Shown here: piece by piece, positions 1 to 7,983 of the stretch
Position numbering within the stretch: position 1 is the stretch's first letter
Layout of the letters: the number at the start of each line of letters is the position of its first letter
Virus record (IMG/VR): IMGVR_UViG_2529293249_000010
DNA length: 7,983 bases
Direction: 5' to 3' (one strand)
Source: a virus
Lineage: Duplodnaviria > Heunggongvirae > Uroviricota > Caudoviricetes
Program-made: the position numbers and the translations under genes
Notes under the pieces: generated by a model
What the model was told of the DNA's origin: nothing
What the model saw: only the letters and a program-made list of their open reading frames with translations
The model's database searches: none

Positions 1-438
1 TCAAACGTCGCCAATCGCAGGAAAGACGTCTCTTTCAAGAGAGCGCCAGATATCTTCCGCATAGTCCTCTGTCACACTGGCTTTCTTCACATTCCACCAA
101 CGTTCAGCTACGAGTTGGAAAGTGTTGGTTTTGGCTTCCAGCGAACTGCGCAATTGTTCTTGCTGATGTTCCTGCGGATCGATCTGTTTAGCCAGTAGTG
201 AGCGGGACTCTGCACGGTAGTTTCTGGCATCGGCAAGGGTAACTGACGGGTAGGAGCCTATGCTCTTCTTTGCTCGTTTCTTGGTGACAGGGCGAATGTA
301 GCGAAACTGCCAGATTTTACTCCCGCTGGATTTAATGAGTAGCTCAAGGCCATCGCCATCATAGAGAACGTAGTCCGCCTCCTTGGGTTTGGCTGATTCT
401 ATTTCTTTAACGGATAGAGGTTTGGTTTGTCTTGCCAT
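1..438 (-). CDS. int: P4-type tyrosine integrase, N-terminal 145 aa only (gene continues beyond the window start)
   Basis: ORF open to the window edge, ATG at 438-436. N-terminus (LSVKEIESAKPKEADYVLYDGDGLELLIKSSGSKIWQFRY...SIGSYPSVTLADAR) has the signature of the arm-binding domain of P4/IntB-family integrases. Catalytic domain not visible in the window. Confidence 0.88.
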   Translation of the reverse strand: MARQTKPLSVKEIESAKPKEADYVLYDGDGLELLIKSSGSKIWQFRYIRPVTKKRAKKSIGSYPSVTLADARNYRAESRSLLAKQIDPQEHQQEQLRSSLEAKTNTFQLVAERWWNVKKASVTEDYAEDIWRSLERDVFPAIGDV

Positions 439-456
439 TGCCGGGTTTCCATAGTT

Positions 457-510
457 TTAGGCACCTCAAAAAACAATAAAGCTTTATGAGGTGCCTAACA
501 AGGTGCCTAA
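457..510 (-). promoter_or_regulatory. Candidate int promoter overlapped by a perfect 12-bp inverted repeat plus a third direct copy; possible Int operator / att-arm sites
   Basis: TTAGGCACCTCA (457-468) and its exact reverse complement TGAGGTGCCTAA (487-498) are separated by an 18-bp A/T-rich spacer; a third copy AGGTGCCTAA lies at 501-510. On the minus strand TTGTTA (496-501) - 17 bp - TATTGT (473-478) gives a sigma70-like promoter about 30 nt upstream of the int ATG. P4 int is reported to be autoregulated. Confidence 0.45.
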
Positions 511-563
511 AAGGATCGGATTTAATTAGTTTTCTTCGGACTTCGCGGGACAAATTGAGGGCA

Positions 564-597
564 CAAAAAAGCCCGCAGGGCTTGCGCCGTGCGGGCT
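564..597 (-). terminator. Putative rho-independent terminator (minus-strand orientation) between crr and int
   Basis: Stem AGCCCGCA (570-577) / TGCGGGCT (590-597) with a 12-nt loop; plus-strand A6 (565-570) gives a U-run immediately 3' of the stem on the minus-strand transcript. Confidence 0.4.
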
Positions 598-798
598 CTT
601 AGGACTTCATCGGATGACTCTGGTAATCACCGATGGAGAATTTTGGTGGGCTGGCGGAGTTTGAATAAATATTATATTGCTTTGATTTTTAACGATTTTG
701 TTTAATTCAGTTTTTGTGCGTATACCTAATTGTATACCAATGGCTGTAAGTTAATGTGAAATTAAAGCGCATTTTTACTTGGATTGATGCTATATCGT

Positions 799-1105
799 AC
801 AGGAAAAAAATTTTTTTTCGAAAGAACTGTTCACACTGTTCACCTTTCTTTTTTCTCCTTTTATTTCAGTATGATAGGTGGTGAATAATGGGTGAAGGGT
901 GAACATTCGATTCTTCACCTCCGGCATTCTGCTGGTGTGACTCATACCGGTGATTAATCCCCCGTACTGAAAATCACACAGGGAGAAAAAAGTTTTTTTT
1001 GATTTGATTGTTCACACTGTTCACCTTTCGTTTTTCTCTTTTAATTTCAGTGTGATAACGGGTGAATATACGGTGAAGGGTGAACAGTGGATTGTTCACC
1101 TTCGG
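799..1105. repeat. crr: crr (cis replication region): two ~125-bp direct repeats (about 799-924 and 978-1105, period ~181 bp), each with alpha-binding type-I iterons
   Basis: Near-identical units. Iterons TGTTCACA/TGTTCACC at 828-835, 837-844 and 1009-1016, 1018-1025; inverted GGTGAA(CA) copies at 881-905 and 1062-1087; TTCTTCACC at 911-919 and TGTTCACC at 1093-1100. Each unit is preceded by an A/T homopolymer run. The same octamer recurs in the ori cluster at 5834-5938. Confidence 0.85.
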
Positions 1106-1118
1106 GGGATTCAGGGAT

Positions 1119-1144
1119 AAAAAAAAGACCGGCAGATGCCGGTC
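1119..1144 (-). terminator. Rho-independent terminator of the left (alpha) operon
   Basis: Stem GACCGGC (1127-1133) / GCCGGTC (1138-1144), loop AGAT, followed on the minus-strand transcript by U8 (plus-strand A8 at 1119-1126); 17 nt downstream of the alpha stop codon (1163-1161). Confidence 0.6.
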
Positions 1145-1160
1145 AGATGAGTCATGAGGG

Positions 1161-3494
1161 TCAGGTTGTCGCAGGGTCGTCACATTTTGGCAGCCAGTCG
1201 CCGTAGCTTTCCTCTTTCAGCGTCAGGTTGGTCTGTATCCCCTGTTTGGTATGGCGCTTCTCGTAATTCAGTCCGTATTCCTTCAGCATCACCGGCAGCC
1301 CCAACCCGAACATTTTCAGACTGAGTACATTCCGGTAGCCGTTTGCCTCCATGTAGGCCAGATAGGCGTGATAGAGGTATTTACGGTAATTACGCGGGAT
1401 GATACTGGCGTTCCCCATATACATGCCGCTGGTCTGCGGCAGGGTTTCCAGATAGCCGATAAAATCAAACGTCGGGTCGGCATCCCGTTTGATGTTCAGC
1501 GCCTCGTCTGAGTTCTGCTGGGACTGAAGCAGTGACCGGGCGAGCATCGGGTCGCTGAATTTCTGCATCAGGTGACGCACGATGACCGCCAGCTCGCGGG
1601 TGATTTTGTCCTTAAGCTGCGGGTCGCGCTCCTGCGGGGCTATCTGTTCCGGGAAGTGAATAATCACCCGCCGGCGTGACACGCCGCCGCTGCGGTCGGT
1701 GAAGCGCATCGGGTTATTGTTCACGGCCAGAATTACCGCCGGGATATGCGTGGAGTATGCATCCCGGTATTTCGGGTCAACGGACACCGCATCGCCGCCG
1801 GTGATGGCCTTGAGTCCGGCACCGTCGCCGCTCCATTTTTCCTGGTCCGGCAGGCGTATCAGTGAGAAGCCAGTTAACGCGGCACGTTCACGCGGGGATT
1901 CCAGCGTCTCAATGGTGGCCGACGTGGCGTTATCCTCCCCGGCCAGCAGGGTGGCTATTTCGGCCATGATACTTTTGCCGCTGCCGCCGGGACCGGTCAC
2001 CTCCAGAAAGAGCTGCCAGTCGTAGCGGTTTGCCAGCACCATAAACAGTGCGGCCAGAATTACGTCGCGTTTTTCCGCACGACCACCGGCAGCACGGTCA
2101 AGCCAGCGCCAGAACGCGGGGGCGTGGGTTTCCAGCGTTTCCCCTTCCACCGGCGGGGTGAAATCCACATCGCACAGGGTACGCATCCAGTGTGACGGAC
2201 TGTGCGGGTGGAACGTGCCGTTCTGCGTGTCGAGCACGCCGTTACGAAAGCCAATCAGGCGGCGGGAGGGGGCTTCCTGCTGCGGAATAATCAGCTTCAG
2301 GGTGTCCACCACGGAGGCCACCTTCCCGGAGGAGAACGGCGCACGCAGACGCTGAAACAGCCCGGCCACATCCCGGGCAAAGTCCTGTGGCGGCAGCACC
2401 TTCCAGACACCATTTTCATAGCGGGACAGAAGCTGGCCGTTGGCATCGACCGCGAGCGCCTCGCCGTAATGCTCATAGATACGCATGGCCTTTTCGCTGG
2501 TACTCATGGCGGAAAACTCTGCTTCGCTCATGGTGTCGAACGGGCTTTCAGCCGGTGGCCGGATGGCATCATAAATGGCCTTACGGGTGGCCTCCCCGCC
2601 GTACTGCGTGAAGGCATCATTCCAGTCACCGAAGACCGGCGGCAGGGCAACAACACCTTCACACGCATCTGCGGCTGCGGCGGCTTTTTTCTGGCCGTCA
2701 CCGCTGAGGTCACGGTCTGCGGCAAGGACAATCTGACAGGCCGGATGCTTCTGCCGGGCAAGGCTGGCCAGAGAAAGGAGGTTCACGGAAGAAAGCGCCA
2801 CCATCACCGTTTCACCGGTCAGGTGATGTACGGTAAGTGCGGTCGCGTATCCCTCCGCTATCCACAGACGTTTTCCGGCCTGATTCTGTCCTTCAAGGGT
2901 GTGACAGGTGCCCCTGACCTGTCCGCCTTTCAGGGTGCGCTTACGGCCGTCAGCACTGATTAACTGAAGGTTAACCAGTTCGCCGCTGTCGTCATACAGT
3001 GGCACCACAAGGTCACCGGCACGCCAGCTCACGCCACCGGCTCTGTGTGTGCCGGTCAGCATCCGGCATTCCCGGCCGGGAAAGCCCTTGCGGGTCAGGT
3101 AGGCGTTACCGGTTCCGGGACGGGTTTTTGCCATCAGGGTTTGTGCCAGTGCGGCGGCGTTCTTCCGGGCAGCGTCTGTTTCAGCACCGGCGGCGGCCGT
3201 CACTGCCGGGTCAGCCGGGGGCAGGCTGCCGGTCACGGCAGCCACCTTTGCGGCCGCGTCGGACGGAGAGACACCAAACACCTTTTCAACCAGTTTCAGG
3301 CCGTCACCGGCACCACACTGATTGCAGTACCAGGTGCCGCGCCCCTCCCTGTCATCAAAACGGAAGCGGTCACTCCCGCCACAGACCGGACAGGGCTGAT
3401 GACGGTTTTTCAGCACCTGAATCCCCAGCGCCGGGAGAATACGCGGCCAGTGGCCGAGCGCATGGCTGACGGTGGCGGTTACGTTCATTTTCAT
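1161..3494 (-). CDS. alpha: Alpha: bifunctional DNA primase / helicase with C-terminal origin-binding domain (777 aa)
   Basis: 777-aa ORF, ATG at 3494 with GAAGGAG Shine-Dalgarno 8 nt upstream. N-terminal zinc ribbon CPVCGG...YCNQCG (residues 35-60); primase EGYATA motif (residues 214-219, nt 2838-2855); Walker A GPGGSGKS (nt 1971-1994). The iterons it should bind are present at crr and ori. Confidence 0.95.
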   Translation of the reverse strand: MKMNVTATVSHALGHWPRILPALGIQVLKNRHQPCPVCGGSDRFRFDDREGRGTWYCNQCGAGDGLKLVEKVFGVSPSDAAAKVAAVTGSLPPADPAVTAAAGAETDAARKNAAALAQTLMAKTRPGTGNAYLTRKGFPGRECRMLTGTHRAGGVSWRAGDLVVPLYDDSGELVNLQLISADGRKRTLKGGQVRGTCHTLEGQNQAGKRLWIAEGYATALTVHHLTGETVMVALSSVNLLSLASLARQKHPACQIVLAADRDLSGDGQKKAAAAADACEGVVALPPVFGDWNDAFTQYGGEATRKAIYDAIRPPAESPFDTMSEAEFSAMSTSEKAMRIYEHYGEALAVDANGQLLSRYENGVWKVLPPQDFARDVAGLFQRLRAPFSSGKVASVVDTLKLIIPQQEAPSRRLIGFRNGVLDTQNGTFHPHSPSHWMRTLCDVDFTPPVEGETLETHAPAFWRWLDRAAGGRAEKRDVILAALFMVLANRYDWQLFLEVTGPGGSGKSIMAEIATLLAGEDNATSATIETLESPRERAALTGFSLIRLPDQEKWSGDGAGLKAITGGDAVSVDPKYRDAYSTHIPAVILAVNNNPMRFTDRSGGVSRRRVIIHFPEQIAPQERDPQLKDKITRELAVIVRHLMQKFSDPMLARSLLQSQQNSDEALNIKRDADPTFDFIGYLETLPQTSGMYMGNASIIPRNYRKYLYHAYLAYMEANGYRNVLSLKMFGLGLPVMLKEYGLNYEKRHTKQGIQTNLTLKEESYGDWLPKCDDPATT

Positions 3495-3508
3495 GGTGTT
3501 GTTCTCCT

Positions 3509-3829
3509 TCAGTGCAGTACCGGCGCTTTTATGTGACGGGCACAGAGTTCATCCATCACAACCAGCCCGAGAAAGGACAGCGACGGCGCGGCCTTCAGGG
3601 GGCCGGATTCCATTAAATCTTCCAGCAGGGCACAGGCTATCTGACGCCCTTTTTCCTCACCGTGCTGGCGCAGATAAAAGCCTTCCAGCTCAGCGGCGAT
3701 GGCCGCCTCCAGTGATTCAAGGGTGAGATGCGGGTAGCGGTGCTGACGTTCGCACACGGTCAGCCAGGCACAGGCGACAGCGCGACGGTAAAGGGCTGCG
3801 CGTAAGACGGGCGGTAAGGGGGTTTTCAT
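3509..3829 (-). CDS. 106-aa conserved hypothetical protein of the left operon (position and length of P4 orf106); function unknown
   Basis: ATG at 3829 with GGAGG Shine-Dalgarno 7 nt upstream; TGA stop at 3511-3509 sits inside the alpha ribosome-binding site, 14 nt before the alpha ATG. No motif I can recognise. Confidence 0.75.
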
Positions 3830-3896
3830 TTGCTTTCCTCCCTGTGACAGATGACTGCATTCCGTGCCGGTTGCATTAACTGATAAGGCATATCTG

Positions 3897-3936
3897 CGTC
3901 TCCTGAAGACGTGCGTATCCCTGCGCGAATACGCAC
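3897..3936. other. Two adjacent hairpins in the 135-bp orf151-orf106 spacer (possible attenuator, processing site or antisense terminator)
   Basis: CGTCT (3897-3901) / AGACG (3907-3911) with a 5-nt loop; GTGCGTAT (3911-3918) / ATACGCAC (3929-3936) with a 10-nt loop. On the plus strand the second stem is followed by ATTTAATTTTT (3937-3947). This is the only sizeable non-coding gap in the otherwise coupled left operon. Confidence 0.4.
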
Positions 3937-3964
3937 ATTTAATTTTTCGGGTGTCGTTTTTTAA

Positions 3965-4420
3965 TTACAGATAATTGCGGTAACTGTTATCCGGGGTGAT
4001 TTCCGGGTCAGGCTCCGTGCGGGGAATTTCCCGCCATTCCCGCGCCACCGGTGCCGCCCGGCTGACCGGAACAGGGTCCTGCGGGTAAATATCCAGATAT
4101 TTCTCCCGCCATTTCTGTAATTCCGGGTCTCCGGCCATTTCTTTCAGTACCGCATGCCGGTTTACGGGGCTGCGTTTGAACAGGTCAGGACGGTCACAGG
4201 TAAATTCCCGCAGAAAACGCCCCAGCGGGATGTCTGTGGTGCGCCCGTCGGCGAGGATACGCACAAGGATACTGAATTTACGGCGGTACGGGTTCCAGAC
4301 AATTTCCGGGCAGCGGTACGGCATTTCCCACGGAATACCGTCTTCCAGAATGCCGACCACGGCCACATCGGGAAAACCGGCAGAACGGTAAATCTCACCG
4401 GGCTGGGGAAAATCAAACAT
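3965..4420 (-). CDS. 151-aa conserved hypothetical protein of the left operon (position and length of P4 orf151); function unknown
   Basis: ATG at 4420-4418; the upstream eps stop TGA (4415-4413) lies 2 nt inside this gene (ATGTTTGA), suggesting translational coupling. TAA stop at 3967-3965. Confidence 0.82.
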   Translation of the reverse strand: MFDFPQPGEIYRSAGFPDVAVVGILEDGIPWEMPYRCPEIVWNPYRRKFSILVRILADGRTTDIPLGRFLREFTCDRPDLFKRSPVNRHAVLKEMAGDPELQKWREKYLDIYPQDPVPVSRAAPVAREWREIPRTEPDPEITPDNSYRNYL

Positions 4421-4700
4421 GCGTCCTGTCTCCCCGGTCTTTCTGCTGGGCGAGAAAATCGCGGCACAGGCCTTTGGCTTTCAGCTCATTCAGCACAAAA
4501 TCAATATCTTCATTCAGGTAGCTGAAAATATGCGGAATGTAGAGCTGATGGAGGCCGGAGAGTTCACGGTGAATCAAATCACCCCCAACAAACTGGGATA
4601 CGGCGCTGGCGCGGTTGAGCTTATGGTAAGCCTCAATGCTGAGGTGTTCACGGGCGTCATGACGCGCTGAGACGGTCTGAGGGGCTTTTTTATTACGCAC
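4413..4700 (-). CDS. eps: Epsilon-like protein (95 aa, GTG start): candidate anti-repressor that derepresses the P2-type helper prophage
   Basis: No in-frame ATG exists downstream of the kil stop. GTG at 4700-4698 is preceded by GGAGG with a 6-nt spacer and gives exactly 95 codons; the kil stop TAA (4695-4693) lies 2 nt inside (GTGCGTAA). The coding-like region starts here, while the upstream part of the same frame is Cys/Pro/Trp-rich. Assignment to eps rests on position and recalled length. Confidence 0.68.
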
Positions 4701-4890
4701 GGGACACCTCCACCACCGGCAGACGGGCAGCAAGGGAGAGCACATAGTCACGGACAAGGGAACGGCGGGCGCTGCGTTCATCACCGGCGACGGTGCGAAG
4801 CATACAGATACGGGGATGACGGTCTGCGCGACGGACAGCCGCAAACACAAAGACAAATTCAGGGTGTGAGGGGGTAAGGGTCGTAGCCAT
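4693..4890 (-). CDS. kil: Kil (65 aa), first translated gene downstream of PLE; nested in-frame within eta
   Basis: ATG at 4890-4888 preceded by GGAGG (plus-strand CCTCC 4898-4902) with a 7-nt spacer; 65 codons; TAA at 4695-4693. The seqC element of the immunity leader (4899-4945) directly abuts this ribosome-binding site. Confidence 0.75.
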
Positions 4891-5292
4891 AAGGCAACCT
4901 CCGATAACAGCGTAAATGACGCTATCGCCGGAGTTTCCACGCTCGATGGCGATAGCCCAGACGGGGGTGGAAATACCGGCGTTATCGGAAACCGGCCAGC
5001 CCGGAGGCTGCCCCGCCTGAGCTACCATTGACTCTGCGGTATAATGAGCGGACGCGGGCAGAATGCACGGAGTGCCATTTGCTCGACTGACCACACACCA
5101 CACCATAATCTGGCGCTCTGTGGCGTTGATTGCGACACAAAAAAAGACGCATGGCGCGTCATATGTCGCCGATAACATACTCGGGTTTCCACGCCCGGCT
5201 GCCGATTTTGCGGCAGCGGAAAAACTATATCCGCAAATGCCGGAAAAAGGCAAGCCAGAAAAAGGAAGTTTTTGCAGAACAGGCATCATCAT
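4693..5292 (-). CDS. eta: Eta (about 197-199 aa), long ORF beginning upstream of PLE and ending as kil; translated from PLL transcripts
   Basis: Same frame as kil, open back to ATGATGATG (5292-5284), giving 199/198/197 aa. The vis stop TGA (5291-5289) is embedded in the triple ATG. The frame continues upstream to an ATG at 5337 (214 aa) that lies inside vis. It runs through the whole immunity leader, so it can only be translated from PLL read-through RNA. Confidence 0.55.
4899..4945 (-). promoter_or_regulatory. seqC: target of CI RNA in the left-operon leader, abutting the kil ribosome-binding site
   Basis: The transcript-strand sequence carries GCGUGGAAAC...GUUAUCGG, as does seqA; both blocks are complementary to the seqB region (4966-4988). 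Position is immediately 5' of the kil Shine-Dalgarno. Confidence 0.5.
4950..5020 (-). ncRNA. cI: CI immunity RNA (seqB region); boundaries approximate
   Basis: The plus strand at 4966-4988 reads GTGGAAATACCGGCGTTATCGG, so the minus-strand transcript carries CCGAUAAC...UUUCCAC, complementary to the GUGGAAAC and GUUAUCGG blocks of seqA and seqC. The region is GC-rich with several internal inverted repeats (for example CCGG...CCGG). Exact processed ends cannot be read from sequence. Confidence 0.5.
5165..5204 (-). promoter_or_regulatory. seqA: CI RNA target at about +13 to +52 of the PLE transcript
   Basis: The transcript-strand sequence CGGCAGCCGGGCGUGGAAACCCGAGUAUGUUAUCGGCGAC shares the GUGGAAAC and GUUAUCGG blocks with seqC. 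Confidence 0.5.
5224..5253 (-). promoter_or_regulatory. PLE, sigma70-type promoter of the left operon / immunity transcript
   Basis: On the minus strand TTGCCT (5253-5248) - 18-bp spacer - TATAGT (5229-5224); predicted start near 5217, just upstream of seqA and about 35 bp downstream of the vis stop. Confidence 0.5.
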
Positions 5293-5555
5293 GCGTCGTA
5301 CCCCCGTTTGCGTCCGGCAATGCGCCCGGCCATCCATGCGGTGACTTCAGAGTGCAGCCAGGCCACATTTTTACCGCCAAGACTCACCTGCGGCGGAAAT
5401 TCCCCCTTACGGATGAGTTCGTAGATGGTCGAGCGTGACAGGCCGCACAGGTGCATCACTTCCGGCAGACGTAAAAAACGCTCCTGCGTGATGTCCGGCA
5501 GCGGCATCAGTGGCGTCACAGGGGCGGGAGACGGGGAAGAAAAAACAGCTTGCAT
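5289..5555 (-). CDS. vis: Vis: AlpA/Vis-family helix-turn-helix regulator and excision factor (88 aa)
   Basis: ATG at 5555-5553 with GAGG 7 nt upstream. Core motif [49 protein letters not shown] is typical of the AlpA/Vis/Xis-like family. It is the first gene after PLL. An internal ATG at codon 17 is an alternative start. Confidence 0.85.
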
Positions 5556-5599
5556 CGGGCTACCTCGTTAATGTCCATACAGCACCGGATAAGTCCGTC

Positions 5600-5680
5600 C
5601 GGCTTCGGGTAGCGCTTTATTTTGTGAATATTTTCGGCAGACGCAACAGGGGGGATTTGTTCCGGCAGTCTTACAATGGC
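5600..5680 (-). promoter_or_regulatory. PLL late promoter region with a Delta/Ogr-type activator box TGT-N12-ACA
   Basis: Dyad TGTTCCGGCAGTCTTACA at 5658-5675, about 100 bp upstream of the vis ATG; a -55 placement would put the start near 5611. The -10 element is poor (AAAATA or TATTCA-like), as expected for an activator-dependent promoter. Confidence 0.42.
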
Positions 5681-5832
5681 TGTGTATTTTTTGTACATCA
5701 GCGCCAGATAGCTTTAAAACGCTCTGGAAGGAGCTGGAAAAAATTATAGTGAAATACAAATTGTTTTTTCTTATTTATTTCAGTGAATTAATAAAAATAA
5801 AAAGTAATAAACAGCACAAAAAGCCCATCAAC

Positions 5833-5938
5833 GGGTGAACAGTGGTGAACAGACGGTGAACAGTCATTACTGCGATTGTTCACCCTTTAACTTACTGTAT
5901 TACTTATCTTTTTTATTAAGGTGAACAGAGGTGAACAG
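5833..5938. other. ori: ori (origin of replication): cluster of six alpha-binding iterons flanked by A/T-rich DNA
   Basis: GGTGAACAG at 5834-5842, 5844-5852, 5855-5863, 5920-5928 and 5930-5938 (spaced 10-11 bp), plus inverted TGTTCACC at 5877-5884. Strongly A/T-rich flanks at 5760-5820 and 5886-5960. Same octamer as in crr, about 4.9 kb away. Confidence 0.82.
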
Positions 5939-6016
5939 TAAAATATAAAAAAACAAACAGTAAGCCGGTTTTTCCTGCGACCTTTTCCTGGCTTGCCGGT
6001 GTGAGGATGAGTCTCC

Positions 6017-6080
6017 TGTGTCAGGGCTGGCACATCTGCAATGCGTCGTGTTGTTGTCCGGTGTACGTCACAATTTTCTC
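6017..6080 (+). promoter_or_regulatory. Psid late promoter with a Delta/Ogr-type activator box TGT-N12-ACA
   Basis: Dyad TGTGTCAGGGCTGGCACA at 6017-6034; candidate -10 CACAAT at 6069-6074; sid Shine-Dalgarno GAGGAG at 6094-6099, 6 nt before the ATG. Confidence 0.48.
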
Positions 6081-6105
6081 AACCTGAAGTGACGAGGAGC
6101 CGAAA

Positions 6106-6840
6106 ATGTCTGACAACACCATCCCTGAATATCTGCAATCCGCGCTGGCACAACTGGAAAAGGCCAGAGCCGCCCATCTTGAGAACGCCCGTCTGATGGA
6201 TGAGACCGTCACGGCCATTGAACGGGCAGAGCAGGAAAAAAATGCGCTGGCGCAGGCCGACGGAAACGACGCTGACGACTGGCGCACGGCCTTTCGTGCA
6301 GCCGGTGGTGTCCTGAGCGACGAGCTGAAACAGCGCCACATTGAGCGCGTGGCACGCCGGGAGCTGGTACAGGAATATGACAATCTGGCCGTGGTGCTGA
6401 ATTTTGAACGCGAACGCCTGAAAGGGGCGTGTGACAGCACGGCCACCGCCTACCGGAAGGCACATCATCACCTGCTGAGTCTGTATGCAGAGCATGAGCT
6501 GGAACACGCCCTGAATGAAACCTGTGAGGCGCTTGTCCGGGCAATGCATCTGAGCATTCTGGTACAGGAAAATCCGCTCGCCAACACCACCGGCCATCAG
6601 GGCTACGTCGCACCGGAAAAGGCTGTCATGCAGCAGGTGAAATCATCGCTGGAACAGAAAATTAAACAGATGCAAATCAGCCTCACCGGCGAGCCGGTTC
6701 TCCGGCTGACCGGACTGTCAGCGGCAACACTTCCTCACATGGATTATGAGGTGGCAGGCACACCGGCACAGCGCAAGGTGTGGCAGGACAAAATAGACCA
6801 GCAGGGAGCAGTGCTTAAGGCCAGAGGACTGCTGTCATGA
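6106..6840 (+). CDS. sid: Sid: external scaffolding / capsid size-determination protein (244 aa)
   Basis: 244-aa ORF with a strong Shine-Dalgarno; predicted to be highly alpha-helical and charged. Length and position (first gene of the Psid operon, upstream of delta and psu) match P4 Sid. Confidence 0.93.
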   Translation: MSDNTIPEYLQSALAQLEKARAAHLENARLMDETVTAIERAEQEKNALAQADGNDADDWRTAFRAAGGVLSDELKQRHIERVARRELVQEYDNLAVVLNFERERLKGACDSTATAYRKAHHHLLSLYAEHELEHALNETCEALVRAMHLSILVQENPLANTTGHQGYVAPEKAVMQQVKSSLEQKIKQMQISLTGEPVLRLTGLSAATLPHMDYEVAGTPAQRKVWQDKIDQQGAVLKARGLLS

Positions 6841-7337
6841 TTTACTGCCCGTCGTGTGGACATGTTGCTCACACCCGCCGCGCACATTTCATGGACGATG
6901 GCACCAAGATAATGATTGCACAGTGCCGGAATATTTATTGCTCTGCGACATTTGAAGCGAGTGAAAGCTTTTTCTCTGACAGTAAAGATTCAGGAATGGA
7001 ATACATTTCAGGCAAACAGAGATACCGCGATTCACTGACGTCAGCCTCCGGCAGTATGAAACGCCCGAAAAGAATGCTTGTTACCGGATATTGTTGTCGG
7101 AGATGTAAAGGCCTTGCACTGTCAAGAACATCGCGGCGTCTGTCTCAGGAAGTCACCGAGCGTTTTTATGTGTGCACGGATCCGGGCTGTGGTCTGGTGT
7201 TTAAAACGCTTCAGACCATCACCCGCTTCATTGTCCGCCCGGTCACGCCGGACGAACTGGCAGAACGCCTGCATGAAAAACAGGAACTGCCGCCAGTACG
7301 CTTAAAAACACAATCATATTCGCTGCGTCTGGAATGA
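6837..7337 (+). CDS. delta: Delta: late-gene transcriptional activator, tandem Ogr-type zinc-finger protein (166 aa)
   Basis: ATG overlaps the sid stop (ATGA at 6837-6840). Two Ogr-like modules, each with C-x2-C ... C-x4-C: CPSCG...CRNIYC and CRRCKG...CTDPGC. Confidence 0.93.
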   Translation: MIYCPSCGHVAHTRRAHFMDDGTKIMIAQCRNIYCSATFEASESFFSDSKDSGMEYISGKQRYRDSLTSASGSMKRPKRMLVTGYCCRRCKGLALSRTSRRLSQEVTERFYVCTDPGCGLVFKTLQTITRFIVRPVTPDELAERLHEKQELPPVRLKTQSYSLRLE

Positions 7338-7410
7338 GGGCTGCCGGTTAACCCCGGCCGTCGCCGCACACCGTATTTTTATTCTTCAGCATGATGAGAA
7401 AGAGATAACG

Positions 7411-7983
7411 ATGGAGAGCACAGCCTTACAGCAGGCCTTTGACACCTGTCAGAATAACAAAGCAGCATGGCTGCAACGCAAAAATGAGCTGGCTGCGGCC
7501 GAACAGGAATATCTGCGGCTTCTGTCCGGGGAAGGCAGAAACGTCAGTCGCCTGGACGAATTACGCAATATTATCGAAGTCAGAAAATGGCAGGTGAATC
7601 AGGCCGCCGGTCGTTATATTCGTTCGCATGAAGCCGTTCAGCACATCAGCATCCGCGACCGGCTGAATGATTTTATGCAGCAGCACGGCACAGCACTGGC
7701 GGCGGCACTGGCACCGGAGCTGATGGGATACAGTGAGCTGACGGCCATTGCCCGAAACTGTGCCATACAGCGTGCCACAGATGCCCTGCGTGAAGCCCTT
7801 CTGTCCTGGCTTGCGAAGGGGGAAAAAATTAATTATTCCGCACAGGATAGTGACATTTTAACGACCATCGGATTCAGGCCTGACGCGGCTTCGGTGGATG
7901 ACAGCCGTGAAAAATTCACCCCTGCGCAGAACATGATTTTTTCGCGTAAAAGTGCGCAACTGGAATCACATCAGTCTGTGTAA
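7411..7983 (+). CDS. psu: Psu: polarity suppression protein (Rho antagonist / capsid decoration), 190 aa
   Basis: 190-aa ORF with a purine-rich ribosome-binding site (AAGAGA, 7400-7405); TAA stop is the last three bases of the window. Length and position after delta match P4 Psu. Confidence 0.92.
   Translation: MESTALQQAFDTCQNNKAAWLQRKNELAAAEQEYLRLLSGEGRNVSRLDELRNIIEVRKWQVNQAAGRYIRSHEAVQHISIRDRLNDFMQQHGTALAAALAPELMGYSELTAIARNCAIQRATDALREALLSWLAKGEKINYSAQDSDILTTIGFRPDAASVDDSREKFTPAQNMIFSRKSAQLESHQSV

Follow-up and report, generated by a model that had tools for sequence, protein, structure and literature searches.

P4-like satellites have been defined by seven components: an integrase, psu, delta, sid, alpha, alpA, and epsilon (de Sousa and Rocha 2021, PMC8628076). 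The E. coli members carry a defence hotspot beside cos, with psu on one side and the own int of the satellite on the other (Rousset et al. 2022, PMC9122126; PMC8628076). An integrase gene beside alpha is that of a neighbouring mobile element, an arrangement found in less than 1% of elements (de Sousa and Rocha, PMC8628076).

Here we describe a stretch of 7,983 nucleotides (the window), which we interpret with high confidence as the alpha-side end of a satellite prophage of P4-like type, integrated at the ssrA (tmRNA) 3' end and joined to the scar of an older island at the same site, with the variable hotspot past the right edge only. The element is an ordinary and very common P4-type satellite core in the E. 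coli chromosome at ssrA; the element, the type of its integration site, and the cargo pair in its flank had all been catalogued before. It shares core components and their order with the E. coli P4-likes mentioned above, and nothing substantive distinguishes it from them, except for the rare placement of a foreign integrase by alpha. With satellite phage P4 (NC_001609 / X51522) it shares the gene order from crr to psu, the crr and ori repeats, the CI RNA immunity, and, in the flank, cos. It differs from P4 in the integration module (a 439-aa Int and the leuX attP in P4, the ssrA site here, and a 397-aa Int in the closest relative), in the cargo beside the element (a Metallophos and HAD pair in the flank versus gop/beta/cII in P4), and in the specificity patches of the CI RNA and both their targets, whose version in the window is unlike that of P4. 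The features of the window are listed in Table 1.

Table 1. Features of the window, from left to right
Feature	Position	Strand	Evidence and remarks
IS3 terminal inverted repeat, last three bases	1..3	-	Supply the TGA stop of the int stump
int stump, IntA (CP4-57)-type tyrosine integrase, N-terminal 145 codons	1..438	-	Pfam, identity, and neighbour comparison
Arm-type repeats AGGTGCCTAA, three copies	455..512	.	457-466 inverted, 489-498, 501-510; module of the stump integrase
ssrA transcription terminator, displaced copy	565..600	-	Hairpin, then T run; -25.9 kcal/mol, z = -3.35
att core resembling the ssrA 3' end (TGGTGGGCTGGCGGAGTTTGAA)	644..665	-	Crossover about 644-649; left, displaced ssrA downstream flank; right, satellite
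Satellite's own arm-type repeats, GTATACC, two copies	720..738	+	720-726, 732-738; motif also present upstream of the own int in L003 (23300-23355)
crr, cis replication region	805..1105	+	Two 120-bp direct repeats (805-924, 986-1105); five TGTTCACC octamers
alpha transcription terminator	1127..1144	-	7-bp stem with 6 GC pairs, then T8; z = -3.78; P4 annotates an alpha terminator at the equivalent place
alpha, primase-helicase	1161..3494	-	99.2% identity to P4 alpha; Pfam Zn_Ribbon_Prim, Toprim_3, D5_N, DUF5906, Pox_D5
orf106 (cnr)	3509..3829	-	100% identity to P4 ORF106; Pfam DUF5375
orf151	3965..4420	-	98.0% identity to P4 ORF151
epsilon, helper-phage derepression	4413..4700	-	98.9% identity to P4 epsilon; Pfam Derepression family
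eta, 199 codons, kil nested at 3' end	4693..5292	-	88.9% identity to the P4 199-codon frame; Pfam Phage_ASH
seqC target of CI RNA	4901..4940	-	GTTATCGG at 4901-4908, GTGGAAA at 4934-4940
CI immunity RNA	4945..5032	-	Rfam C4, 77.9 bits (cut-off 45); seqB patches 4981-4988 and 4967-4973
Immunity leader	5140..5253	-	PLE-like promoter 5253-5224 (positional note), seqA target 5169-5176 and 5186-5192, terminator 5160-5146
orf88, AlpA-type regulator and excisionase	5289..5555	-	98.9% identity to P4 ORF88; Pfam Phage_AlpA
ori	5834..5937	.	Six TGTTCACC type-1 repeats
sid, capsid size determinant	6106..6840	+	98.8% identity to P4 Sid
delta, late-gene activator	6837..7337	+	98.2% identity to P4 Delta; Pfam Ogr_Delta
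psu	7411..7983	+	98.4% identity to P4 Psu; Pfam Psu, 296 bits; stop codon at last base

Comparison of the Core with P4

Positions 805-7983 of the window are aligned in a single piece with positions 4291-11460 of P4 at 97.3% DNA identity, with 8 gap openings, 17 gap columns, and a largest indel of 9 bp at 1150-1158. The ten P4 core proteins are all present at full length, with 89%-100% amino-acid identity to P4 and the expected Pfam domains. The genes psu, delta, and sid are adjacent (98.2%-98.8% identity), and alpha, epsilon, and alpA are present in P4 order within the same colinear piece. The core holds no inserted gene foreign to P4. The preliminary description, which saw a compact core of the P4 type free of cargo and proposed the alignment to the P4 reference as a check, is thus confirmed in this respect, as is its statement that psu ends at the last base.

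From about position 650 to 7983, the core consists of the satellite arm repeats, crr, alpha, orf106, orf151, epsilon, eta/kil, the CI RNA with seqA and seqC, orf88, ori, sid, delta, and psu. Eleven copies of the octamer TGTTCACC are present, versus 0.3 expected, and they are divided between crr and ori. The eta gene overlaps the immunity RNA region. Long alternative-frame ORFs, such as those at 2202-2963 (+), 4693-5337 (-, 214 aa), and 4413-4940 (-, 175 aa), were considered and rejected as shadow frames or upstream extensions of epsilon and eta, rather than extra genes.

Probable functions of all genes can be proposed from their identity to P4. At 97% identity, Alpha would replicate the element from ori and crr as in P4, Epsilon would derepress a P2-type helper phage, Delta would turn on the late genes, and Sid and Psu would remodel the helper capsid. 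The intact state of the ten core ORFs at the above levels of identity to a functional phage, the presence of crr, ori, the CI RNA with its targets, and both att arms, as well as the intact cos in the flank (contig L025) and the intact own int in the related satellite L003, make it unlikely that we are dealing with a cryptic prophage, fixed and in decay, that has lost excision and mobilisation, rather than with an active P4-like satellite, even if the locus is much rearranged and lies beside dead elements, and even if relatives do decay, with eta split in strain E47 and IS100 insertions in H12, H16, and H17.

Integrase Stump and Attachment-Site Junction

The ORF at the left edge was previously thought to run off the first base and to be a canonical P4 gene. 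Neither assignment holds. It is a complete stump of 145 codons with an in-frame TGA at bases 3-1, provided by the end of IS3. It has 38% identity to P4 Int and about 50% to the own integrase of L003, the type found in the closest satellites, whereas it is 100% identical to the first 145 residues of the 380-aa integrase of strain E47 and 76.6% identical to IntA of K-12. The Pfam search detected Arm-DNA-bind_3 (77.7 bits) and only the first 38 positions of Phage_int_M; the C-terminal catalytic Phage_integrase domain is absent from this ORF. The left int is therefore classed as a pseudogene fragment rather than a functional integrase. At the DNA level, window positions 1-804 have no match to P4 3926-4290, nor to the Int and leuX attP of P4.

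The junction at base 1 reads TCA/AACGTC in the window, GCT/AACGTC in the intact gene of E47, and ...GGGTAAGATCA/AACGTC at the IS3 junction of strain NCTC9088. Contig L025, identical to the window except for a single mismatch and the source of the flank reading, continues to the left of the stump into TGATCTTACCCAGCAATAGTGGACACGCGG, the IS3 inverted repeat, and ends 27 nt into IS3; L016-L019 carry IS3 transposase genes after exactly the same 145-aa product, L020 has a cut-off ORF at the same offset, and L021-L025 have their contig end there. Of the three terminal bases, two depart from the intact gene, and the whole triplet agrees with the IS3 junction at exactly this position. For this reason, and given the continuations in L025 and L016-L019, truncation by a point nonsense mutation with a coincidental match to the IS3 end is hardly credible, although just three bases of the window itself bear on IS3.

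Bases 1-649 consist of this IS3-cut IntA/CP4-57-type integrase, its AGGTGCCTAA arms, and the displaced ssrA terminator with the 3' tip. The assignment to the IntA (CP4-57) type is in agreement with the arm-type DNA-binding domain and with the adjacent ssrA 3' end and terminator. Besides the identity over 145 aa, the module shares with CP4-57 at the K-12 ssrA the inverted and direct layout of arm repeats and the same terminator and spacer. It differs in that IS3 has removed the catalytic domain, that the arm repeats read GGTGCCTAA rather than GGGCCTA, and that the satellite separates the stump from ssrA.

The terminator sequence of 565-600 also sits between ssrA and intA in K-12, where the match to the window extends up to TTTTGGTGG and is followed by divergence. 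In other genomes, satellite matches begin at 642-650 and stump-side matches stop at 656-670. Different types of arm repeat flank the att core: neither 666-804 nor the own-int arm of L003 contains the AGGTGCCTAA motif. The earlier statement that attributed the intergenic DNA to crr, ori, promoters, and the immunity leader fails for 439-804, which is an att junction between two different elements. A tRNA/tmRNA scan detected nothing in the window, which has only the 22-nt sequence resembling the ssrA 3' end. A candidate IsrM sRNA at 565-621 (Rfam) was rejected at 31 bits versus a cut-off of 376; it corresponds to the displaced ssrA terminator hairpin.

Distribution and Proposed Order of Insertion at ssrA

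Of the 5,426 complete E. coli genomes, 953 contain 80% or more of the window, the matches mostly beginning at 642-649. The 2,223 matching places all lie on chromosomes, and none is on a plasmid. The plasmid collection yielded no match at this coverage (80% or more); some of its hits are chromosomes filed as plasmids. The lack of such matches argues against a plasmid-form source. The order observed in the genomes is neighbouring DNA, att, crr to psu, cargo, own int, ssrA, and smpB. Satellites of the ssrA type share the window from 643/650 to 7983, whereas those at other sites share only 800-7983. Window positions 1-665, in turn, are 99.5%-99.9% identical to int and ssrA in many genomes without a satellite there, and the junction of stump and satellite is present in only three of the 5,426 genomes. 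Matches of Klebsiella phages to 5-665 cover the int/ssrA-flank module only, not the satellite.

In other genomes, the identical 145-aa stump with IS3 is found beside P4-likes, P2-likes, further elements, or directly beside ssrA. Because it recurs beside unrelated elements or ssrA itself, the left int belongs to an older, different ssrA island and not to this satellite. The same observation, together with the stop of the ORF at the IS3 end, the different types of arm repeats across the att core, the exclusively chromosomal matches, and the different own int past the cargo in the closest satellites, makes it extremely improbable that the window is part of one contiguous satellite in circular P4 order, with the left int its own and the hotspot between psu and the 3' end of this int. 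What such a reading would explain is that the int 5' end, the att-like core, crr, and alpha mirror P4 3926-4636 with similar spacing.

For an older island overtaken by a satellite, we propose the following scenario. The satellite's own integrase, encoded past psu, cos, and the cargo, probably recombined its attP with ssrA at the TGGTGG tip. The insertion would thereby have been placed between ssrA and the scar of the old island, and the resulting adjacency of int and alpha would mimic the circular P4 map. Within the window, the prophage order is IS3, the old int stump, the displaced terminator and 3' end of ssrA, the att crossover, and the satellite from crr to psu; outside it come cos and cargo and, probably, the own int and ssrA.

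Right Flank and the Variable Hotspot

To the right of the window, contig L025 contains cos (GGCGAGGCGGGGAAAGCAC) 163-182 nt past the psu stop, the first 190 nt after psu being 97.4% identical to P4. After cos it encodes a metallophosphoesterase (Metallophos) and a HAD protein, and was read up to inside the HAD gene. This cargo pair (WP_000995671 and WP_000734786) is listed as a P4 hotspot system in the supplementary table of Rousset et al. 2022 (PMC9122126). The right flank of L025 is 99.92% identical to that of L003, whose core is 99.4% identical to the window and whose left flank is different. In L003 the cargo is followed by its own 397-aa int, next to ssrA, and by comparison with L003 an own int and ssrA would be expected to the right of the cargo here as well.

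The variable defence hotspot is thus most probably located past the right edge only, because the satellite's own int would lie beyond psu, cos, and the cargo, and the left int is a foreign stump; on the left are IS3 and a decayed neighbouring island. The preliminary description correctly placed the variable locus of relatives between psu and int, more precisely between psu/cos and the satellite's own int, as seen in the contexts of relatives (PMC9122126). Its suggestion of a hotspot just outside both edges is not supported, the int-alpha adjacency having been taken as the circular P4 map; the extension past both edges that it recommended revealed, through L025, cos and then cargo right of psu, and on the left IS3 and the decayed island instead of a hotspot. 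The case is chiefly of use as a correction: an integrase adjoining alpha is no sign of the second border of the P4 hotspot. The ssrA site takes up several elements in succession, and dead integrase stumps stay behind. Delimitation pipelines relying on the nearest integrase would then misdraw satellite boundaries and seek cargo at the wrong end.

Immunity RNA and Its Targets

The CI RNA has a predicted fold of -47.2 kcal/mol (z = -5.1), in which both seqB patches are unpaired, and the immunity leader matches the Rfam families isrK (74.7 bits, cut-off 50) and c4-a1b1 (51.5 bits, cut-off 46.7). As in the antisense-RNA immunity of P4, exact 8-nt and 7-nt complements of the CI RNA patches occur at both seqA and seqC. 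By analogy with P4 at 97% identity, the CI RNA would pair with seqA and seqC, so that early transcription would terminate and lysogeny would be kept. A promoter scan yielded 3 sites versus 4.8 in shuffled sequence, and the PLE-like site was kept only as a positional note, at the place expected from P4.

Among 15 related loci, three alleles of each patch and six of their combinations were observed, and every allele is matched by complementary changes in both seqA and seqC. The combination in the window is CCGATAAC with TTTCCAC, versus CCTGTGAA with TTCTCAC in P4. These data suggest that the two exposed patches may be exchangeable specificity modules, a proposal on which our own judgement is evenly balanced. 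Heteroimmunity via these sites has reportedly been shown for the retronphage phiR73. Exchange of patches, if true, would be an extension of known biology rather than a new field. If the alleles define heteroimmune classes, they would govern which P4-like satellites can share a cell or enter one as superinfecting elements. L012 and L013, two satellites from a single genome, differ in patch 1 of the CI RNA.

The P4-type core

The satellite core, described from the sequence alone as P4-type, is confirmed: P4 positions 4291-11460 align with window 805-7983 in a single piece at 97.3% identity (megablast against phage records), all P4 proteins from alpha to psu are present at full length, and crr, ori and the CI immunity RNA are in place. 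A more sensitive blastn again gave this one alignment (179 mismatches; 17 gap columns in 8 openings) and no DNA match between P4 and window 1-804. The protein assignments are consistent with Pfam domains, and the alpha and immunity terminators stand in the same places as in P4. The octamer TGTTCACC occurs in 11 copies versus 0.3 expected, five of them in crr and six in ori (5834-5937). The largest indel relative to P4 is a 9-bp insertion, AGTCATGAG, at 1150-1158 just past the alpha stop codon, and the only one in the core above 2 bp, the others being of 1-2 bp. The C-terminal residues of alpha read ...DDPATT in the window and ...DPTTA in P4.

Features of the window and of its cargo-bearing flank (window coordinates unless a locus is named)
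Feature	Coordinates	Strand	Comparison or support
crr repeats, two, 120 bp each	805-924 and 986-1105		
alpha			99.2% identity to P4
orf106			100% identity to P4
orf151			98.0% identity to P4
epsilon			98.9% identity to P4
eta/kil (199-codon frame)			88.9% identity to P4
orf88			98.9% identity to P4
sid			98.8% identity to P4
delta			98.2% identity to P4
psu			98.4% identity to P4
CI RNA	4945-5032	(-)	Rfam C4 family, 77.9 bits, cut-off 45
CI RNA target leader	5140-5230	(-)	Rfam isrK and c4-a1b1 models
CI RNA patches and seqA/seqC targets	4901-5192	(-)	
seqB patch 1	4981-4988	(-)	window CCGATAAC, P4 CCTGTGAA
seqB patch 2	4967-4973	(-)	window TTTCCAC, P4 TTCTCAC
Complement of patch 1 in seqA and seqC			window GTTATCGG, P4 TTCACAGG
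Complement of patch 2 in seqA and seqC			window GTGGAAA, P4 GTGAGAA
Cargo pair, metallophosphoesterase and HAD hydrolase	L025 575-2188 and 1-572; L003 19608-22063		

The left integrase

The left integrase is foreign to the satellite and dead, because its open reading frame is a stump, its type and its arm repeats differ from those of the satellite, and the region upstream of it is ssrA flank. The preliminary description had int running off the first base; instead, the frame at 1-438 includes its own stop codon, where translation terminates, and an IS3 junction lies after base 3. The intact gene in E. coli E47 encodes 380 aa, of which the first 145 are identical to the stump, and its DNA reads GCT/AACGTC where the window reads TCA/AACGTC. 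The latter sequence is also found in NCTC9088, where the right end of IS3 joins this gene (...GGGTAAGATCA/AACGTC), with AAC as the target duplication. The stump is 76.6% identical to IntA of CP4-57, the K-12 integrase at ssrA, but only 50% to the satellite's own 397-aa integrase in the nearest satellite locus (L003, at ssrA) and 38% to P4 Int. The arm repeats on the stump side are three copies of AGGTGCCTAA; those on the satellite side read GTATACC (720-726 and 732-738), a type that recurs upstream of the own integrase in L003.

Window 512-649 matches the spacer between ssrA and intA of K-12, ssrA terminator included. Since this match gives way to divergence directly after TTTTGGTGG, the crossover can be placed at the ssrA 3' tip, about 644-649. 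An Rfam match to IsrM at 565-621 (minus strand; 31 bits, below threshold) was rejected, being accounted for by the hairpin of the displaced ssrA terminator. The satellites' own integrases also have copies of this terminator upstream (83-87% identical), so that every element that integrates at ssrA seems to carry one with it.

Distribution and serial use of ssrA

Matches to the window were found in 1,879 of 5,426 complete E. coli genomes, all at chromosomal places, and at least 80% of the window was present in 953. Most of them start at 642-649, not at base 1. Annotated contexts have the element integrated at ssrA, in the order (window orientation) neighbouring DNA, att copy, crr, alpha to psu, one to four cargo genes, an own integrase of about 397 aa, ssrA and smpB. 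Since ssrA satellites share 643/650-7983 and satellites at other chromosomal sites only 800-7983, 650-804 is the arm of the ssrA-specific attachment module, with the conserved core starting at crr.

Window 1-665 is found in many genomes directly beside ssrA without a satellite, at 99.5-99.9% identity, and the junction of the stump with crr occurs in only three of the 5,426. The exact 145-aa product is recorded in 440 index blocks. Among the loci fetched that carry it (L016-L025), IS3 transposase genes follow in L016-L019, a cut-off frame begins at the same offset in L020, and the contig stops at that point in L021-L025. On the att side stand P4-like satellites (L016, L018 and L025), P2-like prophages (L017 and L021-L023), other elements (L020 and L024) or ssrA itself (L019). 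As unrelated elements or ssrA thus adjoin an identical stump and IS3, these two are a scar fixed downstream of ssrA, where one element after another has integrated, and the nearest integrase is therefore an unreliable boundary for an element. An integrase beside alpha, seen in <1% of elements, was described as that of a neighbouring mobile element by de Sousa and Rocha (PMC8628076).

Depending on the genome, the insertion between scar and ssrA is P4-like, P2-like or of another kind. The closest complete genome with the same junction is E47 (L014), whose ssrA region is rearranged and holds a P2-like remnant, IS26 and IS1; its eta (L014 24689-25237) is split into a 65-aa Icd-like frame and an 'ash' pseudogene, and that of the window is intact.

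Flanks and cargo

The flanks were taken from L025, a 66.9-kb contig of run ERR9716571 (ERR9716571_24) that contains all 7,983 window bases with one mismatch (1821). To the right, the first 190 nt past psu are 97.4% identical to P4, with the cos 19-mer at 163-182 nt, followed by a 537-aa metallophosphoesterase and a 279-aa HAD hydrolase. L003 has a 99.92% identical flank, continued by the intact 397-aa integrase and ssrA. To the left, the window is preceded by TGATCTTACCCAGCAATAGTGGACACGCGG, the inverted repeat of IS3, and 27 nt later the contig stops. Extension into L025 revealed the anticipated cos and cargo genes on the right, and IS3 on the left.

The P4 hotspot lies between psu and int, beside cos (PMC9122126), and cargo differs in almost every relative locus fetched. 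The proposed location between psu and int agrees with both; its placement outside the left edge as well does not stand. The hotspot is found only beyond the right edge; to the left of the window come IS3 and a decayed island of the IntA type. A stop codon stands exactly at either window end (stump 1-3, psu 7981-7983). Gene-call boundaries thus seem to have set the limits of the window, which would explain the psu stop at the last base and the impression of an int running off the edge.

Searched against PADLOC, the HAD protein hits model PDLC03008 "Hydrolase" at 4.7e-64, and the phosphoesterase has only a weak match. Rousset et al. 2022 (PMC9122126) list the exact pair, WP_000995671 and WP_000734786, in their supplement as one of the P4 hotspot systems, and no anti-phage test of it was found in the main text of that paper. 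The element, site type, hotspot and cargo are already catalogued; the useful outcome is the corrected element boundary.

Proposed workings and immunity alleles

The functions proposed here for the observed anatomy derive from its near-identity to P4. By this analogy, CI RNA pairing with its targets seqA and seqC would terminate early transcription and keep lysogeny, epsilon would derepress a P2-type helper phage, delta would activate the late genes, and Sid and Psu would shrink the helper capsid (PMC8628076, PMC4825925). Alpha would prime and unwind the DNA in replication (PMC8628076, PMC4825925), acting at ori and crr according to the P4 record annotation. As the same record annotates orf88 as excisionase and transcriptional regulator, orf88/AlpA probably aids excision. 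Recombination at the ssrA tip would be performed by the satellite's own integrase, encoded outside the window.

Within the core, divergence from P4 is greatest in the immunity region, where the CI RNA is 92% and eta 89% identical to that of P4. Window and P4 each have exact complements of both seqB patches, the exposed patches of the CI RNA, at seqA and at seqC, and the fold prediction leaves both patches unpaired. Fifteen related loci display three alleles per patch in six combinations, compensated in both targets every time. Heteroimmunity through CI RNA sites is a principle known from phiR73, and the patch alleles probably mark heteroimmune classes. Finally, GCA_021890415.1 carries two P4-like satellites (L012 and L013), one at ssrA and one elsewhere, with identical alpha proteins and different patch 1 alleles, CCTGTGAA and CCGATAAC; this single case would fit the coexistence of heteroimmune satellites.

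Follow-up and report, generated by a model that had tools for sequence, protein, structure and literature searches.

Repeats over the start of a truncated P4-family integrase gene as probable arm-type sites at a tandem-island junction in ssrA

The repeats at the start of int in the stretch of viral DNA analysed here (7,983 nucleotides, the whole of which is referred to as the window) are most probably a P-arm cluster of Int-binding sites lying over the int promoter. This P arm would belong to the attL of a resident island which has decayed through an IS3 insertion and which adjoins, within ssrA, the attR of a P4-like satellite. A probability of about 0.8 is assigned to this reading. A sequence-only reading had favoured a circular or linear phage-plasmid permutation, in which int and crr belong to one element, and had named a tandem-island junction as the alternative. 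The permutation is contradicted by the int gene, which is a 145-aa fragment cut by IS3 and derived from another element, and by the differing motifs of the two att arms. The alternative is the correct one, as is seen from the same arm mismatch, from the shared core and from the identical layout in the E. coli genome DETEC-E601.

In the proposed mechanism, the three copies of AGGTGCCTAA would form the int-proximal P-arm cluster of arm-type sites for an ssrA-targeting integrase of the P4 family, and the Arm-DNA-bind_3 domain of this Int would bind them during the assembly of the recombination complex. Because sites 2 and 3 cover the candidate -35 element and site 1 covers the predicted start, bound Int would also shut off its own promoter, as is reported for P4 Int. 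As for the order of events, the int gene of the old resident island would have been cut to 145 aa by IS3, and a P4-like satellite would later have integrated into ssrA between the remnant and the tmRNA gene. The right end of the satellite (crr, the GTATACC P' arm and the core) would now abut the P arm of the remnant, with one core copy common to both.

The window is filled by a satellite of the P4 type, with the foreign integrase gene fragment at its left end. P4 (X51522) matches positions 805–1200 with 93.7% identity, over its annotated crr, alpha terminator and alpha gene. The segment at 805–1105 (plus strand) consists of two 120-bp direct repeats (805–924 and 986–1105) with iterons of the TGTTCACC type, and by its match to the annotated P4 crr (93.7%) it is identified as the cis replication region of the P4-like satellite. 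The proximity of int and crr described in the sequence-only reading is confirmed; 367 bp separate the int start (438) from crr (805), the distance given there having been 340 bp. The terminator of the alpha gene was found at 1127–1144 by the terminator scan, and the alpha primase-helicase gene itself (777 aa) occupies 1161–3494 on the minus strand, as indicated by the list of open reading frames, the P4 match and the annotations in relatives. The list also holds one ORF of 106 aa. Three ORFs on the plus strand (6106–6840, 6837–7337 and 7411–7983) are annotated in relatives as Sid, an ogr/Delta-like zinc-finger protein and the polarity suppression protein, respectively, and an AlpA-family protein is also encoded by the satellite. 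Rfam matches above the gathering score are located at 4945–5230 on the minus strand, namely C4 antisense RNA (4945–5032), isrK (5140–5217) and c4-a1b1 targets (5178–5230). We take these to be the P4-type immunity RNA and its targets, and the system appears to be intact in the satellite.

With regard to the repeats, TTAGGCACCTCA (457–468) and TGAGGTGCCTAA (487–498) are perfect reverse complements of 12 bp, and a third copy is present at 501–510, exactly as had been noted earlier. The inverted pair is extended by the repeat finder to 16 nt at 94% complementarity. The 10-mer AGGTGCCTAA has exactly three exact copies in the 7983-base window, at 457–466 (minus strand), 489–498 (plus strand) and 501–510 (plus strand), with a total span of 54 bp, and all its other matches in the window require 2 mismatches. 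The chance expectation for an exact 10-mer on both strands is about 0.015 matches (2 × 7983/4^10), and the occurrence of three exact copies inside 54 bp cannot be attributed to chance. The two direct copies are spaced by 12 bp, the inverted copy is 18 nt from the ATG of int, and 132 bp separate the tandem pair from the core. Three arm-type Int sites are predicted accordingly by position. Site 1 (TTAGGCACCTCA, 457–468, minus strand) is inverted with respect to the other two, covers the predicted transcription start and is the counterpart of the P4 repeat at 3915–3926. Site 2 (TGAGGTGCCTAA, 487–498, plus strand) overlaps the candidate -35 element, and so does site 3 (CAAGGTGCCTAA, 499–510, plus strand), which is located one 12-bp period past site 2. 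Among 51 IMG/VR loci that were found via the tandem pair, the inverted copy is present at -28/-29 from that pair in all 51, and the core follows about 155 bp further on in 43.

The gene that these repeats overlie is a fragment. The int ORF runs on the minus strand from 438 to 1 and, a point overlooked in the sequence-only reading, has only 145 aa, with its stop at bases 1–3; this fragment, int', represents the N-terminal part of an ssrA-specific tyrosine integrase of the P4 family (class A, see below). It contains a complete Arm-DNA-bind_3 domain (PF13356, residues 8–95, E = 7e-22) and 38 of the 96 positions of Phage_int_M, and the catalytic domain is absent. Judged from this domain content, int' is dead as a recombinase while its arm-binding domain is whole. 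Over the 145 aa, its identity is 77% with IntA of K-12, 51% with the Int that the PK6 satellite itself encodes and 38% with P4 Int.

The TGA stop of int' is supplied by bases 1–3 of the window (TCA), which are assigned to the last three bases of an IS3 terminal inverted repeat. Three bases are weak evidence by themselves, and the argument therefore rests on the identical junction in relatives. In NCTC9088 and DETEC-E601 the sequence reads ...GGGTAAGATCA followed directly by AACGTCGCC, with an annotated IS3 set against the same int base, and in genomes with an intact int the match to the window begins only at base 4, with the reading GCTAACGTCGCC. Compared with these relatives, int' is seen to end at an IS3 terminus and is identified as the remnant of a resident island, not as the satellite's own int. 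The same truncated allele is found in E. coli NCTC9088, TUM1887, H15 and DETEC-E601.

The att core is located at 643–665 (minus strand). It is a 23-bp copy of the ssrA 3' end, reading TGGTGG-GCTGGCGG and then AGTTTGAA, and ssrA itself reads GAGTTGAACCC at the core. The boundaries follow from the matches of positions 1–1200 in E. coli (1,707 genomes, 2,048 matching places). Many of the matches listed are of the attL type, with int beside ssrA, and span base 1 or 4 to 665, several of them overlapping an annotated ssrA. A further 953 genomes contain most of the window, and most of the attR-type matches listed for these start at 639–647, usually at 643. With the attL-type matches running up to 665 and most of the listed attR-type ones beginning at about 643, the core is placed between these two positions. 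All 2,048 matches are chromosomal, and none is on a plasmid.

The expectation of an att core between int and crr was thus borne out for the larger interval of 440–780, while the core lies outside the 440–600 segment in which the finding had been framed. The suggestion that it derives from a tRNA 3' end (leuX or others) did not hold, since the core is the 3' end of ssrA; neither a whole tRNA gene nor a whole tmRNA gene was detected in the window by ARAGORN, and the leuX core of P4, tried as a tRNA-type candidate, is absent. The block GCTGGCGG (650–657) is present in most of the att copies read, the attR of PK6 keeping only CTGGCGG, and it is likely to be the crossover segment, as far as can be told from these copies.

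The core of the window (644–658) is without the A that encodes U357 of tmRNA, which is the U of the G3–U pair in the acceptor stem. The same base is missing from the attR of CP4-57 in K-12, and in NCTC9088 the real ssrA gene has the U357 deletion. The exact defective ssrA junction (U357 lost) is found in 4 of 5,428 E. coli records, and the intact form in 4,452. Excision of CP4-57 is known to delete U357, which removes the acceptor-stem G–U pair and inactivates tmRNA (PMC10107115), and the same loss of tmRNA upon excision is described for CP4So in Shewanella (PMC5148205).

The arrangement in complete genomes agrees with two elements. In DETEC-E601 the order is IS3, the 145-aa int', att, crr-alpha...psu, a retron, the satellite's own int, ssrA and smpB. 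E47 and Z1323HEC0423 are further tandem cases that share the junction, and at the far end of the satellite they have, as does DETEC-E601, another core copy together with ssrA and the satellite's own int. From these genomes we infer that the satellite of the window is likewise accompanied by its own int and ssrA, outside the window. The closest satellite, that of PK6, is an ordinary single prophage, with 99.4% identity to the window past 643; ssrA is followed there by the prophage's own int, the cargo, psu ... alpha, crr and attR, which puts int and crr at opposite ends. In NCTC9088, ssrA without U357 is followed by a class-A arm and then by int' interrupted by IS3, and this is the site that would be expected either after excision of the satellite or before its integration. 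In the light of these layouts, the core at 643–665 is considered to be at once the attR core of the satellite and the attL core of the remnant island, and the arrangement to be an ordinary tandem-island junction in the chromosome, of a kind already known, and no free phage genome.

The att arms on the two sides of the core may be compared with those of P4, in which 'attP arm sequence repeats' of 12 nt are annotated (X51522). One of these is inverted at the int start (3915–3926), two are in tandem 15 nt further on with a 12-bp period (3942–3953 and 3954–3965), the core is 112 bp past this pair, and two more tandem copies (4151–4174) are located 54 bp beyond the core. The window has the same plan, with one inverted and two tandem repeats by int, the core, and two tandem repeats of 12-bp period past the core. 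The latter constitute the P' arm of the satellite, in which two predicted arm-type sites, GTATACCT and GTATACCA, are located at 720–739 (plus strand), 12 bp apart and 55 bp past the core. Their motif is GTATACC, and it differs from the AGGTGCCTAA of the P arm at 457–510. This mismatch indicates that the junction is a hybrid, in which the two arms serve different integrases. The GTATACC motif is present beside the satellite's own int in PK6, Z1323HEC0423 and E47, as 2+2 inverted copies.

To what extent the arm motif follows the integrase is seen from a survey of 80 loci in the genomes of many enterobacterial genera, which comprise 50 loci of class A, 26 of class K and 4 that are degraded or truncated. 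In class A, the Int of which is at least 92% identical to the fragment in the window, AGGCACCT is present in all 50 loci, with three copies in 48 and two copies in 2. In class K, which is CP4-57-like and has an Int 76–79% identical to the fragment, AGGCCCA is present in all 26 loci, with three copies in 25. No locus of the 80 combines the Int of one class with the site motif of the other. The consensus sequences of the two classes agree across the rest of the P arm; the alignment with K-12 shows hardly any difference from the window in the P arm between 511 and the core, and all three copies switch jointly to TAGGCCCA in the integrases of the CP4-57 type. Among 51 distinct class-A sequences, the whole stretch from the -35 element to the ATG is highly conserved and the repeats are not singled out. 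Since column conservation does not discriminate, it is the linked switch between classes A and K that provides the informative signal. In three class-A loci (L072 and L106, Photorhabdus; L145, Klebsiella) one 12-bp tandem unit is lost and the inverted pair is kept, and the third repeat copy may therefore be dispensable.

The motif is identical on both arms in four of five lineages, and in the fifth, CP4-57, the P' and P copies differ at one position. In P4 (leuX) the P arm has TTGGGGGCA three times and the P' arm TGCCCCC twice. The other four lineages occupy ssrA. CP4-57 of K-12 (class K) has TAGGCCCA/TGGGCCTA three times on the P arm, with TTGGTCCCA and TTGGTCCTA on the P' arm. Class A, to which the int' of the window belongs, has TAGGCACCT/AGGTGCCTA three times on the P arm, and its P' arm was found in two intact elements only: in one IMG/VR contig (L023) the core is followed after 48 nt by AGGTGCCTATATAGGTGCCTAA, and in the Klebsiella prophage record Kp4865-2 (L145) it is followed after about 55 nt by TGGTGCCTATTTAGGTGCCTAA. 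The satellites of PK6, E47 and Z1323HEC0423 have GGTATAC in 2+2 inverted copies on the P arm and GTATACCT and GTATACCA (720–739 in the window) on the P' arm. The satellite of DETEC-E601 has the 22-mer GTGTACCTAAACGTGTACCAAT on the P' arm and includes it on the P arm, yet it adjoins the same AGGTGCCTAA arm.

Searches for further class-A P' arms yielded little. The exact-pattern scan of IMG/VR returned only L023; the gapped pattern gave 6 matches in IMG/VR, of which L023 alone is real, the other five being chance matches inside coding DNA. A Megablast search of E. coli genomes with the P' arm of L023 gave one unrelated transposase match only. The island of Z0117EC0098 was tried as a source of attR and was rejected, its far end having disappeared through IS-mediated deletions.

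Because the motif switches with the arm-binding domain of Int and occurs on both att arms, the repeats are best read, from these comparisons, as arm-type Int sites. A reading as core-type sites is rejected, the distance from the core (133–186 bp) being too large. The earlier proposal that they are an Int operator or core-type Int sites is therefore retained in its first part, sites for Int over the int promoter being the best explanation, and is abandoned in its second. No description of the arm sites of this integrase class was found in the literature searched.

A candidate sigma-70 promoter for int is located at 473–501 on the minus strand, with a -35 element TTGTTA (496–501), a 17-nt spacer and a -10 element TATTGT (473–478). 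It has 8 of 12 consensus matches, and the promoter scan of the window reported nothing at the threshold of 9/12. At the homologous position of intA in K-12, TTGATA-17-TATTGT has 9 of 12 matches and was reported by the scanner, and the consensus of the surveyed loci retains both hexamers; the proposal of the promoter is based on this homologous match and on the conservation. In P4 the scanner reported TTGAAA-18-CATAAT, with the -10 element over the tandem arm repeats. The view that the repeat covers a candidate int promoter is consistent with these results, since the predicted sites overlap both the conserved candidate -35 element (496–501) and the predicted start, the latter through site 1. 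For P4, PMC7286903 (citing Pierson and Kahn 1987 and Piazzolla et al. 2006) mentions that Int represses its own promoter, and also that the excisionase Vis represses the same promoter. The discussion in the same paper refers to the KplE1 model (Panis et al. 2010) and to IntI of PAI I536, in which Int-binding sites lie over the -35 element and the start of int in attL and autorepression is exerted by Int and excisionase. KplE1 and PAI I536 have other integrases and other sites than the window, and autorepression in class A is thus suggested by analogy.

An intrinsic terminator, AAGAGCCCGCACGGCGCAAGCCCUGCGGGCUUUUUU, was found by the terminator scan at 566–600 (minus strand), in the P arm of the island. 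The fold of 555–645 (minus strand) has a free energy of -37.6 kcal/mol and a z-score of -5.9, and the same terminator hairpin is present downstream of ssrA in K-12, NCTC9088 and PK6. In a true attL, this terminator would end the transcription of ssrA and would keep read-through away from the int promoter. A second stable hairpin, CAUCGGUGAUUACCAGAGUCAUCCGAUG, is located at 607–634 (minus strand) between the ssrA 3' end and the terminator and is also found in K-12; it might take part in the processing of the tmRNA 3' trailer. Three short boxes, CGGATTT (517–523), TCGGA (536–540) and CGGA (611–614), are invariant in the P-arm alignment of the window, CP4-57, the PK6 satellite and P4, despite the differing arm-site motifs, and TCTTCGGACTTC and TCTTAGGACTTC (repeats at 533–544 and 597–608) flank the terminator. 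The boxes and the flanking repeats may be sites for an excisionase (Vis/AlpA) or for a host factor.

Three other explanations need to be weighed against the arm-site reading. The window could represent the excised circular or linear phage-plasmid form of a single P4-like element, in which case both int and crr would come from that element and 439–800 would be its functional attP. The order int-att-crr-alpha is indeed that of the P4 genome, and a core copy is present between int and crr. However, the int breaks off at an IS3 terminus after 145 aa, a different int is found beside ssrA in the close relatives of the satellite, and all 2,048 of the 2,048 E. coli matches to 1–1200 are chromosomal, with no plasmid among them. 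Moreover, the two arms differ, whereas P4, CP4-57, class A and the two satellite classes have the same or a closely related motif on both. Such a form is considered to be extremely improbable.

It is somewhat less improbable, though still quite unlikely, that the repeats are operators for a protein other than Int, such as an excisionase of the Vis/AlpA type or a repressor. In P4, Vis reportedly binds between int and the core (Cali and colleagues, 2004), and the satellite encodes an AlpA-family protein. The int promoter of P4 is repressed by Vis as well as by Int, as stated in PMC7286903. Against this stand the tandem copies of the motif past the core, a typical feature of arm-type Int sites, the coincidence of the positions with the annotated attP arm repeats of P4, and the fact that the motif tracks the Int class while the remaining P arm is common to classes A and K; the CGGATTT and TCGGA boxes at 517–540 are better candidates for binding by an excisionase or a host factor. 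That the inverted repeat acts as a hairpin in the leader RNA of int, through attenuation, stability or translation control, instead of as a DNA site, is very unlikely. The fold of 436–520 (minus strand) does have a free energy of -28.7 kcal/mol with a z-score of -4.2 and a perfect 12-bp stem, the pairing is maintained in class K by changes on both arms, and short 5' transcripts and post-transcriptional control of P4 int are said to have been described (Piazzolla and colleagues, 2006). The predicted -10 element (473–478), however, puts the transcription start inside the downstream arm of the hairpin, and both arms would be present only in read-through RNA. There is no U-tract after the stem, the inverted pair in P4 has only 9 bp in common, and the third copy, the 12-bp phasing and the P' copies are left unexplained.

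With the repeats taken as arm-type sites, the window may be set beside known systems. Like the window, the attP/int region of P4 (X51522) has a P4-family Int with an N-terminal arm domain, a promoter-like site under the arm repeats, a core from the 3' end of a small RNA gene, and, about 55 bp past the core, a tandem pair of repeats, after which come crr and alpha. The core of P4 derives from leuX and that of the window from ssrA, and the motifs are TTGGGGGCA and TTAGGCACCT, respectively. Unlike P4, the window has an intrinsic terminator in the P arm, arms which appear to serve different integrases, and an int which is a truncated remnant. CP4-57 of K-12 shares with the window the insertion site in ssrA, the three-site layout, the position of the candidate promoter and the P arm including the terminator. 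It differs in its sites (TAGGCCCA/TGGGCCTA as against TAGGCACCT/AGGTGCCTA), in its intact IntA and in that no satellite adjoins it in K-12. In the tandem islands at the tmRNA gene of DETEC-E601, E47 and Z1323HEC0423, one core is likewise common to two neighbouring elements, of which one contributes its int end. Nothing essential differs from these tandems, the window being a pairing of a P4-like satellite with an IS3-decayed island. Tandem arrays at the tmRNA gene were reportedly described by Williams in 2003 under the title 'Traffic at the tmRNA gene'.

These results imply no new mechanism. For annotation, they mean that a P4-like sequence cannot be taken for an excised phage form simply because int adjoins crr, and that the repeat motifs on both att arms should be compared as a test. 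The pairing of integrases with arm sites (TTGGGGGCA in P4, TAGGCCCA in CP4-57, TAGGCACCT in class A, and GGTATAC and GGTACAC in the two satellite classes) could be of use for predicting the end on which each integrase acts in crowded tRNA or tmRNA hotspots. There is also a faint chance that int', which keeps its start codon, its complete arm domain and its candidate promoter, is retained as a stand-alone DNA-binding protein on the AGGTGCCTAA sites beside the attR of the satellite, where it might affect the excision of the neighbouring satellite or block incoming class-A islands. If so, it would be a form of site immunity against class-A islands.

Two minor observations concern the relatives. 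In the IMG/VR contig L023 (1–2600), a unit of about 2.4 kb has a core with a class-A P' arm and, separated from these by about 0.9 kb, a 413-aa int followed by a class-A P arm and another core; the unit is flanked by the start of another int on one side and by a 396-aa ORF on the other, which suggests a multi-element array. In the relatives of the satellite, the slot between psu/cos and the satellite's own int, which lies outside the window, has a different cargo in each: a metallophosphoesterase and a HAD hydrolase in L003 (14608–17063), a SIR2 protein in L001 (22306–23664), a retron St85 pair in L146, that is, DETEC-E601 (20297–22209), and hypothetical genes in L004 (17365–18473). It appears to be a place where P4-like satellites carry variable cargo or defence genes.

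Follow-up and report, generated by a model that had tools for sequence, protein, structure and literature searches.

Genes and features between eps and alpha

The window, a stretch of 7,983 nucleotides from a virus of the Caudoviricetes (IMG/VR record IMGVR_UViG_2529293249_000010), contains two ORFs on its minus strand, ORF106 and ORF151, which are flanked by a 777-aa ORF and by plus-strand sid, delta and psu-like ORFs (Table 1). Compared with the satellite phage P4 (X51522/NC_001609), positions 3400-4600 show 98.6% identity at the DNA level and the same two ORFs are labelled ORF106 and ORF151 there. According to the P4 annotation both are situated between epsilon and alpha, and no other ORF is present in this interval. 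The whole window was matched in 1879 of 5426 complete Escherichia coli genomes, at chromosomal sites in all cases and never on a plasmid, which points to an integrated P4-type satellite. As such, the element in the window is a chromosomal relative of the reference P4 isolate and not that isolate itself.

Table 1 Coordinates of the features in the window and in two related E. coli loci
Feature	Position	Strand	Description and basis
alpha, primase-helicase and origin-binding protein, target of Cnr	1161..3494	-	777-aa ORF; P4 annotation
cnr (P4 ORF106, Pfam DUF5375; identified by elimination)	3509..3829	-	ORF, 106 aa, ATG start; all-helical (model)
21-aa mini-ORF with AGGAG site	3826..3891	-	translation; TGA overlaps the cnr ATG (ATGA)
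perfect 8-bp inverted repeat GTGCGTAT-N10-ATACGCAC	3911..3936	.	begins 29 nt past the orf151 stop
orf151 (P4 ORF151, phrog_10748)	3965..4420	-	ORF, 151 aa, ATG start
eps stop/orf151 start overlap ATGTTTGA, translational-coupling junction	4413..4420	-	sequence reading
eps, helper derepression protein	4413..4700	-	PF25738, E 7.7e-51; P4 annotation
Ash-domain (PF10554)/Icd-like 182-aa ORF, then 75-aa gene, cnr and primase gene	L002 3818-4590; L003 3821-4593		P4-like elements of E. coli

Reading of the sequence shows a Shine-Dalgarno site in front of each ORF, GGGAGGA (3836-3842) located 6 nt ahead of the ATG of ORF106 and GGGGAG (4430-4435) located 9 nt ahead of the ATG of ORF151, and the stop codon of ORF106 (3509-3511) abuts the AGGAG site of alpha, the ATG of which lies at 3494. 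Clustering at 90% yielded 221 homologous clusters for ORF106 and 102 for ORF151, and every named homologue belongs to the Enterobacterales. In a comparison with orthologues of eight other genera, including Kluyvera, Scandinavium, Serratia, Citrobacter, Tenebrionibacter, Buttiauxella and Cedecea, the median dN/dS was 0.13 for ORF106 and 0.23 for ORF151 at a dS of around 1; for ORF151 it amounted to 0.20 in residues 1-110 and to 0.36 in the tail. This confirmed that ORF106 and ORF151 are conserved genes under purifying selection and not chance ORFs. A preliminary description of this DNA had presented them as two conserved P4 left-operon genes with good translation signals, immediately upstream of alpha and devoid of a recognisable motif. 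All of this is borne out: the coordinates are exact, the P4 annotation and the gene order agree, and we likewise recognised no motif in either protein.

The many truncated and fused orf151 variants in the databases, together with the nucleotide-conserved palindrome just downstream of the gene, could be taken to mean that orf151 is a decaying or non-functional ORF, or that it is conserved for the sake of a signal in the nucleic acid, for instance an RNA element or a terminator that depends on Rho. We consider this highly improbable, as dS is near saturation and yet dN is low, as homologues from Escherichia to Serratia, at 44-74% protein identity, preserve the reading frame and a length of 145-154 aa, and as the coupling of the orf151 start codon is conserved.

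The gene order eps-orf151-(gap)-cnr-alpha, in which cnr stands for ORF106 (see below), was kept in 12 out of 12 loci of other genomes (L004-L015), save for eps in L015, where a tblastn search found no eps. The same order is present in Serratia fonticola (L018), of which the orf151 homologue is 44% identical. A scan of the coding strand from 3400 to 4800 retrieved neither a sigma-70-like promoter nor an intrinsic terminator, which fits with a single transcript for eps, both ORFs and alpha. The alpha ORF is intact in the window, as are its TGTTCACC iterons, and 11 copies of this alpha binding site were counted in the crr and ori regions compared to 0.3 expected by chance.

No RNA family was detected by the Rfam scan within 3509-4420. 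Elsewhere in the window, positions 4945-5032 and 5140-5230, both on the minus strand, matched the C4 antisense RNA (the P4 CI immunity RNA) with 77.9 bits, plus isrK and the c4-a1b1 target region. In the P4 RefSeq record a 137-aa 'cI transcriptional repressor' CDS is placed over the C4 RNA region, and in E. coli RefSeq records an overlapping ORF is called 'Icd-like'. Also in NC_001609, sid is labelled 'polarity suppression Psu-like by overcoming Rho', a label identical to the one on psu, which looks like an annotation carry-over.

ORF106 and the copy-number gene cnr

ORF106 of the window is identical to P4 ORF106 over all 106 aa. It matches PF17345 (DUF5375) over residues 1-106 of 106 with 210.9 bits (cutoff 30) and phrog_5991, a PHROGs family of 'unknown function', with an E-value of 2.4e-55. 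AlphaFold2 (AF2) modelled the protein as a bundle of four to five helices (pLDDT 73.9), and neither a solved structure nor an informative fold match was found for it. As UniProt (YQ55_BPP4, 'Uncharacterized protein ORF106'), Pfam, PHROGs and RefSeq all list ORF106 as unknown, and as ORF151 carries a similar label in all databases, both genes might be regarded as uncharacterised accessory proteins that may serve replication, helper takeover or anti-defence, which is how the preliminary description saw them.

This reading is contradicted for ORF106 by the literature. In a comparative study of P4-like elements by Moura de Sousa & Rocha (PMC8628076), P4 cnr is stated to control plasmid copy number, and the epsilon-alpha interval is reported to hold exactly two frequent families, one of which, including P4 cnr, occurs in 90% of the elements, while the other, of 75 aa, occurs in 61% of them and is not found in P4. 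A DUF5375 gene was seen in all loci that we examined, including elements without ORF151, and it lies directly upstream of, and co-oriented with, the primase-helicase gene in the window, in P4, in the E. coli elements L002 and L003, in L004-L015 and in L018. Since the P4 interval contains only ORF151 and ORF106, ORF106 is, by elimination, cnr; the basis of this assignment is the review-type statement in PMC8628076 combined with what the primary work on cnr reportedly describes. The gene was found in 1426 complete E. coli genomes, at 1841 places.

Terzano et al. (1994) reportedly defined cnr as the 106-aa ORF of P4. Loss of cnr reportedly causes over-replication and an excess of it a replication block, with the resistant mutations mapping in alpha. 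Ziegelin et al. (1997) are reported to have found that Cnr itself binds no DNA but stimulates specific DNA binding by alpha, the affinity of which for the iterons of ori and crr it raises. The Cnr protein of P4 and that of the window show no differences. In both, the gene occupies the same position, ending 14 nt ahead of the alpha ATG, and its Shine-Dalgarno site is arranged alike.

The view that both genes are uncharacterised consequently stands for orf151, to which no function has been assigned, and fails for orf106, for which a published function as negative copy-number regulator acting on alpha does exist (PMC8628076 and, reportedly, the primary papers); taken for the pair, it is quite unlikely. 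That orf106 was misread is explained by the fact that the databases never took up the name cnr. The function of Cnr was published three decades ago and never reached them, and both genes were already known.

A longer DUF5375 protein of 136 aa is encoded in Serratia fonticola (L018, 5536-8621), where its gene overlaps that of another type of primase-helicase (Zn_Ribbon_Prim, Toprim_3 and DUF927). A Cnr-like regulator thus appears to accompany replication proteins of more than one type.

The spacer between orf151 and cnr

The gap between orf151 and cnr measures 135 nt in the window and in P4 and approximately 325 nt in relatives from other genera. In L007 and L009-L015, it is filled by an intact ORF of approximately 86 aa, the stop of which overlaps the cnr ATG. 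This ORF shares 78% identity with the 75-aa L002 protein, which identifies it as a member of the family reported to be absent from P4 (PMC8628076). Within P4-like satellites, the 75-aa family is located between orf151 (or an Ash/Icd-like ORF) and cnr, its stop overlapping the cnr start; in L002 and L003 the overlaps among the Ash-domain ORF, the 75-aa gene and cnr amount to 1-4 nt. In the DNA alignment, 65 internal codons of this gene are missing in frame from P4 and the window, both of which retain its Shine-Dalgarno site, its ATG and its first and last codons. Judged by this alignment, the 135-nt gap with its 21-aa mini-ORF is the relic of a gene of 75-86 aa after an in-frame deletion. That the frame and the ATGA overlap are both preserved suggests that the mini-ORF is selected for translational coupling to cnr. 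Among 987 E. coli genomes with a match to the end of orf151, only 16 have the full gene of 75-86 aa beside orf151. In E. coli, the eps-orf151 cassette hardly ever occurs together with an intact 75-aa gene, whereas other genera have both. We also considered that the 75-aa protein could be a diverged epsilon and rejected this (BLASTP E = 19).

From Escherichia to Cedecea, the nucleotides of the palindrome in the spacer are conserved, far above the synonymous sites of the flanking genes. It forms a hairpin in the RNA fold, with a weaker stem in L014 and L015; compensatory changes are absent from the alignment of the spacer across genera, and the z-score of the whole-spacer fold is only -1.3. An intrinsic terminator and a part of a promoter were both rejected as explanations, given that the scans found neither and that a T run is lacking. 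In X02534 (Lin, 1984), the element is given as a 'region of dyad symmetry'. It may represent the 3' end or a processing hairpin of an RNA, possibly of the short PLE transcript, or a protein-binding site. P4 makes transcripts of 1.3 kb and 4.1 kb from PLE. By distance, the short one would end at about the palindrome and the long one at the annotated alpha terminator, which we regard as a lead only.

orf151 and its association with eps

ORF151 of the window shares 148 of 151 residues (98%) with P4 ORF151 (YQ54_BPP4), the substitutions from window to P4 being E39D, P116T and I141T, and the two genes agree in their overlap with the eps stop and in the spacer ahead of cnr; neither protein has a described function. 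It matches phrog_10748 over residues 1-151 of 151 (E 1.4e-101). Outside this family, no sequence relatives of the protein were found in the databases searched. Pfam, NCBIfam and PADLOC returned nothing for the window protein, nor for 31 family members at E-values up to 10, and phmmer and profile searches of the PDB sequences gave nothing significant, the profile producing a weak match of residues 10-63 to eL21, an SH3-like barrel (E 0.065). An HMM scan of 1.84 billion representative proteins returned 29 matches, all of them members or fragments of the family itself, and among 50,697 phage records ORF151 was found in P4 only. A full-text search of the accessible literature gave no mention of P4 orf151 and nothing on the locus tags or on DUF5375. 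A Foldseek search of the orf151 model against the viral structures of BFVD yielded nothing below an E-value of 1e-3, and the DUF1653 profile (PF07866) did not match.

In the alignment of the family, residues 1-110 are strongly conserved, with an invariant N-terminus MFDFPQ, invariant C37 and C75, and an aromatic-rich GIPW-MPYRCP-VWNPYR signature. The tail after residue 110 is variable, consists of proline for 19.5% and ends in a conserved PDNSYR(H/N)YL motif. Several database entries deviate from this pattern. One homologue (P0082) carries systematic changes of Pro to Phe or Leu and of Arg to Cys or Trp, a pattern of C-to-T converted reads (bisulfite-like or deaminated) which marks it as a Logan assembly artefact and not a variant. 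In three others (P0041, P0047 and P0099), N-terminal parts of orf151 are joined to the C-terminus of alpha or to cnr through internal deletions in decaying satellite copies.

The best AF2 model of ORF151 has a pLDDT of 66.7, compared to 54-63 for the other four; residues 1-110 mostly score 70-89, the conserved loop 34-37 falls below 50 and residues 113-151 are disordered. Four strands are followed by helices at 66-109. With moderate confidence, Orf151 is predicted to have an SH3/Tudor-like barrel along with a helical part and a proline-rich tail that is disordered. No relationship at the sequence level links it to the N-terminal domain of CarD/CdnL, the RID of Mfd or the C-terminal domain of UvrD/PcrA (Pfam, E-values up to 10), and the aligned identity with CarD_TRCF/Tudor-like hits is 6-17% for most and 23% for Myxococcus xanthus CdnL. 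Unlike these domains, ORF151 possesses a long conserved insertion between strands (approximately residues 27-48), an extra helical subdomain and the proline-rich tail, and the predicted fold is common to many unrelated Tudor, KOW and SH3 domains that score nearly equally.

The start codon of orf151 overlaps the stop of the upstream gene in 9 out of 10 loci (the window, P4 and seven loci of other genera), the overlap being ATGTTTGA or, in L015, ATGTTTAA. In this Cedecea locus the upstream gene is not epsilon, and in L014 the scan gave no overlapping ORF upstream of orf151. Among the complete E. coli genomes, eps was present in 993 (1188 places) and orf151 in 1001 (1209 places) with matching identity-band profiles, so that the two genes co-occur almost one to one in this species. 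The 44%-identical homologue of S. fonticola likewise lies between a PF25738 (Derepression) gene and a DUF5375 gene, and the E. coli elements L002 and L003 contain neither eps nor orf151. This shared presence and absence, which extends to the palindrome behind orf151, indicates that eps and orf151 behave as one indel cassette. Adjacency and co-occurrence could, however, also reflect plain linkage within such a cassette, with no shared function. In-frame eps-orf151 fusions were found in 22 database sequences (the 244-aa protein P0003). They correspond to the loss of one G from the GGGG run at 4432-4435, with the junction at 4421-4436, and could represent either a homopolymer sequencing error or a real variant.

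Different roles can be envisaged for orf151. It could be an accessory factor or regulator of replication that works with Cnr and alpha, for instance in primase-helicase loading or in copy-number control, given that it shares their operon, where it lies shortly ahead of cnr-alpha in all loci, and that its tail, with the conserved C-terminal motif, resembles to our eye the short docking motifs of replication proteins. Nevertheless, L002 and L003 keep cnr-alpha without orf151, cnr occurs in approximately 40% more E. coli genomes than orf151, and orf151 tracks eps and not cnr. Moreover, alpha and host proteins suffice for replication from P4 ori/crr in vitro. A replication role is for these reasons unlikely, and the persistence of cnr-alpha without orf151 favours a role tied to epsilon and helper takeover.

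A factor for anti-defence or host takeover with no relation to eps, such as an inhibitor of a host or helper immunity protein that is kept beside eps only by linkage, would agree with a gene that is early-expressed, small, non-enzymatic and satellite-specific, properties that we consider typical of anti-defence genes, and with its narrow taxonomic range and its occurrence in a single phage record. We consider such a role unlikely, since orf151 resembles no known anti-defence fold or family, is well conserved instead of rapidly diversifying as arms-race genes usually do, and is not located in the variable hotspots known from P4-like elements (PMC8628076).

Taken together, we consider it probable that the two genes have separate roles, orf106 being cnr and acting on alpha, and orf151 encoding a protein-binding adaptor coupled to eps. 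Cnr is a small helical protein whose gene directly precedes that of the alpha primase-helicase, with which it is produced, and by the published mechanism it would bind alpha and not DNA and in this way increase the affinity of alpha for the TGTTCACC iterons of ori and crr. The second gene of the cassette, orf151, is gained and lost together with eps and is missing from those P4-like lineages in which the Ash-domain ORF directly precedes the 75-aa gene. For Orf151, the prediction is a non-enzymatic protein-binding adaptor in which an SH3/Tudor-like beta-barrel is joined by a short helical subdomain and by a disordered, proline-rich tail with a conserved aromatic end motif. Soon after infection or induction, Orf151 may bind a protein of the helper or of the host and as such aid or extend the takeover of the helper mediated by eps. 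Cloned eps alone reportedly derepresses P2 (Liu et al., 1997), from which it follows that orf151 would not be required for that step. By analogy with the Tudor-like domains of CarD, Mfd and UvrD, one candidate target of Orf151 would be RNA polymerase beta. The more specific proposal that Orf151 is a satellite-specific Tudor-like adaptor on RNA polymerase beta (or on a helper regulator), which forms a two-protein helper-takeover module with epsilon, is speculative and has a low probability. If true, it would define a new class of satellite-encoded transcription modulator, and the palindrome would mark the 3' end of a separate early eps-orf151 transcript, the dosage of which is uncoupled from that of cnr-alpha.

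What is new here is modest and comprises the behaviour of eps and orf151 as a cassette, the probable SH3/Tudor-like adaptor architecture of Orf151 and the reading of the gap as a deletion relic; neither the naming gap around Cnr nor the orf151 cassette overturns current understanding. [quoted passage not shown] Cnr is experimentally characterised and yet 'unknown' in UniProt, Pfam (DUF5375), PHROGs and RefSeq, so that thousands of homologues could be given a name. To our knowledge, orf151 is one of the few genes of the P4 core region still without a function, while it is carried by approximately 18% of the complete E. coli genomes and maintained by purifying selection. The inheritance of eps and orf151 as one cassette points to helper takeover over replication as the process in which orf151 takes part, and thereby offers a testable direction.

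Follow-up and report, generated by a model that had tools for sequence, protein, structure and literature searches.

P4 is the model phage satellite, and the expression of its alpha and cnr genes decides between plasmid, lytic and lysogenic development. The DNA analysed here, a stretch of 7,983 nucleotides to which we refer as the window, is a P4-type satellite whose left operon is close-packed at the eps-orf151 and orf106-alpha junctions; between orf151 and orf106 lies a spacer of 135 bp that carries inverted repeats. What does this gap contain, on which strand do its inverted repeats form a structure, and what might that structure do for the genes on either side?

The left operon around the 135-bp spacer

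Between positions 3400 and 4500, the window is 98.7% identical to phage P4 (X51522/NC_001609) and carries the same annotated genes in the same order; P4 positions are converted to window positions by subtracting 3475. The genes follow one another on one strand in the order of a P4-like left operon: CI RNA, kil, eps, orf151, cnr and alpha. The eps frame in the list of open reading frames starts at 4413 on the minus strand and overlaps orf151 (3965-4420, minus strand; phrog_10748) by 8 nt. Upstream of the spacer lies orf151, for which no Pfam family was found, and downstream lies orf106 (3509-3829, minus strand; DUF5375, PF17345), which is cnr, the copy-number gene of P4; alpha (1161-3494, minus strand, from the same list) is reached 14 nt further on. 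A published account of the P4-like gene order mentions cnr at the position of orf106 (PMC8628076). The close-packed junctions, and the size and position of the gap between orf151 and orf106 (3830-3964), are as the original prediction had described them.

Two bases of the spacer, 3837 and 3952, are not those of the P4 reference, and both of its hairpins are identical to those of P4. Its cnr-proximal end contains a Shine-Dalgarno sequence for cnr, read from the sequence as GGGAGG (3837-3842, minus strand) and placed 7 nt before the cnr ATG (3829-3827); the corresponding bases of the P4 reference are GGGAGA. With Rfam models, 4945-5032 matched the CI/C4 immunity RNA and 5140-5230 its targets, and there was no match within 3830-3964, even at E ≤ 1. 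The spacer was also considered as a further target of the CI antisense RNA and was rejected as such, the interaction energies of the segments covering it being weaker than the operon-wide average.

Several observations concern other parts of the window and its close copies. Codons 2-4 of cnr (ATGAAAACCCCC, 3818-3826, minus strand) contain an A/C homopolymer boundary that moves between copies while the length stays constant, in the versions AAAACCCCC, AAACCCCCC, AACCCCCCC and CCCCCCCCC, so that MKTP becomes MKPP, MNPP or MPPP; this variation could be a true polymorphism or an assembly error. Contigs with full (100%) identity to the P4-type cnr region (L004-L007) occur in metagenome-assembled genomes named Dysgonomonas, Clostridiales, Ferruginibacter and 'bacterium', and these are probably E. 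coli DNA that was binned wrongly. At 565-601, near attP, lies the strongest local hairpin in the window, on both strands (−24 kcal/mol); with an A-run and a T-run on its flanks it looks like a bidirectional terminator, and it overlaps a partial and far sub-threshold Rfam match to IsrM at 565-621.

A stem-loop at the 3′ end of orf151

Two perfect, adjacent hairpins had been predicted in the spacer, at 3897-3911 and 3911-3936, and both are present. On the plus strand, the larger of them reads GTGCGTAT-N10-ATACGCAC (3911-3936), a perfect 8-bp stem around a 10-nt centre, and is directly followed by ATTTAATTTTT (3937-3947). In the sense RNA, the same repeat is lengthened by U·G wobbles and A-U pairs to a 12-bp stem with a 6-nt loop, AUGUGCGUAUUC-GCGCAG-GGAUACGCACGU (3909-3938, minus strand), of which 10 core pairs lie at 3911-3936. 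This stem-loop was retained in a 271-nt sense context, in the minimum-energy fold as well as in the centroid fold. The 34-nt sense window that contains it folds at −17.5 kcal/mol, compared with a mean of −6.0 kcal/mol (s.d. 3.8) for windows along the entire strand, and it ranks within approximately the seven best local hairpins of the minus strand. For the spacer as a whole, the folding z-score was −1.9 in the sense orientation and −0.66 on the plus strand. RNAalifold, applied to the relatives described below, independently gave the same helix. The dyad itself is already known, since it was annotated in 1984 and is listed in GenBank X02534 as an 'imp. region of dyad symmetry' equivalent to window ∼3906-3940. 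The large hairpin is separated from the orf151 stop codon by a 26-nt A-rich linker (sense UUAAAAAACGACACCCGAAAAAUUAA; 3939-3964, minus strand) that differs among relatives in both sequence and length, the distance from the stop to the hairpin core being 22-28 nt in relatives and 43 nt in one of them, L261.

The conservation of the hairpin was assessed in relatives comprising 80 cnr loci from species-representative genomes together with orf151 loci that metagenomes, viral contigs and contig look-ups supplied, the orf151 homologues being 44-100% identical at the amino acid level. Scans of metagenomes and viral contigs with an ORF151 alignment returned mostly near-identical E. coli copies, which were used for population statistics and not for covariation; the diverse orf151 loci were obtained by scanning viral sequences with single proteins and by looking up contigs. 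The motif of the large hairpin was found at the 3′ end of orf151 in 194 of the 196 loci bearing this gene and in none of 71 related loci without it, and it accompanies orf151 down to 44% amino acid identity. Across 19 representative loci (ORF151 44-100% identical), most columns of the hairpin were identical in ∼90% or more of the loci, compared with identity scores of 0.77/0.78/0.66 for the neighbouring codon positions of orf151. Within the P4-type population, only one segregating site was found in the 30 nt of the hairpin (0.033 per nt), and this is a G-C to G·U change. Polymorphism in the hairpin is thus ∼5-fold lower than in its flanks, where orf151, the linker (0.154 segregating sites per nt), cnr and the apparent gene relic described below have 0.15-0.20 segregating sites per nt.

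Compensatory substitutions, which the original prediction had named as the evidence to look for in both stems, are weakly represented in the large one: one double change does occur, and the covariation score is not significantly above that of shuffled alignments. Across variants, 93.8% of the cells of the large hairpin are paired. The lone double change, from U-A to C-G, is found in L261, and six further pairs vary on one side only, with a standard pair kept in all but one cell. The covariation score was 0.166 compared with 0.157 in shuffles, and 36 of 500 shuffles reached the observed score, a lack of significance that arises because the sequence hardly varies. The main signal of selection is therefore the strong conservation of the sequence itself, which is also what a protein-binding site would produce. 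In a clade from Hafnia, Buttiauxella and Cedecea (L056, L257, L258 and L269), the stem has 2-3 uncompensated mismatches and a different fold is predicted. We conclude that the spacer contains a genuine intercistronic hairpin on the sense mRNA and that selection has maintained it.

An insertion sequence has entered the hairpin in some STEC genomes. The element is ISCro1, of the IS66 family (tnpA, tnpB and transposase); in L084 (NZ_CP027352.1) it lies at the equivalent of window ∼3931, where it splits orf151 from cnr-alpha, and the same is seen in hits H41 and H42. The hairpin was also considered as a junction between recombination modules. This idea was rejected, the E. coli breaks at 3931 being the ISCro1 insertion and those at 3816 a deletion.

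The ribosome binding site and an apparent gene relic

The smaller hairpin (3897-3911) reads CGTCT-CCTGA-AGACG, a perfect 5-bp stem that has base 3911 in common with the large hairpin, and on the minus strand it contains the Shine-Dalgarno sequence CAGGAG (3905-3900) of the next cistron. The original prediction regarded it as a structural element in its own right, and the comparison with relatives speaks against this: over 23 distinct variants, only 72% of its cells are paired, its score lies below that of shuffles, and no double changes occur. Its 3′ arm (CAGGAGAC) is nearly invariant across the 23 variants, and its 5′ arm takes several forms (GUCUU, GUCCU, GUGCU, ACCUG, AUAUU or ACCCU) for which the 3′ arm does not compensate. 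The bases of CAGGAG are invariant or nearly so, and the 5 nt between the large stem and the Shine-Dalgarno sequence vary freely in sequence. Their number does not: in 22 of 23 distinct variants the ribosome binding site begins exactly 5 nt after the large stem, whereas the stop-to-hairpin and Shine-Dalgarno-to-ATG distances both vary. We conclude that the small hairpin is a P4-specific coincidence of a ribosome binding site with a few complementary bases.

Which cistron does this ribosome binding site serve? A 21-codon open reading frame (3826-3891, minus strand) begins with an ATG 8 nt after AGGAG and ends with a TGA that overlaps the cnr start codon (ATGA). Judged by its sequence and surroundings, it appears to be the in-frame relic of an ∼86-aa phrog_10110 gene that is sited between orf151 and cnr in relatives. 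The frame shares with the phrog_10110 genes its site, its position after the orf151 hairpin and a ribosome binding site, its stop codon overlapping the cnr ATG, and a similar run of the first 11 codons. Over the 30 ungapped positions of codons 2-11, 15-18 match the starts of orf151-type phrog_10110 genes, compared with 7.7±2.0 in the null (p∼1e-4); further 3′, similarity to phrog_10110 members is confounded by the cnr Shine-Dalgarno sequence. A search with nhmmer, using a phrog_10110 DNA profile made mostly from elements without orf151, gave no match in the relic, which counts against this origin; the relic is too short for such a search, and elements of that kind dominated the profile. Neither Pfam nor NCBIfam has a family for the phrog_10110 gene. 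In contrast to the full genes of relatives, the P4 type has only 21 codons and no visible constraint on the peptide. The length of the frame is unchanged in 154 P4-type copies and its ATG is kept in 153 of them, and the peptide looks unconstrained because the substitutions among these copies are mostly nonsynonymous.

Three layouts of the region can be distinguished. In the first, found in most cnr loci, there is no orf151 and no spacer, and a ∼75-aa gene, itself coupled to the gene preceding it, overlaps cnr by ATGA. In the second, that of the orf151 loci, the orf151 stop is followed by the A-rich linker of 22-28 nt, the large hairpin, 5 nt, CAGGAG, another 6-9 nt, and the ATG of an 85-86-aa gene that again has the ATGA overlap with cnr; L049, L047, L270 and others carry such a full phrog_10110 gene between orf151 and cnr. 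The third layout is derived: the P4 type retains 21 codons and L242 retains 23, and in L058, L256, L264, L266 and L261 cnr starts directly after the ribosome binding site. The 23 codons of L242 (IMGVR_UViG_3300029940_000001) form an independent in-frame phrog_10110 stump, MPYKQNNDAINHNNPCSLTGEVNI*, with an ATGA overlap onto cnr. In both L058 and L256, cnr is fused straight to the first ∼3 codons of the phrog_10110 gene. A 75-aa protein of unknown function that 61% of P4-like elements encode between eps and alpha, and that is absent from P4, has been described (Moura de Sousa & Rocha 2021, PMC8628076), so that the gene missing from P4 was already noted in 2021.

P4 and L242 have each lost part of the gene independently, and both losses are in frame. 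This would be suggestive of selection for coupling, but the coincidence is weak evidence because its chance probability is ∼1/9 and any frame that remains open in that phase ends at the ATGA. The original prediction saw the spacer as simply interrupting a translationally coupled operon. This description fails, in that a ribosome binding site and a 21-codon frame with an ATGA overlap onto cnr are present within the spacer. The P4 gap can be read instead as an orf151-linked RNA hairpin, a ribosome binding site and a 21-codon stump, a composite that we did not find stated in the literature searched.

Candidate roles of the large hairpin

A PLE-like promoter is predicted on the minus strand at window 5253-5224 (TTGCCT, 18 nt, TATAGT), its −10 element ending at 5224 and the predicted start of transcription lying at ∼5217. 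An RNA from this start to the foot of the large hairpin at 3909 would be ∼1.31 kb long, and one extending to t-alpha (1144-1127 plus its U-run) would be ∼4.1 kb. Deho et al. reportedly described PLE RNAs of 1.3 kb and 4.1 kb in 1988, sizes that the two predicted RNAs match. A full-text literature search for transcripts of the region, whose scope excluded the classic P4 transcription papers, returned nothing relevant.

Two canonical terminators lie on the same transcript. One is a hairpin with U7 at 5160-5146 (minus strand), between the PLE-like promoter and the CI RNA, presumably the t1 of the P4 literature; the other is t-alpha at 1144-1127 (minus strand), with U8. The large hairpin resembles both in its G+C-containing stem-loop, and at 12 bp and −17.5 kcal/mol its stem is as stable and G+C-rich as a sense intrinsic terminator calls for. 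It differs from them in what follows. Behind the two terminators are 7-8 U; behind the hairpin the sense RNA continues with GUCUUCAGG, which has no U-tract, and in relatives with GUCCUC, GUGCUC, ACCUGC, AUAUUC or ACCCUC. Because a U-tract is lacking, the tail varies and t1 and t-alpha carry 7-8 U, efficient intrinsic termination in the sense direction is unlikely, and the large hairpin is therefore at best a leaky terminator.

The absence of a U-tract, taken together with a ∼1.31-kb geometry that matches the 1.3-kb RNA, favours a function at the 3′ end of an upstream message. We propose, with middling confidence, that the stem-loop sets the 3′ end of the kil-eps-orf151 message or protects it. 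As an intercistronic 3′-end and stability element in the sense mRNA, it would block 3′-5′ exonucleases after termination or processing further downstream, or it might act as a leaky, non-canonical terminator. A stable promoter-proximal message (leader, kil, eps and orf151) would then accumulate apart from the full-length message that extends to cnr and alpha, and expression of the replication genes would fall relative to that of the genes upstream. Ribosomes on read-through transcripts could still reach cnr by way of the relic frame and of the ribosome binding site that cnr itself possesses.

Such an element would have known counterparts. The REP hairpins at malE-malF and the hairpins of the puf operon are likewise stable sense stem-loops between cistrons without a U-tract, and the large hairpin, as with intercistronic stabilisers, sits where a shorter promoter-proximal RNA would end and is conserved with its upstream gene. 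It can also be likened to the hairpin-defined 3′ ends that are trimmed by exonuclease after Rho-dependent termination. In contrast to REP-type elements, its sequence is unique and not repeated. It differs from both the REP and the puf hairpins in that its stem and loop are conserved across genera and its distance to the ribosome binding site is fixed at 5 nt.

This fixed spacing would suit a translational role no less than a role at a 3′ end. The hairpin might be an operator for an RNA-binding protein, a structural insulator or a standby site upstream of the first cistron of the replication module, a possibility that we consider real but minor. In the same tentative way, it might set initiation on the phrog_10110 gene, its relic or cnr, and reach cnr through coupling. 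The invariance of the stem-to-CAGGAG spacing, when the other distances vary, argues for such a role, as do a loop, GC(G/A)CAG, and most stem bases that are conserved beyond what pairing needs, and a 5′ arm that keeps its sequence even where, in one clade, the 3′ arm is no longer complementary to it. The MS2/R17 coat-protein hairpin offers a parallel, being also short, conserved in loop and stem, and adjacent to a ribosome binding site. However, operators of the MS2/R17 type differ from the P4 hairpin, which contains neither a Shine-Dalgarno sequence nor a start codon and has no known binding protein. Both the Shine-Dalgarno sequence and the AUG lie outside it, no candidate binding protein was identified, the cnr gene of P4 has a strong Shine-Dalgarno sequence of its own, and the same picture would be expected from any generic stabilising hairpin passed on with few indels.

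A third possibility, which we regard as doubtful, is that an RNase E-type enzyme cleaves in the AU-rich linker and that the stem-loop, then at the 5′ end of the distal cnr-alpha RNA, protects it from 5′-end-dependent decay. Stabilisers at the 5′ end next to a ribosome binding site are known, for example in the ompA 5′ UTR, and the large hairpin likewise adjoins the ribosome binding site of the distal message. Most lineages have an A/U-rich, single-stranded tract (AAAAAUUAAAU) immediately 5′ to the stable stem, although the sequence of the linker is not conserved. Cleavage in the linker is compatible with the 3′-end function proposed above, since either of the two fragments could be protected by this hairpin.

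More speculatively, and with a correspondingly low probability, orf151 and the hairpin might form a regulatory cassette acting in cis and in trans, in which ORF151 would act on the RNA or on paused RNA polymerase and thereby tune read-through or translation into cnr and alpha. The basis for this suggestion is the strict co-occurrence of the hairpin with orf151, its conservation at the level of sequence, and its fixed distance to the ribosome binding site. The N-terminal ∼55 residues of ORF151 are modelled, with low confidence, as a Tudor/SH3-like barrel. This predicted barrel is similar to the domains with which CarD, UvrD/PcrA and Mfd interact with RNA polymerase, and it has a weak likeness to the ribosomal protein eL21.

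The readings above place the structure in the sense mRNA. In the original prediction, the plus-strand hairpin (3911-3936) with ATTTAATTTTT behind it was taken for an intrinsic terminator of antisense transcription, for which we now see very little chance. A perfect 8-bp, G+C-containing stem with a T-rich tract (AUUUAAUUUUU) behind it does have the appearance of a terminator, and most lineages have the matching A-rich tract in the sense orientation. However, this stem of 8 bp has a 10-nt loop, and in nearly all variants it is weaker than its sense counterpart, with fold energies of −16 to −20 kcal/mol for the sense strand compared with −10 to −17 kcal/mol for the antisense strand. The share of cells in which the core pairs form is 96.5% in the sense orientation and 85.2% in the antisense orientation, and by variant the sense strand pairs better in 22 of 23 and equally well in the remaining one. 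The natural substitutions point in the same direction. The two apical pairs always oppose a pyrimidine to G (UC, CU or UU against GG), two C-to-U changes in L264 give wobbles on the sense RNA only, and a basal G-C has turned to G·U in L133 and L056; on the plus strand, each of these becomes an A·C mismatch. Moreover, a search of both strands between 3400 and 4500 gave no promoter-like site, and on the plus strand there is no gene upstream of the hairpin, the only frames there being antisense to alpha and cnr. The T-rich tract is not a feature of all lineages, being poor in L261 as well as in the Hafnia/Buttiauxella clade. A consensus terminator scan of the spacer called nothing on either strand, with a loop limit of 8 that the 10-nt loop of the plus-strand hairpin exceeds and with no T-run on the sense strand. 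Because the pairing, the wobbles, the promoter scan and the tail all point to the sense mRNA, it is there that the structure acts, if it acts at all, and an antisense terminator is unlikely. We did not find this strand assignment stated in the literature searched.

That a dimeric DNA-binding protein uses GTGCGTAT-N10-ATACGCAC as an operator is hardly credible: both half-sites are strongly conserved and the 8-mer GTGCGTAT occurs 4 times in the window compared with 0.13 expected, but conservation across the 10-bp centre is asymmetric, the substitutions seen keep the wobble pairing of the RNA and not the symmetry of the half-sites, the extra copy within orf151 is not conserved in relatives, and there is no promoter nearby to regulate. 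The copies of the 8-mer are the two hairpin arms, one at 4257-4264 (minus strand) and one at 716-723 (plus strand), the last lying between attP and crr beside a GTATACC direct repeat. The copy in orf151 (sense GUGCGUAUCC) is perfectly complementary to the 3′ arm of the hairpin. Long-range pairing between the two was considered and rejected, that copy not being conserved in relatives.

The preferred reading thus remains that of a sense stem-loop at the 3′ end of the kil-eps-orf151 message. The alternative that the original prediction offered for the sense transcript, namely processing, attenuation or uncoupling between orf151 and orf106/alpha, fits both the conservation of the hairpin and its preference for the sense strand. 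The element in the spacer is an ordinary feature of an operon and does not reveal a new kind of mechanism. What the comparison provides is an evolutionary explanation of the 135-bp gap, as a conserved hairpin belonging to the orf151 cassette followed by what appears to be the stump of a gene still present in 61% of P4-like elements. The hairpin may bear on how the promoter-proximal part and the replication part of the left operon come to be expressed at different levels.

Follow-up and report, generated by a model that had tools for sequence, protein, structure and literature searches.

P22 Ant and coliphage 186 Tum are anti-repressors that act by binding a repressor directly. The Epsilon (E) protein of satellite phage P4 resembles both: each is small and inactivates a prophage repressor through protein–protein binding, without cleaving it. 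It differs from them in being encoded by a satellite and in targeting the repressor of another element, and it has no detectable relationship to either in sequence or fold. P4 E binds the C repressor of P2 in a multi-subunit complex that is unable to bind DNA, leading to lytic growth of P2, and the P2 sos mutation (Thr67Ile in C) abolishes the E–C interaction, as described in the P2 C crystal-structure paper (PMC2995052). The P4 records X51522 and NC_001609 annotate the gene at the complement of 7888–8175, 288 nt, as the "epsilon gene product (AA 1-95)" or "helper derepression protein", and place it between a 137-codon ORF, historically labeled cI or ash, and ORF151; the older P4 record X02534 also has it, as "epsilon gene (aa 1-95)". 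Both the gene and its function are therefore already known; P4 records have listed them for decades, together with the length of 95 codons and the GTG start, which was first annotated in the 1980s. A text search returned nothing that treats P4, epsilon and GTG together.

The window, by which we mean the whole stretch of 7,983 nucleotides analyzed here, aligns from 805 to 7983 with satellite phage P4 (X51522 / NC_001609) at 97.3% identity over 7.2 kb. On its minus strand, the gene that we call eps occupies 4413–4700, a length of 288 nt as in P4 7888–8175, and comprises 95 sense codons followed by TGA at 4415–4413. It aligns base for base with P4 epsilon, GTG included, with three nucleotide differences; two of these are synonymous and the third places Gln at position 36 in lieu of the Arg of P4, Gln being the family consensus at that column. 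The window protein is thus identical to P4 Epsilon (NP_042039.1 / CAA35901.1) at 94 of 95 residues (tblastn E = 4e-59), and the two genes share the same frame, GTG, GGAGG, 8-nt overlaps and operon position. The initial annotation had proposed that the gene encodes Epsilon and called for a BLASTP comparison with the P4 protein, and the proposal holds at this level of identity.

Profile searches lead to the same family. The Pfam model PF25738, "Derepression", matches residues 1–95 of the window protein over profile positions 1–95 of 95 with 170.3 bits (E = 7.7e-51; gathering cut-off 27 bits), and phrog_10016 likewise covers residues 1–95 of 95. A protein search returned 91 database homologues, which bear the name "Derepression protein" in every source that names them; the complete ones are mostly 94–99 aa long, and the commonest cluster, of 95 aa, has 802 member sequences. 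Members of the PF25738/phrog_10016 family occur throughout Enterobacterales, and at every locus inspected they follow an Ash/Icd-like gene; outside the E. coli/P4 clade, most members start with ATG, and many carry a 4-residue insertion (99 aa). Nothing in our data speaks against the epsilon identification. Taken as a whole, the locus is almost certainly best explained as epsilon in a satellite prophage of the P4 type, with a GTG start, 95 residues and, by homology, an anti-repressor function.

The surroundings are those of a P4-type satellite, with an alpha primase, sid, delta, psu and the CI RNA all present in the window. The element differs from P4 itself in being a P4-like prophage with another integrase end. 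Window positions 1–804, which include the integrase N terminus (1–438, minus strand) and its flank, have no megablast match in P4, and positions 4–665 match Klebsiella phage records at about 92–93%. P4-like elements often exchange integrases (PMC8628076), and the non-P4 left end of the window fits this behavior. Within the window, we found no helper prophage and no C repressor.

The order of ORFs in the window equals that of the P4 annotation, with eps immediately downstream of kil/eta and followed by orf151, cnr and alpha. The full minus-strand order of this leftward early/late operon is orf88/alpA, eta/kil with the CI RNA inside, eps, orf151, cnr (orf106/DUF5375) and the alpha primase, and the diverged relatives keep the corresponding order of AlpA, Ash/Icd, Derepression, orf151-like, DUF5375 and primase genes. 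The 65-aa Icd-like kil (4693–4890, minus strand; NF033153 phage_ICD_like, E = 1.6e-21) is nested in eta, a 199-aa ORF of the Ash family (4693–5292, minus strand), and the two end at a common stop, TAA 4695–4693. The start of eta in turn overlaps the stop of the AlpA-like orf88 (5289–5555, minus strand) by ATGA. PGAP annotates eta in the locus L003 as an "Icd-like" CDS of 199 aa. On the other side of eps, orf151 (3965–4420, minus strand) corresponds to P4 "ORF151" and matches phrog_10748, a family of unknown function.

Rfam models for C4, isrK and the c4-a1b1 target element match within the eta ORF, on the upstream side of kil. The CI immunity RNA, a C4 antisense RNA, lies at 4945–5032 on the minus strand (RF01695, 77.9 bits against a gathering score of 45), and its target elements (isrK / c4-a1b1) lie at 5140–5217 and 5178–5230 on the same strand. 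This set of RNAs matches the known RNA-based immunity region of P4. Between 3400 and 5800, we observe a single sigma-70-like site, at 5253–5224, and the stretch from kil to orf151 has neither a promoter-like nor a terminator-like site, which makes eps an internal cistron of the operon.

The initiation codon of eps is GTG 4700–4698, and the minus strand around it reads ...GGTGGTGGAGGTGTCCC GTG CGT AAT AAA AAA GCC.... It is preceded by the Shine–Dalgarno sequence GGAGG (4711–4707), which lies within the last codons of kil/eta and is separated from the GTG by the 6-nt spacer TGTCCC. The initial annotation had described this GTG, a GGAGG 6 nt upstream and a frame of 95 codons, all of which we verified in the sequence, the frame being counted to its TGA. 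It had also noted that a six-frame track displays the gene as a 175-aa ORF, and the program-made ORF list indeed gives the frame as 175 aa at 4413–4940. Its description of the GTG as the sole start stands from the kil stop onward but does not extend upstream, where two in-frame ATGs, at 4745 and 4781, lie within kil. The 95 codons themselves contain no in-frame ATG, and the next in-frame canonical starts downstream of the GTG are TTG 4577 and GTG 4496. Both are ruled out as alternative starts, as they lie beyond residues 19–31, where conservation in the family is highest. By itself, the start motif is not significant beyond chance: GGAGG-N6-GTG is found once where 0.25 occurrences are expected, at least one is seen in 46 of 200 shuffles, and there are 16 RTGNNTRA sites for an expectation of 13.7. 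The case for eps is nonetheless decisive because homology and conservation carry it, not motif statistics.

The same conservation bears on whether translation could begin at one of the upstream ATGs. Initiation at 4745 or 4781 would yield an Epsilon of 110 or 122 residues in which the GTG encodes an internal valine, and in favor of this reading the frame is open for 107 codons before the GTG and the mechanical ORF list gives 175 aa. Neither ATG, however, has a Shine–Dalgarno sequence, and both are poorly kept among relatives, with Met at the −15 position in 4 of 11 loci and at the −27 position in 2 of 11. A stop closes the eps frame one codon upstream of the start in the locus L098 and four codons upstream in L096, and a longer product is therefore impossible there. 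Moreover, the PF25738 and PHROG profiles both begin at the GTG codon, and the ATG of the relatives falls exactly at this position. Over the 190 nt upstream of the eps start, the kil frame evolves with an omega of 0.07–0.19, whereas the eps frame has an omega of 1.5–7.4, like the third frame and like non-coding sequence; purifying selection upstream of the start is in the kil frame only. We regard an upstream start as exceedingly improbable, and it is the comparative evidence, not the sequence of the window alone, that excludes ATGs 4745 and 4781.

Downstream of the GTG, the eps frame shows the opposite behavior to its upstream extension, with a dN/dS of 0.15–0.37 against the 10 relatives that yielded an estimate. 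Of 74 columns each, 46, 31 and 72 are variable at codon positions 1, 2 and 3, so that the third position varies most. The homologous start codon is ATG in all 13 diverged loci, behind GGAGG, GGGGG or TGAGG at the same spacing. These loci have 57–82% protein identity to the window Epsilon and include E. coli B2C, Salmonella, Klebsiella, Enterobacter, Edwardsiella, Serratia, Buttiauxella and Citrobacter. Among the other sequences tallied, which are close E. coli/P4-type loci and include two P4 records, the start is GTG in 85 of 91. Four independent lines of comparison agree in identifying GTG 4700–4698 as the real start, and they provide independent, sequence-only backing of the annotated start of eps.

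Each end of eps overlaps its neighbor. At the upstream junction, GTGCGTAA, the TAA of kil/eta (4695–4693) follows two bases after the GTG, for an overlap of 8 nt; at the downstream junction, ATGTTTGA, the ATG of orf151 (4420–4418) overlaps the eps stop, again by 8 nt. Both junctions are as first described, with the kil stop 2 nt inside eps and the eps stop 2 nt inside orf151, and a stop–start overlap of the kind used to define a coupled gene pair is found at both ends of the gene. Among the 13 diverged relatives, eight retain a start-NN-TAA overlap at the eps start and, in the other five, the upstream stop lies 1 to 11 nt into eps. The ATGTTTGA junction is retained in 10 of the 13. Its conservation fixes the C-terminal His-Val of Epsilon, because CAT GTT TGA contains the ATG of orf151. 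We also observe that this His-Val pair (4416–4421) is kept wherever orf151 follows and lost where the next gene begins without overlap.

These conserved overlaps, together with a Shine–Dalgarno sequence located inside kil, fit translational coupling from kil/eta to eps and on to orf151, which we consider a reasonable inference. Ribosomes ending kil/eta, whose stop lies 5 nt past the first base of the GTG, would feed initiation at eps, and ribosomes ending eps would feed initiation at orf151. The published description of P4 eta/Kil reports that eta translation is coupled to alpA and governs read-through of the operon (PMC10111431), and ribosome traffic over the kil/eps junction is thus regulated. 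Alternatively, eps may initiate independently from its strong Shine–Dalgarno sequence, with the 8-nt overlaps reflecting compact phage packing only. In favor of this reading, the 6-nt spacing of GGAGG is optimal, the RNA around it folds no more stably than shuffles do (z = +1.0), leaving the site unoccluded, and epsilon occurs without a downstream overlapping gene in the loci L096, L098 and L010. It accounts less well for the ATG/GTG-NN-TAA overlaps and near-overlaps at the upstream junction, for the recurrence of ATGTTTGA with its effect on the Epsilon C terminus, and for the coupling already described for P4 eta. Independent initiation is a possibility of real weight, though less likely than not.

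The Shine–Dalgarno region also has a candidate pairing partner within the gene. The heptamer GAGGUGU (4710–4704), which overlaps GGAGG, is complementary at every base to ACACCUC within codons 18–20 of eps (4641–4647, minus strand), and over 12 loci 88% of cells retain the pairing. A regulatory helix between these arms is unsupported: just one double-sided change occurs in the 12 loci, a result that also sits with independent initiation; both arms are under coding constraint, and the fold z is +1.0. Coding constraint alone may account for the pairing.

All the diverged relatives inspected start eps with ATG, in contrast to the GTG of the E. coli/P4 clade. One reading of this difference is that the GTG is tuned and, with the 8-nt overlap and the possible helix, would hold epsilon synthesis low and make it strictly dependent on completion of kil/eta. 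We consider this unlikely. If the GTG were tuned in this manner, derepression of the helper would depend on the state of the satellite's own immunity, because the CI RNA blocks eta/kil translation and read-through.

As to function, the initial annotation had described Epsilon as the anti-repressor through which the satellite derepresses its helper prophage, the role that the literature reports for P4 E (PMC2995052). Because the two proteins are identical at 94 of 95 residues, the P4 mechanism transfers to the window protein by homology. The window Epsilon would accordingly be predicted to bind a P2-type C repressor and to derepress the helper. It would have no DNA-binding activity itself; rather, it would complex the C repressor of the helper, which would lose operator binding, and the satellite would gain the late functions of the derepressed helper. 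An AlphaFold2 model of moderate confidence (mean pLDDT 74), built from a 30-sequence alignment, places helices at residues 22–48, 51–76 and 80–89; the first 20 or so residues are predicted to be a disordered tail, which leads into a helical hairpin and a short third helix. A PDB sequence search with Epsilon gave no match, and a Foldseek search of the PDB with this model gave generic helical hairpins only (best E > 3).

We also considered whether the P4-like prophage could be decaying and eps be inactive, no longer acting on a helper. In favor of decay, the window represents a P4-like element of a chromosome, not P4 itself, its integrase end (1–665) is not that of P4, and databases contain both truncated and fused forms of epsilon. 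Against decay, the frame is intact, and its one amino acid change from P4 is conservative and toward the consensus. The neighboring genes alpha, cnr, orf151, kil/eta, orf88, sid, delta and psu are all full length, purifying selection acts across the epsilon family, and other E. coli genomes encode an identical protein, WP_001244665.1. Loss of function is therefore very improbable, and we retain the reading of eps as an epsilon gene with an anti-repressor product.

WP_001244665.1 also bears on how the gene is annotated. The initial annotation had expected automated ATG-only gene callers to miss or mis-extend eps. This concern does not hold, because the NCBI pipeline calls the identical 288-nt CDS, and exactly the 95-aa product, in E. 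coli genomes, under the name "derepression protein" or "hypothetical protein". The longer database forms that we inspected are either kil–eps frame-shift fusions or C-terminal truncations and fusions. Three of the database homologues (P0003, P0065 and P0069), from metagenome and assembly gene calls, are fusions of 156–167 aa that begin with the kil N terminus (MATT.../MAST...) and then shift into the eps frame. The join in P0003, whose cluster has 100 member sequences, fits a 7-nt deletion just past the kil start. Such kil–eps fusion calls may be either genuine variants or assembly errors.

The assignment of eps to PF25738 has a consequence for how the distribution of epsilon is read. A published census of P4-like satellites (PMC8628076) refers to "Ash (also called epsilon)" and uses PF10554 (Phage_ASH) as its epsilon marker. 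In the window, PF10554 matches the eta/kil ORF (4693–5337, minus strand) and not epsilon, and the true epsilon is the PF25738 match at 4413–4700 (minus strand). As PF10554 is the model for eta/Ash, the presence or absence of "epsilon" in that census refers to eta/Ash. For satellite surveys, this means that the distribution of the true anti-repressor was not measured by the census.

Kil and eps do not always occur together. Among 5,426 complete E. coli genomes, kil-like DNA is present in 1,816 and the kil-eps-orf151 stretch in 986. In the eps-less elements inspected, DNA similarity to the window ends at query position 196 of 601 (window 4705), next to the eps GTG at query position 201. In these elements, kil is followed directly by a 73- to 75-aa phrog_10110 gene (2703–2924 in L101 and 2703–2930 in L102, from E. 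coli O157:H7 and LR-03) and then by cnr (DUF5375) and the alpha primase. A gene of the phrog_10110 family is also seen between orf151 and cnr in the locus L004, and an 86-aa ORF occupies that place in L093. The existence of eps-less P4-like elements whose similarity breaks at the kil/eps junction indicates that eps and orf151 form an optional module. That the module is optional raises the question of how E. coli P4-like elements lacking eps reach their helpers.

Follow-up and report, generated by a model that had tools for sequence, protein, structure and literature searches.

The nested kil/eta reading frame of a P4-like satellite phage appears to be kept open for ribosome transit rather than for its protein product

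In the satellite phage P4, a constitutive promoter sits within the eta gene, and termination and processing of its transcript yield the CI RNA. Kil corresponds to a shortened Eta, whereas the full-length protein arises solely from the late promoter further upstream, in translational coupling with the alpA homologue (PMC10111431). Translation of eta blocks termination, according to the summary of Forti 1999 given in PMC10111431. The CI RNA pairs with seqA and seqC, and P4 SeqA has been called a structural homologue of IsrK (PMC4825925). In the present work we relied on the literature for promoter activities, Kil toxicity, the dependence of timm on Rho and the polar effect of nonsense mutations. 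The t1 and t4 terminators reportedly contribute too, and timm is said not to be essential for lysogeny; stop codons in P4 eta reportedly have a polar effect on the genes downstream in a rho+ host, an effect that is absent from rho mutants.

The DNA analysed here (hereafter named the window) is a stretch of 7,983 nucleotides. Its gene order, int-alpha-orf106-orf151-epsilon-kil/eta-vis-ori-sid-delta-psu, is that of P4, and the region under study is 96% identical to P4 DNA over 1.3 kb. The window is a P4-like satellite element with an immunity specificity unlike that of P4. It resembles P4 (Forti et al. 1999; Sabbattini et al. 1995; Briani et al. 2000) in its genes, their order and their lengths (65 and 199 codons), and also in the ATGATGATG/TGA junction, the PLE hexamers, the t1 hairpin and the CI RNA scaffold; it differs in the specificity loops of seqB, and seqA and seqC have changed accordingly. 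We consider it highly probable that this region serves a P4-like satellite phage as its control module for immunity and the early operon, with the published nesting of kil in eta and with eta kept for ribosome transit. The kil/eta arrangement is already known and no part of this finding is new. The initial annotation had interpreted the locus as a translation-coupled antitermination switch, in which the same DNA is regulatory RNA when transcribed from PLE and coding when transcribed from PLL. This interpretation is supported and matches the published P4 model; it repeats Forti et al. 1999 and is thus already known, and it omitted t1, timm not being the sole terminator. Since the switch has been textbook P4 biology since 1999, its rediscovery adds only a variant with a different immunity specificity.

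All the features described below lie on the minus strand. The eta gene (199 codons plus stop, in frame with kil) spans positions 5292-4693, from the first ATG of ATGATGATG to a TAA at 4695-4693, and the limits given in the initial annotation were correct to the base. The longest frame ending at 4693 was listed as 5337-4693, with 214 aa counted from its first ATG. The eta start (ATGATGATG, 5292-5284), located by sequence reading, overlaps the stop codon of vis (orf88; 5555-5289), an AlpA-family excisionase/regulator gene (Pfam PF05930 Phage_AlpA, 74 bits) that is annotated at this place as ORF88 in the P4 record. As had been claimed, the vis TGA (5291-5289) is embedded in the triple ATG, within the ATG-ATG of the eta start (junction sequence GACGCATGATGATGCC). 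The vis and eta genes are translationally coupled. The 3' end of eta is the 65-codon kil gene (4890-4693 including its TAA; codons 4890-4696), and the near-ideal ribosome-binding site ascribed to it corresponds to a GGAGG located 7 nt 5' of the ATG (ATCGGAGGTTGCCTTATG). The kil product is a predicted Icd-like cell-division inhibitor, matching NCBIfam NF033153 (phage_ICD_like) with 76.1 bits (cut-off 25) at Kil residues 12-59. In 79 of 81 loci kil starts with ATG, and the start of the kil mRNA is C-rich and G-poor (C/G ~1.9 across the first ~60 nt). The epsilon gene (helper derepression protein; 4700-4413; Pfam PF25738, 170 bits, in agreement with the P4 annotation) begins with a GTG at 4700-4698, 2 nt upstream of the kil/eta TAA (junction GTGCGTAA). 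The Eta protein is 88.9% identical to that of the P4 frame, with 22 amino acid differences that all, except one, lie upstream of kil. Full-length homologues of 182-203 aa were found in many Enterobacterales, and Pfam PF10554 (Phage_ASH) matches Eta residues 22-146 with 84.2 bits (cut-off 26).

The frame begins upstream of PLE and spans the entire immunity leader, as had been proposed: PLE, seqA, t1, the CI RNA and seqC all lie inside it. The PLE-type constitutive promoter, TTGCCT-18-TATAGT (5253-5224), was identified by its consensus match and is identical in P4. It is the only sigma-70-like site on the minus strand and lies ~40 nt downstream of the eta start, at a position that agrees with P4 PLE, with an expected transcript start near 5217; the scan is blind to PLL, which is an activator-dependent promoter. 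A TGT-N12-ACA dyad at 5675-5658, ~400 nt upstream of PLE, is a tentative PLL activator site; five such dyads occur in the window against 1.75 expected, which is not significant, and the assignment was made by position, leaning on the established knowledge of P2/P4 late promoters. Three RNA families were detected above their Rfam gathering thresholds within the eta frame, namely the seqA leader element of isrK type (5217-5140; RF01394, 74.7 bits, threshold 50), an a1/b1-type target of C4 RNA, c4-a1b1 (5230-5178; RF03163, 51.5 bits, threshold 46.7), and the CI immunity RNA, a full-length match to the C4 antisense RNA family (5032-4945; RF01695, 77.9 bits, threshold 45). The t1-type intrinsic terminator (5160-5136) consists of the hairpin GACGCGCCATGCGTC (5160-5146), which corresponds to the 3' hairpin in the isrK model, followed by T7, and reads as D-A-P-C-V-F-F in eta, where it forms invariant 'protein' columns. 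The linker between t1 and the CI RNA (5139-5033) is variable in sequence and length; the segment analysed comprised 35 codons, eta residues 53-87 (5136-5032).

The seqC element, together with the kil ribosome-binding site (4944-4891), was recognised by its complementarity to the CI RNA loops: the patches GUGGAAAC and GUUAUCGGA complement these loops, and GUUAUCGGA overlaps the GGAGG Shine-Dalgarno. The seqB specificity loops of the CI RNA are UUUCCGAUAAC and UAUUUCCAC (GAUAAC/UUUCCAC here versus CUGUGAA/UUCUCAC in P4), and the differences between the window and P4 are confined to these complementary patches, the changes in seqA and seqC compensating for those in the loops. Among 42 seqB variants, cognate complementarity was ~8 nt for seqA (mean 7.7) and ~9 nt for seqC (mean 8.4), compared with 6.0 for non-cognate combinations, and for most variants their own seqC holds a 9-nt complement to seqB. 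Because the seqB loops are unlike those of P4 and seqA and seqC have changed to match, the element in the window is predicted to be heteroimmune to P4, probably so.

In a lysogen, transcripts from PLE would begin inside eta and, owing to this location, would lack the eta start; the leader would remain untranslated, fold and be processed into CI RNA. The two seqB loops of CI would pair with seqA and so promote termination at t1, and pairing of CI with seqC would cover the kil Shine-Dalgarno. With kil untranslated, its C-rich start would be naked RNA, at which Rho would terminate transcription (timm). On a transcript from PLL, upstream of vis, ribosomes would finish vis, restart at the overlapping ATGA and translate eta through seqA, t1, the CI RNA sequence, seqC and kil, with a handover to epsilon at GTGCGTAA. 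Such unbroken translation would melt the hairpins and shield the RNA from Rho, so that PLL transcripts would be insensitive to immunity. We infer that selection acts on the passage of ribosomes through the eta-specific part (the 134 codons upstream of kil) and not on the Eta polypeptide, and that translation defeats t1 as well.

Maintenance of the frame was examined in two samples. One included 80 loci, one from each of 80 Enterobacterales species, ranked by their match to the full Eta protein and hence biased toward intact frames; the other was picked on Kil alone, which corrects this bias, and is less diverged (Kil 89-100% identical). The eta frame was one uninterrupted match in 79 of the 80 species loci, and no stop codon was found upstream of kil in the eta frame, against 317 and 449 in the other two forward frames, both of which are also closed within the window. 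Given the base composition, a run of 134 codons would be free of stops with a probability of ~0.008. In the Kil-anchored loci the eta-specific part was intact in 148 of 155 assessable cases (vis, 146/150; epsilon, 157/159), and 83 of 88 unique intervals between the vis stop and the kil ATG, with lengths of 356, 380, 389, 392 and 401 nt, were in phase. Openness is not absolute, since five of the 88 intervals were out of phase and one locus had a nonsense codon; the rate of decay of vis is similar. The frameshifts of three loci sit in the T-run after the t1 hairpin. The linker was 60, 63, 66, 96, 99 or 105 nt long, only multiples of three, and contained no stops in frame 0, compared with 48 in frame +1 and 31 in frame +2. 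The initial annotation had pointed to in-frame stops upstream of kil as evidence that would speak against the switch; P4-like elements lack them, which indicates that the frame is kept.

The ATGA overlap with vis was conserved in 84 of the 88 unique Kil-anchored intervals. The triple ATG that had been described is present in the window, and its ATGATGATG type is common (123/170 unique loci). Of the three ATGs, however, just the first, the one in the ATGA overlap, is near-universal: codon 1 was ATG in 165 of 170 unique loci and GTG in the other five, whereas codons 2 and 3 were ATG in 140 and 127, respectively. An apparent loss of the frame in distant Pantoea, Erwinia, Yersinia and Serratia loci, which seemed out of phase by the vis-to-kil distance, was rejected. 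In these loci the vis-like match nearest to kil is found ~590 nt upstream, and eta is started independently, from a ribosome-binding site of its own; the distant match and independent start account for the apparent phase loss.

The analysis of coding constraint gave a different picture for the two parts of the frame. The ratio of third-position diversity to that of the first and second positions was 0.73-1.08 in every sizeable eta-specific segment versus 2.19 in kil, and in the linker nucleotide diversity was ~0.45 at each of the three codon positions. The dN/dS values were 0.82 for the eta-specific part versus 0.24 for kil. Since alignment errors in the diverged linker might raise the all-pairs values, the comparison was redone with close gap-free pairs, which gave pN/pS ratios of 0.81 [0.61-1.08] for the eta-specific part, 0.16 [0.10-0.28] for kil and 0.14 for vis; kil and vis served as the comparison, and epsilon, with zero pairs in the 80-97% identity band, was left out. 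The linker alone gave 0.52 [0.24-1.23] and may therefore be under mild amino acid constraint, and in the segments with RNA elements the synonymous sites are themselves constrained, which inflates pN/pS and leaves room for dual coding. Thus, by codon-position diversity, dN/dS and pN/pS no coding signature was detected in the 134 eta-specific codons, and kil is the only portion of the eta frame that has one. The conserved Eta 'protein' columns coincide with the -35, -10, seqA, t1 and CI RNA elements: the PLE hexamers read as conserved 'L-P' and 'Y-S' in the protein alignment, and the 'peptide' blocks GRxNPS, GIx and ERxNS change together as partners in RNA pairing. AlphaFold2 returned a pLDDT of 25-43 for the eta-specific part, low confidence being weak evidence. 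This lack of amino acid constraint upstream of kil had not been expected in the initial annotation; it leaves the switch unrefuted and agrees with a model in which selection is on ribosome transit and not on the Eta polypeptide.

An alternative is that Eta is nevertheless a functional 'Ash' or Bro-network regulator, with a selected N-terminal domain of 134 residues and true dual coding over the RNA elements. The PF10554 match, the transcriptional regulator labels of PHROG 6928 and related families, the conservation of full-length eta ORFs across genera and the handling of eta as a Bro-network gene in PMC10111431 would all agree with such a protein, as would the eta-like region embedded within a 340-aa annotated Ant protein in Stx phages and the space that the linker pN/pS leaves for weak constraint. 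However, codon periodicity is absent from all sizeable segments upstream of kil, the eta-specific pN/pS is far from the 0.14-0.16 of the neighbouring genes, and what is conserved in Eta corresponds to promoter hexamers, hairpins and a terminator, with co-variation as RNA pairs. The same 'peptide' is present in N15 and D6 despite in-frame stops, the pLDDT is below 50 throughout, and the 'repressor' label traces to an old reading of a 137-aa ORF as cI/ash that persists in P4 records. PF10554 does not behave as an evolving protein domain by any of third-position excess, pN/pS, pLDDT or the N15/D6 stops, and we regard a selected Eta protein as quite unlikely.

The missing coding signature would also fit a long frame that is a by-product of a G+C-rich, structure-constrained leader, kil being the sole gene and eta having no role. 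Much of the eta-specific part is conserved in nucleotides, so that openness could be inherited passively, and the distant modules of N15, D6 and PY54 work without an open frame. Such an accident does not explain the freely evolving linker, which changes length only in steps of three and is free of stops in this frame alone, nor the 83 of 88 intervals in phase and the conserved ATGA overlap with vis. The RNA elements of N15 and D6 tolerate stops, and a stop-free frame in P4-like elements is therefore not automatic. In addition, nonsense mutations in the eta frame reportedly led to premature termination of PLL transcripts (Forti 1999, as summarised in PMC10111431). An accidental frame is thus highly unlikely. 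An open frame, unconstrained amino acids and the stops of N15 and D6 together argue for selection on ribosome transit: selection appears to keep the eta frame translatable, and not to keep its protein, as judged from these comparisons.

We give even chances to a broader statement, namely that the 134 eta codons are kept only for translation, with the ribosome as antiterminator, that the protein families built on them are largely conceptual translations and that the frame is open or closed according to the module. If so, what is catalogued as Pfam Phage_ASH, as PHROG 6928 'transcriptional repressor' and under the NCBI names 'Ash family protein' and full-length 'Icd-like protein' would for the most part be a promoter, a terminator, an antisense RNA and two RNA target sites read as protein. 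The leader frame of C4 modules may then be open if transcripts from a promoter further upstream have to cross it (P4-like satellites, Stx-phage 'Ant') and closed in stand-alone modules (N15, D6, PY54). No discussion of PF10554 as RNA-derived was found in the literature searched. The comparative result has a modest value, as a clean natural case of a frame conserved for translation and not for its product. A widely used Pfam/PHROG family, with its 'repressor' and 'Ash' labels, probably reflects the conservation of RNA and promoter rather than a protein domain, which affects the annotation of satellites and prophages and the reading of 'Bro-network' genes.

The immI region of P1 and P7 (c4 antisense RNA, icd, ant) shares with the window the C4 RNA, the a1/b1 targets and a first gene that is Icd-like and is targeted by the antisense RNA at its ribosome-binding site. 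In P1 immI, repression of icd translation leads to Rho-dependent termination before ant, the same logic as in P4. The cargo differs, being an antirepressor in P1/P7 and replication genes downstream in the window. In the P1-like phage D6, unlike the window, stops immediately ahead of C4 and of icd interrupt the frame that precedes icd, and there is thus no eta equivalent; two of the stops in the icd-phase frame lie within the homologous leader and one further upstream. The anti-immunity locus of N15, PY54 and phiKO2 (CA RNA-type) also resembles the window. It has isrK-like and C4 RNAs and an Icd-like ORF, with an intrinsic terminator inside, all arranged in the order and phase seen here, and no coupled upstream gene is annotated within ~100 nt of this locus. 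N15 differs in that three stops interrupt the frame before the C4/icd part, and PY54 matches Eta in two pieces, which indicates that the frame is not kept there. In both N15 and D6 the isrK and C4 elements are still present, as is the 'peptide' similarity, which is in phase with icd.

A further parallel is found in the IsrK-orf45-anrP locus of Gifsy-1 (Salmonella), which has an isrK-family leader RNA and a read-through transcript. Its short upstream ORF, orf45, is AUGA-coupled and its translation is needed for the downstream gene; orf45 is conserved in nucleotides and not in amino acids, according to its authors (PMC4825925), which resembles our result for eta. Gifsy-1 differs in that a sRNA activates translation in trans, and its output is an antiterminator pathway, whereas in the window the output would be escape from Rho on the transcript of a second promoter.

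Gene order in the window (int, alpha, orf106, orf151, epsilon, kil/eta, vis, ori repeats, sid, delta, psu) was that of the annotated P4 record, with the left operon on the minus strand, and identity to phage P4 was 96% over bases 4400-5700. These comparisons identify the element as a P4-like satellite, distinct from the reference phage P4. In the RefSeq record NC_001609 the old 137-aa 'cI' ORF is still a repressor CDS, and kil, eta and CI RNA features are absent.

Reading of the sequence confirmed the nested in-frame kil and eta genes and the triple ATG over the vis stop codon proposed in the initial annotation, with all elements present and their coordinates exact. The eta frame starts on the minus strand at ATGATGATG (5292-5284), where the TGA stop of vis (orf88; 5291-5289) lies inside the first two ATGs, and extends for 199 codons from 5292 to a TAA at 4695-4693. 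Its last 65 codons (minus strand, 4890-4696) constitute kil, whose ATG has GGAGG 7 nt before it. The eta start is located about 40 nt upstream of the promoter PLE (TTGCCT-18-TATAGT, minus strand, 5253-5224), the sole sigma-70-like site on that strand, which is identical in P4. Three Rfam matches, each above the gathering score, fall within the eta frame on the same strand: isrK (5217-5140) and c4-a1b1 (5230-5178) at seqA, the upstream target of the CI RNA, and C4 (5032-4945) at the CI RNA itself. The intrinsic terminator t1, a hairpin followed by a T7 run (5145-5139), occupies minus-strand positions 5160-5136, so the Rho-dependent timm is accompanied by at least one other terminator within the frame. 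The kil mRNA start is C-rich and G-poor (C/G about 1.9). Kil is a member of the Icd family, a link between this module and P1 immI. The minus-strand GTG of epsilon (4700-4698) precedes the kil/eta TAA by 2 nt at the junction GTGCGTAA; together with the ATGATGATG junction, this makes vis, eta/kil and epsilon a continuous series of translationally coupled genes.

Of the triple ATG, the first codon alone is near-universal, being ATG in 165 of 170 unique loci and GTG in the other 5, whereas the second and third codons are ATG in 140 and 127, respectively. In relatives from Pantoea, Erwinia, Rahnella and Ewingella (loci L051, L059, L062, L066-L068 and L074-L081) eta does not overlap a stop upstream of it; a GAGGAAA-type ribosome-binding sequence comes after an in-frame TGA or TAA, with an ATG about 16 nt further on, and the nearest vis-like match lies about 590 nt upstream of kil. 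These loci are read as having a different eta start architecture. Two proteins from the homologue search, P0011 (287 aa) and P0082 (185 aa), join an AlpA/Vis domain to the Ash region and are apparent Vis-Eta fusions, as a one-base shift at ATGATGATG would give.

The Eta protein search returned 1291 homologues, with full-length forms of 182-203 aa in Escherichia, Salmonella, Klebsiella, Citrobacter, Edwardsiella, Erwinia, Cronobacter and others. Of 80 loci, each from a different species and ranked on the whole Eta protein, 79 gave a single unbroken match to the frame that ran up to the stop behind kil, and only L049 was frameshifted. The refuting check named in the initial annotation, stop codons in the eta frame of homologues upstream of kil, turned up none in this sample, while the two remaining forward frames carried 317 and 449. 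The linkers between t1 and the CI RNA measured 60, 63, 66, 96, 99 or 105 nt, every one a multiple of 3. To offset this ranking by the entire protein, two more samples (160 loci together) were drawn with Kil as the sole anchor. The eta-specific 134 codons were intact in 148 of these loci and disrupted or partial in 7, and the comparison genes gave 146 intact and 4 disrupted (vis) and 157 intact and 2 disrupted (epsilon). As a frame-independent measure, the spacing between the vis stop and the kil ATG kept the phase in 83 of 88 unique intervals, which fell into five length classes; the remaining five were each off by one nucleotide. Maintenance of the eta frame is thus roughly on a par with that of the real genes beside it. 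Two of the five exceptions (L133 and L227) and L049 carry their frameshifts at the T7 run of t1, as one-base changes in or beside the homopolymer (T6 in L133, T8 in L227), and these could be either real slippage mutations or assembly errors. Two records with Gram-positive names, L024 (titled Vagococcus sp. WN89Y) and L003 (a Clostridiales MAG), carry enterobacterial P4-like DNA, likely through contamination or misbinning.

Coding constraint on the amino acids was evident for kil but not upstream of it. Codon-position diversity in kil was 0.213, 0.190 and 0.441 for positions 1, 2 and 3 (ratio 2.19), and the same ratio was 1.03 for the N-terminus, 0.97 for PLE, 0.73 for seqA, 1.08 for the linker, 0.96 for the CI RNA and 0.87 for its downstream target seqC; the 8-codon t1 hairpin gave 1.85, from too few columns for interpretation. 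Over all pairs, dN/dS was 0.82 for eta codons 1-134 versus 0.24 for kil. In close gap-free pairs, pN/pS was 0.81 [0.61-1.08] for the eta-specific part, 0.16 [0.10-0.28] for kil and 0.14 for vis; the value for the linker only, 0.52 [0.24-1.23], leaves weak amino-acid constraint there possible. The conserved 'protein' columns coincide with the -35/-10 hexamers (L-P, Y-S), the seqA hairpins, the t1 hairpin with its T-run (DAPCVFF) and the CI RNA (SMVAQAGQ...ERxNS), and variable residues co-vary as RNA partners (G/S/G, E/L/E, R/P/R). AlphaFold2 (55 sequences) gave a mean pLDDT of 36.6, with 25-43 in the eta-specific part. The Eta amino-acid sequence upstream of kil therefore appears unconstrained. 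The Phage_ASH domain (PF10554) and the 'transcriptional repressor' PHROG 6928 map to 4855-5229 (Eta residues 22-146), a span that comprises exactly the promoter, seqA, t1, CI RNA and seqC and lacks a coding signature; both look like translated nucleic-acid elements.

Where the window differs from P4, the changes are concentrated in the two seqB specificity loops of the CI RNA and their seqA and seqC complements (three patches on the minus strand, 5189-5170, 4990-4960 and 4937-4895). Among 186 unique elements, 42 seqB variants were found in modular combinations. Most are matched by complementary stretches of 8 nt in the element's own seqA and 9 nt in its own seqC, the second of which runs into the kil Shine-Dalgarno sequence. 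Since the seqB loops differ (GAUAAC/UUUCCAC in the window versus CUGUGAA/UUCUCAC in P4), the element is likely heteroimmune to P4.

The interpretation of this region as a translation-coupled antitermination switch was supported, and it matches the published P4 model. In the summary of Forti et al. within PMC10111431, a constitutive promoter inside eta drives a transcript whose termination and processing give the CI RNA, Kil corresponds to a truncated Eta, and full-length Eta, which requires the late promoter lying upstream and whose translation is coupled to that of the alpA homologue, prevents termination by being translated. A passage of PMC4825925 describes pairing of CI with seqA and seqC, and SeqA as a structural homologue of IsrK. 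On PLE transcripts the leader would be untranslated, pairing of CI with seqA would promote termination at t1, and pairing with seqC would block the kil ribosome-binding site, leaving the C-rich, G-poor kil start free for Rho acting at timm; the Rho dependence and the polarity of nonsense mutations are taken from the literature, the anatomy and its conservation from direct observation. On transcripts from the late promoter PLL, ribosomes would move from vis onto eta at ATGA, read through the entire leader and kil, and arrive at epsilon. TGT-N12-ACA dyads occupy the places expected for activator sites of two divergent late promoters, PLL (5658-5675, toward vis) and Psid (6017-6034, toward sid), although the number of such motifs across the window is not statistically significant.

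In a translated-level search, full Eta also matched N15, PY54, D6, RCS47 and Stx phages. N15 (L242, 1090-1617) and D6 (L243, 1120-1671) have isrK and C4 RNAs as in the window and, read in the icd phase, the same 'peptide' motifs. Unlike the open eta frame of the P4-like elements, however, the icd-phase frame has 3 stops in N15, and the homologous leader of D6 has 2 (just before C4 and just before icd), with 1 more further upstream. Peptide similarity therefore follows from conservation of the RNA, and these RNA elements do not by themselves guarantee an open frame. PY54 (L245) has the same isrK/C4 module with a split icd-phase frame. In the Stx1 phage (L244, 1285-2307) an annotated 340-aa 'Ant' gene encloses the isrK and C4 elements and itself comes directly after a co-directional gene. 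This handful of cases suggests, as a lead only, that the frame stays open in modules that have to be transcribed through from upstream. From the maintained frame, the unconstrained amino acids and the N15 and D6 controls, we infer that ribosome transit, and not the Eta protein, is the selected function of the eta-specific part. The kil/eta model of Forti et al., the same as that of the initial annotation, has been known since 1999; an open frame with freely varying sequence is a modest extension of it.

Follow-up and report, generated by a model that had tools for sequence, protein, structure and literature searches.

Gene content of the window and features of its leader

The stretch of DNA that we have analysed (7,983 nt, hereafter the window) is 97.3% identical to P4 (X51522) over positions 805-7983, and its genes follow one another as in P4. 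The leader (4880-5260) shares 90.3% identity with that of P4 and occupies the P4 position in the left operon, in which vis and then eta/kil, epsilon, orf151, cnr and alpha are found. This region is a homologue of the immunity leader of P4. For the elements of the immunity leader, coordinates are given on the minus strand, the strand of the transcript. The genes and features of the locus are as follows.

5555-5289: Vis/AlpA
4693-4890, minus strand: kil, 65 aa, Icd-like (NCBIfam phage_ICD_like, 76.1 bits)
epsilon: Pfam Derepression
cnr: DUF5375
alpha primase: 777 aa
5224-5253, minus strand: PLE-like sigma-70 promoter, TTGCCT, 18 nt, TATAGT (pattern match)
5217-5198, minus strand: 5' leader hairpin 1, GCUGCCG/CGGCAGC (Rfam isrK and c4-a1b1 consensus structure; folds)
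5197-5182, minus strand: 5' leader hairpin 2, CGGG/CCCG, with seqA box a in its loop (isrK and c4-a1b1 consensus structure; folds)
5192-5186, minus strand: seqA box a, GUGGAAA, complementary to CI 4973-4967
5176-5169, minus strand: seqA box b, GUUAUCGG, complementary to the CI loop at 4988-4981
5139-5160, minus strand: intrinsic terminator, GACGCG-CCA-UGCGUC plus U7 (terminator scan; 3' hairpin of the Rfam isrK model)
4945-5032, minus strand: CI antisense RNA gene (Rfam RF01695, 77.9 bits; gathering score 45)
4990-4981, minus strand: seqB box b', CCGAUAAC plus UU, the entire 10-nt loop of CI hairpin 2
4973-4967, minus strand: seqB box a', UUUCCAC, in a single-stranded linker of the CI RNA
4921-4956, minus strand: covarying hairpin, GCUAUCGCC (4956-4948) with GGCGAUAGC (4929-4921) (covariation)
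4940-4934, minus strand: seqC box a, GUGGAAA
4931-4927, minus strand: seqC CCGGC, complementary to CI GCCGG at 4980-4976
4908-4901, minus strand: seqC box b, GUUAUCGG, overlapping the kil Shine-Dalgarno (SD) sequence GGAGG (4902-4898)

The P4 homology ends at window position 805, and positions 1-804 form a different integrase end. An ORF in this part (438-1, minus strand) encodes the N-terminal part of a tyrosine integrase (Arm-DNA-bind_3, Phage_int_M) unlike P4 int, and its stretch is 92-93% identical to Klebsiella prophage records. The window element probably uses a different attachment site than P4. No tRNA gene was found in the 7,983-nt window.

Promoter, seqA and terminator

The TTGCCT/TATAGT site was the only promoter-like site within 4600-5800, and a GGCTTGC...TATAG motif is kept at the same place in most of the related leaders. 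Downstream of this candidate promoter lies seqA, complementary to seqB and followed by the intrinsic terminator, in agreement with the Rfam consensus: the c4-a1b1 model matched 5230-5178 (51.5 bits) and the isrK model matched seqA plus the terminator (5217-5140, 74.7 bits), both above the gathering score. The terminator after seqA is the positional equivalent of P4 t1.

One fold, in which seqA box a paired with the 3' half of the terminator, suggested an anti-terminator model with CI binding freeing t1. This model was unsupported: the terminator was already present in the MFE fold with slightly different boundaries, the probability of the t1 stem was 0.92 when free and 0.96 with the boxes masked, and P4 has not kept the box b hairpin. 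The spacer between t1 and CI (5033-5138, minus strand) is, according to the alignment gaps, about 45-60 nt longer in P4-type leaders, including that of the window, than in most other relatives.

Structure of the CI RNA

The 88-nt CI segment (5032-4945), which corresponds to the Rfam C4/CI antisense RNA match, folded with -47.2 kcal/mol (z = -5.1) into a 16-bp basal stem (5026-4951) bearing two hairpins. It is a structured RNA of the C4 family, and its predicted fold exposes both recognition boxes: box b' forms the 10-nt loop UUCCGAUAAC of hairpin 2 (4990-4981) and box a' is single-stranded. The basal stem is substrate-like for processing and a 3' GCCA tail is visible; the mature CI RNA is predicted to have a length of about 76-80 nt. 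The Rfam families C4, isrK and c4-a1b1 have been equated with P4 CI RNA and seqA (PMC3632133, PMC4825925). For seqC, no Rfam family was matched, even at E <= 1.

Complementarity between seqB and its two targets

On the minus strand, GTGGAAAC occurs at 5192-5185 in seqA and at 4940-4933 in seqC, and GTTATCGG at 5176-5169 in seqA and at 4908-4901 in seqC. Between the two blocks lie the complements CCGATAAC (4988-4981) and TTTCCAC (4973-4967). Over the 7,983 bases of the window, GTTATCGG or its complement was counted three times, always within the seqA, seqB and seqC blocks, against 0.14 expected, and none of 200 shuffles reached this count. The corresponding figures for GTGGAAAC were two occurrences against 0.33 expected, with 10 of 200 shuffles reaching two.

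The duplexes obtained with RNAduplex had energies of -34.5 kcal/mol for seqB:seqA (z = -3.2) and -33.1 kcal/mol for seqB:seqC (z = -3.9), with 6 and 1 of 1000 dinucleotide shuffles of the target being as good, respectively. Within the window these z-scores are only moderate, a consequence of the high GC content of the region. What decides in favour of the pairings is the comparative evidence and not the window-only duplex energies.

Covariation across related loci

Related loci were collected with the invariant CI core GGCGGGGCAGCYTYCGGGCTGGCCGGT by scanning one-genome-per-species contigs and IMG/VR. Together with five E. coli loci, P4 and the window, the set comprised at least 237 usable loci, whose hosts, among the matches listed, were mostly Enterobacterales, with some Ralstonia, Cupriavidus, Aeromonas and Aquitalea. 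At least 14 box a variants, at least 39 box b variants and at least 76 combinations of the two were present in the 237 loci among the matches listed. The reverse complement of a locus' own box a' was perfect in seqA in 227 and in seqC in 228 of the 237 loci, and that of its own box b' in 163 and 178, respectively, whereas boxes taken from other loci matched perfectly in 0.3-1.6% of the trials (all among the matches listed).

The covariation between seqA and seqB was counted on an alignment (A3) with one sequence for each of the 76 types, among the matches listed. The paired cells amounted to 94.3% of 1135, and changes on both sides were seen in 14 of the 15 pairs. There were 323 compensatory cells compared with 89 after shuffling, and the covariation was 0.749 compared with 0.21, with a maximum of 0.174 when the strands were slid. 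Taken separately, box a and box a' were paired in 96% of the cells, with both-side changes in 6 of 7 pairs, and box b and box b' in about 93%, with both-side changes in 8 of 8.

For seqB and seqC we have used an alignment (A4) anchored on the SD GGAG, and hence independent of complementarity; five sequences without GGAG were dropped and 71 were left. Among the matches listed, 92.1% of the cells were paired, with 307 compensatory cells (83 when shuffled) and a covariation of 0.566 (0.20 when shuffled; slid maximum 0.126). The helix of seqC box a and CCGGC with CI was paired in 94.7% of the cells and had six pairs with both-side changes, and the six variable positions of seqC box b were compensatory in 23-41 of the 71 sequences (among the matches listed). 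On the plain MAFFT alignment A3, seqB:seqC box b appeared to pair at 51-60%. This low value was an alignment artefact with box b shifted by one column, since the window is longer by 1 nt ahead of the SD and shorter by 1 nt behind it. The pairing of seqB with seqA and seqC is under selection, and covariation is blind to whether it takes place in trans or within a transcript.

The internal fold of CI was also conserved, with 99.7% of the cells paired in A4 (71 variants, among the matches listed). It showed 45 compensatory cells against 12.5 in shuffles and a covariation of 0.190 against 0.14, the best slid control giving 0.075. Six basal-stem pairs had compensatory changes among these variants; hairpins 1 and 2 were largely fixed by the search pattern, which makes covariation there uninformative.

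Covariation was also found in the hairpin 4956-4921. Among the matches listed it was paired in 96.4% of the cells, with changes on both sides in 6 of 9 pairs and 61 compensatory cells compared with 15 in shuffles; one of its covarying pairs is located outside the CI stem. Its 5' strand, GCUAUCGCC, consists of the 3' strand of the CI basal stem and the tail, and seqC box a falls in its loop. Hence, this hairpin and the CI basal stem are mutually exclusive on one molecule. The hairpin may have to do with CI processing or with the non-canonical terminator t4.

Overlap of seqC with the kil Shine-Dalgarno sequence

The first translated gene past the leader is kil, with its ATG at 4890-4888. Its product is identical to P4 Kil, and it is in frame with the eta ORF (5337-4693), which is open throughout. 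At the start of kil, seqC is complementary to seqB with the SD inside the complementarity: the terminal GG of box b (4902-4901) is formed by the first two G's of the SD, and the full 10-nt CI loop is able to pair with 4908-4899 in the window, covering GGAG. In the 71 sequences of the SD-anchored alignment (among the matches listed), the SD GG was paired in 97% with the CC of the CI loop, which is invariant, and the SD A paired with a U of the loop in 57.

The earlier note had proposed that the kil ribosome-binding site is occluded by pairing to seqC, and had described seqC as ending 1-2 nt before GGAGG. The proposed occlusion emerged stronger than it had been put, with the SD lying within the complementarity. 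The described end of seqC has to be corrected, given that seqC overlaps the SD and that the range assigned to it in the same note (to 4899) already takes in most of this sequence. Direct SD occlusion by CI pairing is supported better than that description implied. It parallels the c4/icd arrangement of P1, and this fits with the Icd-like nature of Kil.

The MFE fold of the seqC region in the window contained an anti-SD pairing between CUCC (4932-4929) and GGAG (4902-4899), together with GAUAGC:GCUAU. The inner stem of this anti-SD hairpin (4899-4932, minus strand) is formed by GAUAGCGU/ACGCUGUU within the same fold. The inner helix was paired in 67% across variants, the SD itself being fixed by the anchoring of the alignment.

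In the eta frame there are three consecutive ATGs at 5292-5284 (codons 16-18), from which products of 199, 198 or 197 aa would start, sizes that presumably agree with the P4 description. These ATGs (5284-5292, minus strand) overlap the vis stop codon (GCATGATGATG), and this overlap suggests that vis and eta may be translationally coupled on late-promoter transcripts. Pfam Phage_ASH matched aa 37-161 of the ORF 5337-4693 with 83.8 bits. The segment given as Phage_ASH or, by PGAP, as "ash family protein" (4855-5229, minus strand) is the RNA-immunity region translated in the eta frame; the PGAP labels for the region were "Icd-like" or "ash family" protein and nothing else. Since the codons of the boxes change non-synonymously, the conservation of Phage_ASH may largely reflect RNA constraints.

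An immunity allele different from that of P4

The two specificity boxes of the window differ from those of P4. Box a is GUGGAAA in the window and GUGAGAA in P4 (2 of 7 positions differ), box b is GUUAUCGG and UUCACAGG, respectively (4 of 8 positions differ), and seqB carries CCGAUAAC and UUUCCAC instead of CCUGUGAA and UUCUCAC. The changes are compensatory and matched in all three copies, and the boxes are neither identical to those of P4 nor compatible with them, as P4 homoimmunity would have it. The changes are also concentrated: half of the 44 differences between the two leaders (22) affect the 48 box nucleotides, and the remaining 22 are spread over 333 nucleotides elsewhere (Fisher p = 4e-11). 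The spacing next to the SD is shifted by 1 nt between the window and P4.

In the eta frame the box changes are non-synonymous (GRGNPSMLS in the window, GRENPSNSQ in P4), while Kil is unchanged. The pairing was nevertheless kept, and therefore selection acts on base pairing and not on the protein. The summed box energies of the cognate combinations were -42.3 kcal/mol for the window and -42.6 kcal/mol for P4, and those of the cross pairs were -12.2 and -16.5 kcal/mol, about 26-30 weaker. Since both boxes differ compensatorily from those of P4, the element would be expected to show immunity towards itself and none towards P4, nor would P4 be immune to the element. Based on these calculated energies, the window element is probably heteroimmune to P4.

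These results bear out most of the earlier note. The seqA, seqB and seqC blocks that it had delimited were all found at their places on the minus strand, and the complementarity that it had claimed between seqB and the other two is strongly backed by covariation. The calculation of seqB duplex energies and the comparison with P4 alleles, both of which it had suggested, gave the values reported above and the same elements with matched box differences, respectively. Its assignment of the leader to the P4 immunity architecture agrees with the homology to P4, with the three Rfam families and with the comparative pairings. This reading is correct. The system itself is already known, its workings having been clear since the 1990s, and curated Rfam models exist for it.

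Distribution of the leader and reassortment of the boxes

Of 5426 complete E. coli genomes, 2670 contained relatives of the leader, and 1879 of the 5426, more than a third, carried a relative of the window. In 96 E. coli records the leader allele of the window recurred with an identity of at least 99%, and the leader of E. coli 504237 (NZ_CP025862) is 100% identical to it. None of the complete E. coli genomes was 100% identical over the whole window, for which the best match was an IMG/VR contig (L195, 99.7%).

E. coli IHE3034 combines box a of the window with box b of P4. Among the matches listed, box a of the window was found with at least 13 box b variants, and at least 157 box-pair quadruples had all four combinations. 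To judge from these sequences, boxes a and b reassort among P4-like loci. Two IMG/VR contigs (L174 and L137) are about 98% identical to the window on both sides of positions 5017-5139 (the t1-CI spacer and the 5' half of CI), but not across them. This mosaic breakpoint is consistent with a recombinational exchange of immunity modules.

Mode of action and alternative explanations

In P4, the CI RNA is processed from the leader transcript and pairs with seqA and seqC, which leads to premature termination (PMC4825925), and P4 CI RNA is among the substrates of RNase P (PMC5499578). It is very probable that this region of the window serves a P4-like satellite prophage as its immunity module, with a CI RNA acting on seqA and seqC as it does in P4. 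A constitutive PLE-type promoter (about 5253-5224) would give rise to a leader with seqA, t1, the CI RNA gene, seqC and kil, and the CI segment would fold and, by homology with P4, be excised to give a stable RNA some 76-80 nt long. The CI loop (box b') and the adjacent single strand (box a') would then pair in trans with seqA and seqC of new transcripts. Pairing with seqA would be linked to termination at t1, resulting in CI autoregulation, and pairing with seqC would cover the kil SD and leave kil untranslated. Transcription would halt before the replication genes epsilon, orf151, cnr and alpha. On transcripts from an upstream late promoter, eta would be translated through the whole region, which would thereby escape from control. 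We infer CI processing, its action in trans and the choice of terminators from the P4 literature, and superinfection immunity through CI-driven premature termination would likewise follow the P4 example.

For P4 itself, work attributed to Forti (of 1995, 1999 and 2002), Sabbattini (of 1995) and Briani (of 2000) reportedly established that RNase P and 3' trimming generate a stable, trans-acting RNA of about 79 nt, and that pairing with seqA raises termination at t1, so that CI is autoregulated. The same work is said to have found that termination at t4 and at the Rho-dependent timm blocks the replication genes, and that eta translation from the late promoter PLL bypasses immunity. The main P4 lysogeny terminator was, reportedly according to Briani and colleagues in 2000, t4 and not the Rho-dependent site inside kil; therefore, occlusion of the SD may account for the mechanism only in part.

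All the elements lie on one transcript, and the leader could in principle switch between alternative folds within a single molecule, without a diffusible CI RNA. The folds envisaged are seqB with seqA, seqB with seqC, and the CI stem against the downstream hairpin. Such an attenuator acting in cis would be compatible with the covariation, which is blind to cis and trans, with the covarying hairpin, whose formation excludes the CI basal stem, and with the MFE fold of the seqC region, in which CUCC pairs with the SD in cis. We nevertheless regard it as improbable, given that the CI fold is very stable and conserved, that the boxes are laid out as in a trans-acting antisense RNA, and that the homologous P4 CI RNA and the C4 RNA of P1/P7 are antisense RNAs processed by RNase P.

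The module could also be a relic in a defective prophage, with no regulation left. Every box pair is perfect, however, intact copies of CI, t1, the SD, kil, eta, epsilon, cnr and alpha are present, and the same leader recurs at 99% identity or more in the 96 E. coli records, which makes an inactive relic very improbable even though many genomic P4-like elements are cryptic, the integrase end is unlike that of P4 and the whole window is found at 100% identity in none of the complete E. coli genomes. That the repeats are peptide motifs of the overlapping eta/Ash frame and not RNA signals is hardly credible: the ORF is intact across the whole region and has its Phage_ASH match, but repeats of coding origin would not account for one block being the reverse complement of the others, the non-synonymous box changes relative to P4 preserve base pairing, and hundreds of compensatory cells occur across the variants (among the matches listed).

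Relation to known immunity systems

The CI-based module of the window has the same order of promoter, seqA, t1, cI, seqC and kil/eta as P4 and the same CI fold, and it differs in both specificity boxes and in the integrase allele. What is specific to the window is an immunity allele unlike that of P4 in both boxes; the rest of the system is already known. The P4-like retronphage phiR73 is reportedly heteroimmune to P4 through the cI region (Sabbattini and colleagues in 1996, Virology 216:389, as cited in PMC7567579). It is, like the element of the window, a P4 relative with an immunity specificity unlike that of P4, which for the window is a prediction.

P1 and P7 are a further documented heteroimmune pair. 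The C4 RNA of their ImmI system shares the Rfam clan CL00128 with the CI of the window, and recognition is likewise by two boxes, with an upstream target a1/b1 and a downstream target a2/b2 over the ribosome-binding site of an Icd-like gene. RNase P processing is common to C4 and P4 CI. C4 controls icd-ant, with the ant antirepressor downstream, whereas the window has epsilon, orf151, cnr and the alpha primase instead; in addition, the P4 RNA is the primary immunity factor and the C4 of P1/P7 a secondary one. The module of the window works like ImmI without being a member of it.

The leader of phiKO2 shows about 77% DNA similarity over half of the window leader. In the anti-immunity region of N15 and phiKO2, a small processed RNA is said to control icd-antirepressor, as Ravin and colleagues reportedly described in 1999. 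Both differ from the window in having other downstream genes and in being linear plasmid-prophages. The RNA system used by N15 is structurally similar (PMC3632133). The seqA RNA is a structural homologue of IsrK of Salmonella Gifsy-1, for which STnc1160 has been suggested as a CI-like partner (PMC4825925). IsrK is both a small RNA and an mRNA that activates orf45-anrP translation. To our knowledge, no IsrK-like role is known for P4 seqA.

A broader proposal can be put forward tentatively, and we consider it rather doubtful: boxes a and b would constitute a recombining, two-box RNA "immunity code" that is always re-matched in all three copies and gives rise to many mutually heteroimmune types, including that of the window, with the hairpin 4956-4921 serving as t4 or as a choice between processing and termination. 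Neither the immunity code nor the t4-hairpin idea was found in the literature examined, and both may stand in the P4 papers of 1995-2002.

Significance

The immunity module of the window opens no new biological question. Its value is mainly one of annotation. The region usually bears nothing but a protein label, while the conserved information is RNA, namely the CI antisense RNA and its two targets. Recognition of the allele would allow cross-immunity to be predicted among co-resident or incoming P4-like satellites, and the natural compensatory variants of the boxes offer a large and ready resource for studying and engineering orthogonal antisense regulators.

Follow-up and report, generated by a model that had tools for sequence, protein, structure and literature searches.

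The probable vis-sid control region of a P4-like satellite: late promoters, replication origin and a swapped repeat cassette

The P4 control region and its counterpart in the window

In satellite phage P4, the Alpha protein binds iterons at ori and at crr and melts the neighboring A/T-rich DNA, which leads to bidirectional theta replication. Late transcription relies on Ogr or Delta, which bind to dyads and recruit RNA polymerase; PLL serves vis and, by read-through, the replication operon, while Psid serves sid, delta and psu. Vis acts on both promoters, as a repressor of PLL and an enhancer of Psid. Julien and Calendar, in 1995, reportedly observed Delta footprints at -55 in all six late promoters of P2 and P4, and a second site at -18 in Psid. 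That the origin lies between PLL and Psid is already known from the textbook P4 map and from the GenBank annotation, and the anatomy described below adds nothing new in this respect.

The window, by which we mean the whole stretch of 7,983 nucleotides that was analyzed, is a P4-like satellite and is 97.3% identical to phage P4 (X51522) over positions 805-7983. Around the region of interest the identity is 93.5% over 5500-6200, with window position 5500 corresponding to P4 position 8975. Of 5426 complete E. coli genomes, 1006 have this region, in every case on the chromosome. The genes vis, sid, delta, psu, cnr and alpha each differ from their P4 counterparts by 0-7 residues and are arranged as follows.

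5289-5555, minus strand: vis (orf88), a reading frame of 88 residues that is one residue off P4 ORF88 (Pfam Phage_AlpA, E=7e-21); AlpA-family HTH excisionase/regulator and first gene of the PLL transcript
6106-6840, plus strand: sid, a reading frame three residues off P4; late gene driven by Psid
6837-7337, plus strand: delta, a reading frame three residues off P4 with two Ogr_Delta zinc-finger stretches (E=6e-22); late gene driven by Psid
from 7411: psu, present in the window
3509-3829: cnr, without differences from P4
1161-3494, minus strand: alpha, 777 residues, seven of them off P4 alpha; Pfam primase zinc ribbon, Toprim, D5_N and Pox_D5

Delta, with its two Ogr_Delta stretches, provides a cis-encoded activator of the Ogr/Delta family, and the alpha product, by its domains and its closeness to P4 alpha, is a primase-helicase and origin-binding initiator. 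As judged from these sequence comparisons, we consider it very likely that the interval 5556-6105 corresponds to the control region that P4-type satellites typically have between vis and sid, in which three modules are juxtaposed.

Similarity to P4 begins only at position 805, at crr. In this left-hand part of the window (1-826), bases 1-438 code for the N-terminal part of a tyrosine integrase with its Arm-DNA-binding domain; at the DNA level this integrase has no relationship to P4 int, and it is shared with Klebsiella prophages. The junction between int and crr is contiguous in only four E. coli genomes. No tRNA gene was found in the window. Downstream of vis, the P4 immunity RNA set was detected with Rfam at 4945-5230 on the minus strand, comprising the C4 antisense RNA (4945-5032), isrK (5140-5217) and the c4-a1b1 target (5178-5230). 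Patches of lowered identity to P4 at 4871-5209 suggest a variant immunity specificity. Note that within the vis-sid intergenic region, 5556-6105, Rfam gave no match.

For a comparison beyond the immediate relatives of P4, a profile of Sid homologs was used and retrieved loci of Klebsiella, Raoultella, Citrobacter, Enterobacter, Mangrovibacter and other Enterobacteriaceae, 21 in all, whose Sid sequences are 56-66% identical. The alignment referred to below as A3 comprises 16 elements, namely the window, P4, locus L003 and those 13 distant loci whose flanking sequence was long enough. In these 13 distant loci vis is found divergently oriented upstream of sid, with a gap of 538-560 bp, and in the near-identical L003 the gap is 552 bp.

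Putative activator dyads and predicted late promoters

The sequence features considered for late transcription are the following.

5658-5675: PLL dyad of the Ogr/Delta type (TGTTCCGGCAGTCTTACA), an exact TGT-N12-ACA; putative activator site
6017-6034: Psid Ogr/Delta dyad at about -55 from the predicted start (TGTGTCAGGGCTGGCACA), an exact TGT-N12-ACA; putative activator site
6055-6072: second Psid dyad (TGTCCGGTGTACGTCACA), likewise an exact TGT-N12-ACA, over the -10 region of Psid, with its center at about -17.5 from the predicted start
5610-5646, minus strand: predicted PLL core, with -35-like TTGCGT at 5646-5641, -10-like CAAAAT at 5624-5619 and a start near 5610-5612
6069-6082, plus strand: predicted Psid core, with -10 CACAAT at 6069-6074 and a start near 6081-6082

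TGT-N12-ACA has been cited as the consensus of Ogr-dependent late promoters (PMC3931495). A first-pass annotation of this DNA had assigned such a box to 5658-5675, upstream of vis, and another to 6017-6034, upstream of sid, and at both positions the match is indeed exact. The names it gave to the parts (vis, sid, Delta, Alpha, ori, PLL and Psid) are borne out by the alignment to P4, by the annotated rep_origin and by the encoded genes. Its parts list was sound for these two dyads and the iterons, but it overlooked the third dyad at 6055-6072, the inverted iteron and the cassette module. The centers of the first two dyads are 359 bp apart, and the third follows the second at a distance of 38 bp. 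With its center at -17.5, this third dyad presumably corresponds to the second Delta site at -18 of Psid mentioned above.

The pattern is short, and in the window as a whole its excess is modest, with five matches versus 1.6 expected, a number that was reached in 3 of 200 shuffles and is weak evidence when taken alone. Three of the five, however, fall within the 550 bp between vis and sid, where 0.16 would be expected (P = 0.0007 for three or more), and it is this concentration that leads us to conclude, in spite of the loose pattern, that these three are unlikely to be due to chance. The two others do seem to be chance matches and were discarded as sites: that at 1167 belongs to the C-terminal codons of alpha, and that at 3952 is missing from P4 and from the distant relatives. 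It might be argued that the intergenic dyads, too, are no activator sites and merely fit a loose pattern of six bases, all the more as P2 promoters do without an exact TGT-N12-ACA; we give this reading next to no credence, as in P4 the same three are the only intergenic matches, and all 20 related loci for which upstream sequence was available have the exact Psid dyad at a fixed distance from the sid ATG (-76.5 to -82.5). The PLL dyad of P4 and L003 retains its TGT/ACA half-sites while the spacer, with one or two changes, is free to vary, and the predicted geometry is the same as in the mapped P2 promoters.

The starts of the two late promoters were predicted by setting the center of the dyad at -55.5, the offset of the mapped P2 promoters PO, PP and PV, whose site centers lie at about -55.5 as computed from AF063097. 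In this record, PP starts at 3016 on the minus strand and PO at 3127 on the plus strand, with a common site at 3057-3087; PV has its site at 10239-10266 and starts at 10308, and PF has its site at 17555-17583 and starts at 17626-17628. For the window, PLL is predicted to start at about 5611 on the minus strand and Psid at about 6081 on the plus strand, some 470 bp apart. Each predicted start is found 7 nt past a -10-like hexamer, both hexamers are embedded in TCACAA, and their distance to the dyad is that of the mapped P2 promoters. A simple scan of 5450-6200 revealed no consensus pair of sigma-70 -35 and -10 elements, as is to be expected at PLL and Psid if they are activator-dependent. Both promoters would be controlled by a zinc-finger protein of the Ogr/Delta family as activator, either Ogr of the helper or the satellite's own Delta.

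Besides its role as a recombination directionality factor, Vis acts as a transcription regulator away from att (PMC7498355). A possible Vis box, the motif GGCTT that is found both downstream of PLL and upstream of Psid, was dismissed, as there are no more copies of it in the window or in P4, including attP. The same fate met GTGAATA in the PLL core as a site for autoregulation by Alpha, with a match of 6/8 where about 4-5 such matches per 550 bp are expected by chance. The vis leader at 5556-5611 on the minus strand (GTCCGTCCGGCTTCGGGTAGC and neighboring sequence) is near-invariant in all 16 aligned elements, more conserved than much coding sequence would suggest, and the predicted PLL transcript can begin with a short hairpin.

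Predicted replication origin and repeat cassette

Between the two late promoters, and at one remote site, the following elements were distinguished.

5834-5864, plus strand: three direct type-1 iterons GGTGAACAG, the 'ori type 1 repeats' of X51522; putative Alpha sites
5876-5884, minus strand: inverted fourth iteron (GGTGAACAA on the minus strand), X51522 9353-9360
5920-5939, plus strand: two direct type-1 iterons, X51522 9396-9413
5746-5833: left A/T-rich flank of ori, GC 13-30%; likely unwinding region
5885-5919: A/T-rich spacer between the iteron groups; third least stable 40-mer of the window
5940-5960 and 5961-6016: A-rich right flank, then a block with invariant stretches (alignment A3, columns 422-498)
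827-1100: crr, a further replication site in cis, with six type-1 iterons; aligned with P4 crr 4291-4590, where X51522 annotates more copies of the repeat
5690-5745: variable repeat cassette (GCGCCAGATAGCTTTAAAACGCTCTGGAAGGAGCTGGAAA), unrelated to the 'type 2 repeats' at the same place in P4

The iteron cluster that had been placed between the dyads at 5834-5938, with A/T-rich flanks, was recovered as six iterons at 5834-5939, and GC contents of 13% at 5750-5809 and 23% at 5900-5959 confirm the flanks. Copies of GGTGAACAG start at 5834, 5844, 5855, 5920 and 5930 on the plus strand, and the sixth, on the minus strand, carries one mismatch. The resulting order of the type-1 iterons (GTGAACAG), three direct, one inverted and two direct, occupies the same columns as the repeats of X51522, and the inverted copy forms a dyad with iteron 3. 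Over the whole window there are 12 iteron copies versus 1.6 expected, a number that none of 200 shuffles reached; ori and crr are separated by about 4.7 kb. The least stable 40-mer of the entire window is found at 5771-5810, with a dG of -38.3 versus a mean of -57.5 (sd 5.0).

The iteron layout, the meltable A/T-rich flanks, crr and a cognate alpha gene are thus all present, as in a P4-type Alpha-dependent origin (ori1), and we infer that the iterons are bound by Alpha and that replication begins at this ori. The block at 5961-6016 contains stretches that are invariant across genera and a direct repeat at 13-bp spacing, TTTTCCTG(C)GACC / TTTTCCTGGC. This block could be an enhancer site for Psid, bound by Vis or another protein, or a part of the minimal origin.

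Identity to P4 is lowest in a patch at 5670-5818, with a minimum of 47% versus about 97% elsewhere, and the core of this patch is the cassette at 5690-5745. The type 2 repeats of P4, of 10 bp each and in 10-bp phasing (TTAAAGTCA at 9180, TTAAAGCCA at 9190 and TTAAAGCAA at 9200), agree perfectly or almost perfectly with the P2 Cox box, consensus TTAAA(G/C)NC(A/C) (PMC3936717), in 9/9, 9/9 and 8/9 positions. No phased array of Cox boxes was found in the window, where only one 8/9 match, oppositely oriented, is present. P2 Cox binds upstream of PLL and derepresses the P4 prophage (PMC3936717), and the P2 record (AF063097) likewise states that Cox binds upstream of PLL.

In X51522 the three 10-bp repeats are labeled 'ori type 2 repeat' and are included in the rep_origin feature, so that 5690-5745 might be regarded as a component of the origin and not as an element of transcription control. 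This we judge quite improbable, in view of the match of the P4 repeats to Cox boxes, their phasing and the reported binding of Cox upstream of PLL. The cassette was moreover swapped while alpha (7 of 777 residues), cnr (none) and the iterons stayed the same, and it is hypervariable in relatives whose iterons are 93% identical. As it has been replaced with vis, alpha, cnr and delta essentially unchanged, the cassette should be neither an Alpha nor a Vis element. Both alleles are frequent in complete E. coli genomes, with 373 of the window type and 439 of the P4 type, and most distant elements have 10-bp-phased repeats of their own at this position, for example TTGGCCATTA, TGGCAAACGT and GTTTGCCAGC.

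A search for exact 7-mers shared between cassettes and the Cox switch regions of helper phages was uninformative, missing even the positive control, P4 and P2. With a mismatch-tolerant score this control reached z=3.4 in a set of 48 tests, in which the pairs window/ESSI2_ev239 (z=2.7) and L018/PhiR44_2 (z=2.9) are suggestive only. A cox region of the ESSI2 type was found in none of the 5426 E. coli genomes, and the link between the window and ESSI2 is therefore probably a chance result.

Taken together, the cassette data hint at a helper-specific sensing module, which is a reasonable hypothesis. We regard as rather doubtful the two more far-reaching readings, late transcription and replication coupled in cis, or a cassette that is exchangeable as a helper-sensing module, with each allele an array of operators recognized by Cox or Apl from a different P2-like helper. 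If the cassette were exchangeable in this sense, the satellite in the window would ignore P2 Cox and respond to another helper instead. The cassette is the sole part of the region with research value: if it does set which helper Cox derepresses the element, it would mark, in a simple way and at the sequence level, the helper specificity of such elements, which roughly one in five E. coli genomes carry.

Conservation, possible coupling and comparison with known systems

The degree of conservation in the 13 distant loci differs markedly between the parts of the region. Identity to the window is 93% for iterons 1-3 and 85% for iterons 5-6, and the spacer between the iterons is 82% identical without indel columns. 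The PLL core together with the vis leader (5556-5650) shows 79% identity, the right flank at 5940-5960 75% and the block at 5961-6016 56%, and at the lower end are the left A/T-rich flank with 41% and the cassette with 32%. The distance between the last iteron and the sid ATG is 161-170 bp across genera, while the spacing on the left-hand side is variable, with 25-32 indel columns.

The first Psid dyad is 74% identical in the distant loci, and the second Psid site is found in 13 of 13 as TGT-N12-AGA at the fixed offset of 38 bp. For the PLL dyad the identity is 36%, and the exact N12 spacing is confined to the P4 clade; control of PLL by the activator thus is less universal than that of Psid. 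At the position of the PLL dyad, 9 of the 13 distant loci have a palindrome of 17 bp, TGT-N11-ACA (e.g. TGTAGTGGCCCACCACA), which suggests that PLL in these elements is subject to a different or relaxed activator recognition. The N11 palindrome is found in L008, L014, L015, L017, L018, L019, L021, L023 and others (A3 columns 101-121), and the Psid dyads of these loci are strictly N12. From the conservation in the alignment it follows that the vis-sid layout is ancient and family-wide, and that activator control of Psid is its most conserved part.

A working model for the region would be as follows. At a theta-type ori, Alpha would occupy the six iterons and a further six in crr and subsequently open the adjacent A/T-rich DNA. 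PLL would be the leftward late promoter, serving vis and then, via the immunity region, the alpha operon, and Psid the rightward one for sid-delta-psu. Ogr from the helper or the element's own Delta would bind the dyads centered near -55 at PLL and Psid, with a second dyad over the core in the case of Psid. The phased-repeat cassette upstream of the PLL dyad would be, in P4, a helper Cox array that wakes the prophage, and in the window another allele of it. We assume that the modules most likely act largely independently, and that their nearness reflects a compact genome with divergent operons.

The proximity of ori to two late promoters nevertheless invites the thought of cross-talk in cis, raised in the first-pass annotation, in which divergent transcription driven by Delta or Ogr would negatively supercoil the 470 bp or so between the starts and help to melt the A/T-rich flank of ori, while Alpha on the iterons, or looping between ori and crr, would modulate the promoters. 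Both promoters fire away from ori, and the weakest duplex, 5771-5810, is situated between them, so that in a twin-domain model negative supercoiling would arise exactly where melting is needed. Analogies for an effect of this kind are oriC with gidA, the lambda ori with PR, and the twin-domain supercoiling model itself. The order of the elements and the right-hand spacing are kept across genera, but conserved order and proximity would be expected equally of a compact genome with divergent operons, the left-hand spacing varies, and the iteron-like GTGAATA in the PLL core does not exceed chance level. P4 ori works in purified, rifampicin-resistant systems without RNA polymerase, and cloned fragments of it function when alpha is provided in trans, which speaks against a coupling between origin and promoters that is obligatory. 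A link in trans between replication and late transcription is already known, as alpha is expressed from PLL in late infection and in the plasmid state. Cross-talk in cis is a speculation that the sequence data neither support nor exclude, and we hold it to be unlikely; largely independent modules are the reading that we prefer.

The closest described system is P4 itself (X51522 about 9030-9583; rep_origin 9086-9809), in which order and orientation are as in the window. The two elements do not differ in the six iterons, the spacer, the right flank or either of the Psid dyads, and the promoter on the sid side is nearly identical. The differences are found in the 55-bp cassette at 5690-5745 that takes the place of three Cox-box repeats, in the diverged left A/T-rich flank, in two substitutions in the spacer of the PLL dyad, and in a different integrase module beyond crr.

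The P2 promoters PP/PO, PV and PF depend on the Ogr/Delta family, as is predicted for PLL and Psid, and have a site about 55 bp upstream of a mapped start, whereas the starts in the window are predicted ones; the P2 sites match only TGT-N12-CCA or CTA. PP and PO are divergent like the promoters in the window, but they have one common site and starts that are 111 bp apart with nothing between them, whereas in the window each promoter has its own dyad, and the origin is located between predicted starts about 470 bp apart. At oriC with gidA and mioC, and at the lambda ori with PR, nearby transcription has been demonstrated to alter origin opening; these are functional analogies only, without a relationship to the window in sequence or protein. 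The Cox boxes of P2 and the Apl operators of 186 are tandem short repeats spaced by about one helical turn, and the cassettes of P4-like elements have the same form. Operator arrays of recombination directionality factors of this kind are bound cooperatively (PMC3936717, PMC7498355), and the repeats in the cassette of the window are less regular than those of P4 or of the Klebsiella-type elements.
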